DNA from: Bugula neritina | Taxonomy: Eukaryota > Animalia > Bryozoa | DNA length: 64,000 bases | Direction of reading: 5' to 3' | Assembly: GCA_964035545.1 (NCBI GenBank) | Contig: OZ037769.1 | Location: 682,001-746,000 of the forward strand | Shown here: positions 1 through 64,000 of the stretch, piece after piece | How the letters are laid out: every line of letters starts with the position of its first letter | Position numbering within the stretch: the first letter of the stretch is position 1 | Position numbers and translations under genes: made by a program | Notes under the pieces: generated by a model | What the model saw: only the letters and a program-made list of their open reading frames with translations | What the model was told of the DNA's origin: nothing | Database searches by the model: none

Positions 1-122
1 ACTCTGAGATAATATAAGGATGTATATTAGACAATATATTAACCAAAGCTCATTGTCAACCAACTATAGGTCTACTTTGGACCTCTAAGTTTTACTGTTG
101 AAGATCGCTGTTTGTTGTAGTC

Positions 123-4314
<4,192 letters not shown>

Positions 4315-4987
4315 AGAATATTTTAAGTTTAAAAAGCACTGGCAAACTGAATACATTTGACTGGGTAATCTTGAAAGATAGAGAAAATTTCAAAATTAAA
4401 AAAAGTATAGTTTTTATGATTGCCATCAAATGTGTTGATAAACAAATTAAAGAAATAATTAAATTTTACTTTGGCTTTCAAATGTTTATATCCCCTACAA
4501 GTGCTCAGTACAATATATAATGAGCTGCCATATATAGGTACTTTATTAATGCAAAGAAAAATGTGGCCCCAGGTCTTCCAAACAAAATTCGGCCCCAGGT
4601 CTTCTAAACAAAATGTTAAGAGAGCCGTTTGCTTCTGCCGATAATATTTATGCGTATTGCAAATTTTTATAAGCAAGCTTTGGAACTATGTATTAATTTC
4701 TGGTCAGTTTTTAGGATGATATTTTGCATTCTTGAAATTACATTTGCTTACTCACTATGTATTTATTTATGAGCATATGTGTGCTGTTTGTGTTGTGTGT
4801 CATATACTTATACTAAAACAGTTGTTCCCAAACATTTTCACACCTTTCCCCTTTCCTAAACACTTGCTATTAATTACTACCTCTTTGGAAAGGTGCAGTT
4901 TATATGATAAGTGTATGTATAACTTTTCTTATACTCTGTTATAGTGTTGCGTTTACCCAGTATAGTGTAATCGTGCGTGGCTGCAAG

Positions 4988-5014
4988 GGTTTGAATCCCA
5001 GTAGGAGCGAAATT
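4988..5014 (+). repeat. Possible tRNA-derived SINE fragment (B-box-like ggtttgaatcccagtaggagc)
   Basis: A related copy lies on the minus strand at ~11631-11655 (ggttcgaatcccagtaggggcaatt). No full cloverleaf seen. Confidence 0.3.
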
Positions 5015-5634
5015 ATTTTATAAATAATTCAATTACAACATAATGATTGTATATAATAGTTACATTCTGCATGTGTATTATAGAACTATCAACTGCATGT
5101 GGGATTAGCGATAGTTAGATTGGCAGTAAGAGTAGGCAAGGTAAAAGCTATTTTCATGTCCAAACAGCATTGAAGGTATTATAGTTTAAAGCTTTCAGTT
5201 AAACTGAAAAATAGACAATATGCTGCTTTAAATTTGATTTTAAAAAATGCAAGCTTTTGTTCTAATGATTCGAAAAGACAACCTTGCATATTATCATTGT
5301 GCTTATTTTTAATGAAAATTTATTATTTTTACTATAGAAGCTTTTTATAAGAGCCTTTTAACAATTTTGGAATATTTTGTTTGTTAAAGGAATGTAGTTT
5401 TGTTGAACAATATTTATAATCAAACAATTATAAATATATATTTATTAATTATTCTTTCAACTCAACTAGCAAAGGAAGTTGACAAAATTTTGCCTTTAGA
5501 CTTAAAAAAGCTGTTGGAACTTCTTTATAGAGCGTGTAAAATGCAATTTCAGCAGTAAAAATGGTAAAGAAAATATTTTCTAAATTTTAAATTCTGAAGC
5601 AACGTGGAGCATTGTTTGACATTTGGAGTCTAAA

Positions 5635-8600
5635 ATGGGGGTAAGTATTAATATATACTCATAAGTTGATATTTAAAAGTTATATTATAGATAGTTGAGT
5701 GGAGAGTATGTTTAATTTAATATAATATATAATAGCAATAATGTTTTGTAATTATTTGAGTTTCTAGAACTATATTTGGTTATCAACTTATTTACTATCA
5801 AATATTTAACTGTATGGAATCTCAGTTTTTGAAGAGCAATTTGCATAGACTTATTTTGATATTAAAACGCTTTAGAGAGACTATAATGTGTGACCAGATT
5901 CATATGCCATACATGCAAAGTTAAAAGGGAATATACTTTATCTTCAAAAATTATTTAAATAATTGTTTAGATTACATAATTCATTTTGTAATTGCTTCGA
6001 AATTATTCTAAACAGACATAATGCTGAAACTTCAAATACTTTGAATAAATAGTGTTTTATTTTAAACAGTTCAAAGAACTTTTTGGCACAAACAATTCAC
6101 TATATAGATAAAGTATTACCTCTATTTATAATTTAGTTTTGTTTTAGGGTAAAATACTTCAGTTTCTGCTAACAATGATGTCTATTTGGACTGTGAATGG
6201 CCAAGGTATTCCCATTTCAAAGATGTGTGTAGATGCAACAGTAGATGTCAATGGTGGCATCGTAGGAAAAATAATTCACATACCAAAGAAAAGTCTGCCC
6301 GTAGTATGTGCTATAAAGCTATCCTTAGTTCCTAATACCGTTAAGCGCATCGCTATACCATATTTAGAGAGGCGTTTTGGTAACACCCGCTGCATTGTCA
6401 TCGGAGTAGATGGTGTAGAATATTGCTACGAGCCAAGTTCATCTGGTCTAATAATAGACGTGACAAGAAAGTATCTGGTGATTATTACTACTAAAAGTAA
6501 CTCCAACCAATTTACTTTGGAATTCTTCAGCAATGGTAAAGTGTTTGAGCAATTAAATTATATAGTGTCTGTTTTTAAATACTTTTAGTAAATTTATATC
6601 ACAGAAAATGGAAATTAGACAACTTAATTCTTTTCATGAATAATGTTTGATAAGAGCTTGTAGCATCCTATAGTATTAGAAGTTAGACTAGTATAGTTAG
6701 CAAATCACAATGGCCGACTAAAATATGTTTAAAAAATACTGTTATGATTTTCTGCAGATATTCAAAACTTAAATATGTTTTCTAGCTCACCGAAAATAAG
6801 CAAATAAAATCAACCTTCTATTTTCAACTCTAGTTTGTAAATAATTTCACAGGTTCTGATATATTTTTACCTATATACATGCTTGCTCAAATTGTATGTT
6901 TGTAGTTTTTTATTTGTGATTAAAGCATGGGTTTAAAATAAATTATTGCTTCCATTTTGAGTAGATTTTTACTAACAAGTTTAAAATTAAAATTTTAGTC
7001 CTTAAACTGTGTGAATAGAGTTTGTTCAATGCGCTTTTAGTATTGAGGTGCGGAGATAGTCTAGTGATACCAGAGAATCCTAAAGCAGAAGAACTCTCGG
7101 GAATCATAACCAACTCCGACTACACAGAGTCTGCGGAAGAGTGCACGTTCCAGATCTCTCGACTACACTGCCTGGCGGCGTATCTCAGATTTGAAGAAAT
7201 CGAGCGAATTAACGATCAGTTTAGCTCCTGGGAAATCAACCGAGTTGAATATCTCGTTTTACCTTCTCCATTTCAAGAAAGGTTTGCCAGCAGAAAGATT
7301 TCCATAAAATACAAGCCGGGGAAAGACCCCGCAACAAACTCCGTGCCGGCATCAAAGTTCATTCAAAAATTTACCAGTGAGTTTTTTAATTGATTAGTAC
7401 AAAGTTGATAGAAAAAAATACTTGTTTCCTAATAATCAAATATATAGAAAAAACTGATAATTATTACAAATGATGTTATATGATTTAAATTGCTTATGCA
7501 TGTAATTAAGTTGCTGCTAAAGGTTTTAAACCAAATATATAATGAATAATCTAGAAAAATTAATTAGAGTAAAAAAATTATCTGTTAGAGCTATAGTTTA
7601 ATGATGAGGTTAAATGTTACAGTGGATAAAATTGTAAACAAACTTTTCAATTGGTCAGGTTGACTTACTTTTGTTTTCATTTCACTAGTTGTAACCTGCG
7701 ATGGGAAACCACAGGTTCAGAACTTAGCCTATTCACTCGACAGTAATTACCCGTACTACCCGGGAACACAAGTAAAATATTTCTGTGAAGTTGGGAAATA
7801 CCAGTTGAAGGAGGAGGAACAGGTTGCTGAATGTGTAATGGAGGGGAAAACTCCAACATGGCGCAGTAGTGCTAAGATAGCCTGTGTTCCAGGTAAGAGG
7901 ATGTTTGACTGAACCATTTTATCCTGTTGAGACTAAATTGAAAAAATGTACTTTGAAAATAACTATTCGCAGCAACAGAATCTAAGCAGAAGCTGATGAA
8001 TGCAAGTTAATCTAACAACTCTTTTATGCAGTTCTGTATTGTTGTATTCCTGCAGTTGAATGCGATATTTCCAAGCTGACTCTAGAGAACGGCGTCATCC
8101 AAGCTAATCAGTACACGGGAGGCAGTGAGCTACTCTATGGCTGCAATTACGGTTTCTATAAATACAGAACCGTTCTCTGCTCAGACGCTGGCATTTGGCT
8201 CGACACTCCATTGTGCATCAAAAGTTACACTTTGAAGGATAAAAGTAAGAGTTGCCTTCTCTATGCTTATCTGTAATATTGTGTGGAAAATGTGTATAGT
8301 TTCAGCAAACAGTTGACTGGCCAATATGTTGGCAGCCCACTTGACAGCAAAAACTAGTATTTGATACACTAGCAGTTGATATTCAGACCTGAAGTTTGTA
8401 AACTGTTTTGAAATATTATGTTTGTTGACAAAAACTTTTTTTTAATTTAATTTTGCATTTTGAGCATTTTTTGTGCTAATACTAGCAGTGTTTCTACTCT
8501 AACTGAGAAATTTCAAATATCAGAATATCTTCTTTTAATAAAAGCTTCAACAAAAAAATTTATTAGAATTTTCTATTTATATTATCTCATTTTAGAAGAT

Positions 8601-9186
8601 GTATTTTATTTGCGCTTTTTTAAATGAAACTCTTCTTTTCAACCTCAACTATGCACAAAAACACATATCCGTAGTGTTGAATGACTGTAAACACTTCATA
8701 ACTTATTTTCAAACTTTACTAGCATATAAAACAAAAAAATTTAACTTTATTAAAAAAACTGTGCAGCTTTTGCACCTTTTCTCAAATGGATTCATTTTTT
8801 GTCACAATAAAAGATTACAATTAGACAGAAAAGCTTGCTTGAAAATTTCATAATGCAAGACCTTTTAAAGAACATTTAATTTAATTATTCAATATCTGCT
8901 ATGAATAAATTAAAAAGTGTTATTTTCTTTTAATTTTTTTCATTAAAAATTTATTAGAATAAAAGTTGTGGTCTATATACTGAACCTATATGTTTGTTTG
9001 CGTGGGACTAGCTAATATAACAGACATGTCTATTTTGTAGTTGTATTCAGCATTGCGATAGTGGTGTTGGTAATCACGATATGTGGAATGTCGTATGCTG
9101 TGGTTTATCTGAAGAGAGGCGAACAGAAGGCACGCTCCATCAAAGCACAATCCAGTCACAGATTAAAAGGGTTTTCTAGAATCTAA
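5635..9186 (+). CDS. Receptor gene R2: SP-CUB-like x2-CCP x2-TM-short basic tail, ~422 aa
   Basis: Exons 5635-5640 (ATGGGG|gtaagt), 6148-6535, 7041-7376, 7689-7892, 8056-8244, 9041-9186; frame open. CCP Cys/Trp pattern intact; TM IVFSIAIVVLVITICGMSYAVVYL; ends FSRI; AATAAA overlaps the stop. Confidence 0.85.
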
Positions 9187-10202
9187 TAAAATAGGGAGTA
9201 TTTTGATGATACATTGAAAAAAACTCTTTAAAAAGCATTCAAACTATATAAACAGTCAATTATTATCTAATCTTTGACATCAAAAATAATTTTATTTGTT
9301 TTATTAGTATACTATGAGCTAATAAAGTATACTTTGTTATATTTGTTTTAAGTATTTTTGCCTTGTACATAATGCTAGGGCATTGGTTAAATATGCAGGA
9401 ATTGCTACTAGATTACTATTGACTACACTAGCTATATGACTATACTATTGAAGATAAAAACATGTCAATAATGTACAAATCAATTTCTTGCGTTGATTTA
9501 TTAAATCTATTAGAAACATTTAAAAAATTATTTTTACAAATGAAAGTGTAAAATATAGTGTGAAATGCAACTATTAGTAAGTTTTTGTCTTTTTTAATGT
9601 TAGCTGTTATACCATATAAGACAGCATTATTACACACCTATTATCACGTATATATCATTCAGTGACGCTTACAATTTTTCAAAGCTAACTATAATTATAT
9701 GTGCATCATATTGTCTGTTTCTTCAGCAATACTGACAATAAAACTTGTTTTTTTGAACGGCTAATGAAGAGCAGGCAAATATGTTTATTGCTTGTTAAGA
9801 AACTGAACAAACAAACCATATAACATACAATCCCTTCGAGTAATGCACAAGTTGAAATACTCAAACAAAGGAGGTATAGTCGTACCCAATTATAGAAGAG
9901 TATCTCAGCATGAAAACTCTTTATTGAGAATATTGTATTGCATTAATAGTTTTATCTGTTTTATCTGTTGCAGCATTATCCCCAATGGAACTTAAAACTA
10001 AAACTGATTGTTGCAAATTTGAAAAAAGTTTTGACATTTTAGTAAACCATTATTGCACATACCAATCGACTATTGAAATACTTGCCTAATATTTTTCTAT
10101 TTATTTTTTCTTGTAATCATTTTGTTCAATAAAACTATACAAAGTGTTTTTAAATATTAACTTTGAATATTTTTTTGCTTTCTATTATAGCTCTGATGCA
10201 AA

Positions 10203-13200
10203 ATGGTAAGTAGGTATGTTACTGTGAGACTTCTTCACTAAAATGTTATTTTAATGAACATCTAATTATAAACTGGTAAAACTTGGTTCGCTGTGTTTTA
10301 GAGTGTGAAGTCTGAGATCCTCGTCTTGTATTACACCCTCCTGTCGTTCATAGCCGGTCAGACGGTAGAGCCAATAGATCTCTGTATAGAGAAGACATTA
10401 AAACTTAACAAAGGGTATTCTGGTGTCTTTAGACACACTAAGAGCACTCAAGCACCTTACAAGTGTAGTCTGAAGATTGCAGTTGCTGATGACACTCTTT
10501 TCATGGTGGCTGGCGTGAACCCCTTGGGTAAAAGGCAGTTCTGTAAAGCTCTTCAAATGGGCAATAAAAAGTTTTGTGTGGACGGAGTGATGCCCGGCCA
10601 TTTAATGAGGGTAAATCATGTTCCTGGAATTACCATATCAACTTGGAGTAACACGGAAAGCTTCAGTTTTCAGTTCTTCACCTCCAGTGAGCAAATTATA
10701 ATTAATTGTTATACAGTTGTGTTATTTTATACAGTTGTGCTATGCTACACAGTTGTGTTGTGTTCTACAGTGATGTTGTGTTCTACAGTTGTGTTGTGTT
10801 CTACAGTTGTGCAGTGTAACGAAGAGATTTATATCCCGGACAACCCGCAAGTTGAGCAACTGACCGGTTTGCTGCGGAGCTACCCTGAGGAGGTTGTCAA
10901 GTCCGGAAACTGTGAAATGACTATTCTCAATCTGGAAAAGCGGCACTTGACCATAAAGTTTGAGACGCTGTATAAATTCTTTGACAACTCATTAAACAAA
11001 TGGATCTTCAACAACAAAGAGTTTCCTTTTTTGCCGGCGGAGCTTCTCGTGCAAACAGAGAGCGGAAAAGTGTCAATGCAGTACCAATACAACGCCGATC
11101 CTACACATGGCAACATAGTAGCAGCTTTGTTTTACATTAAATTTACAGGTAAAGTACAAAATATATTTGCACATTATAACTGCAGCACTAATGTTTATTT
11201 TAGAACAAAAGTTTATTTTAAGCAAAATTTAATAATTAGAAAATGTTATTTCTTTTATTTAAAACGATCAAAGTTAAAATTTAAAACTCTTTGAAAAGTC
11301 ACATTTTAAAAGATATTACAAAATTAAAAAATCATCATATGACAGAAACTTAAAGTTTTAACTAAAAACTCATTGTGTCGTGTAGCTTTGCTATTTGAAG
11401 CTGTTAACTACAATGACAATGTATCCATTTTGTTATTCATTAGCACACTTTGATGGCCATAAGCTAAAATAAAACACAACTTTTCTAACATTCAATTTAT
11501 TATCACACAAAGCTTACAGACATATTATTATTTCACATGAATTACAATGCTGATGCGTGGCAGCATGTCATGGAAAGTAAATATGTAACTAAACAACTAT
11601 GAAAAGATTATCACAACTATTCTGTAAAACAATTGCCCCTACTGGGATTCGAACCACAGACCTCCAGCAACCAAATACGTCATGTGGGCTTGGGGATTCT
11701 TAACAACATTTTCTCTTACCAGTTCTGACTTGCGGTGAGAAACCTGTAATAGACCACCAGGACTACTCTCAAGCCGACAGCCGTCTTTGGTTTCCTGGAA
11801 CCAGGTTGGCGTATCGCTGCCGCAGTGGAACAGCTGCCAAAGAGACGTACAGATGTGTAGTGTCTAGCGGGAAGGCCATCTGGTACAGCTACTCTAAAGT
11901 TACCTGTCCCATCGGTATGTTTGTGAGATCAAGAATTCAGTTTAGGCATTTAAATTAAAAATATGGTTTTTTTTTGTTCTGGAATGTCAGTTTTCAGAAT
12001 CAGCTGCAGGAAATGCAGATTTGAAGAAATATTTAAAAAAACAGTTTGTCAGCTTTTTTAGTAACTTATTGTTTTAATAACTTATTATTTTTGTTAGCCA
12101 TTATTATAAAAATAGCCAGATACTATAAATATATTACATAGCCATTATATTATACTTTTCAATATAATAATAGTTTCTGTTTGCTTGCTAATATTGTAAA
12201 TACTAAGAAAAGCTTGAGGATGCGTTAAAGTCAACAAACTTTTAATTTGATGTATGTTTTCTCTTTTATACTTTCTTCTATAAAATAAAGTATATATATA
12301 AGGAAAAATACACTTAAAGTAACCACAATTTTTATCAATTCCCTGCTTTCAAAATTTCATTATATTTATTTTTAAAATGTTAGTCATAGAAGATGGTATA
12401 TATATATTACAATATTCTTTTTTAGTAAGTTCTATTAATTTAAAGCTTGTAAAATTCCCGTATCTGTTTTTGAAGTGTTTTTCAATCTTATTTTAGGAAA
12501 ATGTGAATATAAAAATTTTAAAATAACAAATGGGATAATACAAAGAGCAAATTATCGCTCCGGTGACTACTTAAAGTTCACATGTCAGGTAACCTACAAA
12601 AAGGCCAAAGATATCCTGTGCTTGTCAGATGGATTCTGGTCTGATGTACCTGATTGTGTTAAACAAACGTCCTATTACAGAGGTTAGAAAATCTTACATT
12701 AAACGTTTAGTCAACTATTCTATAAGCAAGCAAAAGTAACTATAAGAATTAGATAACTTCATACTGAAAGGGGTGCATAACAATTACCTACTATACCTAA
12801 AGAAAAACTCTGTCTTCGTAATATAGTGAATTGACGAAATATTTCAACAAAACCTATTCTGGCGGTTTTGCAGCTTATATAAACTACAACCTCTGATAAA
12901 TAGTACAATTTAATCAATTGACTTTTCATCTTTATGAAATGAAATAATAAACTCCTTTGTTTCCATAGCAGATTGATAACAAAACAGTTTACTTAACAAA
13001 TTCAGCTTATATGCTGTTGAAAAGTGATCTATATTCATTTTGTTTTGGATTTGTAGATATCGTACTTGGAATACTGGCAGGCATAGTGCTGCCATTGATT
13101 ACCACTTCTGTAGTATTCATGTATATCAAGAATCGACAGAAAAGAGGCAAAGTTGCTTCAAAAAGTGTTAGAAAGAAAGTCCGATCTTCTTCTCAAAAAA

Positions 13201-13208
13201 TATACTAA
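10203..13208 (+). CDS. Receptor gene R3: SP-CUB-like x2-CCP x2-TM-short Lys/Arg-rich tail, ~419 aa
   Basis: Exons 10203-10205, 10302-10686, 10807-11148, 11723-11914, 12497-12682, 13057-13208; frame open. TM IVLGILAGIVLPLITTSVVFMYI. Confidence 0.85.
10706..10812 (+). repeat. 18-bp tandem repeat x6 built from the exon-3 splice acceptor of R3
   Basis: CAG ends at 10716, 10734, 10752, 10770, 10788 and 10806 (exact 18-nt period). Confidence 0.9.
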
Positions 13209-14754
13209 ATTTTGATGACTGTTTAGAATTTCTATCTTATCAAATATTTAAATTTTGTTGCTTTTTTTGTAAAAATAAATGTGTATATACAATTGATGTG
13301 TGTATACTGATTATGTAAATGTATAGTTAATGCTACGTTTACTCAGTTTTTTCATATAATATATTCACTTTGTGTTCCACATGGCAGTTTGACCACCACT
13401 AATATTACCATTAAACATCTGTTAGATTAAGTACATCACAGTATTTCAGACAATGGGTGTAATAGCTATTGGAAGTTAATATACATGATCTATTATACTT
13501 TCGAGCAGTTATACATGTCGATAATAACTTTGCAACTATTGTTTGTGAATAAAAAATGTTTATAGTTATAATTATTCATGCAGGTATAGTCTTTTAATAA
13601 ATTTGAAACATGAATATAATTATAGTATGCCATAGTATTTTTAGCAAAAGAACTTAATTTGTGTTTTCAAATGTTAATATTTCAATCTTCTACAATATTA
13701 TGATAGTTGTTTCTCTGGAAATAAAATTGAGACTTAAGTTAACGTTATAATAATGATAATAATAATTGGGAACAAATTGGATAAAACCGTTCAGATTCTA
13801 TTGTTTGGACATTAAGTTACCGTCTACTACAAGTTGCATAGTGCAGTACTGCATGTCTGTTGTGCTCTATAACACTACAATTAGTAAATCATTTAAACTA
13901 TTGCCAATATACATAAATCTTATATAGCCTACTCTTATATATAGCGTAACTCTTATAATATACTCTTATATACGTAAACTCTTAACTTTGATAAACTTTA
14001 ATTTTATATTATATTTCCTTTATTTAGTTGCTGGCTTTGAAATATTTGCTTAATATTTAAAATGTTTATCAATATAGCAATGTGGTAAGAATATTAAAAG
14101 ATTGGAAGACAATAAAACTAGCAATTTAGGTTTCAATATGACTCAAGAGAATAATGCTTTTGTTCACTATAAAGTGATATAGAAGTCTTAGAGCTATGGC
14201 TTTGTCATACAGCTATATAAACAGCTTCTCGGGCAGTGAATTCAGCAGTTCAACTTGAAAGCTACAAGGTCACATGCAAACTGGGTTTTCAACATTACAG
14301 CTGGATTCTATTAAAAATGAACTTTTATCAATTCATTCTTTCACAGTTATATATATTTACATGTAGTAATTTTGATAAAATGTTTTAATTAAGAAATTTT
14401 CAATTACCAAGATGTGTATAGCTCCATTAATGACATTAAGTAGAATAATTGTTTTTCTAAAATCTATTTTAAAAATCTTAAAACTTATAACTGCTTAAAA
14501 TGAACTGCATGGTTTTTGCTCTTCTTTTATTGAAATGTGCAACAATTTTATAACTGCAACATATTTTGACATTGTAACTATAAAAAAATGCAACAAAGCA
14601 ATTTTTCGGGTAAAATTTTACAAGTTGTAAATTCAAAATTGTTATTCATAAACATTTTTCGATCAGATTTCTAAGTTATTTTAAGCTACTTATTCTCAAC
14701 TATTCTTCGTATATTAATTAAAAGCCCGGTTTAACAACCTGGTGAAGATAAACC

Positions 14755-17700
14755 ATGGTAAGTTATAAAGCTCTTGTATATAATAACCAAAATGTTAATT
14801 AAGATTTTGTGCAAAATTAAATTTCAATGCCTTTATTGAGGTAATTGAATTAATACATTTGGCTTATAACTTTATACCGGTCTTTTTTTCAACATTCATT
14901 TTTAATTGACTCATTTTAATATCCTCAACTTTTTAAACAATGCGAGATCATGCTTTGAGGATTACATAAAGTTTATAAAATTTTCGTAAGATATAAAAAC
15001 CAAATATTTTTCTTCAAATATGTAGTGCAGGACAAACAATATGTTTATATAGAAAAACATATGACTATAGCTTTAGATTCCAATACAGTAAGAACTTGTA
15101 AAATTAGTTGAGAGGTACAAATGCATGATTAGGCTATTGTCATCATATAGTTGAGCTAATAAGATTTCATATAACCTGCTATATCATTACAATTAGAATT
15201 TCTGAGTTGTTTATGTGAGTGATTTTGTTTCAGGTAGCGACTCAGCAGCTAATATTACTGACATTAGTCTACGCCCTCAGAGTTGCACATGCACAGGGAG
15301 TAAAGTCTATTAGCATCTGCTCTATTAAGACAGTAACCATCAGCAAAGGCCACCACGGCTACTTGACGTATACCAAGAAGGGAAAACTCCCACTCTGCTA
15401 TTTGGATTTAAGAGCTGATGACACTCGTTATTACATAAGTATCCCCAAAATGTTGTTATACGACCCCAACACGCAGTGTGCAAATGTGTTGAGAGTGGGG
15501 GTTCAGTTATATTGCCTGTCGAGCAGGGGGGCGGGGGCTCTGGAGCGCTTGTCTCCACATGCAAACCTCCGAATCAGTATCTACAGAGCCAGCACCAGTT
15601 TCCAAGTCACATTCTACACTTCAGGTATAAGTTCTGTTCGTAATCACCCTCATAAGTTGTGTTATTGATATTTTTTACATTTGGGAGCAAAATCATAGCA
15701 AATATAATTAAAAAAGATCAAGAGGGGAAATGGATGTGATTTTCTTATTTATAAATTTTAAGAAAGATAAATTTTACCTGTTATCTTGTGTATTTAATCA
15801 ATCCTGATGTGAAATATTTGCTAGAGAGACATCTATACAAACTAGTTTGATAATACTGAATCTATAAATGTGCCAACTAGACAGTTTTTTCTTGTTGTTA
15901 AATTTTAAAATTAGCTATAGTTTTAAACAATGAAATTAAATTCAAAACAACTTTTTTAAGATTTAAATTCAAAATTAAAAAAGCAGCTATTTTTATAATG
16001 TAATGCTGTTTTGGTTTAAAAAAAAGATTCAATGATAAAAGAAGTGTTTTAGAGAACTTTTCTTTAACAGCCTTTTCTATATTTCATGGAATAATGGTTA
16101 CCAGGCTCCTAAGTTTAAGCTCAAAGTTATGAGTTTTTGTGTGTTAACAAAATTCAGTAATCTATGAGAAACCATTGATTGGGACAAAACACTCTTGTTT
16201 CTTTCTTACAGTACCGTCGTGCTTTGATGAGGTAAGAATACCAGACCAGCCTGACCTAGCCCTGCTTTCCGGTGTTTTTGTATCAACTTTCACGCAGCAG
16301 GTATTTACTAACATTCGAACCTGCGAGATGAAAATCACAAACCTTAAATGCAAAGCGACACACGTGAGGTTTGACATTCAACAGCTTCAAATTATAGCAA
16401 AAAATTACGAACTACAAATTGCGGATAAGAATTTTTATTATACAAAAGAAGAAGGCAAGAGTCTACCCAGCAGAATTATCTTAGACTACCCTACGGATGA
16501 ACTCCTTGTACGAGTCAAAGCCGGGCAGAATAGCTATTCAGATGGACCTGCTACTGGATCATTTCGTATAGCCTATACAAGTATGTGTACAGTAAAGTAC
16601 TAAATATTTATTAGACTGAGATCTTATTCTTCACTTGTATAGTAAATCAACACAATTACACATTCATTGCTTTCTATCAGAATATTGTAATAAAATTATC
16701 CTTATATTAACTGACACAGTTTTTGTAAGCGGTTATAGCTGTCAATTTGATAGCGAAGCTACTCACGTAAAAGTTTCCATGCACAGCTAACTATATACAA
16801 ACTTTATTTGTTTCTATCTGTTCAAAAAGGCATATTTTTTATGTTTTTCTTACAAAATATTGATGAAATAGCGTACATTTCTAAGTAAAGCACGTGTTGC
16901 CAAAAGCAGATATAATTTTACAGTCCTTTGCTTAATTTGTGGGCAAGAAAACTAGGAGTGCATAAACAGTGTAATTGTTATTTGTAAAACTAGCTATAGA
17001 GTCTACGCTAACTTTCTTCACTATATAGTTTTAGCTTGTGGAGAGCTGCCTGTAATAGAGAATGTCACTAACATACCCTCAACCCCAGCACCATGGTATC
17101 CTGGTACAACAGTACGCTACACTTGTACTAATGGAAAGTTTAGGTTACTTCGAAATTCTTCATCTCGTTGCGAAGTTCATAGAGGTAAAGCACGTTGGAG
17201 TCACCAAGCACCGGCTATTTGTGGCCCTAGTAAGTACATTTAGATCTGTAAAAACCTGTTAATTTTTTTGCCTTAAGGTGAGTACATGGCACTGCAAGCA
17301 CCTGCCATTTGTCATTTACAAACACCTGCTATACCTGTCATAGCACATTTCCGAGTATCATATTATTGTCATTTCAACAACAACTATAACTTGTAGTTAT
17401 TTGCGATCTCAAAAAGCTGAGTGTCAAAAATGGAGTTATAGAAGCAAAGGAACACAAATGGGGAGAATTTCTTTCCTTCCGATGCAAAGAAGGTTACATT
17501 AAGAGAAGTGAAGTCTACTGCTCTGAATTCGGGCTCTGGGTGGGAAAGCCGAGTTGCTATAGAAACAACTACGCAGGAGAAAGAGGTTTAACTTAGTCTA
17601 GTATTATAATATAGATATATATATATGCATGTCTCTGTTAAAGTGACAAAGGAAAATTTACTTGACTGTGTTTGTGATAAGATACAAAAGAAAATTTGCC

Positions 17701-18439
17701 CAAAGAAGATTTTTAGATGTTTTATTCAAGGCAGAAATCTGGGATTCAATTTCAAATTAGCCTGTTTGTACTAGCAATAGCCTATAAGCTATATAACTTG
17801 TTTATACTAGCAATAGCCTAGCTATAACCTGTTTATACTAGCAATAGCCTAGCTTTAACCTGTTTATATTATCAATCATAGCCGTTGTGCAGCTGTATGC
17901 ACTAAAAATATATTTTACTTTGAATTTTGTAAGTTTTAAGCATCATAAAATATCTCAAAACTTGTTGAGGTCATCTTAACTTTGGCAGCGAGTAACACAA
18001 GTAAAAGTAGTTGTTTGCTGATTTAGGATATAGAATATTCAAAAGTGTCGTATGGTAATATTCTAACTGTAGGCATACAACTTAAGTTCTTTCTGAAACA
18101 ATAAGACTGCATGACAGTAGCTAAACTCTCAATATTATTAAATAAGGCTTTTGAGCTTTCAGGTTGCAGCCAAAAAGTTTCGAATTACATTCTAAAGTCT
18201 AAAAATATCTCTACTATATCAGCGTATCATCAGCGACAAAGAGAATAGGCAGATTCTGTATTATCATACACACTTCTCATTGGTTACATTTATTCAAACT
18301 ACAGGCAATAAGTTATTCCTATACTTTTGTAGGTATTTTTGTATCCATGCTGATAGTGCTGTTGGTAGGTATGGTAACGCTGACCTGTGTGATAGTATAT
18401 CTAAGGAAACGAACACCCAAACCAGCTACAGATACATAG
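14755..18439 (+). CDS. Receptor gene R4: SP-CUB-like x2-CCP x2-TM-very short tail, ~419 aa
   Basis: Exons 14755-14757, 15234-15624, 16212-16580, 17029-17229, 17397-17585, 18333-18439; frame open. TM IFVSMLIVLLVGMVTLTCVIVYL; tail RKRTPKPATDT. Confidence 0.85.
17758..17870. repeat. ~31-bp degenerate tandem repeat (tagcctagctataacctgtttatactagcaa), ~3.5 copies
   Basis: Visible repeated units in the last intron of R4. Confidence 0.7.
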
Positions 18440-18970
18440 AAGTTTTCACATCTTGACCAGGCTAATATAATTCTCACACAAATATATAGTTTTAATTTGT
18501 TTTGTTGCTCTACATGTAGAAAACTTGGCGATATCAACAGATGGTCTTTGAAAATGCTCTTAAAGAAAATGTCTTTTTTATAGAATTCTTTATGTCTGAG
18601 CTTGTCCTAATAAAGGTGTTGCCAGATTTTAGCTAACATTTTGTTAAAGCTATAAACTTAGAGTATTTTATTGAATAAAGGCAGACATATTGGAAACAGA
18701 ATTTTGAATGCACATGAAACATTCTGCTTCCAATATGTCTGATTTCATGTTTACTTGTACTTCTTTACAAGAATATAAATATTTACTTATTTTATTACAA
18801 TGCACTCCAATAAAGTATTGTATTAGAAAATGTGTAAAGAAACTAAAAAATTTTCTAACACAATTATATTTATTTATTATTTTTTTAATATTTTTAAAAA
18901 ATAGCATCAATTAAATGGCTAATGAAGTTAGCTCAGTACAAGCATTTTGTATACACTTGTATATCACTAA

Positions 18971-19285
18971 GCCTGGGGCCACACGGTGCGTATTTTCGCA
19001 TGCGAAAATTGAAATCACAAGTAGCAAAGGTGTCCACTGTAGCGTCAGTGATGCGTGATAAATAAAGCTTTCATTTTTAAATCGCACTCGCTTTCAATAA
19101 AACACAATTTACTGGAATGTAGCCCTAAAATAAAGAAATTGGGCTCGCTGAATAACTACCAGCCAATTAGGTGACGACGACAGAGACGATTTGCACTTGC
19201 ATTGAAAATGCTGAGCAACAAGTGCGGATGTTTTCTCAACTCGCACAGTGGACACCTTTGCTAATTGTGATTTCAATTTTTAGGC
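18971..19285. mobile_element. 315-bp non-autonomous DNA transposon (PIF/Harbinger/Tourist-like MITE)
   Basis: Ends gcct...aggc; subterminal inverted repeat aaaattgaaatcacaa(g/t)tagcaaaggtgtccactgt; TAA target duplication at 18968-70 and 19286-88. The paralogous site near 30680 is empty (cacTAAaacttggtg). Confidence 0.85.
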
Positions 19286-20069
19286 TAAGACTTGGTGTTT
19301 GGAATCGGTCAAATATTTCCTCAATTTGTTGCACTTATATCATCAATTTATTGCAATCAGTGAGCAAAGTTAGATTTGTCTATCCCTATATGGATTCTAT
19401 TGTTTTATATTGGAAACTGATGGATTATCAAATCTATTTTACACCTATAGAGATATCTTCAGTATTAGATTATTCTTTTCAGTAAGCTGCATAAAGCATT
19501 ATGTAAGATTCAATGACACAGCCAGGCTGGTGCTTTTGTTGAAGCGCCTCTTGTTTTCTAGTAGAAATGATAAAAATAGTTTGAATCTGAAATTTCAGTT
19601 ATATAATATGAGGTGATGTATACTGTTTACTAAATACCAGGAAAAAACTTTTGTTATTTAGAGACACTGTTATAAAAACTCTGGTAATGCTATAGATTCA
19701 GGTGTATTGTTTCTCTCTTTTGCTGTAAAAGCTTTTCTTGTTGTTGCTATAAAGCATTCCACATGGATTGGATTGCATTATGAGTATGTTTGTATAAGCA
19801 CAATGGATGAATAGAGTCAACTGGTTCATATTATGTAGTTGAATAGATTCATTTTGATACCACCATTGTTCTTTTCACAAGGAAGTATATCTATAATCAC
19901 AAGTATATATACTGAAGTATTTGACTTGTGATAATAGACTATACTTTACCCCCTGCATGACTAGTATTATTGTGAATATATAAATCTATACTGTGCATAA
20001 GATACAACACTAGGTGTACACATCACAGCTTGTACATAAACTATCTACTTACATGGTACCTTCAATACA

Positions 20070-22835
20070 ATGGTAAGTACACAGTGTATGTACATATTAT
20101 TAATATATGTTAGCAGAATCAGCAGTGCAAAAGGGTTAACTAGGCATATTATTTGGTTGAGCTTTACTGTACAAAATGTAGGAGTATTTATACTAATATT
20201 AGCTGTTTTTGTTTCAGTCAGTCAGAAGACAACTCCTGCTGCTACTGAGTGGTTACATCATCATATTGATAAAAGGACAAGATATTAAACCAGTGAATAT
20301 ATGTGATAATAATACAGTGACAGTTGATAGAGGATATGCAGGGATAATAGAACATAGAGAGATAGAGGGAGCATCTGTTAAATGTAGTCTAACTCTGAGA
20401 GCACCTGCTGGTAGTTATATCAGTATACAAGGAGTTAAGGCAGCTGAAGATGGTGCTATCTGTCCAGAGATACAGATAGATGATACAACATACTGTGTTG
20501 ACTCTACAGAACCTGGTATAATACAGAAGTTCACTCAAGAGCAGTCTGTATTATCAGTTTCTACTCTCAGCAACATGACAGGATTTAACCTGGAGCTCTT
20601 CTCAACAGGTATGTATACATAATATGATATTCAATACACAACACGCAAAACTGAAGATAACCTATATATCTATTAACTGTATTTTGTTGGAAAAATTTCA
20701 AATGCTTAGAAGTACAGGAGTAATTTATAGTTTGTAAGAAATATGTCCAATATACCATTTCTGTTACAGTGGCATCCTGTGGTGAAGATATTCAGATACC
20801 AGACAGACCTCAAGCTGAACAGTTGACTGGAATATTCACCAGCTCTTATACAACTAATAAACAGTCATTATCATCCTGTGAGTTTACAATATCAAACCTA
20901 CCAAGTGAAGCTCACTATGTTAGGTTTGATATTACTGAGCTTACAGAATCATCCAGAACTTCCTGGTTTATTGATAATCAGGAGTTTGCTAACTTCCCTG
21001 GTGGATATCTACATGACATAACCTCTACAAACAACCAACTCTCTGTGAGATATAAAAATGAGGGAGATCCTGTATCTGGAGATGTAGAGGGAGTATTCTT
21101 TATGGTTCAGTTTACAGGTGAGTGAAAAACGCACATAAATGAGTTTATAAGCATCAAAACATTATAATGCATTCGCAGCCAAAATTAGATTCTGAAAATT
21201 ACAACTGAAACTTTTTTCAGAAATATCTTGGACTTTCTCCCTGTGTCTGCCATATGCGAGCCAACTTTCTCTTTACTTTTACACAGTGTTAACATGCGGA
21301 GATAAACCTGAAATAGATCATGTGACAAGTACTCCATCTACTAAATCTCCCTGGTTCCCTGGTACAATAATAAACTATTCTTGTGAAGATACTGACCATC
21401 AGTTGAAGTATAACTCTACTTCTGAATGTAAAGTAGATGGTACAGAGGCTAAGTGGGTCAACCAATCAGAGATCAGATGTATTCCAGGTATGTATTCATA
21501 ACATTAACCTGTATAATGAGGATTATATATAGGCTTTCTTTAGTAACTGAATATAATACTTTCAAATGTCTTTTCTAGTCCCCTACTGTACAAAGAAGCC
21601 AAGAAATGTTGAGTTTACTAATAAAACTAAGACTGATACTCATACAATAGTATATGAGTGTATAAAAGGATATGAAAGTAGAGATGGAATAGAAGAAGTT
21701 GTGTCTAGATGTAATTCTACTGATACAGATAATATACCATGGATATGGAGTAATATATTCCTAAAATGTAAACCAGGTATATATATGTATATAGTAATTA
21801 TATACCATGGATATAGAGTAATATATCCCTAACATATTTTACACTACTATATATGTTCCTTGGCCTCTGCAAGTTAGTTTGTTAATAATTATTTTAGTTA
21901 AATGCGACATCACTGATCTCTCCATCAATGATTCCACGACTAGCGTCACATCTAAAGTATGGACAGCTCAAACATATGTCTACCAAGAAGTTCTATCATA
22001 TGACTGTTACCATGGTTACAAGAAAACAAACATGGATGTGGTTCAGTGTCAACATGATAAAACTTGGTCCAGTATTCCGGAATGTACAGAAGCAGGTTAT
22101 TTTTAAGTAGTTCACAAATATATTTCTCTATGCTTGCATTAATTATATGTTTTTACATTAGAATGAATACAACTTTACAAAAGTTGGTATACTTACATCA
22201 GTTTAATAAAAGCTGTAACATGTCTTTTTATAATATTTTATGATGTATTTCATCACAGTCGAGTGTGACATAGCAACACTAGCCCTATCTAATGGAGAGA
22301 TAGAAACATATTACAACTACTACGAGGGAAATAGGCTATACTACTCATGTGATAAGGGCTATTCTATGACTACAGGTTCTATCTGTACACAGTCTGGTAA
22401 CTGGTCACATGACCCTAGTTGTTCAAAGAATACATATGGTGAGCATGAGGTCATAAAGTAGAGCTATTTTTGAAAAAGTGACGTTGTTACTTTTAAAACC
22501 CCGATATTATTTCTAACAATAATGTTGTTTTTTTCAATAATAATCAATTAAGCCGCATATTTTGAAGTTTTCTATGATTTGAGATTTTCACTTTGGTTAA
22601 CCAGCAAATAATAATAATAACTATTTTCATGTTTCTTATGTTATCTAACACTTCATAAAATTATAAAAATATTTTAGGTGCTTTGATTATATGGGGAATA
22701 ATTCTGGGAGTAATAGTGGTTGTTTGTGGTGGTACTTTAATCTACATAACAACGGAAAAAAAATGTAAAAGCACCCCACCTCTGTTTCCTCGATCTTCTC
22801 GCTCAGCAAACCATCGGACCCGCAGTTGGTGTTAG
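20070..22835 (+). CDS. Receptor gene R5: SP-CUB-like x2-CCP x4-TM-short tail lacking Tyr motifs, ~558 aa
   Basis: Exons 20070-20072, 20218-20608, 20770-21117, 21287-21487, 21579-21776, 21898-22095, 22259-22438, 22678-22835; frame open. TM ALIIWGIILGVIVVVCGGTLIYI; tail TTEKKCKSTPPLFPRSSRSANHRTRSWC. Confidence 0.88.
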
Positions 22836-24266
22836 GTGTAGGCATCAGCTATTTGCCATCAACTAAGGTGGCATAACTCCTACGACAATAACTAATATAG
22901 ATCAGAGGAATCGTGAGCATTATAAACCTTTATTCAAACTTTATGTATGGAATTCACAACGTTACTTTATAGTAGAGATTTTCTCACTGTATGTTTTACT
23001 TCTTTGCATAAAGATTATAATTATTATACTCTCTTGTCTTGAGTAGATACAAGTCTCATTATGCTCTCAGTAATGACATTTATAGTTAATATCAAGAGAG
23101 TCGCTCTCTAGAGTGGAACTAACATGTATGGAGTTATTCTCCCCTTGATAAATATTACAAATATTGACTAGCTCTCTGCTCTGTTATATATCATTCTAAC
23201 AATTATATTATATTTTCAAATTTATCATAAATTTTATGCTTTACATATTTCACTCGATATTCAGCTATCAAGTTACAGATATTCATTCCTATATAACACG
23301 TGTAGAAAACTTTTCCTCATACAGAGTAGCTAATGTTAGCTTTTATAATATTTCCTGCACCATCAGGATAAATTGCTCTCGGACTTATTACTTTAACCAT
23401 GTATCATTTACCTACTGAATATGTACACTAATGTTTTGCAATATGTCTTTTCTAAATATATAGATGGAGAAACAGCCTAACCTTTTACTTGTATTGAAAC
23501 ATTTCAACCACCATTTACATGTAATAAGTTGCACTCAGTAAGCATGTATTGCATTTAACCTGGTGAATATACTCTCTCATCTATACTATGAGTTATACTT
23601 TAACAAACATCATAGCTGTTTATTATCCAATGCTAACAAAGCTGAAGTAGCTTCTAGTAATACAACGCAGTATGTTTAAATATATTAGAAACTCTCGGAG
23701 ATTTCACTTCCTCAGTTGTGCTGTTGCAGGGCATTCTGGGTACTTTATTTACTTCCTGTCCATATTGCTAACTGAATGCTGTATGTAATCATAAAACAAT
23801 AGTAATATATTATGTTATAAGTGTTGTTAGATTAGATAATTAGAAGTAGTAGCTTTCTATTACTTAATACATACTTATATATGTGAGGTATATAATGCAT
23901 CCATTTTGTATTGTATATGATAACTATTTGTATGACTAGAATGAATAGAGTTAAATGGTTTATATATGCAGTTATACAAACACAAAGAATGAATATAGTC
24001 AAAGAGTTTTTATTTGATTGAATATACTCATTGTGATAAAGCATTCTTGTGATAATACATTATTTATCTTGCTACAGGGAACTATAACTATAATTCACAA
24101 GTATATATACTGATGTATTTTGACTTGTGATAATAGACTATACTTTACTCTCTGACTAGTATTATTGGGAATATATAAGTCTATACTGTGTATATAAGAT
24201 ACAACACTAGGTGTACACATCACAGCTTGTACATAAACTATCTACTTACAGAGTACCTTCAATATA

Positions 24267-27200
24267 ATGGTAAGTACACAGTGTATGTACATATTATTGA
24301 TATTTATAGTTAGTAGAATCAACAGTGCAAAAGGGGAGTCATGCATATTATTTGGTTCAGTTTTTCTGTACAAAATGTAGAAGTGTATATACACTAATAT
24401 TAAACGTTTTTGTTTCAGTCAGTCGGAAGACAACTCCTGTTGTTACTGAGTGGTTACATCATCATATTGATAAAAGGACAAGATATTAAACCAGTGAATA
24501 TATGTGATAATAATACAGTGACAGTTGATAGAGGATATGCAGGGATAATAGAACATAGAGAGATAGAGGGAGCACCTGTTAGATGTAGTCTAACTCTGAG
24601 AGCACCTGCTGGTAGTTATATCAGTATACCAAGAGTTAAGGCAGCTACTGAAGGTGCTATCTGTCCAGAGATACAGATAGAGATACAGATAGATGGTACA
24701 ACATACTGTATTGACTCTACAAGACCTGGTATAATACAGAAGTTCACTCAAGAACAGTCTGTATTATCAGTTTCTACTCTCAGCAACAGGACAGGATTTA
24801 ACCTGGAGTTCTTTACCACAGGTAAATATTACTCTTGTATACAACAGATAAAACTACCATCTGTAAAAATGTATTATTTTATGCTGATATACATAATAAA
24901 GCCAAGTATAAAACAGATATATTACTTTCACAGTAACATCATGTGGTGAAGATATTCAGATACCAGACGGACCTCAAGTTGAACAGTTGACTGGAATATT
25001 CACCAGCTCTTATACAACTAATAAACAGTCATTATCATCCTGTGAGCTTACAATATCAAACCTACCAAGTGAAGCTCACTATGTTAGGTTTGATATTACT
25101 GTGGCCACTGCATCATCTAGAATCTCCTGGTTTATTGATAATCAGGAGTTTGCTAACTTCCCTGATGGATATCTACATGACATAACCTCTACAAACAACC
25201 AACTCTCTGTGAGATATAAAGATGAGGGAGATCCTGTATCTGGAGATGTAGAGTCTGTATTCTTTATGATTCAGTTTACAGGTGAGTGAGCAGTGCAAAG
25301 TAAATAAGTTTTGCTTGAAGACATAGATTATAATACAATCACTACCAAAATATTATAATAGAAAAAAAATTATATTCCGAAAACTACAGTTCAAGCTAAT
25401 GTAGATTTTGAAGATGCAGATTGTCTGCTGCATATGAGCTTATTATACTTTTGTGTACTTTTACAGTGTTGACATGTGGAGATAAACCTGAAATCGATCA
25501 TGTGACAAGTACTCCATCTACTGAATCTCCCTGGTTTCCTGGTACAATAATAAATTATTCTTGTGAAGATACTGACTATCAGTTGAAGTATAACTCAACT
25601 TCTGAATGTAAAGTAGATGGCACAGCGGCTAAGTGGGTCAACCAAACGGAGATTAGATGTATTCCAGGTATATATTTATAACATAAGGCTGTATAATGAG
25701 GATTATATATAGACTTTCTCTAATAACTGAATATAATATTTTAAATACCTTTTCTAGTCCCCTACTGTACAGAAGAGCCAAGAGATGTTGAGTTTACTGA
25801 TAGAACTAAGACTGATACTCATACAACAGTATATGAGTGTATAAAAGGATATGAGAGTAGAGATGGAATAGAAGAAGTTGTATCTAGATGTAGTTCTACT
25901 GATACAGATAATATACCATGGATATGGAGTAATATATCTCTAACATGTACACCAGGTATATGTAGGATATAGTAATAATATACTGTAAATGCTGTATACT
26001 TATTATATTCAAGCTATCTTTATAGCTGCTAGTCTTATTTTAATAATTATACTAAATTATAATAGTAACAAGATATAACCTCTCTAAATTTAAATAAACT
26101 GCTCATTGACATCTGCTAGTATAATTCTTTAATAATAACTTTAGTTGAGTGTGACATCACTGATCTCTCCATCAATAACTCCACTACTAACATCACATCT
26201 AAAGGAGGGACAACTCACACATATGTCTACCAAGAAGTTCTATCATATGACTGTTACTGTGGTTACAAGAAAACAAACATGGATGTGATACAGTGTCAAC
26301 ATGATAAAACTTGGTCCAGTATTCCAGAATGTACACAAACAGGTGATTATTTAAAGGTTTAAATTACTAGTATAATACAATTGTTCTATTTGCCTAAGTT
26401 TATTACTATTTTTTGTATATAAAAGGAATAACCAAACAAAAGTTTCTTTCTATTATTTTGCAATCAGTTTAATTTGTTTTGTGTCTTATTTCCTATACTT
26501 TGTAATGTCTTTTATAACAGCTGAGTGTGACCCAGCAGCACTAAACCTATGTAACGGAGACATACAGACAGACAAATATTATGGAGGAGATAATCTACTC
26601 TACTCATGTAATGATGGTTTTACTAAGACTACAGATCCTGTCTGTACAGAGTCTGGTAACTGGTCACATGACCCTGGTTGTTTGTTGGTCAGAGATGGTA
26701 AAGTTTCTACTTCTGTTTATAAAACTACTGACAGCACAAGAATGATTAGTTATCTAGCCCTGCAGTCTCAAAGGGGTAAGTGGTGATGTTAAACCAAAAC
26801 ACAGGCAATGTTACATAATTATAATAATAAATGGTGGATAGAATTATTCGAATCACTCCCTGCAGTAATATAATATTTATCATAAGATATTATATTTGTC
26901 AGATAACAAAAAATTAATAAGATAAATATGATTTTATTGATGTAATAGCTTATGACTTCGTCCAGAGCACTACTTGAAAACATAACTTCAAATCATACTC
27001 AGCGATAAATGACTCTGTTTATTCACGTTACTAGGCAACAGTATACTAACTACTAATGTTAAATTTACAATGAGTCTGTCTGTCTGTCCTGCATCACTTT
27101 TGATATTTCATTCTATATATTTTTGATAGTTTAAAATCCCACTGTTGGAGCATACCTTTGCTAATTTTGAACTGCAAAATATTTGTGTATTTAGATGGTT

Positions 27201-27487
27201 TGATTGGAGTGGTGGTAGTTCTGGTACTAGCAGTGGTTACACTGGGTAGTATTATTCTCTACTTGAAAAGAAGTAGTCTGCCCTGTAGAGACACCCCATC
27301 TGATAAACATGAAGTATATGAAGAACCTGTGTCTACTCGACCCTCAAACTCAGCAAATCCTCCCACCAACACTTACGAGCAGCTCACCACCTCTCCATCG
27401 TCAGCATGTGAACAACTTCAACTGAACACAACATTTCCTCTTTATGAGAACAGACAGGATATGACATCACCAGCCATTGAGATTTAG
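24267..27487 (+). CDS. Receptor gene R6: SP-CUB-like x2-CCP x4-TM-long tail with broken ITAM-like motif, ~606/632 aa
   Basis: Exons 24267-24269, 24419-24821, 24934-25281, 25467-25667, 25758-25955, 26145-26342, 26521-26697 (or -26775), 27195-27487. Tail has YEEP, YEQL-x7-CEQL, YENR. Confidence 0.88.
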
Positions 27488-28679
27488 AACAGATGTTATA
27501 TATTATACCAGTAACTGCTTGCTCATGATGATTTGACATTTATTTTTACGGCTTAATCTTACAACTGAGCAACTTTACGTGCTTTTATTCAGTGTCTATT
27601 AAGTAATTTTCCAAGACGATATGAGGTTGTGTTCTCAAGTCAACCTTGCAAATTTATACATGTAGTTTAGAATGAAATATTTATTTTTTATTGCTAAAAT
27701 GACATAACCATTTGATTATACATAAGCATTACATTATTAATATATTGCTAAGAATGTGTGCACTGCATGCCACACCAATGATAATTTGTTATACATTATT
27801 TTTATTTGATTTGTATTTTGTTACAAATTGATCAACTAACATTTTTGCGTAATACTTAGTTTACAGAGCAAAAGGTTTTTGTTTCATTTTAGAGGTAGAG
27901 AGCTAGAACAGAATTAAAGTAATATTTTGCCAATAACAACTTTGTCGAAAAGTCAGTATCAAATTATCAGCATGATTTTTTTTTATAGAACAGTTGTAAT
28001 ATATTTTCAACTTGAAATATGATAGGGAATATATTTTTCAAAATGAAATAGCAAACATTTTAAATTGTAGTGCAACAAACTTTTATTATTTATTTAAAAC
28101 AAATAAATACACACTATATAATATAGCTTGGAGAATTGTATTGTAACTATAAGTGCCTTGTATTAATAACTACGTAGGCTTGAATAGAGGTGTTCTGTGA
28201 AGTTCATATAACTGTGGCCCACCTTTCTACTAGATTTATCTCAACTCCTCAAGTTTTATGCTAATATATACTAAACATTAAATACGCACAGTGTGGCCCT
28301 AGGCTAATACATACTAAACGGCAACATTATAGTCTCAGCTCCACACCCCACAATAGCATGCTTAGGGGTCCTCATAACCACACAACAACTAGTTATATTT
28401 CGCTAAACCTGTGAATAGCGCGAGTGCATAGTTATCAAGCTCTTGGGAAGCGGCTGAGTACCCACACAGACTAGCCAAAGTCACAACTCTTTGCTATATT
28501 ATCATCTCAATTCATGTACACTTTCTACTTAACACATTAATAAGAATAAGAATTGGACTCTGCATGTTATATTATATAGTTTAGACACACAGTAGCTTTG
28601 CTCGATGGAGTTGTCTTCCTATAAGAGCTGTCAGTCTACCAGAGAGGATAATTCCCTCTACCCATTAATTAGGTCAGTG

Positions 28680-28905
28680 AGATATAATATAATATTATAT
28701 ATTAATAGTATATATAACATTATATATAATAATATATATAATATTATATATAATATTTTGTATATAATGTTATACATAATATTATTATCTAATACTATAT
28801 ATAATGTTATATATAATATTTACATATAATATTAATATATAATAATATTATATATAATATTATATATAGTATTATATAATAATAATATATATAATATTAT
28901 ATAAT
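28680..28905. repeat. AT-only low-complexity tract (paralogous copy at ~35795-36010)
   Basis: Degenerate ATA/TAT runs. Confidence 0.8.
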
Positions 28906-30300
28906 GGTTTCATTCAGGATTTCAGTATCAACGTTCACATCGAATACCTGTTTTGAGATATTGCATCTGTGAGTTGTTAACTCCTCACGCTAAATTTGAC
29001 AGCATGTGATAGCTATGATATTGCAATGGCTATCTTTTAATTGTCAAAACTCAACACAGCAGATCATGAAGTTGCTGAATCCCAAGGGAGAAAGCTGCAT
29101 TTACTACCCGCGAGCTCATAAAGGTTATTTTACAGCAAAATGACAGTGATGCTATTTGCTGCGAATATGGAACTGCAAATGTTCGGGCATTTAATTCTCA
29201 GGGGAAGAAAGGGTTAAAAACAATAATATATTATATTAAGCCCTAGAACTACAAAGAGCAGGCAAAGTGAGAAACTATGCAGAGGAGCGTTGTACCCGCC
29301 CCTTATTTTCTTGAGGTCTCCTGAAACTACGTCTACTCCCACCATAACATCTCATTACATTCACAAACTTATGTGAACTTAGAGGTGAGCTGATGAGTGG
29401 TTTGACGTAAAGCTGGTGACAAAGTCCATGAAATGTTAAAAGCCAATGCAAAGGAGCTGTTGCTAGCCATTGCTATTATTTACCTGAATAACTTCGAAAA
29501 TTATGGTTTTTTCCGAGTCACATGTTTAAATTTTTCAGGTTTATGCATGCGAGTTATCCACTTATTTAGCAATGTAAATTTTAATACACATTACTTTTAA
29601 AAATGTGAATATCAATATAAATTATTATAATTCAGTTTTTGTAAAAGAAATCTCAACAGCTATATCTGAATTAATTTTTTGCTTGTGTAGACAAAACAAG
29701 CAAGTAATTATATTTATGCTTTATTTTAAAAATTGACAGTTCATCCGATATATTTTACTTTTTTCTAACTTAAAAATGCAGTCTGAAATTAGAAACCAAG
29801 TTCAAAAAACTTTTGTTTCTGCAAAAGGATATTAATTTTCCTTATAGCATTCTATTCGTTAAAATTTTCAGGAAACTTTAAATTCAAGCTATTTTAACCT
29901 GCACTACAATTAATTTTTCTCCATATCTTTTTAACCTTGACTACTTCTAACAAATATTCACTTTACAAGAAGCAGGTCTTACAGGTGAGCCTGTATCTCC
30001 TCTCGTTTTTAGAGTTGAAATACACCTGCATAAAGGTGTGTCTTGGGTCACAATTTTCAAATTTTACTCATGAATATAAACAATAGTTATATCAAAGCAC
30101 CACTAAGACTATACCAATAAGCTCCACACTACTCAACTCTCACATAGTTTCACTAATCCTTGCTTTTTTTATTGTATTTGGATATCTATTTTTTGTCAAT
30201 TCTAATTTTTTTATGCAAAAAATCAGTATAATTTTTGACATGCGTAATATATAAATTAAGATTATCTCCCTCAGTTTTAATAAATTACAGTAACTGCCAC

Positions 30301-33300
30301 TTTTTTATAGAATACTTTATGTCTGAGGTTGTCCTAATAAAGGTGTTGCCAGATTTTAGCTAACATTTTGTTAAAGCTATATATTTAGAGTATTTTATTA
30401 AATAAAAGCAGACTTATTGGAAGCAGAATTTTGAATGCACATACAACATTCTGCTTCCAATATGTCTGATTTTATGTTTACTTGTACTTCTTTACAAGAA
30501 TATAAATGTTTACTTATTTTATTACAATGCACTCCAATAAAGTATTGTATTAGAAAATGTTTAAAGAAACTAAAAAAATTTTTAATACAATTTTATTTAT
30601 TTAATATTTTTTTAATATTTTTAAAAAATAGCATCAATTAAATGGCTAATGAAGTTAGCTCAGTACAAGCATCTTGTATCACTAAAACTTGGTGTTTGAA
30701 ATGGGTAAAATATTTATTGCAATCAGCGAGCAAGTTAGATTTGTCTATCCCTATGTGAGTTTTATTGTTTTATGTTGGAAACTGATGGATTATCAAATCT
30801 ATTTTACACTTAGAAATATCTTCAGTATTAGATTATTCTTTTCACTAAGCTGTATAAACCATTGTGTAAGATTCAATGACACAGCTGGGTTGGTGCCTTT
30901 GTTGAAGCCCTCTTGTTTTCTAGTAGAAATGATAAAAATAGTTTGAATCTAAAATTTCCGTTATATAATATGAGGTGATGTATGTTGTTTACTAAATACC
31001 AGGAAAAAACTTTTGTTATTTAAAGACACTGTTATAAAAACTCTGGTAACGCAATAGATCCAGGTGTATTGTTTCTCTCCTTTGCTGTAAAAGCTTTTCT
31101 TGTTGCTATAAAGCATTCCACATGGAATGGATTGCATTATGAGTATGTTTGTATAAGCACAATGAATAAATAGAGTCAACTGGTTCATATTATGTAGTTG
31201 AATAAATTCATTTTGATACCACCATTGTTCTTTTCACAAGGAAGTGTATCTATAATCACAAGTATATATACTGAAGTATTTGACTTGTGATAATAGACTA
31301 TACTTTACCCCCTGCATGACTAGTATTATTGTGAATATATAAATCTATACTGTGCATAAGATACAACACTAGGTGTACACATCACAGCTTGTACATAAAC
31401 TATCTACTTACATGGTACCTTCAATACAATGGTAAGTACACAGTGTATGTACATATTATTAATATATGTTAGCAGAATCAGCAGTGCAAAAGGGTTAACT
31501 AGGCATATTATTTGGTTGAGCTTTACTGTACAAAATGTAGGAGTATTTATACTAATATTAGCTGTTTTTGTTTCAGTCAGTCAGAAGACAACTCCTGCTG
31601 CTACTGAGTGGTTACATCATCATATTGATAAAAGGACAAGATATTAAACCAGTGAATATTTGTGATAATAATACAGTGACAGTTGATAGAGGATATGCAG
31701 GGATAATAGAACATAGAGAGATAGAGGGATCACCTGTTAGATGTAGTCTAACTCTGAGAGCACCTGCTGGTAGTTATATCAGTATACCAGGAGTTGCTGT
31801 AGCTGAAGAAGGGGAAACCTGTCCAGAGATACAGATAGATGGTACAACATACTGTATTGACTCTATAGAACCTGGTATAATACAGAAGTTCACTCCAGAA
31901 CAGTCTGTATTATCAGTTTCTACTCTCAGCAACATGGCAGGATTTAACCTGGAGCTCTTCTCAACAGGTATGTATACATAATATGATATTCAATACACAA
32001 CAGTAAAACTAAAGATGACCTATATATCTATTAACTGTATTTTGTTGGAAAAATTTCAAATGCTTAGAAGTACAGGAGTAATTTATAGTTTGTAAGAAAT
32101 ATGTCCAATATACCATTTCTGTTACAGTGGCATCCTGTGGTGAAGATATTCAGATACCAGACAGACCTCAAGCTGAACAGTTGACTGGAATATTCACCAG
32201 CTCTTATACAACTGATAAACACGCATTATCATCCTGTGAGTTTACAATATCAAACCTACCAAGTGAAGCTCACTATGTTAGGTTTGATATTACTGAGCTT
32301 ACAGAATCATCCAGAACCTCCTGGTTTATTGATAATCAGGAGTTTGCTAACTTCCCTGGTGGATATCTACATAACATAACCTCTACAAACAACCAACTCT
32401 CTGTGAGATATGAAAATGAGGGAGATCCTACTACTGGAGATGTAGAGTCTGCATTCTTTATGGTTCAGTTTACAGGTGAGTGAAAAACGCACATAAATGA
32501 GTTTATAAGCATCAAAATATTATAATGCATTCACAGCCAAAATTAGATTCTGAAAATTACAGCTGAAACTTTTTTCAGAAATATCTTGGACTTTCTCCCT
32601 GTGTCTGCCATATGCGAGCCAACTTTCTCTTTACTTTTACAGTGTTGACATGTGGAGATAAACCTGAAATCGATCATGTGACAAGTACTCCATCTACTGA
32701 ATCTCCCTGGTTTCCTGGTACAATAATAAACTATTCTTGTGAAAATACTGACTATCAGTTGAAGTATAACTCAACTTCTGAATGTAAAGTAGATGGCACA
32801 GAGGCTAAGTGGGTCAACCAATCAGAGATCAGATGTATTCCAGGTATGTATTCATATAACATAAGGCTGTATAATGAGGATTATATATAGACTTTCTCTA
32901 ATAACTGAATATAATATTTTAAATACCTTTTCTAGTCCCCTACTGTACAGAAGAGCCAAGAGATGTTGAGTTTACTGCTAAAACTAAGACTGATACTCAT
33001 TCAACAGTATATGAGTGTATAAAAGAATATGAGAGTAGAGATGGAATAGAAGAAGTTGTATCTAGATGTAGTTCTACTGATACAGATAATATACCATGGC
33101 TATGGAGTAATATATCTCTAACATGTACACCAGGTATATGTAGGACATAGTAATAATATACTGTAAATGCTGTATACTTATTATATTCAAGCTATCTTTA
33201 TAGCTGCTAGTCTTATTTTAATAATTATACTAAATTATAATAGTAACAAGATATAACCTCTCTAAATTTAAATAAACTGCTCATTGACACCTGCTAGTAT

Positions 33301-36300
33301 AATTCTTTAATAATAACTTTAGTTGAGTGTGACATCACTGATCTCTCCATCAATAACTCCACTACTAACATCACATCTAAAGGAGGGACAACTCACACAT
33401 ATGTCTACCAAGAAGTTCTATCATATGACTGTTACTATGGTTACAAGAAAACAAACATGGATGTGATACAGTGTCAACATGATAAAACTTGGTCCAGTAT
33501 TCCAGAATGTACAGAAGCAGGTGATTATTTAGAGGTTTAAATTACTAGTATAATACAATTGTTCTATTTGCCTAAGTTTATTACTATTTCTTGTATATAA
33601 AAGAATAAACCAAACAAAAATTTCCTTTTTATTATTTTGCAATTAGTTTAATTTGTTTTGTGTCATATTTCCTATACTTTGTAATGTCTTTTACAACAGC
33701 TAAGTGTGACCCAGCAGCACTAAACCTATGTAACGGAGACATACAGACAGACATATATTACGGAGGAGATAATCTACTCTACTCATGTAATGATGGTTTT
33801 ACTAAGACTACAGATCCTGTCTGTACAGAGTCTGGTAACTGGTCACATGACCCTGGTTGTTTGTTGGTCAGAGATGGTAAAGTTTCTGCTTCTGGTTCTG
33901 GAACTACTGAAAGCACAAGAATGATTAGTTATCTAGCCCTGCAGTCTCAAAGGGGTAAGTGATGATGTTAAACCATAACACAGGCAATGTTACATAATTA
34001 TAATAATAAATGGTGGATAGAATTATTCGATCACTCCCTGCAGTAATATAATATTTATCATAAGATATTTTATTTGTCAGATAACAAAAAATTAATAAGA
34101 TAAATATGATTTTATTGATGTAATAGCTTATGACTTCGTCCAGAGCACTACTTGAAAACATAACTTCAAATCATACTCAGCGATAAATGACTTTGTTTAT
34201 TCACGTTACTAGGCAACAGTATACTAACTACTAATGTTAAATTTACAATGAGTCTGTCTGTCTGTCCTGCATCACTTTTGATATTTCATTCTATATATTT
34301 TTGATAGTTTAAAATCCCACTGTTGGAGCATACCTTTGCTAATTTTGAACTGCATTCTCTCAACTGTGAAATATTTGTGTATTCAGATAGTTTGATTGGA
34401 GTGGTGGTAGTTCTGGTACTAGCAGTGGTTACACTGAGTAGTATTATTCTCTACTTGAAAAGAAGTAGTCTGCCCTGTAGAGACACCCCATCTGATAAAC
34501 ATGAAGTATATGAAGAACCTATGTCTACTCGACCCTCAAACTCAGCAAATCCTCCCACCAACACTTACGAGCAGCTCACCACCTCTCCATCATCAGCATA
34601 TGAACAACTTCAACTGAACACAACAGTTCCTCTTTATGAGAACAGACAGGATATGACATCACCAGCCATTGAGATTTAGAACAGATGTTATATATTATAC
34701 CAGTAACTGCTTGCTCATGATGATTTGACATTTATTTTTACGGCTTAATCTTACAACTGAGCAACTTTACGTGCTTTTATTCAGTGTCTATTAAGTAATT
34801 TTCCAAGACGATATGAGGTTGTGTTCTCAAGTCAACCTTGCAAATTTATACATGTAGTTTAGAATGAAATATTTATTTTTTATTGCTAAAATGACATAAC
34901 CATTTGATTATACATAAGCATTACATTATTAATATATTGCTAAGAATGTGTGCACTGCATGCCACACCAATGATCATTTGTTATACATTTCTTTCATTTG
35001 ATTTATATTTTTTACAAATTGATCAACTAAAATGTTTGCGTAATATTTAGTTTACAGAGCAGAAGGTTTTTGTTTCATTTTAGAAATAGAGAGCTAGTAC
35101 AGAATTGGTGATATTTTGCTAGCAGCAACTTTGCAAATCAGCAACATGAATTTTTTAATAGAACACTCGTAACATATTTCTAAATAGAAATATGATAGGG
35201 AATATATTTTACAAAATAGCAAACATTTTAAATTGTAGTGCAACAAATTTTCATTATTTATTAAAACCAATAAATACACACTATATAATATTGCTTTGAG
35301 AATTGTATTGTAACTATAAGTGCCTTGTATTAATAACTATGTGCATGGGCTGGAATAAAGGTGTTCTTTGAAGTCCATATAACTGTGGGTTATCAGCCCA
35401 TTTTTCTACTAGCAATACTGATACATACTAAATGGCAACATTATAGTCTCAGCTCCACACCTCACAATAGCATGCTTAGGGGTCCTCATAACTACACAAC
35501 AACTAGTTATATTTCGCTAAACCTGTGAATAGCGCGAGTGCATAGTTACAAGCTGTTTGGGGAGCGGCTGAGTACCCACCCAGACTAGCCAAAGTTACAA
35601 CTCTTTGCTATATTATCATCTCAATTCATATACAGTTTCTACTTAACACATAAATAAGAATAAGAATTGGACTCTGCATGTTATATTATATAGTTTAGAC
35701 ATACAGTAGCTTTGCTCGATGGAGTTGTCTTCCTATAAGAGCTGTCAGTCTACAAGAGAGGATAATTCTCTTTACCCATTAATTAGGTTAGTGAGATATA
35801 ATATGTTATTATATAATAATAGTATATATAACATTACATATAATATATTATTATATATAATATTATATACAATAATATATATAATACTATATATATAATA
35901 CATTATATATAATTTTATACATAATATTATTATATATTACTATATATATAGTGTTATATATAATATTATTATATAATATTACATAATAATATTATATATA
36001 TTATTGTATAATGGTTTGTTTCATTTAGGTTTTCAGTATCAACGATTTCATCGAATACCTGTTTTCAGATATTGCATCTGTGAGTTATTAACTAAATTTG
36101 ACAGCATGAGATAGCTATAATATTGCAATGGCTATCTTTTAATTGTCAAAACTCAACACAGCATATCATGAAGTTGCTGAATCCCAAGGGAGAAAGCTGC
36201 ATTTACTCCTGCCAGCTGATTAAAGTTATTTTACAGAAGTGAACTTGCTGCCAAATGACAGTGATGCTATTTGTTGCGGATATGCAACTGCAAATGTTTG

Positions 36301-37215
36301 GGCATTTAATCCTCAGGGAAAAAAGGGTTAAATAACCTACATTACACTAAGCCCTATAGAATACAAAAAGCAGGCAAAGTAAGGAACTATGCAGGGGAGA
36401 GTTGTACCCGCCCCTTATTTTCTTGAGGTCTCCTGAAACATACGTCTACTCCGACCATAACATCTCATTACATTCACAAACTTATGTGAAGTTAGAGGTG
36501 AGCTGATGAGTGGTTTGATGTAAAGCTGGTGACAAACTCCATGAAAGTAAAAAAGCGGTTAATAGCCATTGTTATTATTTACTTGAATAACTTCGAAGAT
36601 TATGGTTTTTTCCGAGTCACATGTTTAAATTTTTCAGGTTTATACATTTGAGTTATCCATTTTTTGTAGCAATGTAAATCTTAATACACATTACTTTTAA
36701 AAATGTGAATATCAATGTAAACTATTACAATTCATTTTTTGTCAAAAAATCTCAACAGCTACCTAAATTAATTTTATGCTTCTGTAGATAAAACAAGCAA
36801 GTAATTATATTTATGCTTTATTTTAAAAATTGACAGTTCACTCAATATATTTACTTTTCTCTGATTTAAAAGTGCAGTCTGAAATTAGAAACCAAGTTTT
36901 AAAAACTTGCAAGAGGATGTTTACTGGCAATTTATTTAATAAAATCTATGGGGGAATATGAAGCTTCAGGGCATTTTATCTTCTACAATTAATACTCCTC
37001 TTGATCATATCCCCTCCCCACCCCCCCCTCCCCCCTATATTTCTCCAAACCTTGACTACTTGTAACAAATATTCCCTTTACAAGAAGCTGGTCTTACAGG
37101 TGAGCCTGCATCTCCTCTCGTATTCAGAGTTAAAATACACCTGCATGAAGGCTGGTTCCTGGGCCACAATTTTCAAATCCTAATCATGAATATAGACAAT
37201 AGTTTCAACCAAGCA
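30301..37215 (+). repeat. Segmental duplication: 30301-~32855 matches ~18574-21500 (minus the MITE); ~32855-37215 matches ~25680-30100
   Basis: Near-identical introns, UTR and intergenic DNA read by eye. Confidence 0.9.
31429..34679 (+). CDS. Receptor gene R7 (R5/R6 chimera): SP-CUB-like x2-CCP x4-TM-tail with intact ITAM-like motif, ~602/628 aa
   Basis: Exons 31429-31431, 31577-31967, 32128-32475, 32643-32843, 32936-33133, 33323-33520, 33700-33876 (or -33954), 34387-34679. Tail has YEEP, YEQLTTSPSSAYEQL, YENR. Confidence 0.88.
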
Positions 37216-40146
37216 ACTCTTTGATACGTACACAGATGCACCAGCTTTACCTCAGCCAATAGGAGTGATAGTTGCTCTTATTTGAATTGTTATGCAATAC
37301 TATAAACTATAAATAAGAATTACGTAACAGCTTCTTTTATTACGATTTGACCCTATGATTAGTGGTAGAATCTTTCTTTTGACAGCAGCCTAAATCAACA
37401 GCTAGTCTCGCCTAGTCAAAAGTGAATTGGTGCAGGTACGTTTGCAAATTATATATTTCATCCCTTAAATTAAAATATACCTGTAGAATATTGAGATTGT
37501 ATAGTAGGTAATGGAAGCTCGGGTTTGCGTGTAAAACTAAATACTAAATAGTTATATCCAAAACCAACACAGGGACTTTAGTCTCTGCTCACATTAACAG
37601 AGTCACACTTGTATGGTAATTAGTTATTGCTATTAGTCATTGATTCATATTGATATGCTACTTAATAAACATGAATATATAATATTTATGTTAATATATA
37701 ATAGTGTGATTTCTGTTTCACTTATCATCGTGGTAATTAGCAATTACTACTTTTCCATCACACTAGTAATTAAGCCTATTTGGTGTTCCTCAAAACTTCT
37801 TTAAAAAATGGATTTATTTTTTTCAAAATATCAGCAAGGTTAATGAAGCAAGGATTTTAATATATCTATAGTGATATACTGAAGGTAAAATGGTTTTGTT
37901 GTAAAATAGAAATGCTAACTTAGGCCTAGACTTTGTCCATCAAATTTCATCAGCTTATATCTGTTTTGACCAAATTTAAAAGCTTTCTATTTAAATTGTT
38001 AAAGTTGTGTTACTTTTAAATTTAAACTTCAATAACTACTTACTATGCCAAGGATTGTTTTAAAATGGCAGTCAATTTAAAATGTGTTTTCAAAGTACTA
38101 TAATATATTTTGTCAGGTGGTTGATTGTCATGGTTGCAATGGAGATCAATAATAGCAAACTTCAGAGTAGAAACAAATAATGTATATTGTCCAATACTCT
38201 AGGAAACAAAGACTTGAATTAAATAATGTATCACTAATAATAAATTACATAGTCCAAACAACCTTCTGATCTAATCAAGACCTTAAGTTTGTAAATATCT
38301 TTGCATGTAAATCAGAATTATTATTCTTTGTTGAACGTTATTGAAGCTACACTGAAGTAGATATAATAATTATATAAAGCAGCCCAGCCAGGCCCCCTAT
38401 CAAGTGTTTTGTTATGGCTAGTGAATAGTAATTATACAGTATGAAAAACATTATATTCAAATATCCCATTTCAAGATTCTACCACTTATTTCATTCACAG
38501 TGAGACGAATGGTGAATCCACTAATAATTATGTAATCATCTCTTTTCAACCACTTGTTATCTCTTGTCACTGTGTTATTAATCAAGTGTTTATGTTACTG
38601 AGTGTTACGTAATATCACTTGATATAATAATACAGAGACAGTTGGCCTGCCCTGGGTGACTGGCAACAGGTGTTCTATATTATTGGGTGTTTCTTAGCCT
38701 CACTCTGATTTGCTTGTAGATATAAACGGCATGGTCAATGAGAATTAGCTCAGTAGTCTGTTTTCAGTCTTCTAAGGCTGTTCGTACTTCCCATGCATCT
38801 GCCTACTCTTCCGAAGCCATACTTTGATATTGTGGGTACGTATGTTCTTAGACTCTATTGTAGGTATTTAATTTCATATACTGTGTTGTGATATTCAATT
38901 TTACTTGAAATATTTTAAATCAATCTCAAGGATTTGCTCAACTAGAACAGTTTTAACTTGCATGTAAAATATGAATGGTTATAGCCAATGGTAAAGTGAT
39001 ATGTTGGCTAACTGCAACACTTCTTTAGTCATTCTAGTGCTGTGACATTCTTTGAATTTCATATACTTTCTTCTCAATCATACAAATTCATTCTTGGTAT
39101 GATATCCCTTGTTTGTACAAGCCCAACTCTTGGTTGAATACTTAAACACACTTTAGCTTATAAATTATAGCGTAGAATGTAGGCTTTTAAAAACCATCTG
39201 ACTGCTTTTTAGCTTGTCATCCGTGCTTTTGTTTAACTTGTTCTGCATTTTCTATAGGCAGATGGGAGTTAACAGAAGACTGAGTTTCTAGAATTAGATC
39301 TGCAGAAAGCAGAGCGGGCATCTACCACCCCACCCTAACCTTGCCATGGATGGCACTAGTCGAATTCATGTCTATGTTTAGTTACATGAACGCTACTATG
39401 CCATACACTGCAAGTGACAGTTCCCTCAACAGATACAGCCTTGTTTCTTGGTGACTTGATGGAGAAAAGTTGGAATTATTTGCTCTTGATATGTAATGGC
39501 AGCTGAAGTTACAGCTTATAAATAAGTTACCATATTATATGTCATGGAAATCTGTAGATATTCCCATTTCACATATTATTATATACTTATATACTGTATT
39601 ATATACTAACATGCTATATCATATTATATACTGGTATACTATATTACACTCATATACTACATCATGAAGTGTCATTGGTTAAGCTATCATACGGCTGTAC
39701 CATATTGAATACAGCTGTTACACAATTCTTTGACTTCTATGACTTTGTGTTATTTCATACACAACAGGCCACTTTGTACTTCTCTTGCAAGTAATAACTT
39801 TTCTTGTTGAACAACTTATTTCAGTTTTAAAATCTATCCCAATTCTGTTTATTTTATACAACTTCAACTTGATTTGTCTTAAAAATTTATTGCCGGATAT
39901 TGGCGTATGCTCTTTTTCTAGTCACCTTAGACTCTGTATAAAACAGGGAATTCTATTTGAAATCACTTCAGGCAAAGCCAGTTATATCTAAACATGCATG
40001 TCAAACAACAAAATATATTTTAATATTGGAAAATTATCACAAGTTGTAAAAATATCACATTACAGAAAGTTTTAAAAAGTTTAATAAAAAGTATAACCGT
40101 GACACACATAGGTTTGGTTTCTTTACTAAGCTAGTAAACAGATTGT

Positions 40147-43100
40147 CTATTCAGTGGCAGGAGGCTCATTGGCAGCGGGTTCAGAAACTGCGGGTGTTTC
40201 ATCTGCAACAGCAGTTTGCTCGACATCTCCTGCAGGTGCTTGCGCTGTGTCAGCAGGAGCTTGCTTGGTGTCGGCAGGAGGTTGAGAGATGTCAGCAGGT
40301 GCCTGCTCAGCCACTTCTCCAGTTTCTTTCATGGCCACCATCTCTTCGCCAAGACCTTTGTACTCTTCTGGTTTCCTGCCCTTACAATCTACTGCTTCGG
40401 GATCTGATTTACCTTCAACTAGAATCTTCACTATAGCCTCTCTCTCAGCATCTCCACTAATACTCTGTGCATAGTGCAGAGCTGTTCTGTTCATCTACAA
40501 CACAGAGACATGTACCTGTTGAACCTTTAGTTATGGTGAATACAAGGGCATGCAACTCTAGGGAGCTTTTCGGGAATTCCTAGCAGCACAAGGACTTTTC
40601 AAGTTACGTGTATAATTGGTAGTTTGAGTAACAGAGTAGAGATGAAACCAACTTAACATATTATTCAAGACAATCTCAAGACTTCATGAAAGTTGTAAAG
40701 AATAAGTTGAGCAAGTTAGAAGTCTTTTTAACAGTAAAACGCTGCACAACTAATAAAATTTTAAAGAGTTAGTTTAGAGATACTGTTTTCATGTGAGCAG
40801 TCAGTTACAGAAATGTGCTGCAGCCAAAATAGTCATATCATAACATCGAATATTACAATGAGGTTGTATGAAATGCGTACATGGTCACGAATATCCACTA
40901 ATCCAGGAAATGATGTCACTAAGTACTGGACGGCTTCTGGTTTCTCATAGAGTACTGCCAGGTGGATGGACACTGCACCATGGGAGTTCAATCTCGTCAC
41001 AGCCACTGACTTCTTGTCTAAATGCTCTTTGACTGCAATGATGTCTCCAGTTTTGATCACTGTGCACATCTTTGCTACTGTATCCTACAAACATGGAGTA
41101 TATTCTCAGTTGGAGTTGTCAGAACATATATTTGCACTCCTTGATTTAAAGTAGTGGCAGTTTATGAAGCAATTGGCTTTAATTGATAATAACTAATGAG
41201 AGTGAGCTATATAGAGTGAGAGCAAATAACCATGGTGAGACAATAACTTATTCAAAATAAAAGCAACTTTTACTTTAGGCTTCAGAAACTTAGCGTCAGC
41301 AATTACTGGGGAGGGTAGATCTACTATCTATAAACTCTTTTCTCAACTTACAGAGAATTGGGCTACTTTAGAAAGGAACTCTGTGGAAGGTTCTGGAAGT
41401 TCTTGACCTTCTGTGTTGATGGAATCCAGCGGGTAGCCGTTTTCCATGAGCTTAGTGAGTGTAGAGATATCTGATGACTTCAGCAGATTTAGCACATAAT
41501 CATCTGAAAGATAATATTCTTTCTTAAAAAGTAACACAATAGATAAATAAATTAAAAAACCAGTAATATTTTGCATCTATAGCGTCCATTACACAATTTT
41601 CTCTCGAGTAACAGGAAGTTCTTACCTAGACACTGTCTGATCTCGTCTGAAGGAGCCAAATCTCTCGCTGTCTTCCCGTCTGAGTCTCTCTCCGTCAGCA
41701 AATCTGGTCCTGAGGAGCTGAGAAGAGCCAAGATGTCCTCTGCAGAACCTTCAGATGTGACCTGCAGTCAGCATACAACAGTGTCAATCTGCAGCAATTT
41801 CAGATAAAACTTGCACATGCTATTAAACTTCTTCGATTTCAGTTCCGTGTGAAGAATGAGAAATCATGAGAATGAGATCATAAATGAGAATAATCCTTAC
41901 CATGGTGTGTAGGGCAGTCCTGCCAGACTCATCTTTCTCTGTCAAGGTCCTAGGGCTAACTGCAGATATGACATGATCAGTTGTCTCCTCGTCCTCTGCT
42001 ACTGTAGCCAACTCCGGAGGCTGGGCTAAGCTAATGGATTCCTTCGCTCTACACCCAGACATAATCATACATTGTGTAAAGGTTTAGCATCTTCAGGGTA
42101 TACAATATACATTCTCTTTATACATGCGCACTATACCATTTTCAAGTATATGATATTTGTTTATACTTGGTAACCTAGGAACACTCACTTCCTTTGGTAA
42201 CTTAGCAACACTCACTTCCTCTGTCTCTCTTCCTGCTCTCTCTGCTTCTTAGCTTCTTCTTCTGCTTTTCTCTGTCTCTCCATCTCCAACTCTTTCAGTT
42301 CAACAGCTTCCTTTCTTCTCCTAATTCTGTTTTCTTCCTCTTCTACCTTTCTCTGTTCCTCCATCTCTGCTTCCTTCACTGCGTCTATTTGCTACAAGTA
42401 TTTGGTGTTGAGTTATGTATCACATGAGTCACACTAAAACACTTTTCTACACTTTCGGTTAGTTCAATAATCATAGGTGAAGTCAAATATAACAATAATT
42501 AATAAATATTAATTAATATCAAAAAATGCTTAAAAAATTAAAATGCCAACAGTTATAGTACTAGTTATAGCTTTGAATGAAGTACTGTGAAGGATATCCC
42601 AGCTAAAGATAACCTTTCACTCACCCTCTGATGAAAGTTCAGGTTAGACTTGTGTTTGTATAGCCACTGGGCCAAGTACTCAATAGGATCCCAGGGGCGT
42701 TTCTCAGCCACCTCGGCAAGAGCTGCGGTTAGTGGAGTTCCTAGAACCTCAGCTATGTACTTCGCATCAAGTGTCTCAGGGGGCGGGGCTTTTTTCGCGG
42801 CGGCCATGATGACAGGAGCGGGCGCAGCAGCAGCTGGTCGGGCTACAAAGTATTACCTTGAACTTAGTCACAGGAAGTAGTATGCTGACTTAAAGTGCAG
42901 ACGAGTTGTATTTCTTCTCAAACAAGTTACTGAGAGTTATCTTCTCTTTGCAACATGGAGTAATTATGTTACTAACAGGCATCCTTCTGATAATTTTTAC
43001 AAACTTATAAAAGTGTATAATTATTTCGGAGTCAGGCAAATAAAATCAACAGTTTCAGAAGCTAAAAATTATTTCTGCTTTATTCAACACTTCCAGCAAA

Positions 43101-46100
43101 ATAACTTCAGTTTGAATGTACAGTTTCATCAACTGTGAAGTCATGCTTTCACATTATAAAAAAGAATGTCGGTATAACTGCTGAGCCTATTCTTTAAGTA
43201 ACAATTCCTTTACCAGGTGCAGACGTATCGGCTGTTCCAGCAGCCTTAGCAGACTTGGCTCGTTCTGAGACGGCTGTAGCAGGTCTAGAAGGTGGGGTGA
43301 CCAACAGTTCCTCCCTTAAAGCATCTATATCTAGTATGAAATCCGAGCTATGGTCCTTGTAGTACCTGAAACATTCAGCTCTAAGTTTAAAACTGTTTGA
43401 GTAACAATATCTAGTCACAAGAATAATTGAGGAGTAATAACTATATAAACTTGATTAAAATCATTGATAACAATACTTAAAAAAGTTTATTAGAATAAAA
43501 TATATACAAAGAAATATTTACATGTTTTATAACAATAAATAAAGAACTATAAAGAAGAAAATGTAGACAAAAAAACAGACAGACATACAGATAGACAGAC
43601 ACACAGACAGACGTTGTTACTCACTCCGGGTCGTTGCCTTCTCTATCCACAGTGTGACAGTCACCACCTGCTTTCTTCAGAGACTCGTAGAGTTCTTTGT
43701 CGACAGCGGCAGCGAAATGCATGGGAGTCAGCCCAGACTGCGCGAAATCAATATTAACAAATTAGTACTGTATATACCCTATCTTACCCTTAGCATGATT
43801 GTTACATTATATTCTCTATATTTCAGTCTATACTGTATGTAAAAATGATTAGATATGTGACAAATGTATTATTTTAACACCTGAAAGTGGAAAAGGTAAA
43901 CAGGCAAGAGAGCTGTCTGTCTGTTTGTCTGTCTACATGCAGATTACCCAGTAAAAGTAGTTGGTTTAGTACAGGTTTTACAGTAATAAACAAAATGAAA
44001 TCAGTTGAAACAATCGGTATCCAAGTACAGTAAACACTGCGTCTTGTAACGTATTACTACTCTATTGTTTCAGGTACAATGAAATCAATAACTGTACTTG
44101 AATCAGCAGACCATAAGCAATCTCAGATTTAATATTGATGTCAATTTCTTAGAAGAATGCGACACGCTGACAGAGTTGCAGTTGACAGCGACGAGGACAG
44201 AGAGAGCATGTAGTATGGTGCAAAGTACTACACGCTGTACACAAGTTGAAAAGGTGAGTTTCGCTATGATATAATACACTTGCATGGTAATTTACATTGA
44301 GTACAACAACCAATCTATAAACTAGATAGACTATATAATCTACAGGTTGTTTATATAATATGCATATAGTCTATATAATATATAGACTATACAGCCTGTA
44401 GACTACACAATAATTTATAGACAGTCTATATGATAATGATGATGTCATACTCACGCCCTCACGAATATCCATAGTCGTCTTAAACTGTTCAGCAATCCAC
44501 ATAGCAATGGCTGTGTGTTTGAGTATGACAGCTTTGTGTAGAGGAGTTAATTTACTAGCGTCAGGCATGACAGCAAGCTCTCTTCTGTTTAGTGACATTT
44601 TCACTGTCCTCAACTCTCCCGACAACACTGCATCGTGGACTTTGTATATCATTTCCTGAAAAACATGGCGGTTTGAAATTGACTTTCAAATACAACATCT
44701 CATTTCATAGAGTAAAATTCTCATTTCTAGTCATATGAATATTGAACACTGCTAGTTAAACTATTAGCCAATCAAAAACTGTGTACATGCTCCATCTTTC
44801 TACCAATCACAACTCAGCTCACATATTACTAAAATATATGTTCAATAATATTGGCAGAGTAGCTGTCTTTTATACTTTTGGTTGTCATTATTATATTATC
44901 AGCTTCACTGTGTACTATAGGTATGAGTCATAAACGATCCAATCATTCTCACTCACAATTGACTCGTACTGCATACTACTACCTACTCTCGCTGAATACT
45001 ACTAGTGTTTCTCACTCAGTACTAATAGTGACTCTCAATTGAGTACTGGTAGTGACTCTCCCTGTGCATTACTAATGACTTTCACTTCCTACTACATGTA
45101 GTTACTCTTACTGCATACTGCAAGTAACTGTCACTACATACTGCAAGTAACTGTCACTACATACTGCAAGTAACTGTCACTACATACTGCAAGTAACTGT
45201 CACTACATACTGCAAGTAACTGTCACTACATACTGCAAGTAACTGTCACTACATACTGCAAGTAACTGCCACTACATACTGCAAGTAACTGTCACTACAT
45301 ACTGCAAGTAACTCTCACTACATGCTGTAAGTAACTGTCACTACATACTGCAAGTAACTGTCACTACATACTGCAAGTAACTCTCACTACATACTGCAAG
45401 TAACTGTCACTACATACTGCAAGTAACTGTCACTACATACTGCAAGTAACTGTCACTACATACTGCAAGTAACTGTCACTACATACTATAATGATGACTC
45501 ACTGATGAGCTCTGTTTGAGTAAGTTACTCTCGTATGACGCAACGAATGCCTCCATATCTAGAGGATCAGCTTTCATTGCTGTCACATCGAGTCCATTAA
45601 TATCTTTTATCTGTTCGTCAGCCTTTGCATCCGTCAGTATTTTCACAATAGCTTCACCAACTTCTCCTTTTATACAAACAGCATAGTGGAGGGCTGTACG
45701 TCCCATCTGAAACATCAACACAGATATGTATTATGCCTATCATATAAGAGTCTATAATATATTGTTTTGTGTTAGCATTTAAGAAAGCAAGACAGCTTCA
45801 AGATTCAAAAGTTAGGTATGTATTTAGTTGCTTAAACTTCATTCCAATTAGTAACTTATATGGTTACTAAGTTTATGAATCTCACATGTTACATAATTGG
45901 AAAATTTTAGAATTGTGCTCCTTTCAAATTTGGTAGTAAAATTATAAACAATTTCTATTATATTGTGTCAGCAGTTATATTCTAAACTAAATACTTATGA
46001 CTAAAAGTAGAAGCATTAAAAAATCAGCTGTGAAAGTAGTGAACAATCAGGTCATACCTTTGGTTTTAGAGAAGCATACTATTCCCTTATTAGCTGGCAA

Positions 46101-47783
46101 ACACTAGTTGTACTTAAAATAAACTCAAAAAAACTTCAACAAGTAACATAAGCATGAGAATAAACTTACAGCATCTACTGCGTTGAGAGAGTCAAGGAAG
46201 TGCATGACAAGAGCTGCTACAGAGTCCTTGTTCCCACACACTGTAGCAATATGTAAAGGTGGGAGACCAACCAGGTCCCCTACTGTCATCTTTCTGTTGT
46301 TTAGAGCTGAGACTACCTCTGCACTGTGTGAACCACTTCTAATTATCTAAAAACATATACTCACAGCTCAAATCTGTAAAACTCTTGGATTATTTTTTTT
46401 CAAGTATTACAACAACGTTGTCAAATTTCTTTAGTATTTAGCATAAATTAGTAGATTGAGTGTTGAAAGCACATTTTATTCAATTTATGCAGCTTATAGA
46501 CTGTCTGTAATTTTTCTGTTTTATTCAGTCAACCCCCTCCCCCCCCCCTTAATGGGTATGATCACTATCATTGAACTATGACTAAGTTTCAGTTTATTGA
46601 TCATTATCAACTGAAATAGTTTATAGAACTTATTTTGTTTATGCAGTAGCCTCAGTGACAAGTTGATGTCAAGGACAAGTTGAAGCTACATGACAAGAAC
46701 TCAGGTACCTTATGCGCCTCCATTAGGTCTTCCTCCAGTGCCACCATGTCTTGGAGCATCTCAATTACAGATTTGTCCGCCTTGGCCACTCTTGCAAGTT
46801 GTTTGAGATGTAACGTCTTCCCTGATAGGACAGCTTGCTGCATGAAGTTCTTCTTCTTTTCATCATCTGTAAGTTTAGCAAGAATAGTTTGTTGACATCA
46901 ATTTGCAAGCACCTTATATCTTAAAAACTTTTTACCAGGGAATAATTACTCTAATAGAATAATTCTTAGCGCATTTAAAATTATTTAATCCAGAGTTAAT
47001 TACTTGAGATGGAAAAAGTTATGACATCCAAATCAGAAACATGCTATATAATTGTTATGATTTTTTAGTTGCTATGACAACGTATCTCTAAAGTGATAAG
47101 ACTTTTGATTAGTCAAAAATGGCTTACCAGATCCAACAGCAATTAAATAGGACTTCACATATTTTGTGAACATTGCATATTGCAGGCCGTCAATCATGGC
47201 ACTTAGTCCAGATACCCCGCTGCTGTCGCGGACAAACATGTTGCACTTTGACAGCAAAATCTCCCATGCTTCTGGTACATCTAAGCTGCTAACTGAAATA
47301 GTAAAAGTTAATCAAATGTAAATCATTGTTTTGAAAACTTGCAAGTACCAATTGTTAAATTTACTTGATAGAACTAGTAGACTTTTACAAAAAATACACC
47401 TGAAATATCAGAACTTACAACACAATACTTTTTCTCAAACATTATATTATGCATAAGCTATAAAATTTCAAACTTTATTCCTTTTTCAATTACTAGTTTC
47501 TAGCTACTTAGAGAACTTCTCAATCTAATAAACTTTAGTCTGATTTTCTTTTTAATTTCTAGTATCAAACTATATTAGAAGACATCTATTTTTAGAGCTC
47601 AAAGTGTATTATTTTATAGTAACACTTACAATGAGTGGCGGCTAAATGAACATAAGTCTGGCCATTACTACTCCTTAAACTAAAATCAACAGCAGCTGAG
47701 CCCAGAGCAGAGAGGATAGATTCTTTAGTCTTATCTTCTGCTGTAAGTGCTTGGAAGAGTGAGCTTTCTTCAAACTTTGCCAT
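40147..47783 (-). CDS. Ankyrin-repeat protein with internal Dpy-30 (DYDC-like) dimerization/docking domain and coiled coil, ~901 aa, 15 coding exons
   Basis: Exons 47783-47630, 47292-47128, 46866-46709, 46346-46170, 45706-45503, 44655-44455, 43737-43625, 43365-43214, 42842-42625, 42391-42216, 42048-41901, 41761-41626, 41503-41352, 41084-40881, 40494-40147; phases all compatible. Ankyrin motifs GLPPLHIA, GRTALHYA, LTPLHKA, GLTPMHFA; Dpy-30 motif LTAALAEVAEKRPWDPIEYLAQWL. Confidence 0.8.
45118..45487. repeat. 23-bp minisatellite (ctgcaagtaactgtcactacata) x~16, intronic
   Basis: Near-perfect head-to-tail units next to an exon donor; older degenerate units extend to ~44960. Confidence 0.95.
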
Positions 47784-48551
47784 GATAAACTGTGAAACAA
47801 GCTTACAGGTTTAAGATTTCATGAGTAATTTAAATTTATGAAAAATTTATTTTAGTTTTTATATGTAAAATTACTACTCTATACGCTTACTTGAATAAAT
47901 TACATCAAACCACAAATAAATTATTGTGCTTCTCTGCTGAAAGCCTTTAATTTTTAATCTATTCACAATAAAAATGAGCTCCCAGCTTGAGTTTGATTGA
48001 GAGTTTGATTAAATGATAATGTTTATAAACTAACTCTAAAAACTACTATACTCTACAATAAAATGATCCGGCAATCCAAGTAAGCTCAATCATTTTGATT
48101 AAGAGTGTCCTCTAATAATTAGTTTGATATTCTGACACTAATATTCATATTGAATTTATTAGGTGAAATGCTTCAGTTATAGTTACTATAGCATTTTATG
48201 GTGACTAAAGTATAATATTAGATACTTTTGTTTTCAATTTCTAAAACATTTCAAATTTACTTTGCCGTTTTAAAAAAGTATAAATTATTAAACATAAATA
48301 ATAAATTTAATATAAATAAAAAATAAAATACTAAAACTGTTAATTACAAGGCAGTCTCAAGGCTTTCATTCTTTTAACGATCAAGAATCGAGTAAATAAC
48401 TTACTACAGAAGTTTTTGTTCAGCTTCAATAATTAGGTAATCAAGCTAGTAAAACGCGTTTGAGTTAGTAAGGAGATCAATGGTGAACATTGAAATCGTT
48501 TACTATTATTGGTTTGTATGCAACAGTGAATGTAAACGAGACAGTTTTACG

Positions 48552-48564
48552 GTTGCCAGGTGAT
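48552..48564. promoter_or_regulatory. RFX X-box-like motif (GTTGCCAGGTGAT) upstream of the ankyrin/Dpy-30 gene
   Basis: Perfect GTTGCC half-site, ~150 bp upstream of a candidate 5'UTR-exon donor (minus strand, ~48400). Confidence 0.4.
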
Positions 48565-49178
48565 CTTATGAAAGGCTAGTTTCTATTGCACGCTAGTGTC
48601 TATATCACGACCTTGACATACTTCGTAGCAACCAAACGCATTAATATAAAAGAACACAACTCTTAACATATAGATGCTTTCGCTTTCATAATAAATTTGC
48701 ATTGGCTATTATATAAGATGTTGTGTATGATTATAAATATTATGAACACATTTATTGATGTCACTAATAAAAAACAGTTTTGAGCAAATCAAGTAGACCT
48801 ATTTGAAGCGGAAAGGTCGAATTGAAAAGTTAAAAATATGTTCGATATAAGACACAAATAAATAAACTATAAAATAATATAAATTCTTATTTTATAGCAA
48901 AAAATATTTATCTGGTATGTAAATCTTATATTATTGCTTAATTTTTAAATTATGCATCATAGCAAATAAAATGTCTGCAAAAACAGTTGAAACTGTGGTG
49001 TTGAGTGAGATGACAATCCTTTATGGAAATTTGTGCAAAATATCCAAATAAGTCAATTGCATAATACTCTTGACACTCTTATATTGTTAAAACATCCATC
49101 AATGTAATTGAATTGAATTTTTGCTACAATCAAAAATTTTTGAAATAAAAATACTTTCGGTAAATGATGTAACAACTG

Positions 49179-50713
49179 TTAGTAATGATCATCAAAATTC
49201 ATGTTGCCATGACGATTATGCTGATAGTTTATTCCACAATATTTGTCTCTAAGGAGAGGTCCGTAAACTGAATATACGGGTCTCCTGTGATTGGCTCCGG
49301 TCATAGCGTTACTGTGTGGGTACAGGTGATCATTGCCATAGATATTGTATGTACCCTGCAGTCCGTATTGGCCGCGCCCCCTTTTTGTTTCTGTCACAGG
49401 TCGACCTCCAGTATGGTAGAGGTCATTGGGGTGTGGCTTAGGGTAGTCCACTCTGAATGATGGATCTGTACTCCATTTCTCTGAAATAATAAAACAAAAA
49501 ACTGAAACCACTACTTCGTCTATTTCATCTAAATTATACTTTATCACAATATTTTTACAACCAGATGTCTTAAGTTTTTAAGTTTCATTCTATAATTCAC
49601 TGCATAATATGATGTCTACCACTCTATTGATTGATTTACATATCACAGCATGACAACACGTTGCAAAATTCAGTGTAAATATTATATCAGCTAATTTCAT
49701 AGTAGTTCTTCTATCACTTGTGTTTTAATTATAAAACAAAAAGAGATCGAACATTGCTATTAGGTAGCTACATCTGCTGAAAACAACTACCAATGAGATA
49801 TCAGGTTACAAGACAACACACCACTCATGGGCTCTTTCTCAAAAGGCCACTGTGTCTGTCTCTGTGGACCATATTTCTCTTTCATGGAGCCGTGTATGAA
49901 GTTAGGGTGAGGGGCGTTATGTTTGCTCCACCAGTTCTGATACGAAGAGACCACCGGCCTTCTCTGACTGTATTCTCTGTAGTGCAAACTCAGGCTAAAA
50001 ATACAATGGTGCAAATATAATAAACTTGAAACACCAAAAACATTATTTAAGAAGTTGTCTGCCCTTTCAGCTAAAATTCAATCTTCTAGTGAATTACTAA
50101 AATAATGCAGATTGGAACATATCTTTTCCAAAAAGAAATGAAAGGAATGCAATAAAGCCACAATTTTTAGAAATTTTCTCAATAATTTTACTTTTAACAT
50201 TTTATATTTAGAAACTGTCATTTTTTTCAATCTAAATAAGTTAATTTATCAAAGTAGCTCATGTAACTGAGTTAAACATATGTTGTGACATTGCAGTATG
50301 TTGCAAAGGTTTTCTTCCAATGTTTTTCACTGAACTTTATATAAGTCTGTTTAGTAGGACAACATTTTATTATTTCAAATTTCTCAGTTTGATCATTCAA
50401 AATGGTTGATTCACTCACTTATACACAAATTATATTCTTATATGGAATTGAAATACACGCGAGTTGAAAAAGCAATCTAAATGCATACGTGAAATAACTA
50501 AAGTAACTACTGATTGACCAACGGTGGAAATATAAAAAATGAATTTTTTTTAAACTTGAGATGAGAAACAACATGGTGATAGTCAATAGACGAAGTTAAT
50601 ACTTACTTCGGGCCTTGGGGTACAAAGAGTGAAGGAGCAGATAAAGTTCTTACATAGTTTGGGGGTACATCATCCCACCTTCGAAGAGGAGCAGGATCTA
50701 AGGCTGCACTCAT
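49179..50713 (-). CDS. Uncharacterized 187-aa Pro/Tyr/His/Gly-rich protein, 3 exons; possibly ciliary
   Basis: Exons 50713-50607, 49976-49822, 49480-49179 join in frame (MSAALDPAPLRRWDDVPPNY...MNFDDHY*). Confidence 0.7.
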
Positions 50714-50869
50714 ATTTAACTAAGTCATCCACGTCTACGAACACTAGCTACTAGTAGTACTACTAAACGTTGCTACTACTAAATTAACAAGCTCACTACT
50801 AGTACTAATAATACTACTAACTACTCTTGTCATACGAACCCGATTGCCTCGCAGCTTTTGTATTAAATA

Positions 50870-50882
50870 GTCGCCTAGCAAC
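50870..50882. promoter_or_regulatory. RFX X-box (GTCGCCTAGCAAC)
   Basis: Matches GTNRCC-N0-3-RGYAAC; ~157 bp upstream of the ATG at 50713. Confidence 0.6.
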
Positions 50883-53800
50883 AGCGTGTCAAGGCCTGAT
50901 AATTGTATTCCGTATTTACGAGCACACTTTTTATTTCTGGATAATAAAGTATTGACAACTCCAGTACCCTTGCACAATTCACTGTGAAAATAGAAATTGT
51001 ATTATTACAATTATTACAACTTTTATTACCAACGTGGCATTAATCTGTATTATAGCTTAAGCCACGCTGACTACAACAAAGTCTAGAAACTATAATATAT
51101 TATTATGCTGCTACTTATTATGCTTTTAGTAGCCATAATGTTTCTTTTGCAAATTCTCAGTTTTTTTATAAATTTTGAATAATTGCTGAGTTGTTGTTTT
51201 TAGATCTAATTAGTTCAACAACTTGATGTTTGAGCATTCATTAGCTAGATCAGACATAATCATTTCAAACAAAACTATAATAATCAAACTCAATTTAAAT
51301 ATTATATATGGAATATTTGGCATTACTACAAGTTGCAAGAGCTAAGCACCTTTTACAATAATACTGCTTATTATAAGTTTTTGTCTAATACATACATTCA
51401 TAAAATTATGCTTCAGAAAGTTGCTAAATGATAGCAACCAGAGATTACATCATTGTATTTTATAAAGTGCCACTATTTACACTTTATACTGAAAAGTTCA
51501 CACAGCTTTACAGCATGTTCTTAGAAATGTTTTCTACGATAAATTACAGAGTGGTGATCATTATATAATTACAGTCTTTGAATGGTTTATATATCTGATT
51601 GTACAGTAGAATAATTAGCTTATTAGTCCAAGTGACAGATGTATTCACACTACAGTTAAACTACAACTCTGTTCGGGTGGCCAAGGTACCCACTCAGAAA
51701 ACTCAGGTTATAAATGAAATTGTAAGAAAAACACAAGCTAAATTTTATTTAATTTAAATAAAACTTACGAACACAACTTAAAATTTCCCATGACAGAGAA
51801 CAGCTTTACAGACAGGGAACAGCTTTACAGACATGAAACATGTCAAGATCCTTAGTTATACTATTTATTCTTAGTTACTAGTTATAATAATTAGTTAATG
51901 GTTATTAGATAGAAGTTGATATTTGGGAGTGAATAATAATAATAGTATAATATATTTGTTTTATAATTAAATGAGCATATGACCCATTTTAGAAGAATGA
52001 AATACACAACACTTCTTATTGGTAGTAAAAAATATTAATGTAGTTTTATTTGTTTACAAATTGCAAATAGCAAGTAAAATATGGCGAATTTTGACCTTGA
52101 CAAATAAATGTCTTTCGGCAGCGTCTAAATTTAACTTCCTGTTTCTTTGTTCTATAGTTATAGTTGATAGTAATTGCTTGTAACGTAAATTGTTATAAGG
52201 GGTTTATTTTAATATTAATATTGAATATTGATAGGTTTTATTATGCGTATTATATGTTCTATTAGATCCACTGCTACTGCTGTTATTTATTTAGGAATTT
52301 CAGATTTCACTGATGTAGGTATCTCGAATGTGGTTCTTAAACTTGATTGGCTCAAGGATTTCATTAACTTAGCATCACTCCGCGAAACCAGCAGTTTGAA
52401 TACGGCATATTCTTTGAATAGAAAAACAATTCCGGCATTGCACACAGCTACAAGCACTCTCAATGTGAATTATCTGCATTGTATTTCAAGTGATTAGCTA
52501 GAGTGTATATATTATACTGTACAGCCAATTGTTGCCGTATCAACACTCAGATTATATAATATAAAGCCAAACATTAAATTTAAATTTTAACCGATTTGAT
52601 TCAAAATATCTTATAATTTAGCAATTTATAGGCCTGGTGTCATGCTAGATAGCTGGTCACGTAGTGACAGGTTGTTTTATAAATATAGAATTTAAAATAT
52701 TTTTCTGTAAAGCTTCTTAAAATAGACTCCAACTAAATTATTTTTTTTCATGAATTAGTAAATCAAAGTTTAGGACAAAAATGCATATACAGAAGATGAT
52801 ACAAGATGTAACTGTAACTGTAGCTAGCATGCTTAGATTCCATGATGTAGAAAAATTGCAACACAATTTTGTAGTTTTATAAGGTTTAGTTCTTAATACA
52901 TTCAAGCTTTCTACCAATATAAAAAATGTGGTAAACGAAGAAAATTGTCTGCAAACAATATTTAGTAGTTAAGTGAAACTTAGTTCTGTTTCCGCAGGCA
53001 GGTTTTCCAGTCAATTAGATAAACTAACTTTGCTAATGGCTGATGACATAACCTCTGCATTAGTGGCCCTTCAGCTACAATGCATTGTTATAGAGGAGGT
53101 ATTGTTTGCTTGTTCAGCTTCAACTCTACTGTGGGAATATTGGAGTAAGTGGAAGCTATTAAACCCTATATTAAGATCACATAACCTTCTGGTCAAGCTA
53201 AAGAATGTGGTATCTGGAATATTCTAGGATTTGTGATCATAACATTACAATAGACTTACCAAAACACAAAACATTCTCGTATTTGATTTAGTGATTAAAA
53301 TTCAAATTCGTATAAACATATATTGTGCTGTATTTTCTCACACATATTTGGCAAAAAATGTTAATTGATGATAATTATGCAATTGATGCATTTCCTCAAG
53401 AGATTTGGCCCTATCAAGACAGAGGTAGGTTTCTCTCTGCGTTACCTCATTTTCAGATACCAAATTACTTTAATATCTTTCACGTTCACTCTTCTATTGA
53501 CTTACTATTTACTAACGCGCAGCTAAAACTATCAAAGTAGAAATATAATTATAGATTAACAGCTATAGTAGTGTAACTAGCTTAGAGAGAGGAAATAGCT
53601 GCAGGCTACACTTTGATGTAGAACATTTCTGTACTGCTAAACACCAAATAGGTACGTCTGTTCTAACAGGGAGTTTAGTATGCACTCAGTGTCAGTACAA
53701 TTACATACTCATGGTGTGACACATTGACAACGCATGCAGGTCTTCCTTTTCACATCTGTCATTTCTAGCCCATCCCATTCTCTATGTCTTGACAAGTTCT

Positions 53801-56556
53801 TGCAAGTGCTCCTTCTGTTACAGCTTTAAACCTAACAGGTCGTGTCAATATGTCCTTAGCTATTCAATTGATGATACTGCTAAACGTACTCTCAGTTTAG
53901 CTCAATACTTGATAAACTGAGATAATTAAGTGCAAGCAGTAATTACGTCCTTCAGCTATATACCTATTTAAGTTATTTCTGGCCAAATATCTTTGTTTTC
54001 ACTTTCAAACTCAACTTAAAATGGCTAAAGTTAGTTCAACTCATTCTTCTCTGATTGTCAACATTTTGGATATGTGTCTTTATTCAATCACACGTTTGTT
54101 CAAGGAATGCCCTTAGGCAAACTGCCCTTTAAATTTAGCAAATATTAGCATTAAGCCTCAGGGACGGATTGCTAGGGGTATATTCACAGCATAAACCCTT
54201 AACCAGCAGCAATCGAGTGAAATTTCTAAAATTCTCAGCACTACATATATGATAAGAATATAGTTGATTTATCATTTGTCGATCAAACCACATGTAACCT
54301 TTAAAATCAGGATTCAGTGTAGATCCCTAATTCTTAGCAAATTACGTTGATTATACATATTCGAATATATTTTATCCAGCTATGACATAATGACATACAA
54401 GACATAATATAAAACTTTACACCCGCTAACTGAATAACTTTTAACTCAACACAACAAATCTATGAGCACAAAATTTAAAAATAACTGCATACTTGTTTTC
54501 AGAAAGAAAGTAACTAAAAGCTGTTTTTATTTTGAATATCTGTATAAACCTTCATCTTGCTTACTCGGGAGTGAAAAACATTTAAAAGGCCAAGTATAAA
54601 TTGGCATAGCTCTTAGAAGTTCAACAGAATTTCTGGAATTAATTTAGTCTCCAGCAATGTAAAAATGATTAAATTAAGATATGTATTTATATGAATAATG
54701 TTTAGCTGAAATACTTGCAATATTCTTTAGATTTTCTCAACTTTACAACCTTTACAACCAGTTGCCTATAAATCTTGCATTTTAAAGTTATTTCAAGCTG
54801 ACAAAAAGAATCCGAACTTTTTCCGGCTTCTAACTTCTAAAACAGCTTTCACGGCCTAACAATTCAACTGCCAAGCTTTTTAAGCGTCAGAGCTTGTCCG
54901 TGATAACTGAATATGTTTGTTACAGCAGCTACACTCAGACTAGAGTTAGTCTACACTCAGTCTATGCTCTTCTGGGACCAGTTGCAAGCTAATAAAGTTT
55001 GACATTGTTAAAGGTATGTATTTCCAATTGTCTTTTTAGTAACAATAGTTACATTTAGTGTATAATTCCCAGTTTCTCACACCTGTTTAGCAATTACCTT
55101 AACAGATAAAGCAATCTGTGAACTATAAATAGCCTCGTAGAGTAATTACACTTGAAGAATTATGAATAATAGTTAATCATATATGTTAATATCTATATTT
55201 ATTTAGGTAGTACATAATTATATCTTCTACCAACAAAACATAAAAACAATTAATAGTTTAATGTGATTTTCAATCAATTCTATTGTTTCTTGGATGAACC
55301 AGTTTAGTATAAAATCAATAATGAAATCGAAAACATTAACATAATTAAATTTAAGCTTCAACCAATAAGAATTTAGCATTCCTTGAAATATAAGGCTCAA
55401 TGTGAAATGCTACTTTGTCATTTAATGTGATGACACTAATAATAAAATACAATTAATGTGCTACAATCTTGCTTGGGTTGTTATTTTGGCTTGAATACAG
55501 TAATCTGTAATTTTACCATCTGACTGACCATAAAGTTTATTTTCAACATTAATATTTTAGTTCTCACAGCTATTTACACCAGCATACAATTTGTATTTAT
55601 TTCTCTCTGTCAAATTCTTTAAACTGTCAAATTTATTTAGTTTATTCACACTTCCAAGTCAACATAGTGATCTGCACATGAAGAATTTGTTAGATCTGTA
55701 AAGTATAGAATACTCTAGACCTCCTGAACTGCTCTATGGAAAGTTGCTACAATTTATGATGACATGCTTAGAATTTAGAATTATCTATAGAGTAAATAGA
55801 TAGATAATTCTATATAATTATCTATGTATTATATGTATATAGAATTCTAATAGTATATATAGAAACTAGATACTATAACCCTTTAATCTGCAATTTACTT
55901 TTAACAAATTATTCTAGTCAATAGATTTGTCCAAGAACTAAAAAATGCAGGTTTTAGACTAATGAATTATCAACTCATCATTTTATTTATACTGTTGCAA
56001 TAATCCTATTTACAACAGCATGAGAATTGTCTTCCCTTAGCCAATGCTCAGCATATAACAAGTAAAACACTACTGACAAACAATATTTTAATGCAGTTCT
56101 AATTGGATAAAAACATAAACGTAAAATTATTCAGCCTAATTTTGCAATTTCAGCTCAAAACTTATTTATTCAACCACCCATACTGCGTACTTAGCGTACG
56201 AAACAGTGTTCAAACAGCTAATATTAACAAACTAATATAGCATTATTTTTTGTTTTTTCAGACTTCATAGATATTAAAAATTATACAATTGATTTTGCAT
56301 CACATGTGTAGTTCACTGTTCTTTGTGGCAATTTTTGAGAAAGAATACTATATATAATATATTTAAAGAAACAAAATATCTATTGTTTTAGCATTAGCTA
56401 ATTTAATATCCATGTGAAATATCCTGTTCTTTAAAACATATATACAGGTAACGAAAATTTAGTTTAAATAATTGCCTGTCTAAACATAACACTCCTTGTA
56501 TTAATTAGTCAAAACATAACGTGGAATTATTCAATATTCGTGATTACTTTCACATC

Positions 56557-56616
56557 CCAATAATTTTGAGTAACAGTTCTAGCCAATGAACAGTTATGTA
56601 ATGTTTATTAGCCAAT
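56557..56616 (+). promoter_or_regulatory. Clustered CCAAT boxes (56557, 56583, 56612)
   Basis: Two AGCCAATGA copies 29 bp apart plus a third CCAAT, ~120-175 bp upstream of ATG 56733. Confidence 0.45.
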
Positions 56617-56732
56617 GAGATATTTCAGATTTAGCTGTTGAGTTACTAGTATAATTATCCAGGCATAGTGAAGGTAATGGCTAGTTGATAATAGTGTGTG
56701 CTTTAGGTCGGATTATTGATTTGCAACAACTC

Positions 56733-57524
56733 ATGGCTTCCAACGAATCTCCAGTAGTGGAAGAAGAAGACCTCCACTCCGGCTGGGAAGTAGTTTCCTG
56801 TCGCAGAAGGCTATACACGCCACGCACAAGAACTTCCAGGCAAATAGAGAAAGTAAGTAAAAGCATCACAGAACTCAACAATGTGCTCAACAAGCTGCAC
56901 AGTAGAGGTGAGACTGCGGAGAAGAGAAAACAGGGACTGGCTAAATACAAAGTTGATCTAAAAATGGCAACAATTGAATCGGTGAAAGCAATGTACGCGG
57001 AGTATTTGAGACAGAAGGTTGTACAGCTCTCCAAATACAATGCAGAGACTGAGTTCCAGACCACAACATTAGAGAGCTTTACCACTCCAGACAAGGAGGG
57101 TTCAACCAGATCTCTTTTCACCACGCCAAAGAGAAGCTCTAATAGCACCCCTGCACCTTCTCCAGTCAGCCATAAGACCGAACCTGCAGAAAGCTCTGAC
57201 ATCACGAAACCTCCGTCAGCCACCCACAATGCACTGCCGCCATCAACTAACGCTGACTTTGCACAAAGGACTAGTTCAAGTTTAGTTGAAGGCAAAGACT
57301 TGAATGCGGCTGCGTTCACAACCCCGACATCCAAATCATCCAGAGTTTCCACAGTGAAGCAGATGTCAACCCCTAAAGGCTCTCCACCCAACCAGGTCTC
57401 TAAGTGTCTGTCAAAATCCAAAGGGAAGAGTCCGATTGTCTCGGCCCTGGAAAGAGATCTTACTCCTACAAGAAACGCAGAAACTCCAAGGTTCAGAAGT
57501 CCGCTTGCCAAACCCCTGAAGTAG
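56733..57524 (+). CDS. Intronless uncharacterized protein, 263 aa: N-terminal helical/coiled-coil region plus S/T/P-rich disordered C-terminus
   Basis: Long ORF with GC well above its flanks; ATG in ctcATGG context; AATAAA near 57901. Confidence 0.65.
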   Translation: MASNESPVVEEEDLHSGWEVVSCRRRLYTPRTRTSRQIEKVSKSITELNNVLNKLHSRGETAEKRKQGLAKYKVDLKMATIESVKAMYAEYLRQKVVQLSKYNAETEFQTTTLESFTTPDKEGSTRSLFTTPKRSSNSTPAPSPVSHKTEPAESSDITKPPSATHNALPPSTNADFAQRTSSSLVEGKDLNAAAFTTPTSKSSRVSTVKQMSTPKGSPPNQVSKCLSKSKGKSPIVSALERDLTPTRNAETPRFRSPLAKPLK

Positions 57525-60500
57525 CAAAGATGGTGCATTGCAAGAAACCTTGTGATCCTTGGAGACTGAAAGTATACAAGAGGTATATCACTAACTACGA
57601 GCTCTCAGTTGAGCATAATTCACACTACTTTAGAGTTTAGAGTGCCAAGAACCAGGTTAAGAAACTTTCCTCCAGATAATCAGCTGATTTTCTGCTGCAG
57701 AAGCAGTTGGTGTAAGTTTTGGCAAATCTCAGAATAATTTCTTGATAATACTCCATGCTGTTTTCTTGTTGGCAAAAGTTATAACTGCAGGTAAAATGTT
57801 ATAACTGCAGGTAAAATGTTATGTTTTGATATTATTTATTTTTTTATATGAGATTATATCATTGTTTTGTTGCCTATTCGTTATCAACTTTGTTTTGAAT
57901 AATAAAAATATGCTTAACTTCTTCTCAATTACAATACATGGGTATGTTTCTTGCTGTTTTGCTGTGAAGTAAAGCCTGTATGATGCCTGCAGATTATTTC
58001 ATGTAGATTGTAGACTGTGGGCTGTTGTAGAGCCAGCCTTAATTAACACAAGAATGTCACAACTAACTTTGAGCTAAATATGCTCTAGCAGTGTAATCTA
58101 GGCCTGTTTCAATGTGCTAAAAGTCTAGTAGCACATAAAATGTGAGTTATGTGGACAAATATTGGGGATGTCACCACAGTGGTATCGTGCAATGAAAGTA
58201 TGTAAATGGTAGCAAGTGTAGAGTGAACCTGCCTGCTACAGGTTTAGGCTTATGAATGACAAGAAGAGGTAGTCTAATGTTCCTGCAGCATACCCCATAA
58301 ATAATTTTGCAAGTTTTTAGTATTGCAACAAACTTTAATATAACAACAAAAAACACAGCTCCTCTGAATTAAGCAGCTTTCATTTCATTCTTGACAAATG
58401 TCTAAAAAGTTAGTCATACAAGAAACTCTGCAAACATCTAATTTTTTGTGACCGACATTTTATAAAGTTGAGTAACATACTGGAAACTATCCACCTAATG
58501 CTAGATTGATGGGCAGTGTTTGCTTCAACAGGTAAGCTGTGCAGGTTTTACTACAAAACGAGGCACACAGGTAGTAGTGACAAGTTTCACTCCTTTGTAG
58601 GGTTAGAAGCTGCTTCAATAGTATCGCTGGCAGACTGAATGATTTAAATTCACATTTTGATGGTCAATCAGACAATAGGGTACTTAGTTATGATTATGTA
58701 ATAGCTTGTAAACCAACTGCTCTCCACACTGCCTTCAAACGGCTAGATCAAAAGACAGTCTAATTTCACGCCTACAATAGAGGAGTAAAGTTGTCTACTT
58801 TCGAATGAACAACACGTCTGAAGTTGTAATTGTTTTCATATCAACATTATCTGTCTTCTAAGGAATTTTTCTATTCCCAAGTTATGAAATAATGGGTATA
58901 GAGTTAGAAGATTGCCTTTCTAGCTGATTATTAAAGTTGAGTTATTTTTCTAGCAGCTGCAGCTTGCGTATCTCCCAACTTGAAGCTGTCTACATTAGGG
59001 GCAAAACTCTTTCAAACAAAGTTTTTCGCTTCGACATGTACAAAAACTGTTTTTACATCAAATGTATGCCCTTTAGCCTGGTGCTTGGTAGACTAAGTCA
59101 ACTTATTGCTGTTTATTTGTACCGAAGCAAGTTTGCATACTCCTATAGGTTTAGTTATTCACATAGTTAGCATAATATATTTCTTCTCCAGTGCAATCCA
59201 AAGGTATAATTGAGTAGCTAATTCGAAATGATTTGGATTCAATTTTCAACTAATTACTATATTAGATATACTGTGTAGTATTTCTTGAGATGGAATACCA
59301 GCTTGATTGAGAGAAGATAACTTCTTTATTGTATCTTGTACATTAATAAGTTTCTTTTAGTAACAAAGCGTGATTGCAGAGCACAAATTATGTCAGAATT
59401 TCTGTGTTGCCTGCAGGTAAAGTACAGGTAACCAAAGTTAGATTTGGTCAGTAGTCTATATAGAAATATATCTCCATAACAAAGGGTGTACTATCTAGTT
59501 GCTTTATGACATATATCCATTTCCTTTCAAAGCAAATGTTCAAAGTAGTATTTACCATTTGGTTATTTTATCCATTAAACTCTCAAATTGTGTTCACTGA
59601 AAGTGGTGTTCAACCGTAAGAGATAAAACGTATTAAACTAAGATTTACCCAGTGTCTTCAATCTGCTAATGCAACTTAATCGACTGTCAGATGACCCCTT
59701 TTAGAAAAACACAAAAGAGTAACGGATATCAAGGGGTGTATTCTTCATAATCCCAACTTATCTACTATTCATATTTCCAACTGTCTCTAAAACCCATTGT
59801 ATACCCGCAAGAAGATGCTACTGGGGTTTATTGTGAATTCATACTATAGTTTAAATGTAACTTAGACTACTGGTGAGGAAAACTTAATGCCGTTACAGAG
59901 AGCAGTTTCATTAGAGTATAATTTATCTATTTCTATGACAAGCAATGAATGCTTTCACCATTACTAATTTTATACAAATAAGAGCTATACAGAATGCGTG
60001 TAGAACTAAATAATTTGAATGCTGAACACAAACCCAGTTTGATGTAGTAACAACAACTAACCCCAAACTGACTAGTTGAAAAATTAGTGTTTTAATAAAT
60101 CAAATTGCACTATGCTAACTATAAAAAATACTTTTAGTGGCTGCATTTACAATGAAACTTCTATTTTCAATATAATTATAGTGAAATAATATATATTATA
60201 TAACATATATTACAGTGTAATATAATATGCAGGCTAGAACATATTACATTATATAATATAATAAAAAAGCTGATAAACTAAACTAGGACTTGGAATATCA
60301 GTTAATAGAAGATTGTGAAGTACTTTAAAAATTCTATTATTTCTACATCGGCTGCTAAAATTTAAAGCTGCTTGCATAGACTATCACATCAGTTAACGCA
60401 ATGATAATGAATATAAACATTCAGAGCTCTAAACCTAGACTTAGTACCTATACGCAATATTATACAGCTTGTAAAGAATTCCTACGTAGAGAAAGTAACT

Positions 60501-63284
60501 CTTAGACATGCTTTACGCACTAATAAATGCAGCAAGTTTACTCTGAACTAATAACTAGATATAGTAGCCCAAGTTCAAAGTCTACACACATCAGTACGTC
60601 AGCTGCAAGTGGCTGCCATCTTGTTTTCATCGCAGCTCATCTCAGTTCATTTCAGGAGCAGAGGTCCTGTTTCCAGTCTTCCCTATCAAAGAGATCAGAG
60701 TGGTTCGTGCAATTCCTGAGTGACTCGGTCTATGAAATGTCATGAATATTATTCAGATGATGGCTAGTTCAAGTGAGTAACTCTGGCATTTAGTGAGTCG
60801 ACCAACTAAGTGACATCAACATGATAAATACTATTAATTAACCTTTTAAAGCTGACATGTTTTTTTTTCGGGAAAAATTCAACCAACAAGAAAGTTTCGA
60901 CTATCAATTCGATGCCCGAACAGGCATTGTGTATAATATCTCAGTAGACTCTACAGGCTACACAGTTAGCGTGAGAAAGAGAGGAAGTGTGAGACAGGAA
61001 GTGCTATGTATTCAGCAGACGAGGCGACAGCAAACACCTACACCTGTCGACCAGACATCGCTGACGCGCCATGACCTACTTGACTCACTCGAAGGGGTAT
61101 AAATGGGGGTTGCAGTGAGAATTGGGTGTGAATGAGGGGGTGACAGAGTTGTTGTGTCAGACAACCATTATACTACATACTCAAGATAAAATGTCTTTAT
61201 CTTGAGAATTAACTGAGACACTGCTAGCAACGGTCAAGGGGACAACTCCAAACACACTATCACACCTCTGGTACAGATTGGAGCAGCTGGAAAGTAGCAA
61301 GTAACAATTTGTTTCACTTTCTGGGGGGGTGGCAACTTTTAGACTACAAAAAGGGACTTTTAGATTTTTTGACTCGCTAAAACTGCAGTTGCATAAAATA
61401 AATGAATATTGCAATGGGAGTTCTGACCGAGAGAAAATAACAATATTGTTACATTTCTGTGTGTGATACTGCCATGATGAACTGTGTGAAAATGTGCAAC
61501 AAAAACACCAGCTTTATCACACCTAGATAATGACCATCTTATTGAATGATAACACATGCAATAGTCATGCAATACCCCCTGTTAGATACACATTCTTCTA
61601 ACTAAGGGGATAAAATATAAATATTTTTACCTTACTGTAATTTATGCCAAAGAAAAGTTGTAAATAACACCTGGATTATAGCACCTCTCTTTTGATAGGC
61701 TTAATAACATGCCAGCTGCAATAAACGCTTCAAAGCGTATTTATTATGCTTCTTTATCAAGTCGTCTCCCATCAAAAGTAGAAAGTTTTACTAATATTTC
61801 AAATACTACTAGTGATGGAATATTTAGTTTATAACACTAGAAATAATCTACTAGAAATTAGTAAAACTATTACACTACCCTTCATAGTGCCCCGATTCTG
61901 CTTTTATGAATACTGTCTACACCCCAAACCCCACCAGCCTGTACAGGGAGTGTATAGAATGCCCCCTCCTAGATCCTAGTCAAACGTACATTTTACTTGC
62001 TGACCACGGTAGTATCATGAGGATGGCAGGAAATAAGGTTAGCGGACCATTACTGTGTTTACACAATTGGAATGAAAAACCAAACATCAGCATAAACTGA
62101 TGAGCCCTTTAATCCCGGCAGCAATAAACTACTGCCTCCTGATATCTTAAACATGATTGGTTCAGCTGCAGCTGCATGAGTTTTTACTTAAATTAATTTA
62201 TTAGAAATACTTAAATTAAGTTATTAGAAATAAAAACTACCTTTTATCAGGCGGCAGTAGGATTTACTAGTTTAGGATGAATGTAAAATGCAAACTTCCC
62301 AAAATGAAAACAGCTGGTAATTTATGTAATTATTGTAAAGCTGCAGCTCACAAAAAATTATGTGGACTCAAGTTGATTAGTAAATATCTGCAAGAATAGC
62401 AGCTGACATAAATAAAAAAATTAAATCTTTTTATAAACCAGATGTAAGTTATAACTATAGTCTATTCGTTAGACCTGACCGATAGCGAATGGTTAAGGGT
62501 GTGCACTGACATTAATAACTTACTCATTGCATAACCACTATGAGGGGTGAAGACCAAGTGAGCAGCATTATTTTACTACAAGCAGCAAAATACTAAGAGC
62601 AGAGCTGCCTGGGGAATTCCTAAGCTGCTTGACATGGTGGGTAGAGTAACTTCAAGCAGTGAAATTACTCTGCAGAACTCATATAATATATAGAGCCTTT
62701 CTGGAGATCTGCACTGCAATAAATGAATGTCAAAACTATGGCAAACTAGTCTGAGAAAAGTAGCTGTTTTATCCTACGAACTCATATAAACCTCCCTCCC
62801 CCTCCCTCCCCTTCCCCCCCCCCATATTCTCACTACTTGATCGTTTGTCTTGTCTCCAGAGTTGAGAGTCTCAACTCAAGTTGGAAATCAATACAGAGTG
62901 ATAGCAACTCATCTTCTCACACTCACTTGTATGAAAGGAGACGTTAATTTATTAATTGAAAGACATCCGAGTCCGTCAACAGGACACTTGGGGCAAGGAA
63001 GTGGAGCTATTAGCTACGAGTAGGCATTGTTACATACAGTCATACCCTCTTGATGAGAGTCATCAGTATTTCGTATTGATAGGGGTGTACCACACACCAC
63101 CCGACTGTTCAAGATGAAAATACACAGGCTATGCTGGTTTGAGGAATATAGTGAAGATAAGAGAGAAGTGACATCAATCAAGAGTTACTCTCTCCTGCAT
63201 TCTCAATGGTTCAACTAATATAATAGAGCTAGCATCTCCAGCACAGCAATTGCTAAGTAAGTCGACTCCAACACAAACCTTTCA

Positions 63285-63380
63285 AGTTAGCTCAAGTAAT
63301 CTATTGATTTAAGTTAGCTCAAGTAATCTATTGATTCAAGTTAGCTCAAGTAATCTATTGATTTAACTTAGCTTAAGTCA
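63285..63380. repeat. ~28-bp tandem repeat (aagttagctcaagtaatctattgattt) x3
   Basis: Visible repeated units. Confidence 0.8.
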
Positions 63381-64000
63381 ATCTTAACCAAAGTACAAGT
63401 ACTCCATGAAGTAGACATTTTAGCAGTTAGCCAGTGCACGTTTAGCAGATTAAACAAGAAGAATAAATTGATATCTTGAGCTAGTGACCCACGACTTGGG
63501 CTTAGCTCTGCAACACTAGACCGTGGGTGGTAGAGTGTTGGTTTACTGGATAAACAAGCAGGTCGGTTACTACATATACATTATACATCTTGGAGTTGCC
63601 TCCCCCAGTGATAGCTACACTAACATATGCCAAGTATTATTGCATCAAAAAAGTACTATACAGGCAGATGCAGCTTTTAGCAGGTTTTAAAAAGAAGATA
63701 ATTTCTAAATTCCAATGACAAAATGTTCAATACAGACAACAATTGTGCTAGTAATTATATTTTAATTTTGTGATAGTCTCATTGCGTGAATAGAATACTT
63801 GGTGTAGAACAGGTGAGAAAGTAGAAACAGACACACAGACAGACATATTGATAGGAGAGCTCTTTGCCTGCACAGAAATAGCCTTACCTGCAGTGAGCAT
63901 GGAGTTGTGCATCCTTAGACCTCCGAGCTGCATCTGTCTGCCTGTTAGTCCTACAATATGATACGTAGTTACGTGGGCAGACAAAATGAGACGTCTTCGT

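Follow-up and report, generated by a model that had tools for sequence, protein, structure and literature searches.

Patchwork divergence of the outer CUB-like exons in a clustered receptor family of Bugula neritina

INTRODUCTION

In the MHC class I/II and KIR/LILR genes, patches of exon differ while the introns are homogenised, gene conversion moves short motifs between alleles or between paralogs, and the members of tandem arrays differ in their signalling tails. The receptor genes described here resemble them in these respects, although the folds are unrelated to those of the CUB-like receptors. In the MHC binding groove dN clearly exceeds dS, unlike the result obtained below for the bryozoan receptors.

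Hydractinia, another colonial invertebrate of the sea, likewise has type I membrane receptor genes in large clusters, those of the Alr family (PMC9546547). As in the bryozoan family, the N-terminal domain is mostly missed by Pfam and its fold was recognised from predicted structure, ITAM or ITIM motifs occur in some of the tails, and evolution is fast (PMC9546547). The two differ in that the Alr domains have V-set/I-set immunoglobulin folds and that Alr1 and Alr2 have a genetically proven role in fusion and rejection (PMC9546547). The outer domains of the putative bryozoan receptors instead have a predicted CUB fold, with sushi repeats after them. The fester receptor of the colonial Botryllus schlosseri is similar in being a membrane receptor with a sushi (SCR) domain (PMC3549757). 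It comes from a single polymorphic locus and is heavily alternatively spliced, has three predicted membrane spans, and shows purifying selection at most codons with a minority at omega above 1 (PMC3549757). Its variation is among population alleles, whereas the bryozoan comparison is among paralogs, and no CUB domain has been reported for it (PMC3549757).

The combination of a CUB fold with CCP/sushi repeats recalls C1r/C1s/MASP, CSMD, SEZ6 and also cubilin, from which the bryozoan family differs in having no Pfam CUB match and no protease or EGF module. To our knowledge, none of these proteins forms a hypervariable multigene array, and no recognition genes are known from bryozoans. Weak similarities to Alr1 were reported in a bryozoan genome paper (PMC7576161). 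Full-text literature searches found no description of the receptor family considered here.

The window analysed was a stretch of 64,000 nucleotides of Bugula neritina (assembly GCA_964035545.1, contig OZ037769.1, positions 682,001 to 746,000). A first-pass annotation of it had observed that two receptor genes, R5 and R7, share an identical intron 1 and differ strongly in the exon next to it, and had proposed diversifying selection or micro-conversion at a specificity-determining surface.

RESULTS

R7 belongs to a set of 22 receptor genes clustered on a single chromosome, as counted from the copies of exon 2 with an open frame on contig C5. Their three clusters lie at 589-616 kb, 675-714 kb and 898-951 kb of C5. 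These genes encode predicted type I membrane receptors, in which a signal peptide and two CUB-like domains are followed by about four sushi repeats, a membrane anchor and a tail with tyrosine motifs, which is ITAM-like in some members only. All coordinates below are on the forward strand of the window unless a contig is named. The first coding exon of R7 was read as ending with the ATG at 31429-31431, with intron 1 (145 nt, 31432-31576) beginning directly after the start codon. The ATG-GT junction is kept in the nine paralogs having an R7-type intron 1, and the GenBank B. neritina model KAF6039009.1 has M and then exon 2, as in the predicted ATG-only first exon. Exon 2 (31577-31967) is composed of a signal-peptide part (31577-31636, hydrophobic SVRRQLLLLLSGYIIILIKG), the constant half of CUB-like domain 1 (31637-31786, QDIKP...SYISI), a hypervariable loop preceding the third cysteine (31787-31825, PGVAVAEEGETCP in R7) and the rest of the domain (31826-31967), where variable positions are dispersed and the C-terminal strand region is under constraint. 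Three types of signal peptide occur across the family, with pS = 0.42 in this part of exon 2. The open frame and four cysteines are retained in all 22 copies of the exon. Intron 2 (31968-32127) is followed by exon 3 (32128-32475), the second CUB-like domain. Homology searches, run exon by exon rather than with the spliced protein, identified exon 6 (33325-33519) as sushi/CCP (Pfam PF00084, E = 7.7e-9, 36.3 bits, cut-off 20.7); exons 4 and 5 have the sushi cysteine pattern only.

The CUB label of the first-pass annotation has its basis in the predicted fold and in weak profile evidence, and not in Pfam, where PF00431 gave no match to exon 2 or exon 3 at E values up to 10. No match was obtained in a PDB sequence search with the family profile either; the same profile reached a Clavelina cubilin with E = 2.7e-5, and the hhalign probability for CUB was 12%. 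With an AlphaFold model of the exon 2 domain (pLDDT 73), the top Foldseek matches were nearly all CUB (best E 1.3e-3, TM 0.5-0.58), and VIA-align gave Z scores of 6-8.6 and an rmsd of 2.6-3.5 over residues 8-109, where a Z under 8 may mean a common arrangement. The model therefore suggests, with moderate strength, that domain 1 is a CUB fold, a beta-sandwich superimposable on solved CUB domains. All 22 copies have C8 and C35 of the four-cysteine CUB pattern, and C61 and C72 are nearly invariant. For exon 3, a language-model look-alike search pointed to CUB families (0.91), which is a lead only; a structure model of this exon was dropped from the fold search as too poor (pLDDT 55).

In CUB domains the loop before the third cysteine carries a calcium-binding glutamate and makes ligand contacts in C1s, MASP and cubilin. 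The variable loop of R7 aligns weakly with what we take to be this canonical ligand-binding loop. By that weak alignment, a Glu occupies the calcium-site position in 7 of 17 copies; the third cysteine is followed by P-E-I-Q in place of the Y-D motif, so the calcium-binding acidic triad was not found.

The comparison of R7 with R5 reproduced the central observation. Intron 1 of R5 (20073-20217) shows 0 differences from that of R7 in 145 nt, and the 181 nt upstream show none. Exon 2 of R5 (20218-20608, loop QGVKAAEDGAIC) differs at 20 bases, with 17 in 14 amino-acid-changing codons and 3 in synonymous codons, exactly as had been counted by hand; the loop strings quoted for R5, R6, R7 and R1 were all four correct. 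The region flagged was likewise accurate, 19 of the 20 differences being inside 31730-31967 and 11 in the loop itself. The divergence had been placed in the outermost CUB-like domain, and it is indeed there, but it is not limited to it: exon 3 of R5 (20770-21117) has 14 differences, which amount to 9 replacements and 1 synonymous change, for a total of 23 amino-acid differences in the two outer domains.

Exons 2 and 3 together contain 34 differences in 739 nt versus 6 in 653 nt of non-coding sequence of the same block (Fisher p = 3e-5). Non-synonymous change (30 of 568 sites, 5.3%) is about four times the change in introns 1-3 (6 of 472 nt, 1.3%; 3 of 160 bases in intron 2), with p = 4.7e-4, while synonymous change amounts to 4 of 167 sites (2.4%). 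The young R6/R7 block served as a control and showed no excess, with 12 differences in 466 nt of sushi exons versus 15 in 457 nt of introns. Nearly all of the replaced codons (22 of 23) fall in columns that are variable among other paralogs (p = 1e-5), and three codons are changed at all three bases. The synonymous share (4 of 34) is like that of the whole family (19%; p = 0.20), which is expected if the differences were imported.

Across the family, the two parts of domain 1 behave very differently. The constant half is near letter-identical in 19 paralogs, with a pS of 0.03-0.05 and a pN of 0.03 versus a mean difference of 13.8% in intron 1 of the nine paralogs with the same intron type. Two otherwise divergent copies, R1 (exon 2 at 551-941) and L018, keep 97% and 89% identity in this half and 26-57% beyond it, the match of R1 to the core family being confined to the constant half. 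The tree length is 7.8 substitutions per codon for the loop versus 0.87 for the constant half, and the loop has indels as well as columns with as many as 11 residue types. The extreme is codon 31796-31798 (GCT, Ala in R7; AAG, Lys in R5), with 11 amino acids in 17 paralogs. The variable sites are not scattered; they are in loops, mostly at one end of the fold by topology, as placed by strand order rather than by 3D coordinates. Loop cassettes are common to different subgroups, and so is the 12-bp duplication described for R6 (exon 2 at 24419-24821, duplication at about 24667-24678), which is real and also present in L012 and, in mutated form, in L007, and is therefore not private to R6. Further loop variants are carried by L044 and L045, on contigs from other samples; an intron difference of 13-17% rules them out as simple alleles and makes them a diverged lineage or other paralogs.

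Where the first-pass annotation had left the choice between selection and micro-conversion, micro-conversion is the part that stood. The 3' patch of R5 exon 3 (GDVEGVFFM) has 0 differences from L008 and 8 from R7 over 10 codons. Donor runs were scored by a sister/donor triplet test in place of the low-power GENECONV-like pairwise test, and the run of 8 donor-type informative sites between R5 exon 3 and L008 gave p = 5e-5, or about 1.5e-3 corrected, making it the sole donor patch to survive multiple-test correction. The pairwise test, which has little power, was mostly non-significant, and only R5-L008 reached p = 0.017. In exon 3 of R7, the ACT-ACT patch is identical to that of L003, with 0 differences versus 4-5 from R5 in 10-codon windows; the run of 7 sites had p = 0.011 before correction. 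The 30-nt pattern at 32424-32453 (DPTTGDVE) occurs again with 2 mismatches at C5:903943-903972 in L003, about 190 kb from R7 and on the opposite strand. The loop of R5 exon 2 is of the L004 type, with 1 difference versus 8 from its sister R7 (p = 0.005, uncorrected). For the loop of R7 exon 2, an assembly-wide search found no other copy within 3 mismatches, so no donor patch can be assigned to it. In 7 of the 20 exon 2 differences R5 or R7 has a base private to it, and conversion leaves this part of the flagged stretch unexplained.

A mosaic structure was apparent beyond these patches. The four-gamete test was failed by 51% of site pairs, and the p value of a PHI-like permutation test was 5e-4 in exon 2 and 0.066 in exon 3. 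The relationships among paralogs in intron 1 conflict with those in intron 2; L009 and L014, for example, are 0.7% apart in intron 1 and 31% apart in intron 2. The patches, the discordant introns and the permutation test support interparalog micro-conversion as the probable process in the outer exons of R5 and R7.

Diversifying selection at the level of the region did not stand. A dN/dS significantly above 1, which the proposal had depended upon, was not found: pN/pS was 1.19 for the R5/R7 pair (non-synonymous versus synonymous, p = 0.14) and 1.0 for the loop family-wide. The dN/dS of R5/R7 is below the level needed for a claim of positive selection. The codon models, run in custom code rather than PAML or HyPhy and with branch lengths held in fixed proportion under one scale factor, gave a loop omega of 0.87 with the loop's own tree and point estimates of 1.7-2.0 otherwise, none significantly above 1 (p of 0.07 or more). 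For the remainder of exon 2 (31826-31967), omega was 0.52, and for alignment columns 115-140 it was 0.35, significantly below 1.

The site models have to be read together with the mosaicism. For exon 2, the M1a/M2a statistic (2dlnL) was 40.7 with a single tree. It dropped to 19.1 when each partition had its own rate and to 7.9 (p = 0.019) when each had its own tree as well, at which point one codon was left. Since recombination is significant, the single-tree site models were not trusted as evidence of selection. The corresponding single-tree statistic for exon 3 was 38.1, and several of the flagged sites had just two residue types, which made them suspect as this is typical of conversion artefacts. 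Codon 31796-31798 is the sole codon with a robust omega above 1 (about 5-7), its posterior for the omega>1 class being 1.0 in all three set-ups. Diversifying selection at the predicted R5/R7 loops is not established by these models.

DISCUSSION

The interpretation that we favor, at a probability of about 0.5, is that a young block was overwritten by short conversion patches, that private mutations were added, and that the outcome was then sorted by selection. The 5' parts of R5 and R7 would be a very young block, either duplicated or converted, within which gene conversion may have overwritten the two CUB-like exons with patches of 10-40 bases from other family members; a few private point mutations would have been added on top of the patches. 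The direction of copying between paralogs, with L008 and L003 as presumptive donors, is one that we infer. Conversion tracts would land in the exons and leave the introns identical because the exons can be aligned among all copies and most of the introns cannot. Selection would then sort the results, the loops tolerating or favoring change (omega about 1-2) and the framework being constrained (omega 0.35-0.5). The first 50 codons, the constant half, are most likely kept near letter-identical in 19 copies by homogenising conversion.

It is possible that no adaptive value need be invoked, and that conversion merely shuffled patches while unconstrained surface loops drifted neutrally under mutation. 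The omega of 0.87 with the loop's own tree and the family-wide pN/pS of 1.0 are as this would predict, as is the loop pN of 0.22-0.40, which is about the intron 2 divergence (0.25-0.39) for most pairs; synonymous change is likewise raised in the loop. Such drift is nevertheless unlikely, as all 22 exon 2 copies keep an open frame and four cysteines, a single codon has reached 11 residue types in 17 copies, and replacements recur at the same columns, which correspond to the canonical CUB ligand-binding loop by a weak alignment and by our general knowledge of CUB structures.

Rather less credible is point mutation under strong diversifying selection after the R5/R7 duplication, with new specificities fixed without templated copying. 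The fourfold excess of amino-acid-changing differences over the intron rate (p = 4.7e-4), the 7 private differences, the R7 loop for which the genome holds no donor, the loop point estimates of 1.7-2.0 and the one codon at omega about 5-7 under every model would all fit. The pair pN/pS of 1.19 (p = 0.14) and a loop omega not significantly above 1 do not. Moreover, independent mutations would hardly have changed three codons at every base when divergence is 1%, two of the exon 3 patches match other paralogs letter for letter, and the likelihood-ratio statistic fell five-fold once mosaicism was allowed for.

The polarity might also be the reverse: R5 and R7 would be older paralogs in which recombination has recently made the introns and 5' region alike, selection meanwhile preserving the differences between the exon patches. 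Such homogenisation of introns is known from HLA class I, and here homogenisation across the family is plain to see in the constant half (region A) and in intron 1; in addition, divergence is about 1% within the R5/R7 block and 8.5% in the upstream 574 nt. We regard this as improbable, since it requires several separate tracts ending exactly at the exon patches, and the patches identical to L008 and L003 are more simply explained as imports. An assembly or polishing artefact in this tandem array of near-identical genes, where reads could be mis-assigned among about 19 copies with exons 85-95% identical, is very improbable, because cross-mapping would homogenise copies rather than make private codons, frames and cysteines are intact, the differences sit at family-variable columns, and independent samples hold further loop variants.

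The favored interpretation of conversion patches sorted by selection carries a lesson of method: where identical introns stand next to diverged exons in a multigene family, exon-limited gene conversion should be suspected first. For the bryozoan, the loops are a putative ligand-binding surface, and the purpose of their variation may be to diversify recognition specificity. A more far-reaching proposal, which we consider doubtful, is that the three clusters on one chromosome form a bryozoan histocompatibility or immunity complex of some 20 CUB-fold receptors, all using the same stock of loop cassettes. The constant half would then be the homology anchor, allowing conversion tracts to start and then swap the loop that follows. 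If the copying were also somatic, the complex would represent templated diversification on a scaffold other than immunoglobulin. Clustered receptors with a constant scaffold and a hypervariable loop on a putative CUB interaction face are candidates for self/non-self or microbe recognition, and the R7 family would supply such candidates for a third phylum of colonial animals. With it, patchwork diversification of loops would extend to the CUB fold as well.

Gene structure and family

The window DNA is AT-rich and eukaryotic with short introns, and holds seven paralogs (R1 to R7), all on the same strand, with exon 2 starts near 551, 6148, 10302, 15234, 20218, 24419, and 31577. In R7, the start codon (ATG, 31429-31431) is followed directly by intron 1 (31432-31576; 145 nt) and then by exon 2 (31577-31967), which encodes the signal peptide and, after it, ~110 residues that make up a four-cysteine domain. 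A second domain, about as large, is encoded by exon 3 (32128-32475). The sushi-type exons lie 3' of it, with exon 6 matching Pfam Sushi (E = 7.7e-9), and are followed by a membrane-spanning segment and a tyrosine-motif tail. All searches were run per exon, and no spliced protein was used. Exactly 22 exon 2 copies were detectable in the 216.0-Mb genome; all 22 were open and were located on a single contig in three clusters (589-616 kb, 675-714 kb, and 898-951 kb). Relatives outside the genome were sought with a profile built from these copies, which found the Bugula neritina GenBank protein KAF6039009.1, Watersipora subatra proteins with both the exon 2 domain and a sushi repeat, and, at E = 2.7e-5, tunicate cubilin, which is built of true CUB domains. 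R4 (15237-17590) matched KAF6039009.1 exon by exon at an identity of only 84-89%, and therefore either deep divergence (cryptic species) separates the two B. neritina assemblies or turnover of the family is very fast.

The exon 2 domain was not recognized by Pfam, and membership in the Pfam CUB family was not supported by sequence. Its predicted structure (pLDDT 73) matched almost exclusively CUB domains among solved structures (Foldseek TM 0.5-0.58), to which residues 8-109 were aligned by VIA-align with Z scores of 6-8.6, and its language-model look-alikes were also CUB families. These predictions point, with moderate confidence, to a CUB-like fold.

Divergence between R5 and R7

As reported in the first-pass annotation, R5 and R7 were identical over intron 1 (0/145 differences), and this identity also held for the 181 nt upstream. 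Exon 2 differed at 20 bases, 17 of them in 14 amino-acid-changing codons and the others in 3 synonymous codons; 19 of the 20 lay between 31730 and 31967, in the region flagged for replacements, and all four loop sequences quoted in the annotation were correct. The 12-bp duplication ascribed to R6 is real and was also present in two paralogs of another cluster. The divergence had been placed in the membrane-distal domain; the exon 2 counts were right, but exon 3 also differed (14 base differences giving 9 replacements), and the divergence is thus not limited to the outermost domain. From about exon 4 on (32643-33700), the likeness of R7 to R5 ends, and R7 is 97-99% identical to R6, introns included. 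At 32247-32290, the coding sequence of R7 exon 3 contains an inverted repeat whose 12-nt arms (ATATCAAACCTA / TAGGTTTGATAT) match perfectly and lie 20 nt apart; R5, R6, and several further paralogs show the same reverse self-match.

Variation along exon 2

Exon 2 was compared along its length in 17 copies that are closely related. Over codons 1-50 of the mature domain, these copies were almost letter-identical (pS 0.03-0.05; pN 0.03), compared with a pS of 0.42 in the signal-peptide part and a 13.8% difference in the adjoining intron 1 among the nine copies having it. R1 and L018, a further family copy, are otherwise divergent and showed high identity to the family in this constant half only. 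The ~150 nt concerned (R7 31637-31786; R1 ~614-765) were almost letter-identical in 19 copies, synonymous sites included, with abrupt edges in R1 and L018. The constant half looks like the product of homogenizing conversion or of nucleotide-level constraint.

The loop before the third cysteine contained indels, and single columns had as many as 11 residue types. Its rate was nine times that of the constant half (tree length, 7.8 versus 0.87 substitutions per codon), with both synonymous and replacement change raised. Its pN was about equal to the divergence of intron 2, which calls for caution in taking the loop to evolve faster than neutral DNA; the C-terminal strands of the domain were constrained (omega 0.35). 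Two copies of the third cluster, L008 (C5:899720-900116) and L017 (C5:950992-951373), have in common a distinct cassette in the loop, G/HYKYFEGYFC, and an insertion of 3 nt (RPEG). The two differ in the type of both signal peptide and first intron, and the cassette therefore seems to have moved between subgroups. One copy of the family, on a contig from another sample (JGI metagenome 3300003318), has lost ~67 nt of the constant half, its loop lacks the third cysteine, and it is probably a broken copy.

Origin of the exon differences

The annotation had offered micro-conversion or diversifying selection as explanations. In the R5/R7 block, introns 1-3 differed at 6/472 bases and replacement sites of exons 2 and 3 at 30/568 (P = 4.7e-4), while synonymous sites were not distinguishable from introns. 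The equally young R6/R7 block served as a control and gave no excess (sushi exons, 12/466; introns, 15/457). The R5/R7 differences were tightly clustered, three codons being changed at all three bases, and 22 of the 23 replaced codons fell in columns variable among other paralogs (P = 1e-5). Over the 3' patch of exon 3, R5 was identical to L008 (8 informative sites in a run; P = 5e-5). R7 was likewise identical to a second copy (L003) over the ACT-ACT patch of that exon, and the R5 exon 2 loop was one base from a third (L004). Synonymous changes made up the same share of the R5/R7 differences as of those in the whole family (P = 0.20), which is what import of the differences would predict. Exon 2 showed significant internal recombination (P = 5e-4), and flanking introns gave conflicting relationships, two copies (L009 and L014) differing by 0.7% in intron 1 and 31% in intron 2. 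Micro-conversion is supported by the donor-identical exon 3 patches, the exon 2 recombination, and the discordant introns: patches from other paralogs would have been imported into R5 and R7 exons between identical introns. Because the exons of the paralogs are alignable and most introns are not, conversion tracts would naturally be confined to exons.

A search of the assembly at up to 3 mismatches found no counterpart of the R7 exon 2 loop, and 7 of the 20 exon 2 differences were private to R5 or R7. This leaves two options: an added contribution of point mutation, or donors in unassembled haplotypes. Contigs from other samples held further loop variants; their introns also differed by ~15%, and they are therefore not simple alleles.

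Judged by the dN/dS criterion that the annotation itself had set for refutation, diversifying selection was not shown at the region level. The pN/pS ratio was 1.19 for the R5/R7 pair (Nei-Gojobori), and a direct codon count gave replacement differences of 5.3% and synonymous differences of 2.4% (P = 0.14). Family-wide, the loop had a pN/pS of 1.0 and an omega of 0.87 on its own tree, and a tighter window (columns 73-85) gave an omega of 1.7-2.0 (P = 0.07-0.10). Single-tree site models gave a 2dlnL of 40.7 for M1a/M2a and 43.8 for M7/M8; the M1a/M2a value dropped to 19.1 with a separate rate per partition and to 7.9 (P = 0.019) with a separate rate and tree, leaving one codon (GCT, 31796-31798). 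These values come from in-house, unbenchmarked codon models whose branch lengths were fixed except for a scale factor. The observation was confirmed and its interpretation partly supported, conversion being supported and selection not established.

Position of the variable sites

Vertebrate MHC and KIR-type clusters are analogues as recognition receptors. The nearest candidate functional analogues of this family are clustered recognition receptors, among them the Alr family of Hydractinia (PMC9546547) and fester of Botryllus (PMC3549757); the scaffold of the bryozoan family is different. When sites were placed by strand order of the predicted model, with the short 46-49 and 52-54 strands taken as one bent strand, 12 of the 14 R5/R7 replacements fell in or beside loops that share one end of the sandwich. 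In a weak profile alignment with a CUB domain of cubilin, the hypervariable loop lay on the segment with the calcium-binding glutamate; the acidic motif of the CUB calcium site is not conserved in the family. In C1s, MASP, and cubilin, this segment contacts ligands. The putative specificity surface proposed in the annotation is plausible.

What the first reader, a model, noticed from the sequence alone, without database searches (positions are those of the whole stretch)
34566..34610. Intact ITAM-like motif YEQL-x7-YEQL in the R7 tail, with extra SH2 docking sites
Seen: TNTYEQLTTSPSSAYEQLQL has canonical YxxL-x(6-8)-YxxL spacing, flanked by YEEP (YxxP) and YENR (YxN). Known: ITAMs recruit Syk-family tandem SH2 kinases, pYxN binds Grb2, pYxxP binds Nck/Crk-type SH2. 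The second half (SAYEQL) also fits the ITIM consensus SxYxxL. Inference: R7 signals through phosphotyrosine; the direction of signalling is unresolved.
Basis: partly seen in the sequence, partly recalled or inferred. Interest (0 to 1): 0.85.

Follow-up and report, generated by a model that had tools for sequence, protein, structure and literature searches.

The report
ITAM-like tail on bryozoan receptor
A surface-receptor gene of what is probably the moss animal Bugula neritina ends in a short tail carrying the same paired-tyrosine signal that vertebrate immune receptors use to switch cells on, and the genome encodes the kinases that read such signals, but nothing yet shows that the signal is used.

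Summary
Window 34566-34610 (+) encodes YEQL-x7-YEQL, flanked by YEEP and YENR. It lies in the last exon (34387-34679) of an intact eight-exon gene (R7, 628 codons): signal peptide, two unassigned beta domains, four Sushi-type modules, a TM helix and a 73-residue tail.

For a real signalling tail:
- Shuffled tails give the motif in 0.3% of trials.
- Every tail tyrosine is followed by Glu.
- The two YEQL differ at all four third codon positions.
- A paralogue subfamily about 47% identical keeps all four Tyr-Glu sites and its own pair (YEKL-x9-YEKL); tail dN/dS is 0.25-0.35.
- The genome encodes a classical Syk/ZAP-70-type kinase, a Shark-type kinase, a Src-type kinase and an SH2-SH2-phosphatase.
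- Spliced RNA contigs confirm the exon 7 to exon 8 junction and frame, but only for a paralogue.

Against:
- The seven near-identical copies show no purifying selection (13 non-synonymous, 2 synonymous changes), and R6 has lost the second Tyr.
- No orthologue was found outside this species.
- The classical acidic residue at -3 is absent.
- The motif also fits ITIM and YxxPhi sorting signals.

Function is inferred, not shown. The scan had already noted this family on other DNA, about 150 kb beyond the window (s1-456700).

The parts
31429..31431 (+). R7 exon 1: start codon, followed by a GT donor
   Evidence: Reading. RNA-contig joint 31430>31576 (cut +1), GT..AG, in runs X1 and X3. Checked.
31577..31967 (+). 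R7 exon 2: signal peptide (about 21 residues) plus membrane-distal beta domain 1, with no Pfam match
   Evidence: Open frame with AG/GT sites. No Pfam hit. AF2 single-sequence model is all-beta but poor, pLDDT 44.
32128..32475 (+). R7 exon 3: beta domain 2, weakly CUB-like at best
   Evidence: Open frame with AG/GT sites. No Pfam hit. AF2 pLDDT 59. Foldseek finds nothing significant; the weak top rows include several CUB domains.
32643..32843 (+). R7 exon 4: Sushi-like module 1 (four Cys, below the Pfam cut-off)
   Evidence: RNA joint 32843>32936.
32936..33133 (+). R7 exon 5: Sushi-like module 2 (four Cys, no Pfam hit)
   Evidence: RNA joints 32843>32936 and 33133>33323.
33323..33520 (+). R7 exon 6: Sushi module 3
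   Evidence: Pfam PF00084, 36.3 bits against a cut-off of 20.7.
33700..33954 (+). R7 exon 7: Sushi module 4 plus Ser/Thr-rich stalk
   Evidence: Pfam PF00084, 23.6 bits. The same donor is used in the spliced RNA of paralogue L007.
34387..34679 (+). R7 exon 8: transmembrane helix plus 73-residue cytoplasmic tail and stop codon
   Evidence: RNA contigs cover 34424-34670 and 34456-34658 and keep both Tyr codons.
34392..34457 (+). Transmembrane segment (22 hydrophobic residues) followed by Lys-Arg
   Evidence: Direct reading.
34509..34520 (+). YEEP, the most widely kept tyrosine motif of the family
   Evidence: Invariant in alignment A1. Also present in R1 (L015) and in an unrelated receptor tail at C5:1.2837 Mb.
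34566..34610 (+). ITAM-consensus pair YEQL-x7-YEQL; the second half also fits ITIM (SAYEQL)
34635..34646 (+). YENR (YxN, Grb2-type motif)
27374..27418 (+). Counterpart in the neighbouring paralogue R6: same stretch with the second Tyr codon TAT changed to TGT (Cys)

Best explanation
R7 is an intact type-I membrane receptor of a lineage-specific multigene family, probably of the bryozoan Bugula neritina. Its ectodomain has two unassigned beta domains and four Sushi-type modules. Its 73-residue, Ser/Thr/Pro-rich tail is a phosphotyrosine docking array of four Tyr-Glu motifs: YEEP, YEQL, YEQL and YENR.

The most likely mechanism has three steps. Ligand-driven clustering lets a Src-family kinase phosphorylate the tail. 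The doubly phosphorylated YEQL-x7-YEQL pair then binds the tandem SH2 domains of the animal's Syk-type or Shark-type kinase, giving an activating signal. YEEP and YENR add single-SH2 adaptors (Crk/Nck-type and Grb2-type).

Inferred: phosphorylation, SH2 binding, and the activating direction.
For: 1. The motif is exact and at the stated place and arises in only 0.32% of composition-matched shuffles.

2. All four tail tyrosines are followed by Glu, as are five of five in the divergent subfamily.

3. The two YEQL are coded TAC GAG CAG CTC and TAT GAA CAA CTT. All four codons differ, every difference is synonymous, and the flanks are unrelated.

4. Subfamily L010-L013 is 47-48% identical in the tail, with dN about 0.48, dS about 1.4-2.0 and omega 0.25-0.35. 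It keeps all four Tyr-Glu sites in the alignment and has its own ITAM-spaced pair, YEKL-x9-YEKL.

5. Independent JGI contigs from Bugula neritina samples keep the tail exons at 95-97% identity, against 85-91% or less in the 3' flank. They retain every tyrosine.

6. RNA-like contigs cover exons only and join them at GT..AG. One joins the exon-7 donor of paralogue L007 to the exon-8 acceptor in the predicted frame. Contigs over the tail keep both Tyr codons while the spacer varies (T>I, S>P, Q>K).

7. The genome encodes the needed reader enzymes. There is a classical SH2-SH2-kinase whose pieces best match ZAP-70/SYK (L025). There is an SH2-ankyrin-SH2-kinase of Shark type whose kinase best matches SYK (L020). 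There is an SH3-SH2-kinase of Src type (L024). There is an SH2-SH2-phosphatase locus.

8. Precedents exist in invertebrates: the oyster CgIgR ITAM binds CgSyk (PMC6994640), and Hydractinia Alr tails carry ITAM/ITIM (PMC9546547).
Against: Among the seven near-identical R7-type tails, substitutions look neutral: 13 non-synonymous against 2 synonymous, mean dN 0.028 and dS 0.012. One of them removes the second ITAM tyrosine in R6 and another changes its +1 residue. Tyr retention inside this subfamily therefore says little.

Under the MAFFT alignment the ITAM-spaced pair is built from different sites in the two subfamilies: sites 2-3 with x7 against sites 3-4 with x9.

The classical acidic residue at -3 of the first Tyr is absent (Thr-Asn-Thr).

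No homologue of the tail was found outside this species in 1.84 billion representative proteins, so there is no orthologue test.

No R7-specific transcript was shown. Tail-exon contigs have far lower word depth than ectodomain contigs.

Each half is also a YxxPhi sorting signal, and the second half is an ITIM match.
Confidence: 0.45

Rival explanations
1. The tail is a multi-adaptor phosphotyrosine scaffold in which each phosphotyrosine acts alone. Src-type SH2 would bind YEQL or YEEP, Crk/Nck-type would bind YEEP, and Grb2-type would bind YENR. The ITAM spacing is incidental and no tandem-SH2 kinase is engaged.
For: The conserved feature across subfamilies is the array of Tyr-Glu sites rather than a fixed pair. 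The +3 residue and the spacing drift: YEQL against YEEM, YENR against YEKL, x7 against x9. YEEP is the most widely kept motif and recurs in another receptor family. R6 tolerates loss of one ITAM tyrosine.
Against: Both subfamilies still keep exactly one ITAM-spaced YExL pair. The two YEQL are identical at the protein level despite four synonymous differences. Syk-type and Shark-type kinases are both encoded.
Confidence: 0.2
2. The motif works as an inhibitory or dual signal. SAYEQL would be an ITIM that recruits the SH2-SH2-phosphatase, or a partly phosphorylated ITAM would act as an inhibitory ITAM.
For: SAYEQL fits [S/I/V/L]xYxx[I/V/L]. The corresponding site in the divergent subfamily is SLYEKL, and its C-terminal SAYENI also fits. 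An SH2-SH2-phosphatase locus lies at C3:23.740-23.749 Mb.
Against: The Ser at -2 is the weakest ITIM variant. The first YEQL (Asn at -2) does not fit ITIM, yet it is kept. The 7-residue spacing is the commonest ITAM spacing in vertebrate chains (recalled from established knowledge, not tested here).
Confidence: 0.12
3. The YEQL motifs are YxxPhi endocytic or lysosomal sorting signals read unphosphorylated by adaptor-protein complexes. On this reading R7 is an endocytic or scavenger receptor rather than a signalling one.
For: YEQL is a perfect YxxPhi (direct reading). Vertebrate CUB/Sushi ectodomains include endocytic or cargo receptors (recalled, not tested here).
Against: Sorting signals do not need two copies at ITAM spacing, a Glu at +1 of every tyrosine, or the accompanying YEEP and YxN motifs.
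Confidence: 0.13
4. It is a chance match in a young, fast-evolving gene copy with no dedicated function.
For: dN/dS is at or above 1 among the seven recent copies, and R6 has lost the tyrosine. There are no orthologues. A 0.3% chance per tail is not negligible across a whole-genome scan.
Against: Between subfamilies omega is 0.25-0.35 and all Tyr-Glu sites are retained. The exon is better conserved than its flank against independent contigs. The Tyr-Glu context holds at every tyrosine.
Confidence: 0.1

Closest known systems
Vertebrate ITAM chains (FcR gamma, DAP12, CD3 zeta, Ig alpha/beta) and FcgammaRIIA
   Same: Two YxxL separated by 7 residues in a disordered cytoplasmic tail. Syk-family and Src-family kinases are available in the genome.
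   Different: The motif sits on the ligand-binding chain itself, as in FcgammaRIIA, not on a small adaptor chain. There is no acidic residue at -3 and no sequence homology. The ectodomain is Sushi-type plus unassigned beta domains rather than Ig.
Drosophila Draper with Shark
   Same: An invertebrate single-pass receptor carrying its own ITAM, read by a Shark-type SH2-ankyrin-SH2 kinase after Src phosphorylation. A Shark-type gene is present here.
   Different: Draper has EGF-type repeats and a wider spacing between its ITAM tyrosines (recalled, not checked here). There is no homology of the tails.
Oyster CgIgR (PMC6994640)
   Same: A lophotrochozoan receptor with an ITAM in its own tail (YTEL-x8-YEKL), shown there to bind CgSyk. 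Its second half, YEKL, is identical to the motif of the L010-type Bugula tails.
   Different: Five Ig domains instead of Sushi-type modules. It has the classical acidic residue upstream. It has experimental support, which R7 lacks.
Hydractinia Alr family (PMC9546547)
   Same: A clustered, fast-evolving multigene family of a colonial invertebrate. Its tails are highly diverse, some with ITAM and some with ITIM. [quoted passage not shown]
   Different: Ig-like/Fn3-like ectodomains, a cnidarian host, and no sequence relationship.

Membership tests
ITAM (immunoreceptor tyrosine-based activation motif) | Two YxxL/I separated by 6-8 residues (wider definitions allow 6-12) | tested here: met
   YEQL-x7-YEQL at 34566-34610.
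ITAM (immunoreceptor tyrosine-based activation motif) | Located in the cytoplasmic part of a membrane receptor or adaptor | tested here: met
   Signal peptide in exon 2, a 22-residue hydrophobic segment followed by Lys-Arg, and the motif 36 residues beyond it. Topology is predicted, not measured.
ITAM (immunoreceptor tyrosine-based activation motif) | Acidic residue at -3 of the first tyrosine (classical D/ExxYxxL/I form) | tested here: not met
   The residues before the first Tyr are Thr-Asn-Thr. The stricter pattern does not match.
ITAM (immunoreceptor tyrosine-based activation motif) | Both tyrosines conserved in relatives | tested here: inconclusive
   Both are kept in 6 of 7 near-identical copies and in all independent contigs, but those copies evolve neutrally. 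The 47%-identical subfamily keeps the tyrosines but forms its pair from other sites. No orthologues were found.
ITAM (immunoreceptor tyrosine-based activation motif) | A Syk-family tandem-SH2 kinase is available in the organism | tested here: met
   Syk/ZAP-70-type gene at G000:C4:3.663-3.670 Mb. Shark-type gene at C7:14.371-14.378 Mb.
ITAM (immunoreceptor tyrosine-based activation motif) | Tyrosines are phosphorylated and then bind the tandem SH2 domains | not testable with these tools
   Needs biochemistry.
ITIM | [S/I/V/L]xYxx[I/V/L] in a cytoplasmic tail | tested here: met
   SAYEQL (second half). The first half, NTYEQL, does not fit. Definition as quoted in PMC9546547.
ITIM | Recruits an SHP- or SHIP-type phosphatase | not testable with these tools
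   Only the presence of an SH2-SH2-phosphatase locus was shown.
Sushi/CCP-module receptors | Modules of about 60 residues with four Cys that match Pfam PF00084 | tested here: met
   Exons 6 and 7 score above the cut-off (36.3 and 23.6 bits). Exons 4 and 5 have the size and the four Cys but fall below the cut-off.
CUB-domain receptors | CUB fold or a Pfam PF00431 match in the membrane-distal domains | tested here: inconclusive
   No Pfam hit. Single-sequence AF2 models are poor. The best Foldseek E-value is 0.012, with CUB domains among the weak top rows.

The most novel reading that the evidence does not exclude
Bugula carries a convergently evolved paired-receptor system. It would be a fast-diversifying Sushi-type receptor family whose near-identical ectodomains are wired to an ITAM tail read by Syk or Shark (R7 and five others), to a naturally disabled tail (R6, Tyr to Cys), to truncated single-tyrosine tails, or to a tyrosine-free stub (R5). 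Such a system would serve immune or colony self/non-self recognition in a phylum where no such receptors are known.
Probability: 0.2. Interest if true: 0.75.

Novelty: new member of a known kind. Interest (0 to 1): 0.45.

Why it matters
ITAM signalling is the core switch of vertebrate lymphocyte and myeloid receptors. Outside vertebrates it has experimental support in only a few cases, such as Draper-Shark and oyster CgIgR-Syk. The held literature contains no paper on bryozoan ITAM receptors.

This is a clustered, diversifying receptor family in a colonial bryozoan. It has ITAM-type tails, natural tyrosine-loss variants next door, and both Syk-type and Shark-type kinases in the genome. That combination would give a directly testable system for asking how activating and non-activating receptor pairs arise independently of vertebrate immunity. 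The R6/R7 pair is a ready-made natural mutant control.

Tried and rejected
- A profile of ten tails was searched against 1.84 billion representative proteins. It returned only three fragments of the same host.
- A word-indexed search with the tail gave four JGI fragments. There are therefore no orthologues for a conservation test.
- The look-up of sequencing runs listed no run on record as RNA. The contigs nevertheless behave as spliced RNA. They come from alleles or paralogues, not demonstrably from R7.
- The consensus of the loose ends at 33860 was searched in the window and the genome, with no match. The origin of the abundant alternative stalk sequence is unresolved.
- AF2 single-sequence models of the two distal domains were too poor for a fold assignment.
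- Organism identification by COX1 was dropped, because the tools give no organism for protein hits. Instead, the JGI record prefix AY690838 was traced to the Bugula neritina mitogenome paper.
- The eight exons were never joined.

Full report
**Observation**

The stretch 34566-34610 on the + strand reads TAC GAG CAG CTC ... TAT GAA CAA CTT. This is YEQL, seven residues (TTSPSSA), then YEQL.

It lies in an open frame that starts at 34389 and has these parts:
- a 22-residue hydrophobic segment (34392-34457);
- Lys-Arg;
- a 73-residue Ser/Thr/Pro/Asn-rich tail with VYEEP (34509-34520), the pair, and LYENR (34635-34646);
- a stop at 34677-34679.

SAYEQL also fits the ITIM pattern as defined in PMC9546547.

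**Gene model**

Upstream I read seven further exons, all with AG/GT sites and all open:
- exon 1: ATG at 31429-31431;
- exon 2: 31577-31967;
- exon 3: 32128-32475;
- exon 4: 32643-32843;
- exon 5: 32936-33133;
- exon 6: 33323-33520;
- exon 7: 33700-33954;
- exon 8: 34387-34679.

Together they make 1887 nt, or 628 codons plus the stop. Every internal exon is in phase 1.

Exon 2 opens with a signal peptide. Exons 6 and 7 pass the Pfam Sushi cut-off. Exons 4 and 5 have the size and four cysteines of Sushi modules but score below it.

Exons 2 and 3 encode all-beta domains with no Pfam match. Single-sequence AF2 models were poor (pLDDT 44 and 59). Foldseek gave nothing significant, only weak rows that include several CUB domains. 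'CUB-like' therefore remains a lead.

The exons were not joined for any search or fold. Each was handled by reference.

**Transcription and splicing**

Contigs of four public runs cover the exons and leave the introns at zero depth. They join exons at GT..AG: 31431>31577, 32843>32936 and 33133>33323. They are therefore spliced RNA, even though the records do not say so.

One contig that begins at 34386 carries 13 preceding letters. These are identical to the end of exon 7 of paralogue L007 at G000:C5, about 937 kb. The exon 7 to exon 8 junction and its frame are thus proven for a paralogue whose tail is 90% identical. For R7 itself they are inferred from identical donor and acceptor sequences.

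Contigs over the tail differ from R7 at a few places: His>Gln, Thr>Ile, Ser>Pro, and Gln>Lys at +2 of the second motif. Both Tyr codons are kept.

Tail-exon contigs have much lower word depth than ectodomain contigs. Many contigs diverge just after Sushi 4 at 33860. Most family transcripts in those samples therefore carry other 3' ends.

**The family**

The window is G000:C5:682001-746000 of a 216-Mb assembly. The tail exon has these relatives on the same contig:
- six near-identical copies: R6 in the window and five at 897-949 kb on the other strand;
- two truncated copies ending soon after a single YEFV;
- four copies about 47% identical;
- two remote ones (R1 and a gene just upstream of the window).

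R5 in the window ends in a short tail with no cytoplasmic tyrosine motif (22683-22835).

Earlier notes of this scan had already described the second cluster as a CUB-Sushi variable receptor family of at least 22 genes (s1-456700). They also named the organism as probably Bugula neritina.

The organism lead has indirect support. The only database relatives of the tail are fragments on JGI metagenome records whose names begin with AY690838. That is the GenBank accession of the Bugula neritina mitochondrial genome (PMC2678162). I did not verify the organism otherwise.

**Is it more than chance?**

Shuffling the tail gives an ITAM match in 0.32% of trials. That is low for one tail but not decisive for a whole-genome scan. 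Four further points raise it.

1. Every tail tyrosine is followed by Glu: four of four in R7 and five of five in the divergent subfamily.

2. The two YEQL differ at the third position of all four codons and have unrelated flanks. Their identity at the protein level is therefore not a recent DNA duplication. If they share an origin, four synonymous and no non-synonymous changes point to purifying selection. That assumption is flagged as such.

3. Between the R7-type and L010-type tails, dN is about 0.48 and dS 1.4-2.0, giving omega of 0.25-0.35. All four Tyr-Glu sites align. The divergent tails carry YEEP, YEEM, YEKL-x9-YEKL and YENI.

4. Against independent JGI contigs, the tail exons are 95-97% identical while the adjoining 3' flank is 85-91% or less.

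**What weakens it**

- Among the seven young copies I count 13 non-synonymous and 2 synonymous changes in the tail (mean dN 0.028, dS 0.012). One change is the Tyr-to-Cys of R6 and one is Glu-to-Asp at +1 of the same site in L004. Retention of the tyrosines inside this subfamily is uninformative, and the loss in R6 shows the second tyrosine is dispensable for at least one copy.
- Under the MAFFT alignment the ITAM-spaced pair uses sites 2-3 in R7 and sites 3-4 in the divergent subfamily. What is conserved is an array of Tyr-Glu motifs with one ITAM-spaced pair, not a fixed ITAM.
- The classical acidic residue at -3 is absent.
- No homologue exists outside the species in the libraries searched.

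**Reader enzymes**

An SH2 scan and a tyrosine-kinase scan of the genome coincide at several loci.

- L025 (C4:3.663-3.670 Mb) reads SH2, linker, SH2, kinase. Its first SH2 best matches residues 5-55 of ZAP-70 and SYK. A kinase exon best matches ZAP-70 and SYK.
- L020 (C7:14.371-14.378 Mb) reads SH2, three ankyrin-repeat exons, SH2, kinase. This is the Shark architecture. Its kinase exon best matches SYK.
- In all four of these SH2 domains, the conserved FLVR-type phosphotyrosine-binding arginine can be read in the open frames.
- L024 is an SH3-SH2-kinase of Src type.
- Tandem SH2 exons at C3:23.740-23.745 Mb are followed by phosphatase exons at 23.7477 and 23.7483 Mb, an SHP-type gene.

Both an activating and an inhibitory reading are therefore biochemically possible.

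**Context in the genome**

A tail of another Sushi-bearing receptor at C5:1.2837-1.2842 Mb has the same YEEP-x2-MST element. It continues with a DDTYSKV repeat array and then YSRL-x8-YDKI (lead from s1-456942). The design of YEEP followed by a tyrosine array that includes an ITAM-spaced pair thus recurs. This argues for a used signalling module.

**Verdict**

The best reading is a phosphotyrosine docking tail whose YEQL pair recruits Syk or Shark (confidence about 0.45). That the tail is some kind of phosphotyrosine signalling tail is more likely, at about 0.75.

The rivals are:
- a scaffold of independent single-SH2 sites (0.2);
- endocytic YxxPhi signals (0.13);
- ITIM-type inhibition (0.12);
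- chance (0.1).

In kind this is a new member of the known class of invertebrate receptors with ITAM-type tails: Draper, oyster CgIgR (PMC6994640) and Hydractinia Alr (PMC9546547). It occurs in a phylum where none is described in the held literature. The scan had already flagged the family and other ITAM-type tails in this genome.

Noticed in passing
G000 small contigs (e.g. C10, C15, C33, C66, C170, C176, C201, C304): Kinase and phosphatase matches on many small contigs have numerous in-frame TAA/TAG codons but no TGA. This is as expected for a ciliate with reassigned stop codons, so the assembly probably holds an epibiont or contaminant.
   Followed up: no
window 22683-22835 (+): Paralogue R5 ends in a TM exon with a short tail of about 25 residues and no cytoplasmic tyrosine motif. 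This contrasts with the four-tyrosine tails of R6 and R7.
   Followed up: partly
L008:1462-1695 (-) and L009:1465-1698 (-) (G000:C5, about 902 and 917 kb): These two family members have a truncated tail that keeps YEEP but ends soon after a single YEFV. The same class appears in independent JGI fragments as YELV.
   Followed up: partly
L026:719-1207 (+) (G000:C5:1283719-1284207): This is a tail of another Sushi-bearing receptor. It has the same YEEP-x2-MST element, then five DDTYSKV-like repeats, then YSRL-x8-YDKI.
   Followed up: partly
window 33860: Most RNA contigs covering Sushi 4 continue beyond 33860 with a different stalk sequence. That sequence is found neither in the window nor in the assembly at up to 3 mismatches. 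The abundant transcripts of the family therefore come from copies or alleles that are not in this assembly, or are too diverged.
   Followed up: partly
window 45031-45559, 1523-1825 and 3424-3699: There are tandem repeats of 23-nt units (about 23 copies), 19-nt units (about 16 copies) and a long (TA)n tract.
   Followed up: no
G000:C6:11174072-11175412 and C321:12636-13976: A near-full COX1 copy with the same nine TGA codons lies inside the large contig C6 as well as on the small contig C321. It is a recent nuclear mitochondrial insertion or an assembly join. Further COX1 genes on C17, C214 and C73 suggest other organisms in the assembly.
   Followed up: no
window 34665-34676: R6 and R7 tails end in Ala-Ile-Glu-Ile. 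The five copies of the second cluster stop two codons earlier at a TGA (..Pro-Val-Ile). The two clusters therefore differ at the C-terminus.
   Followed up: no
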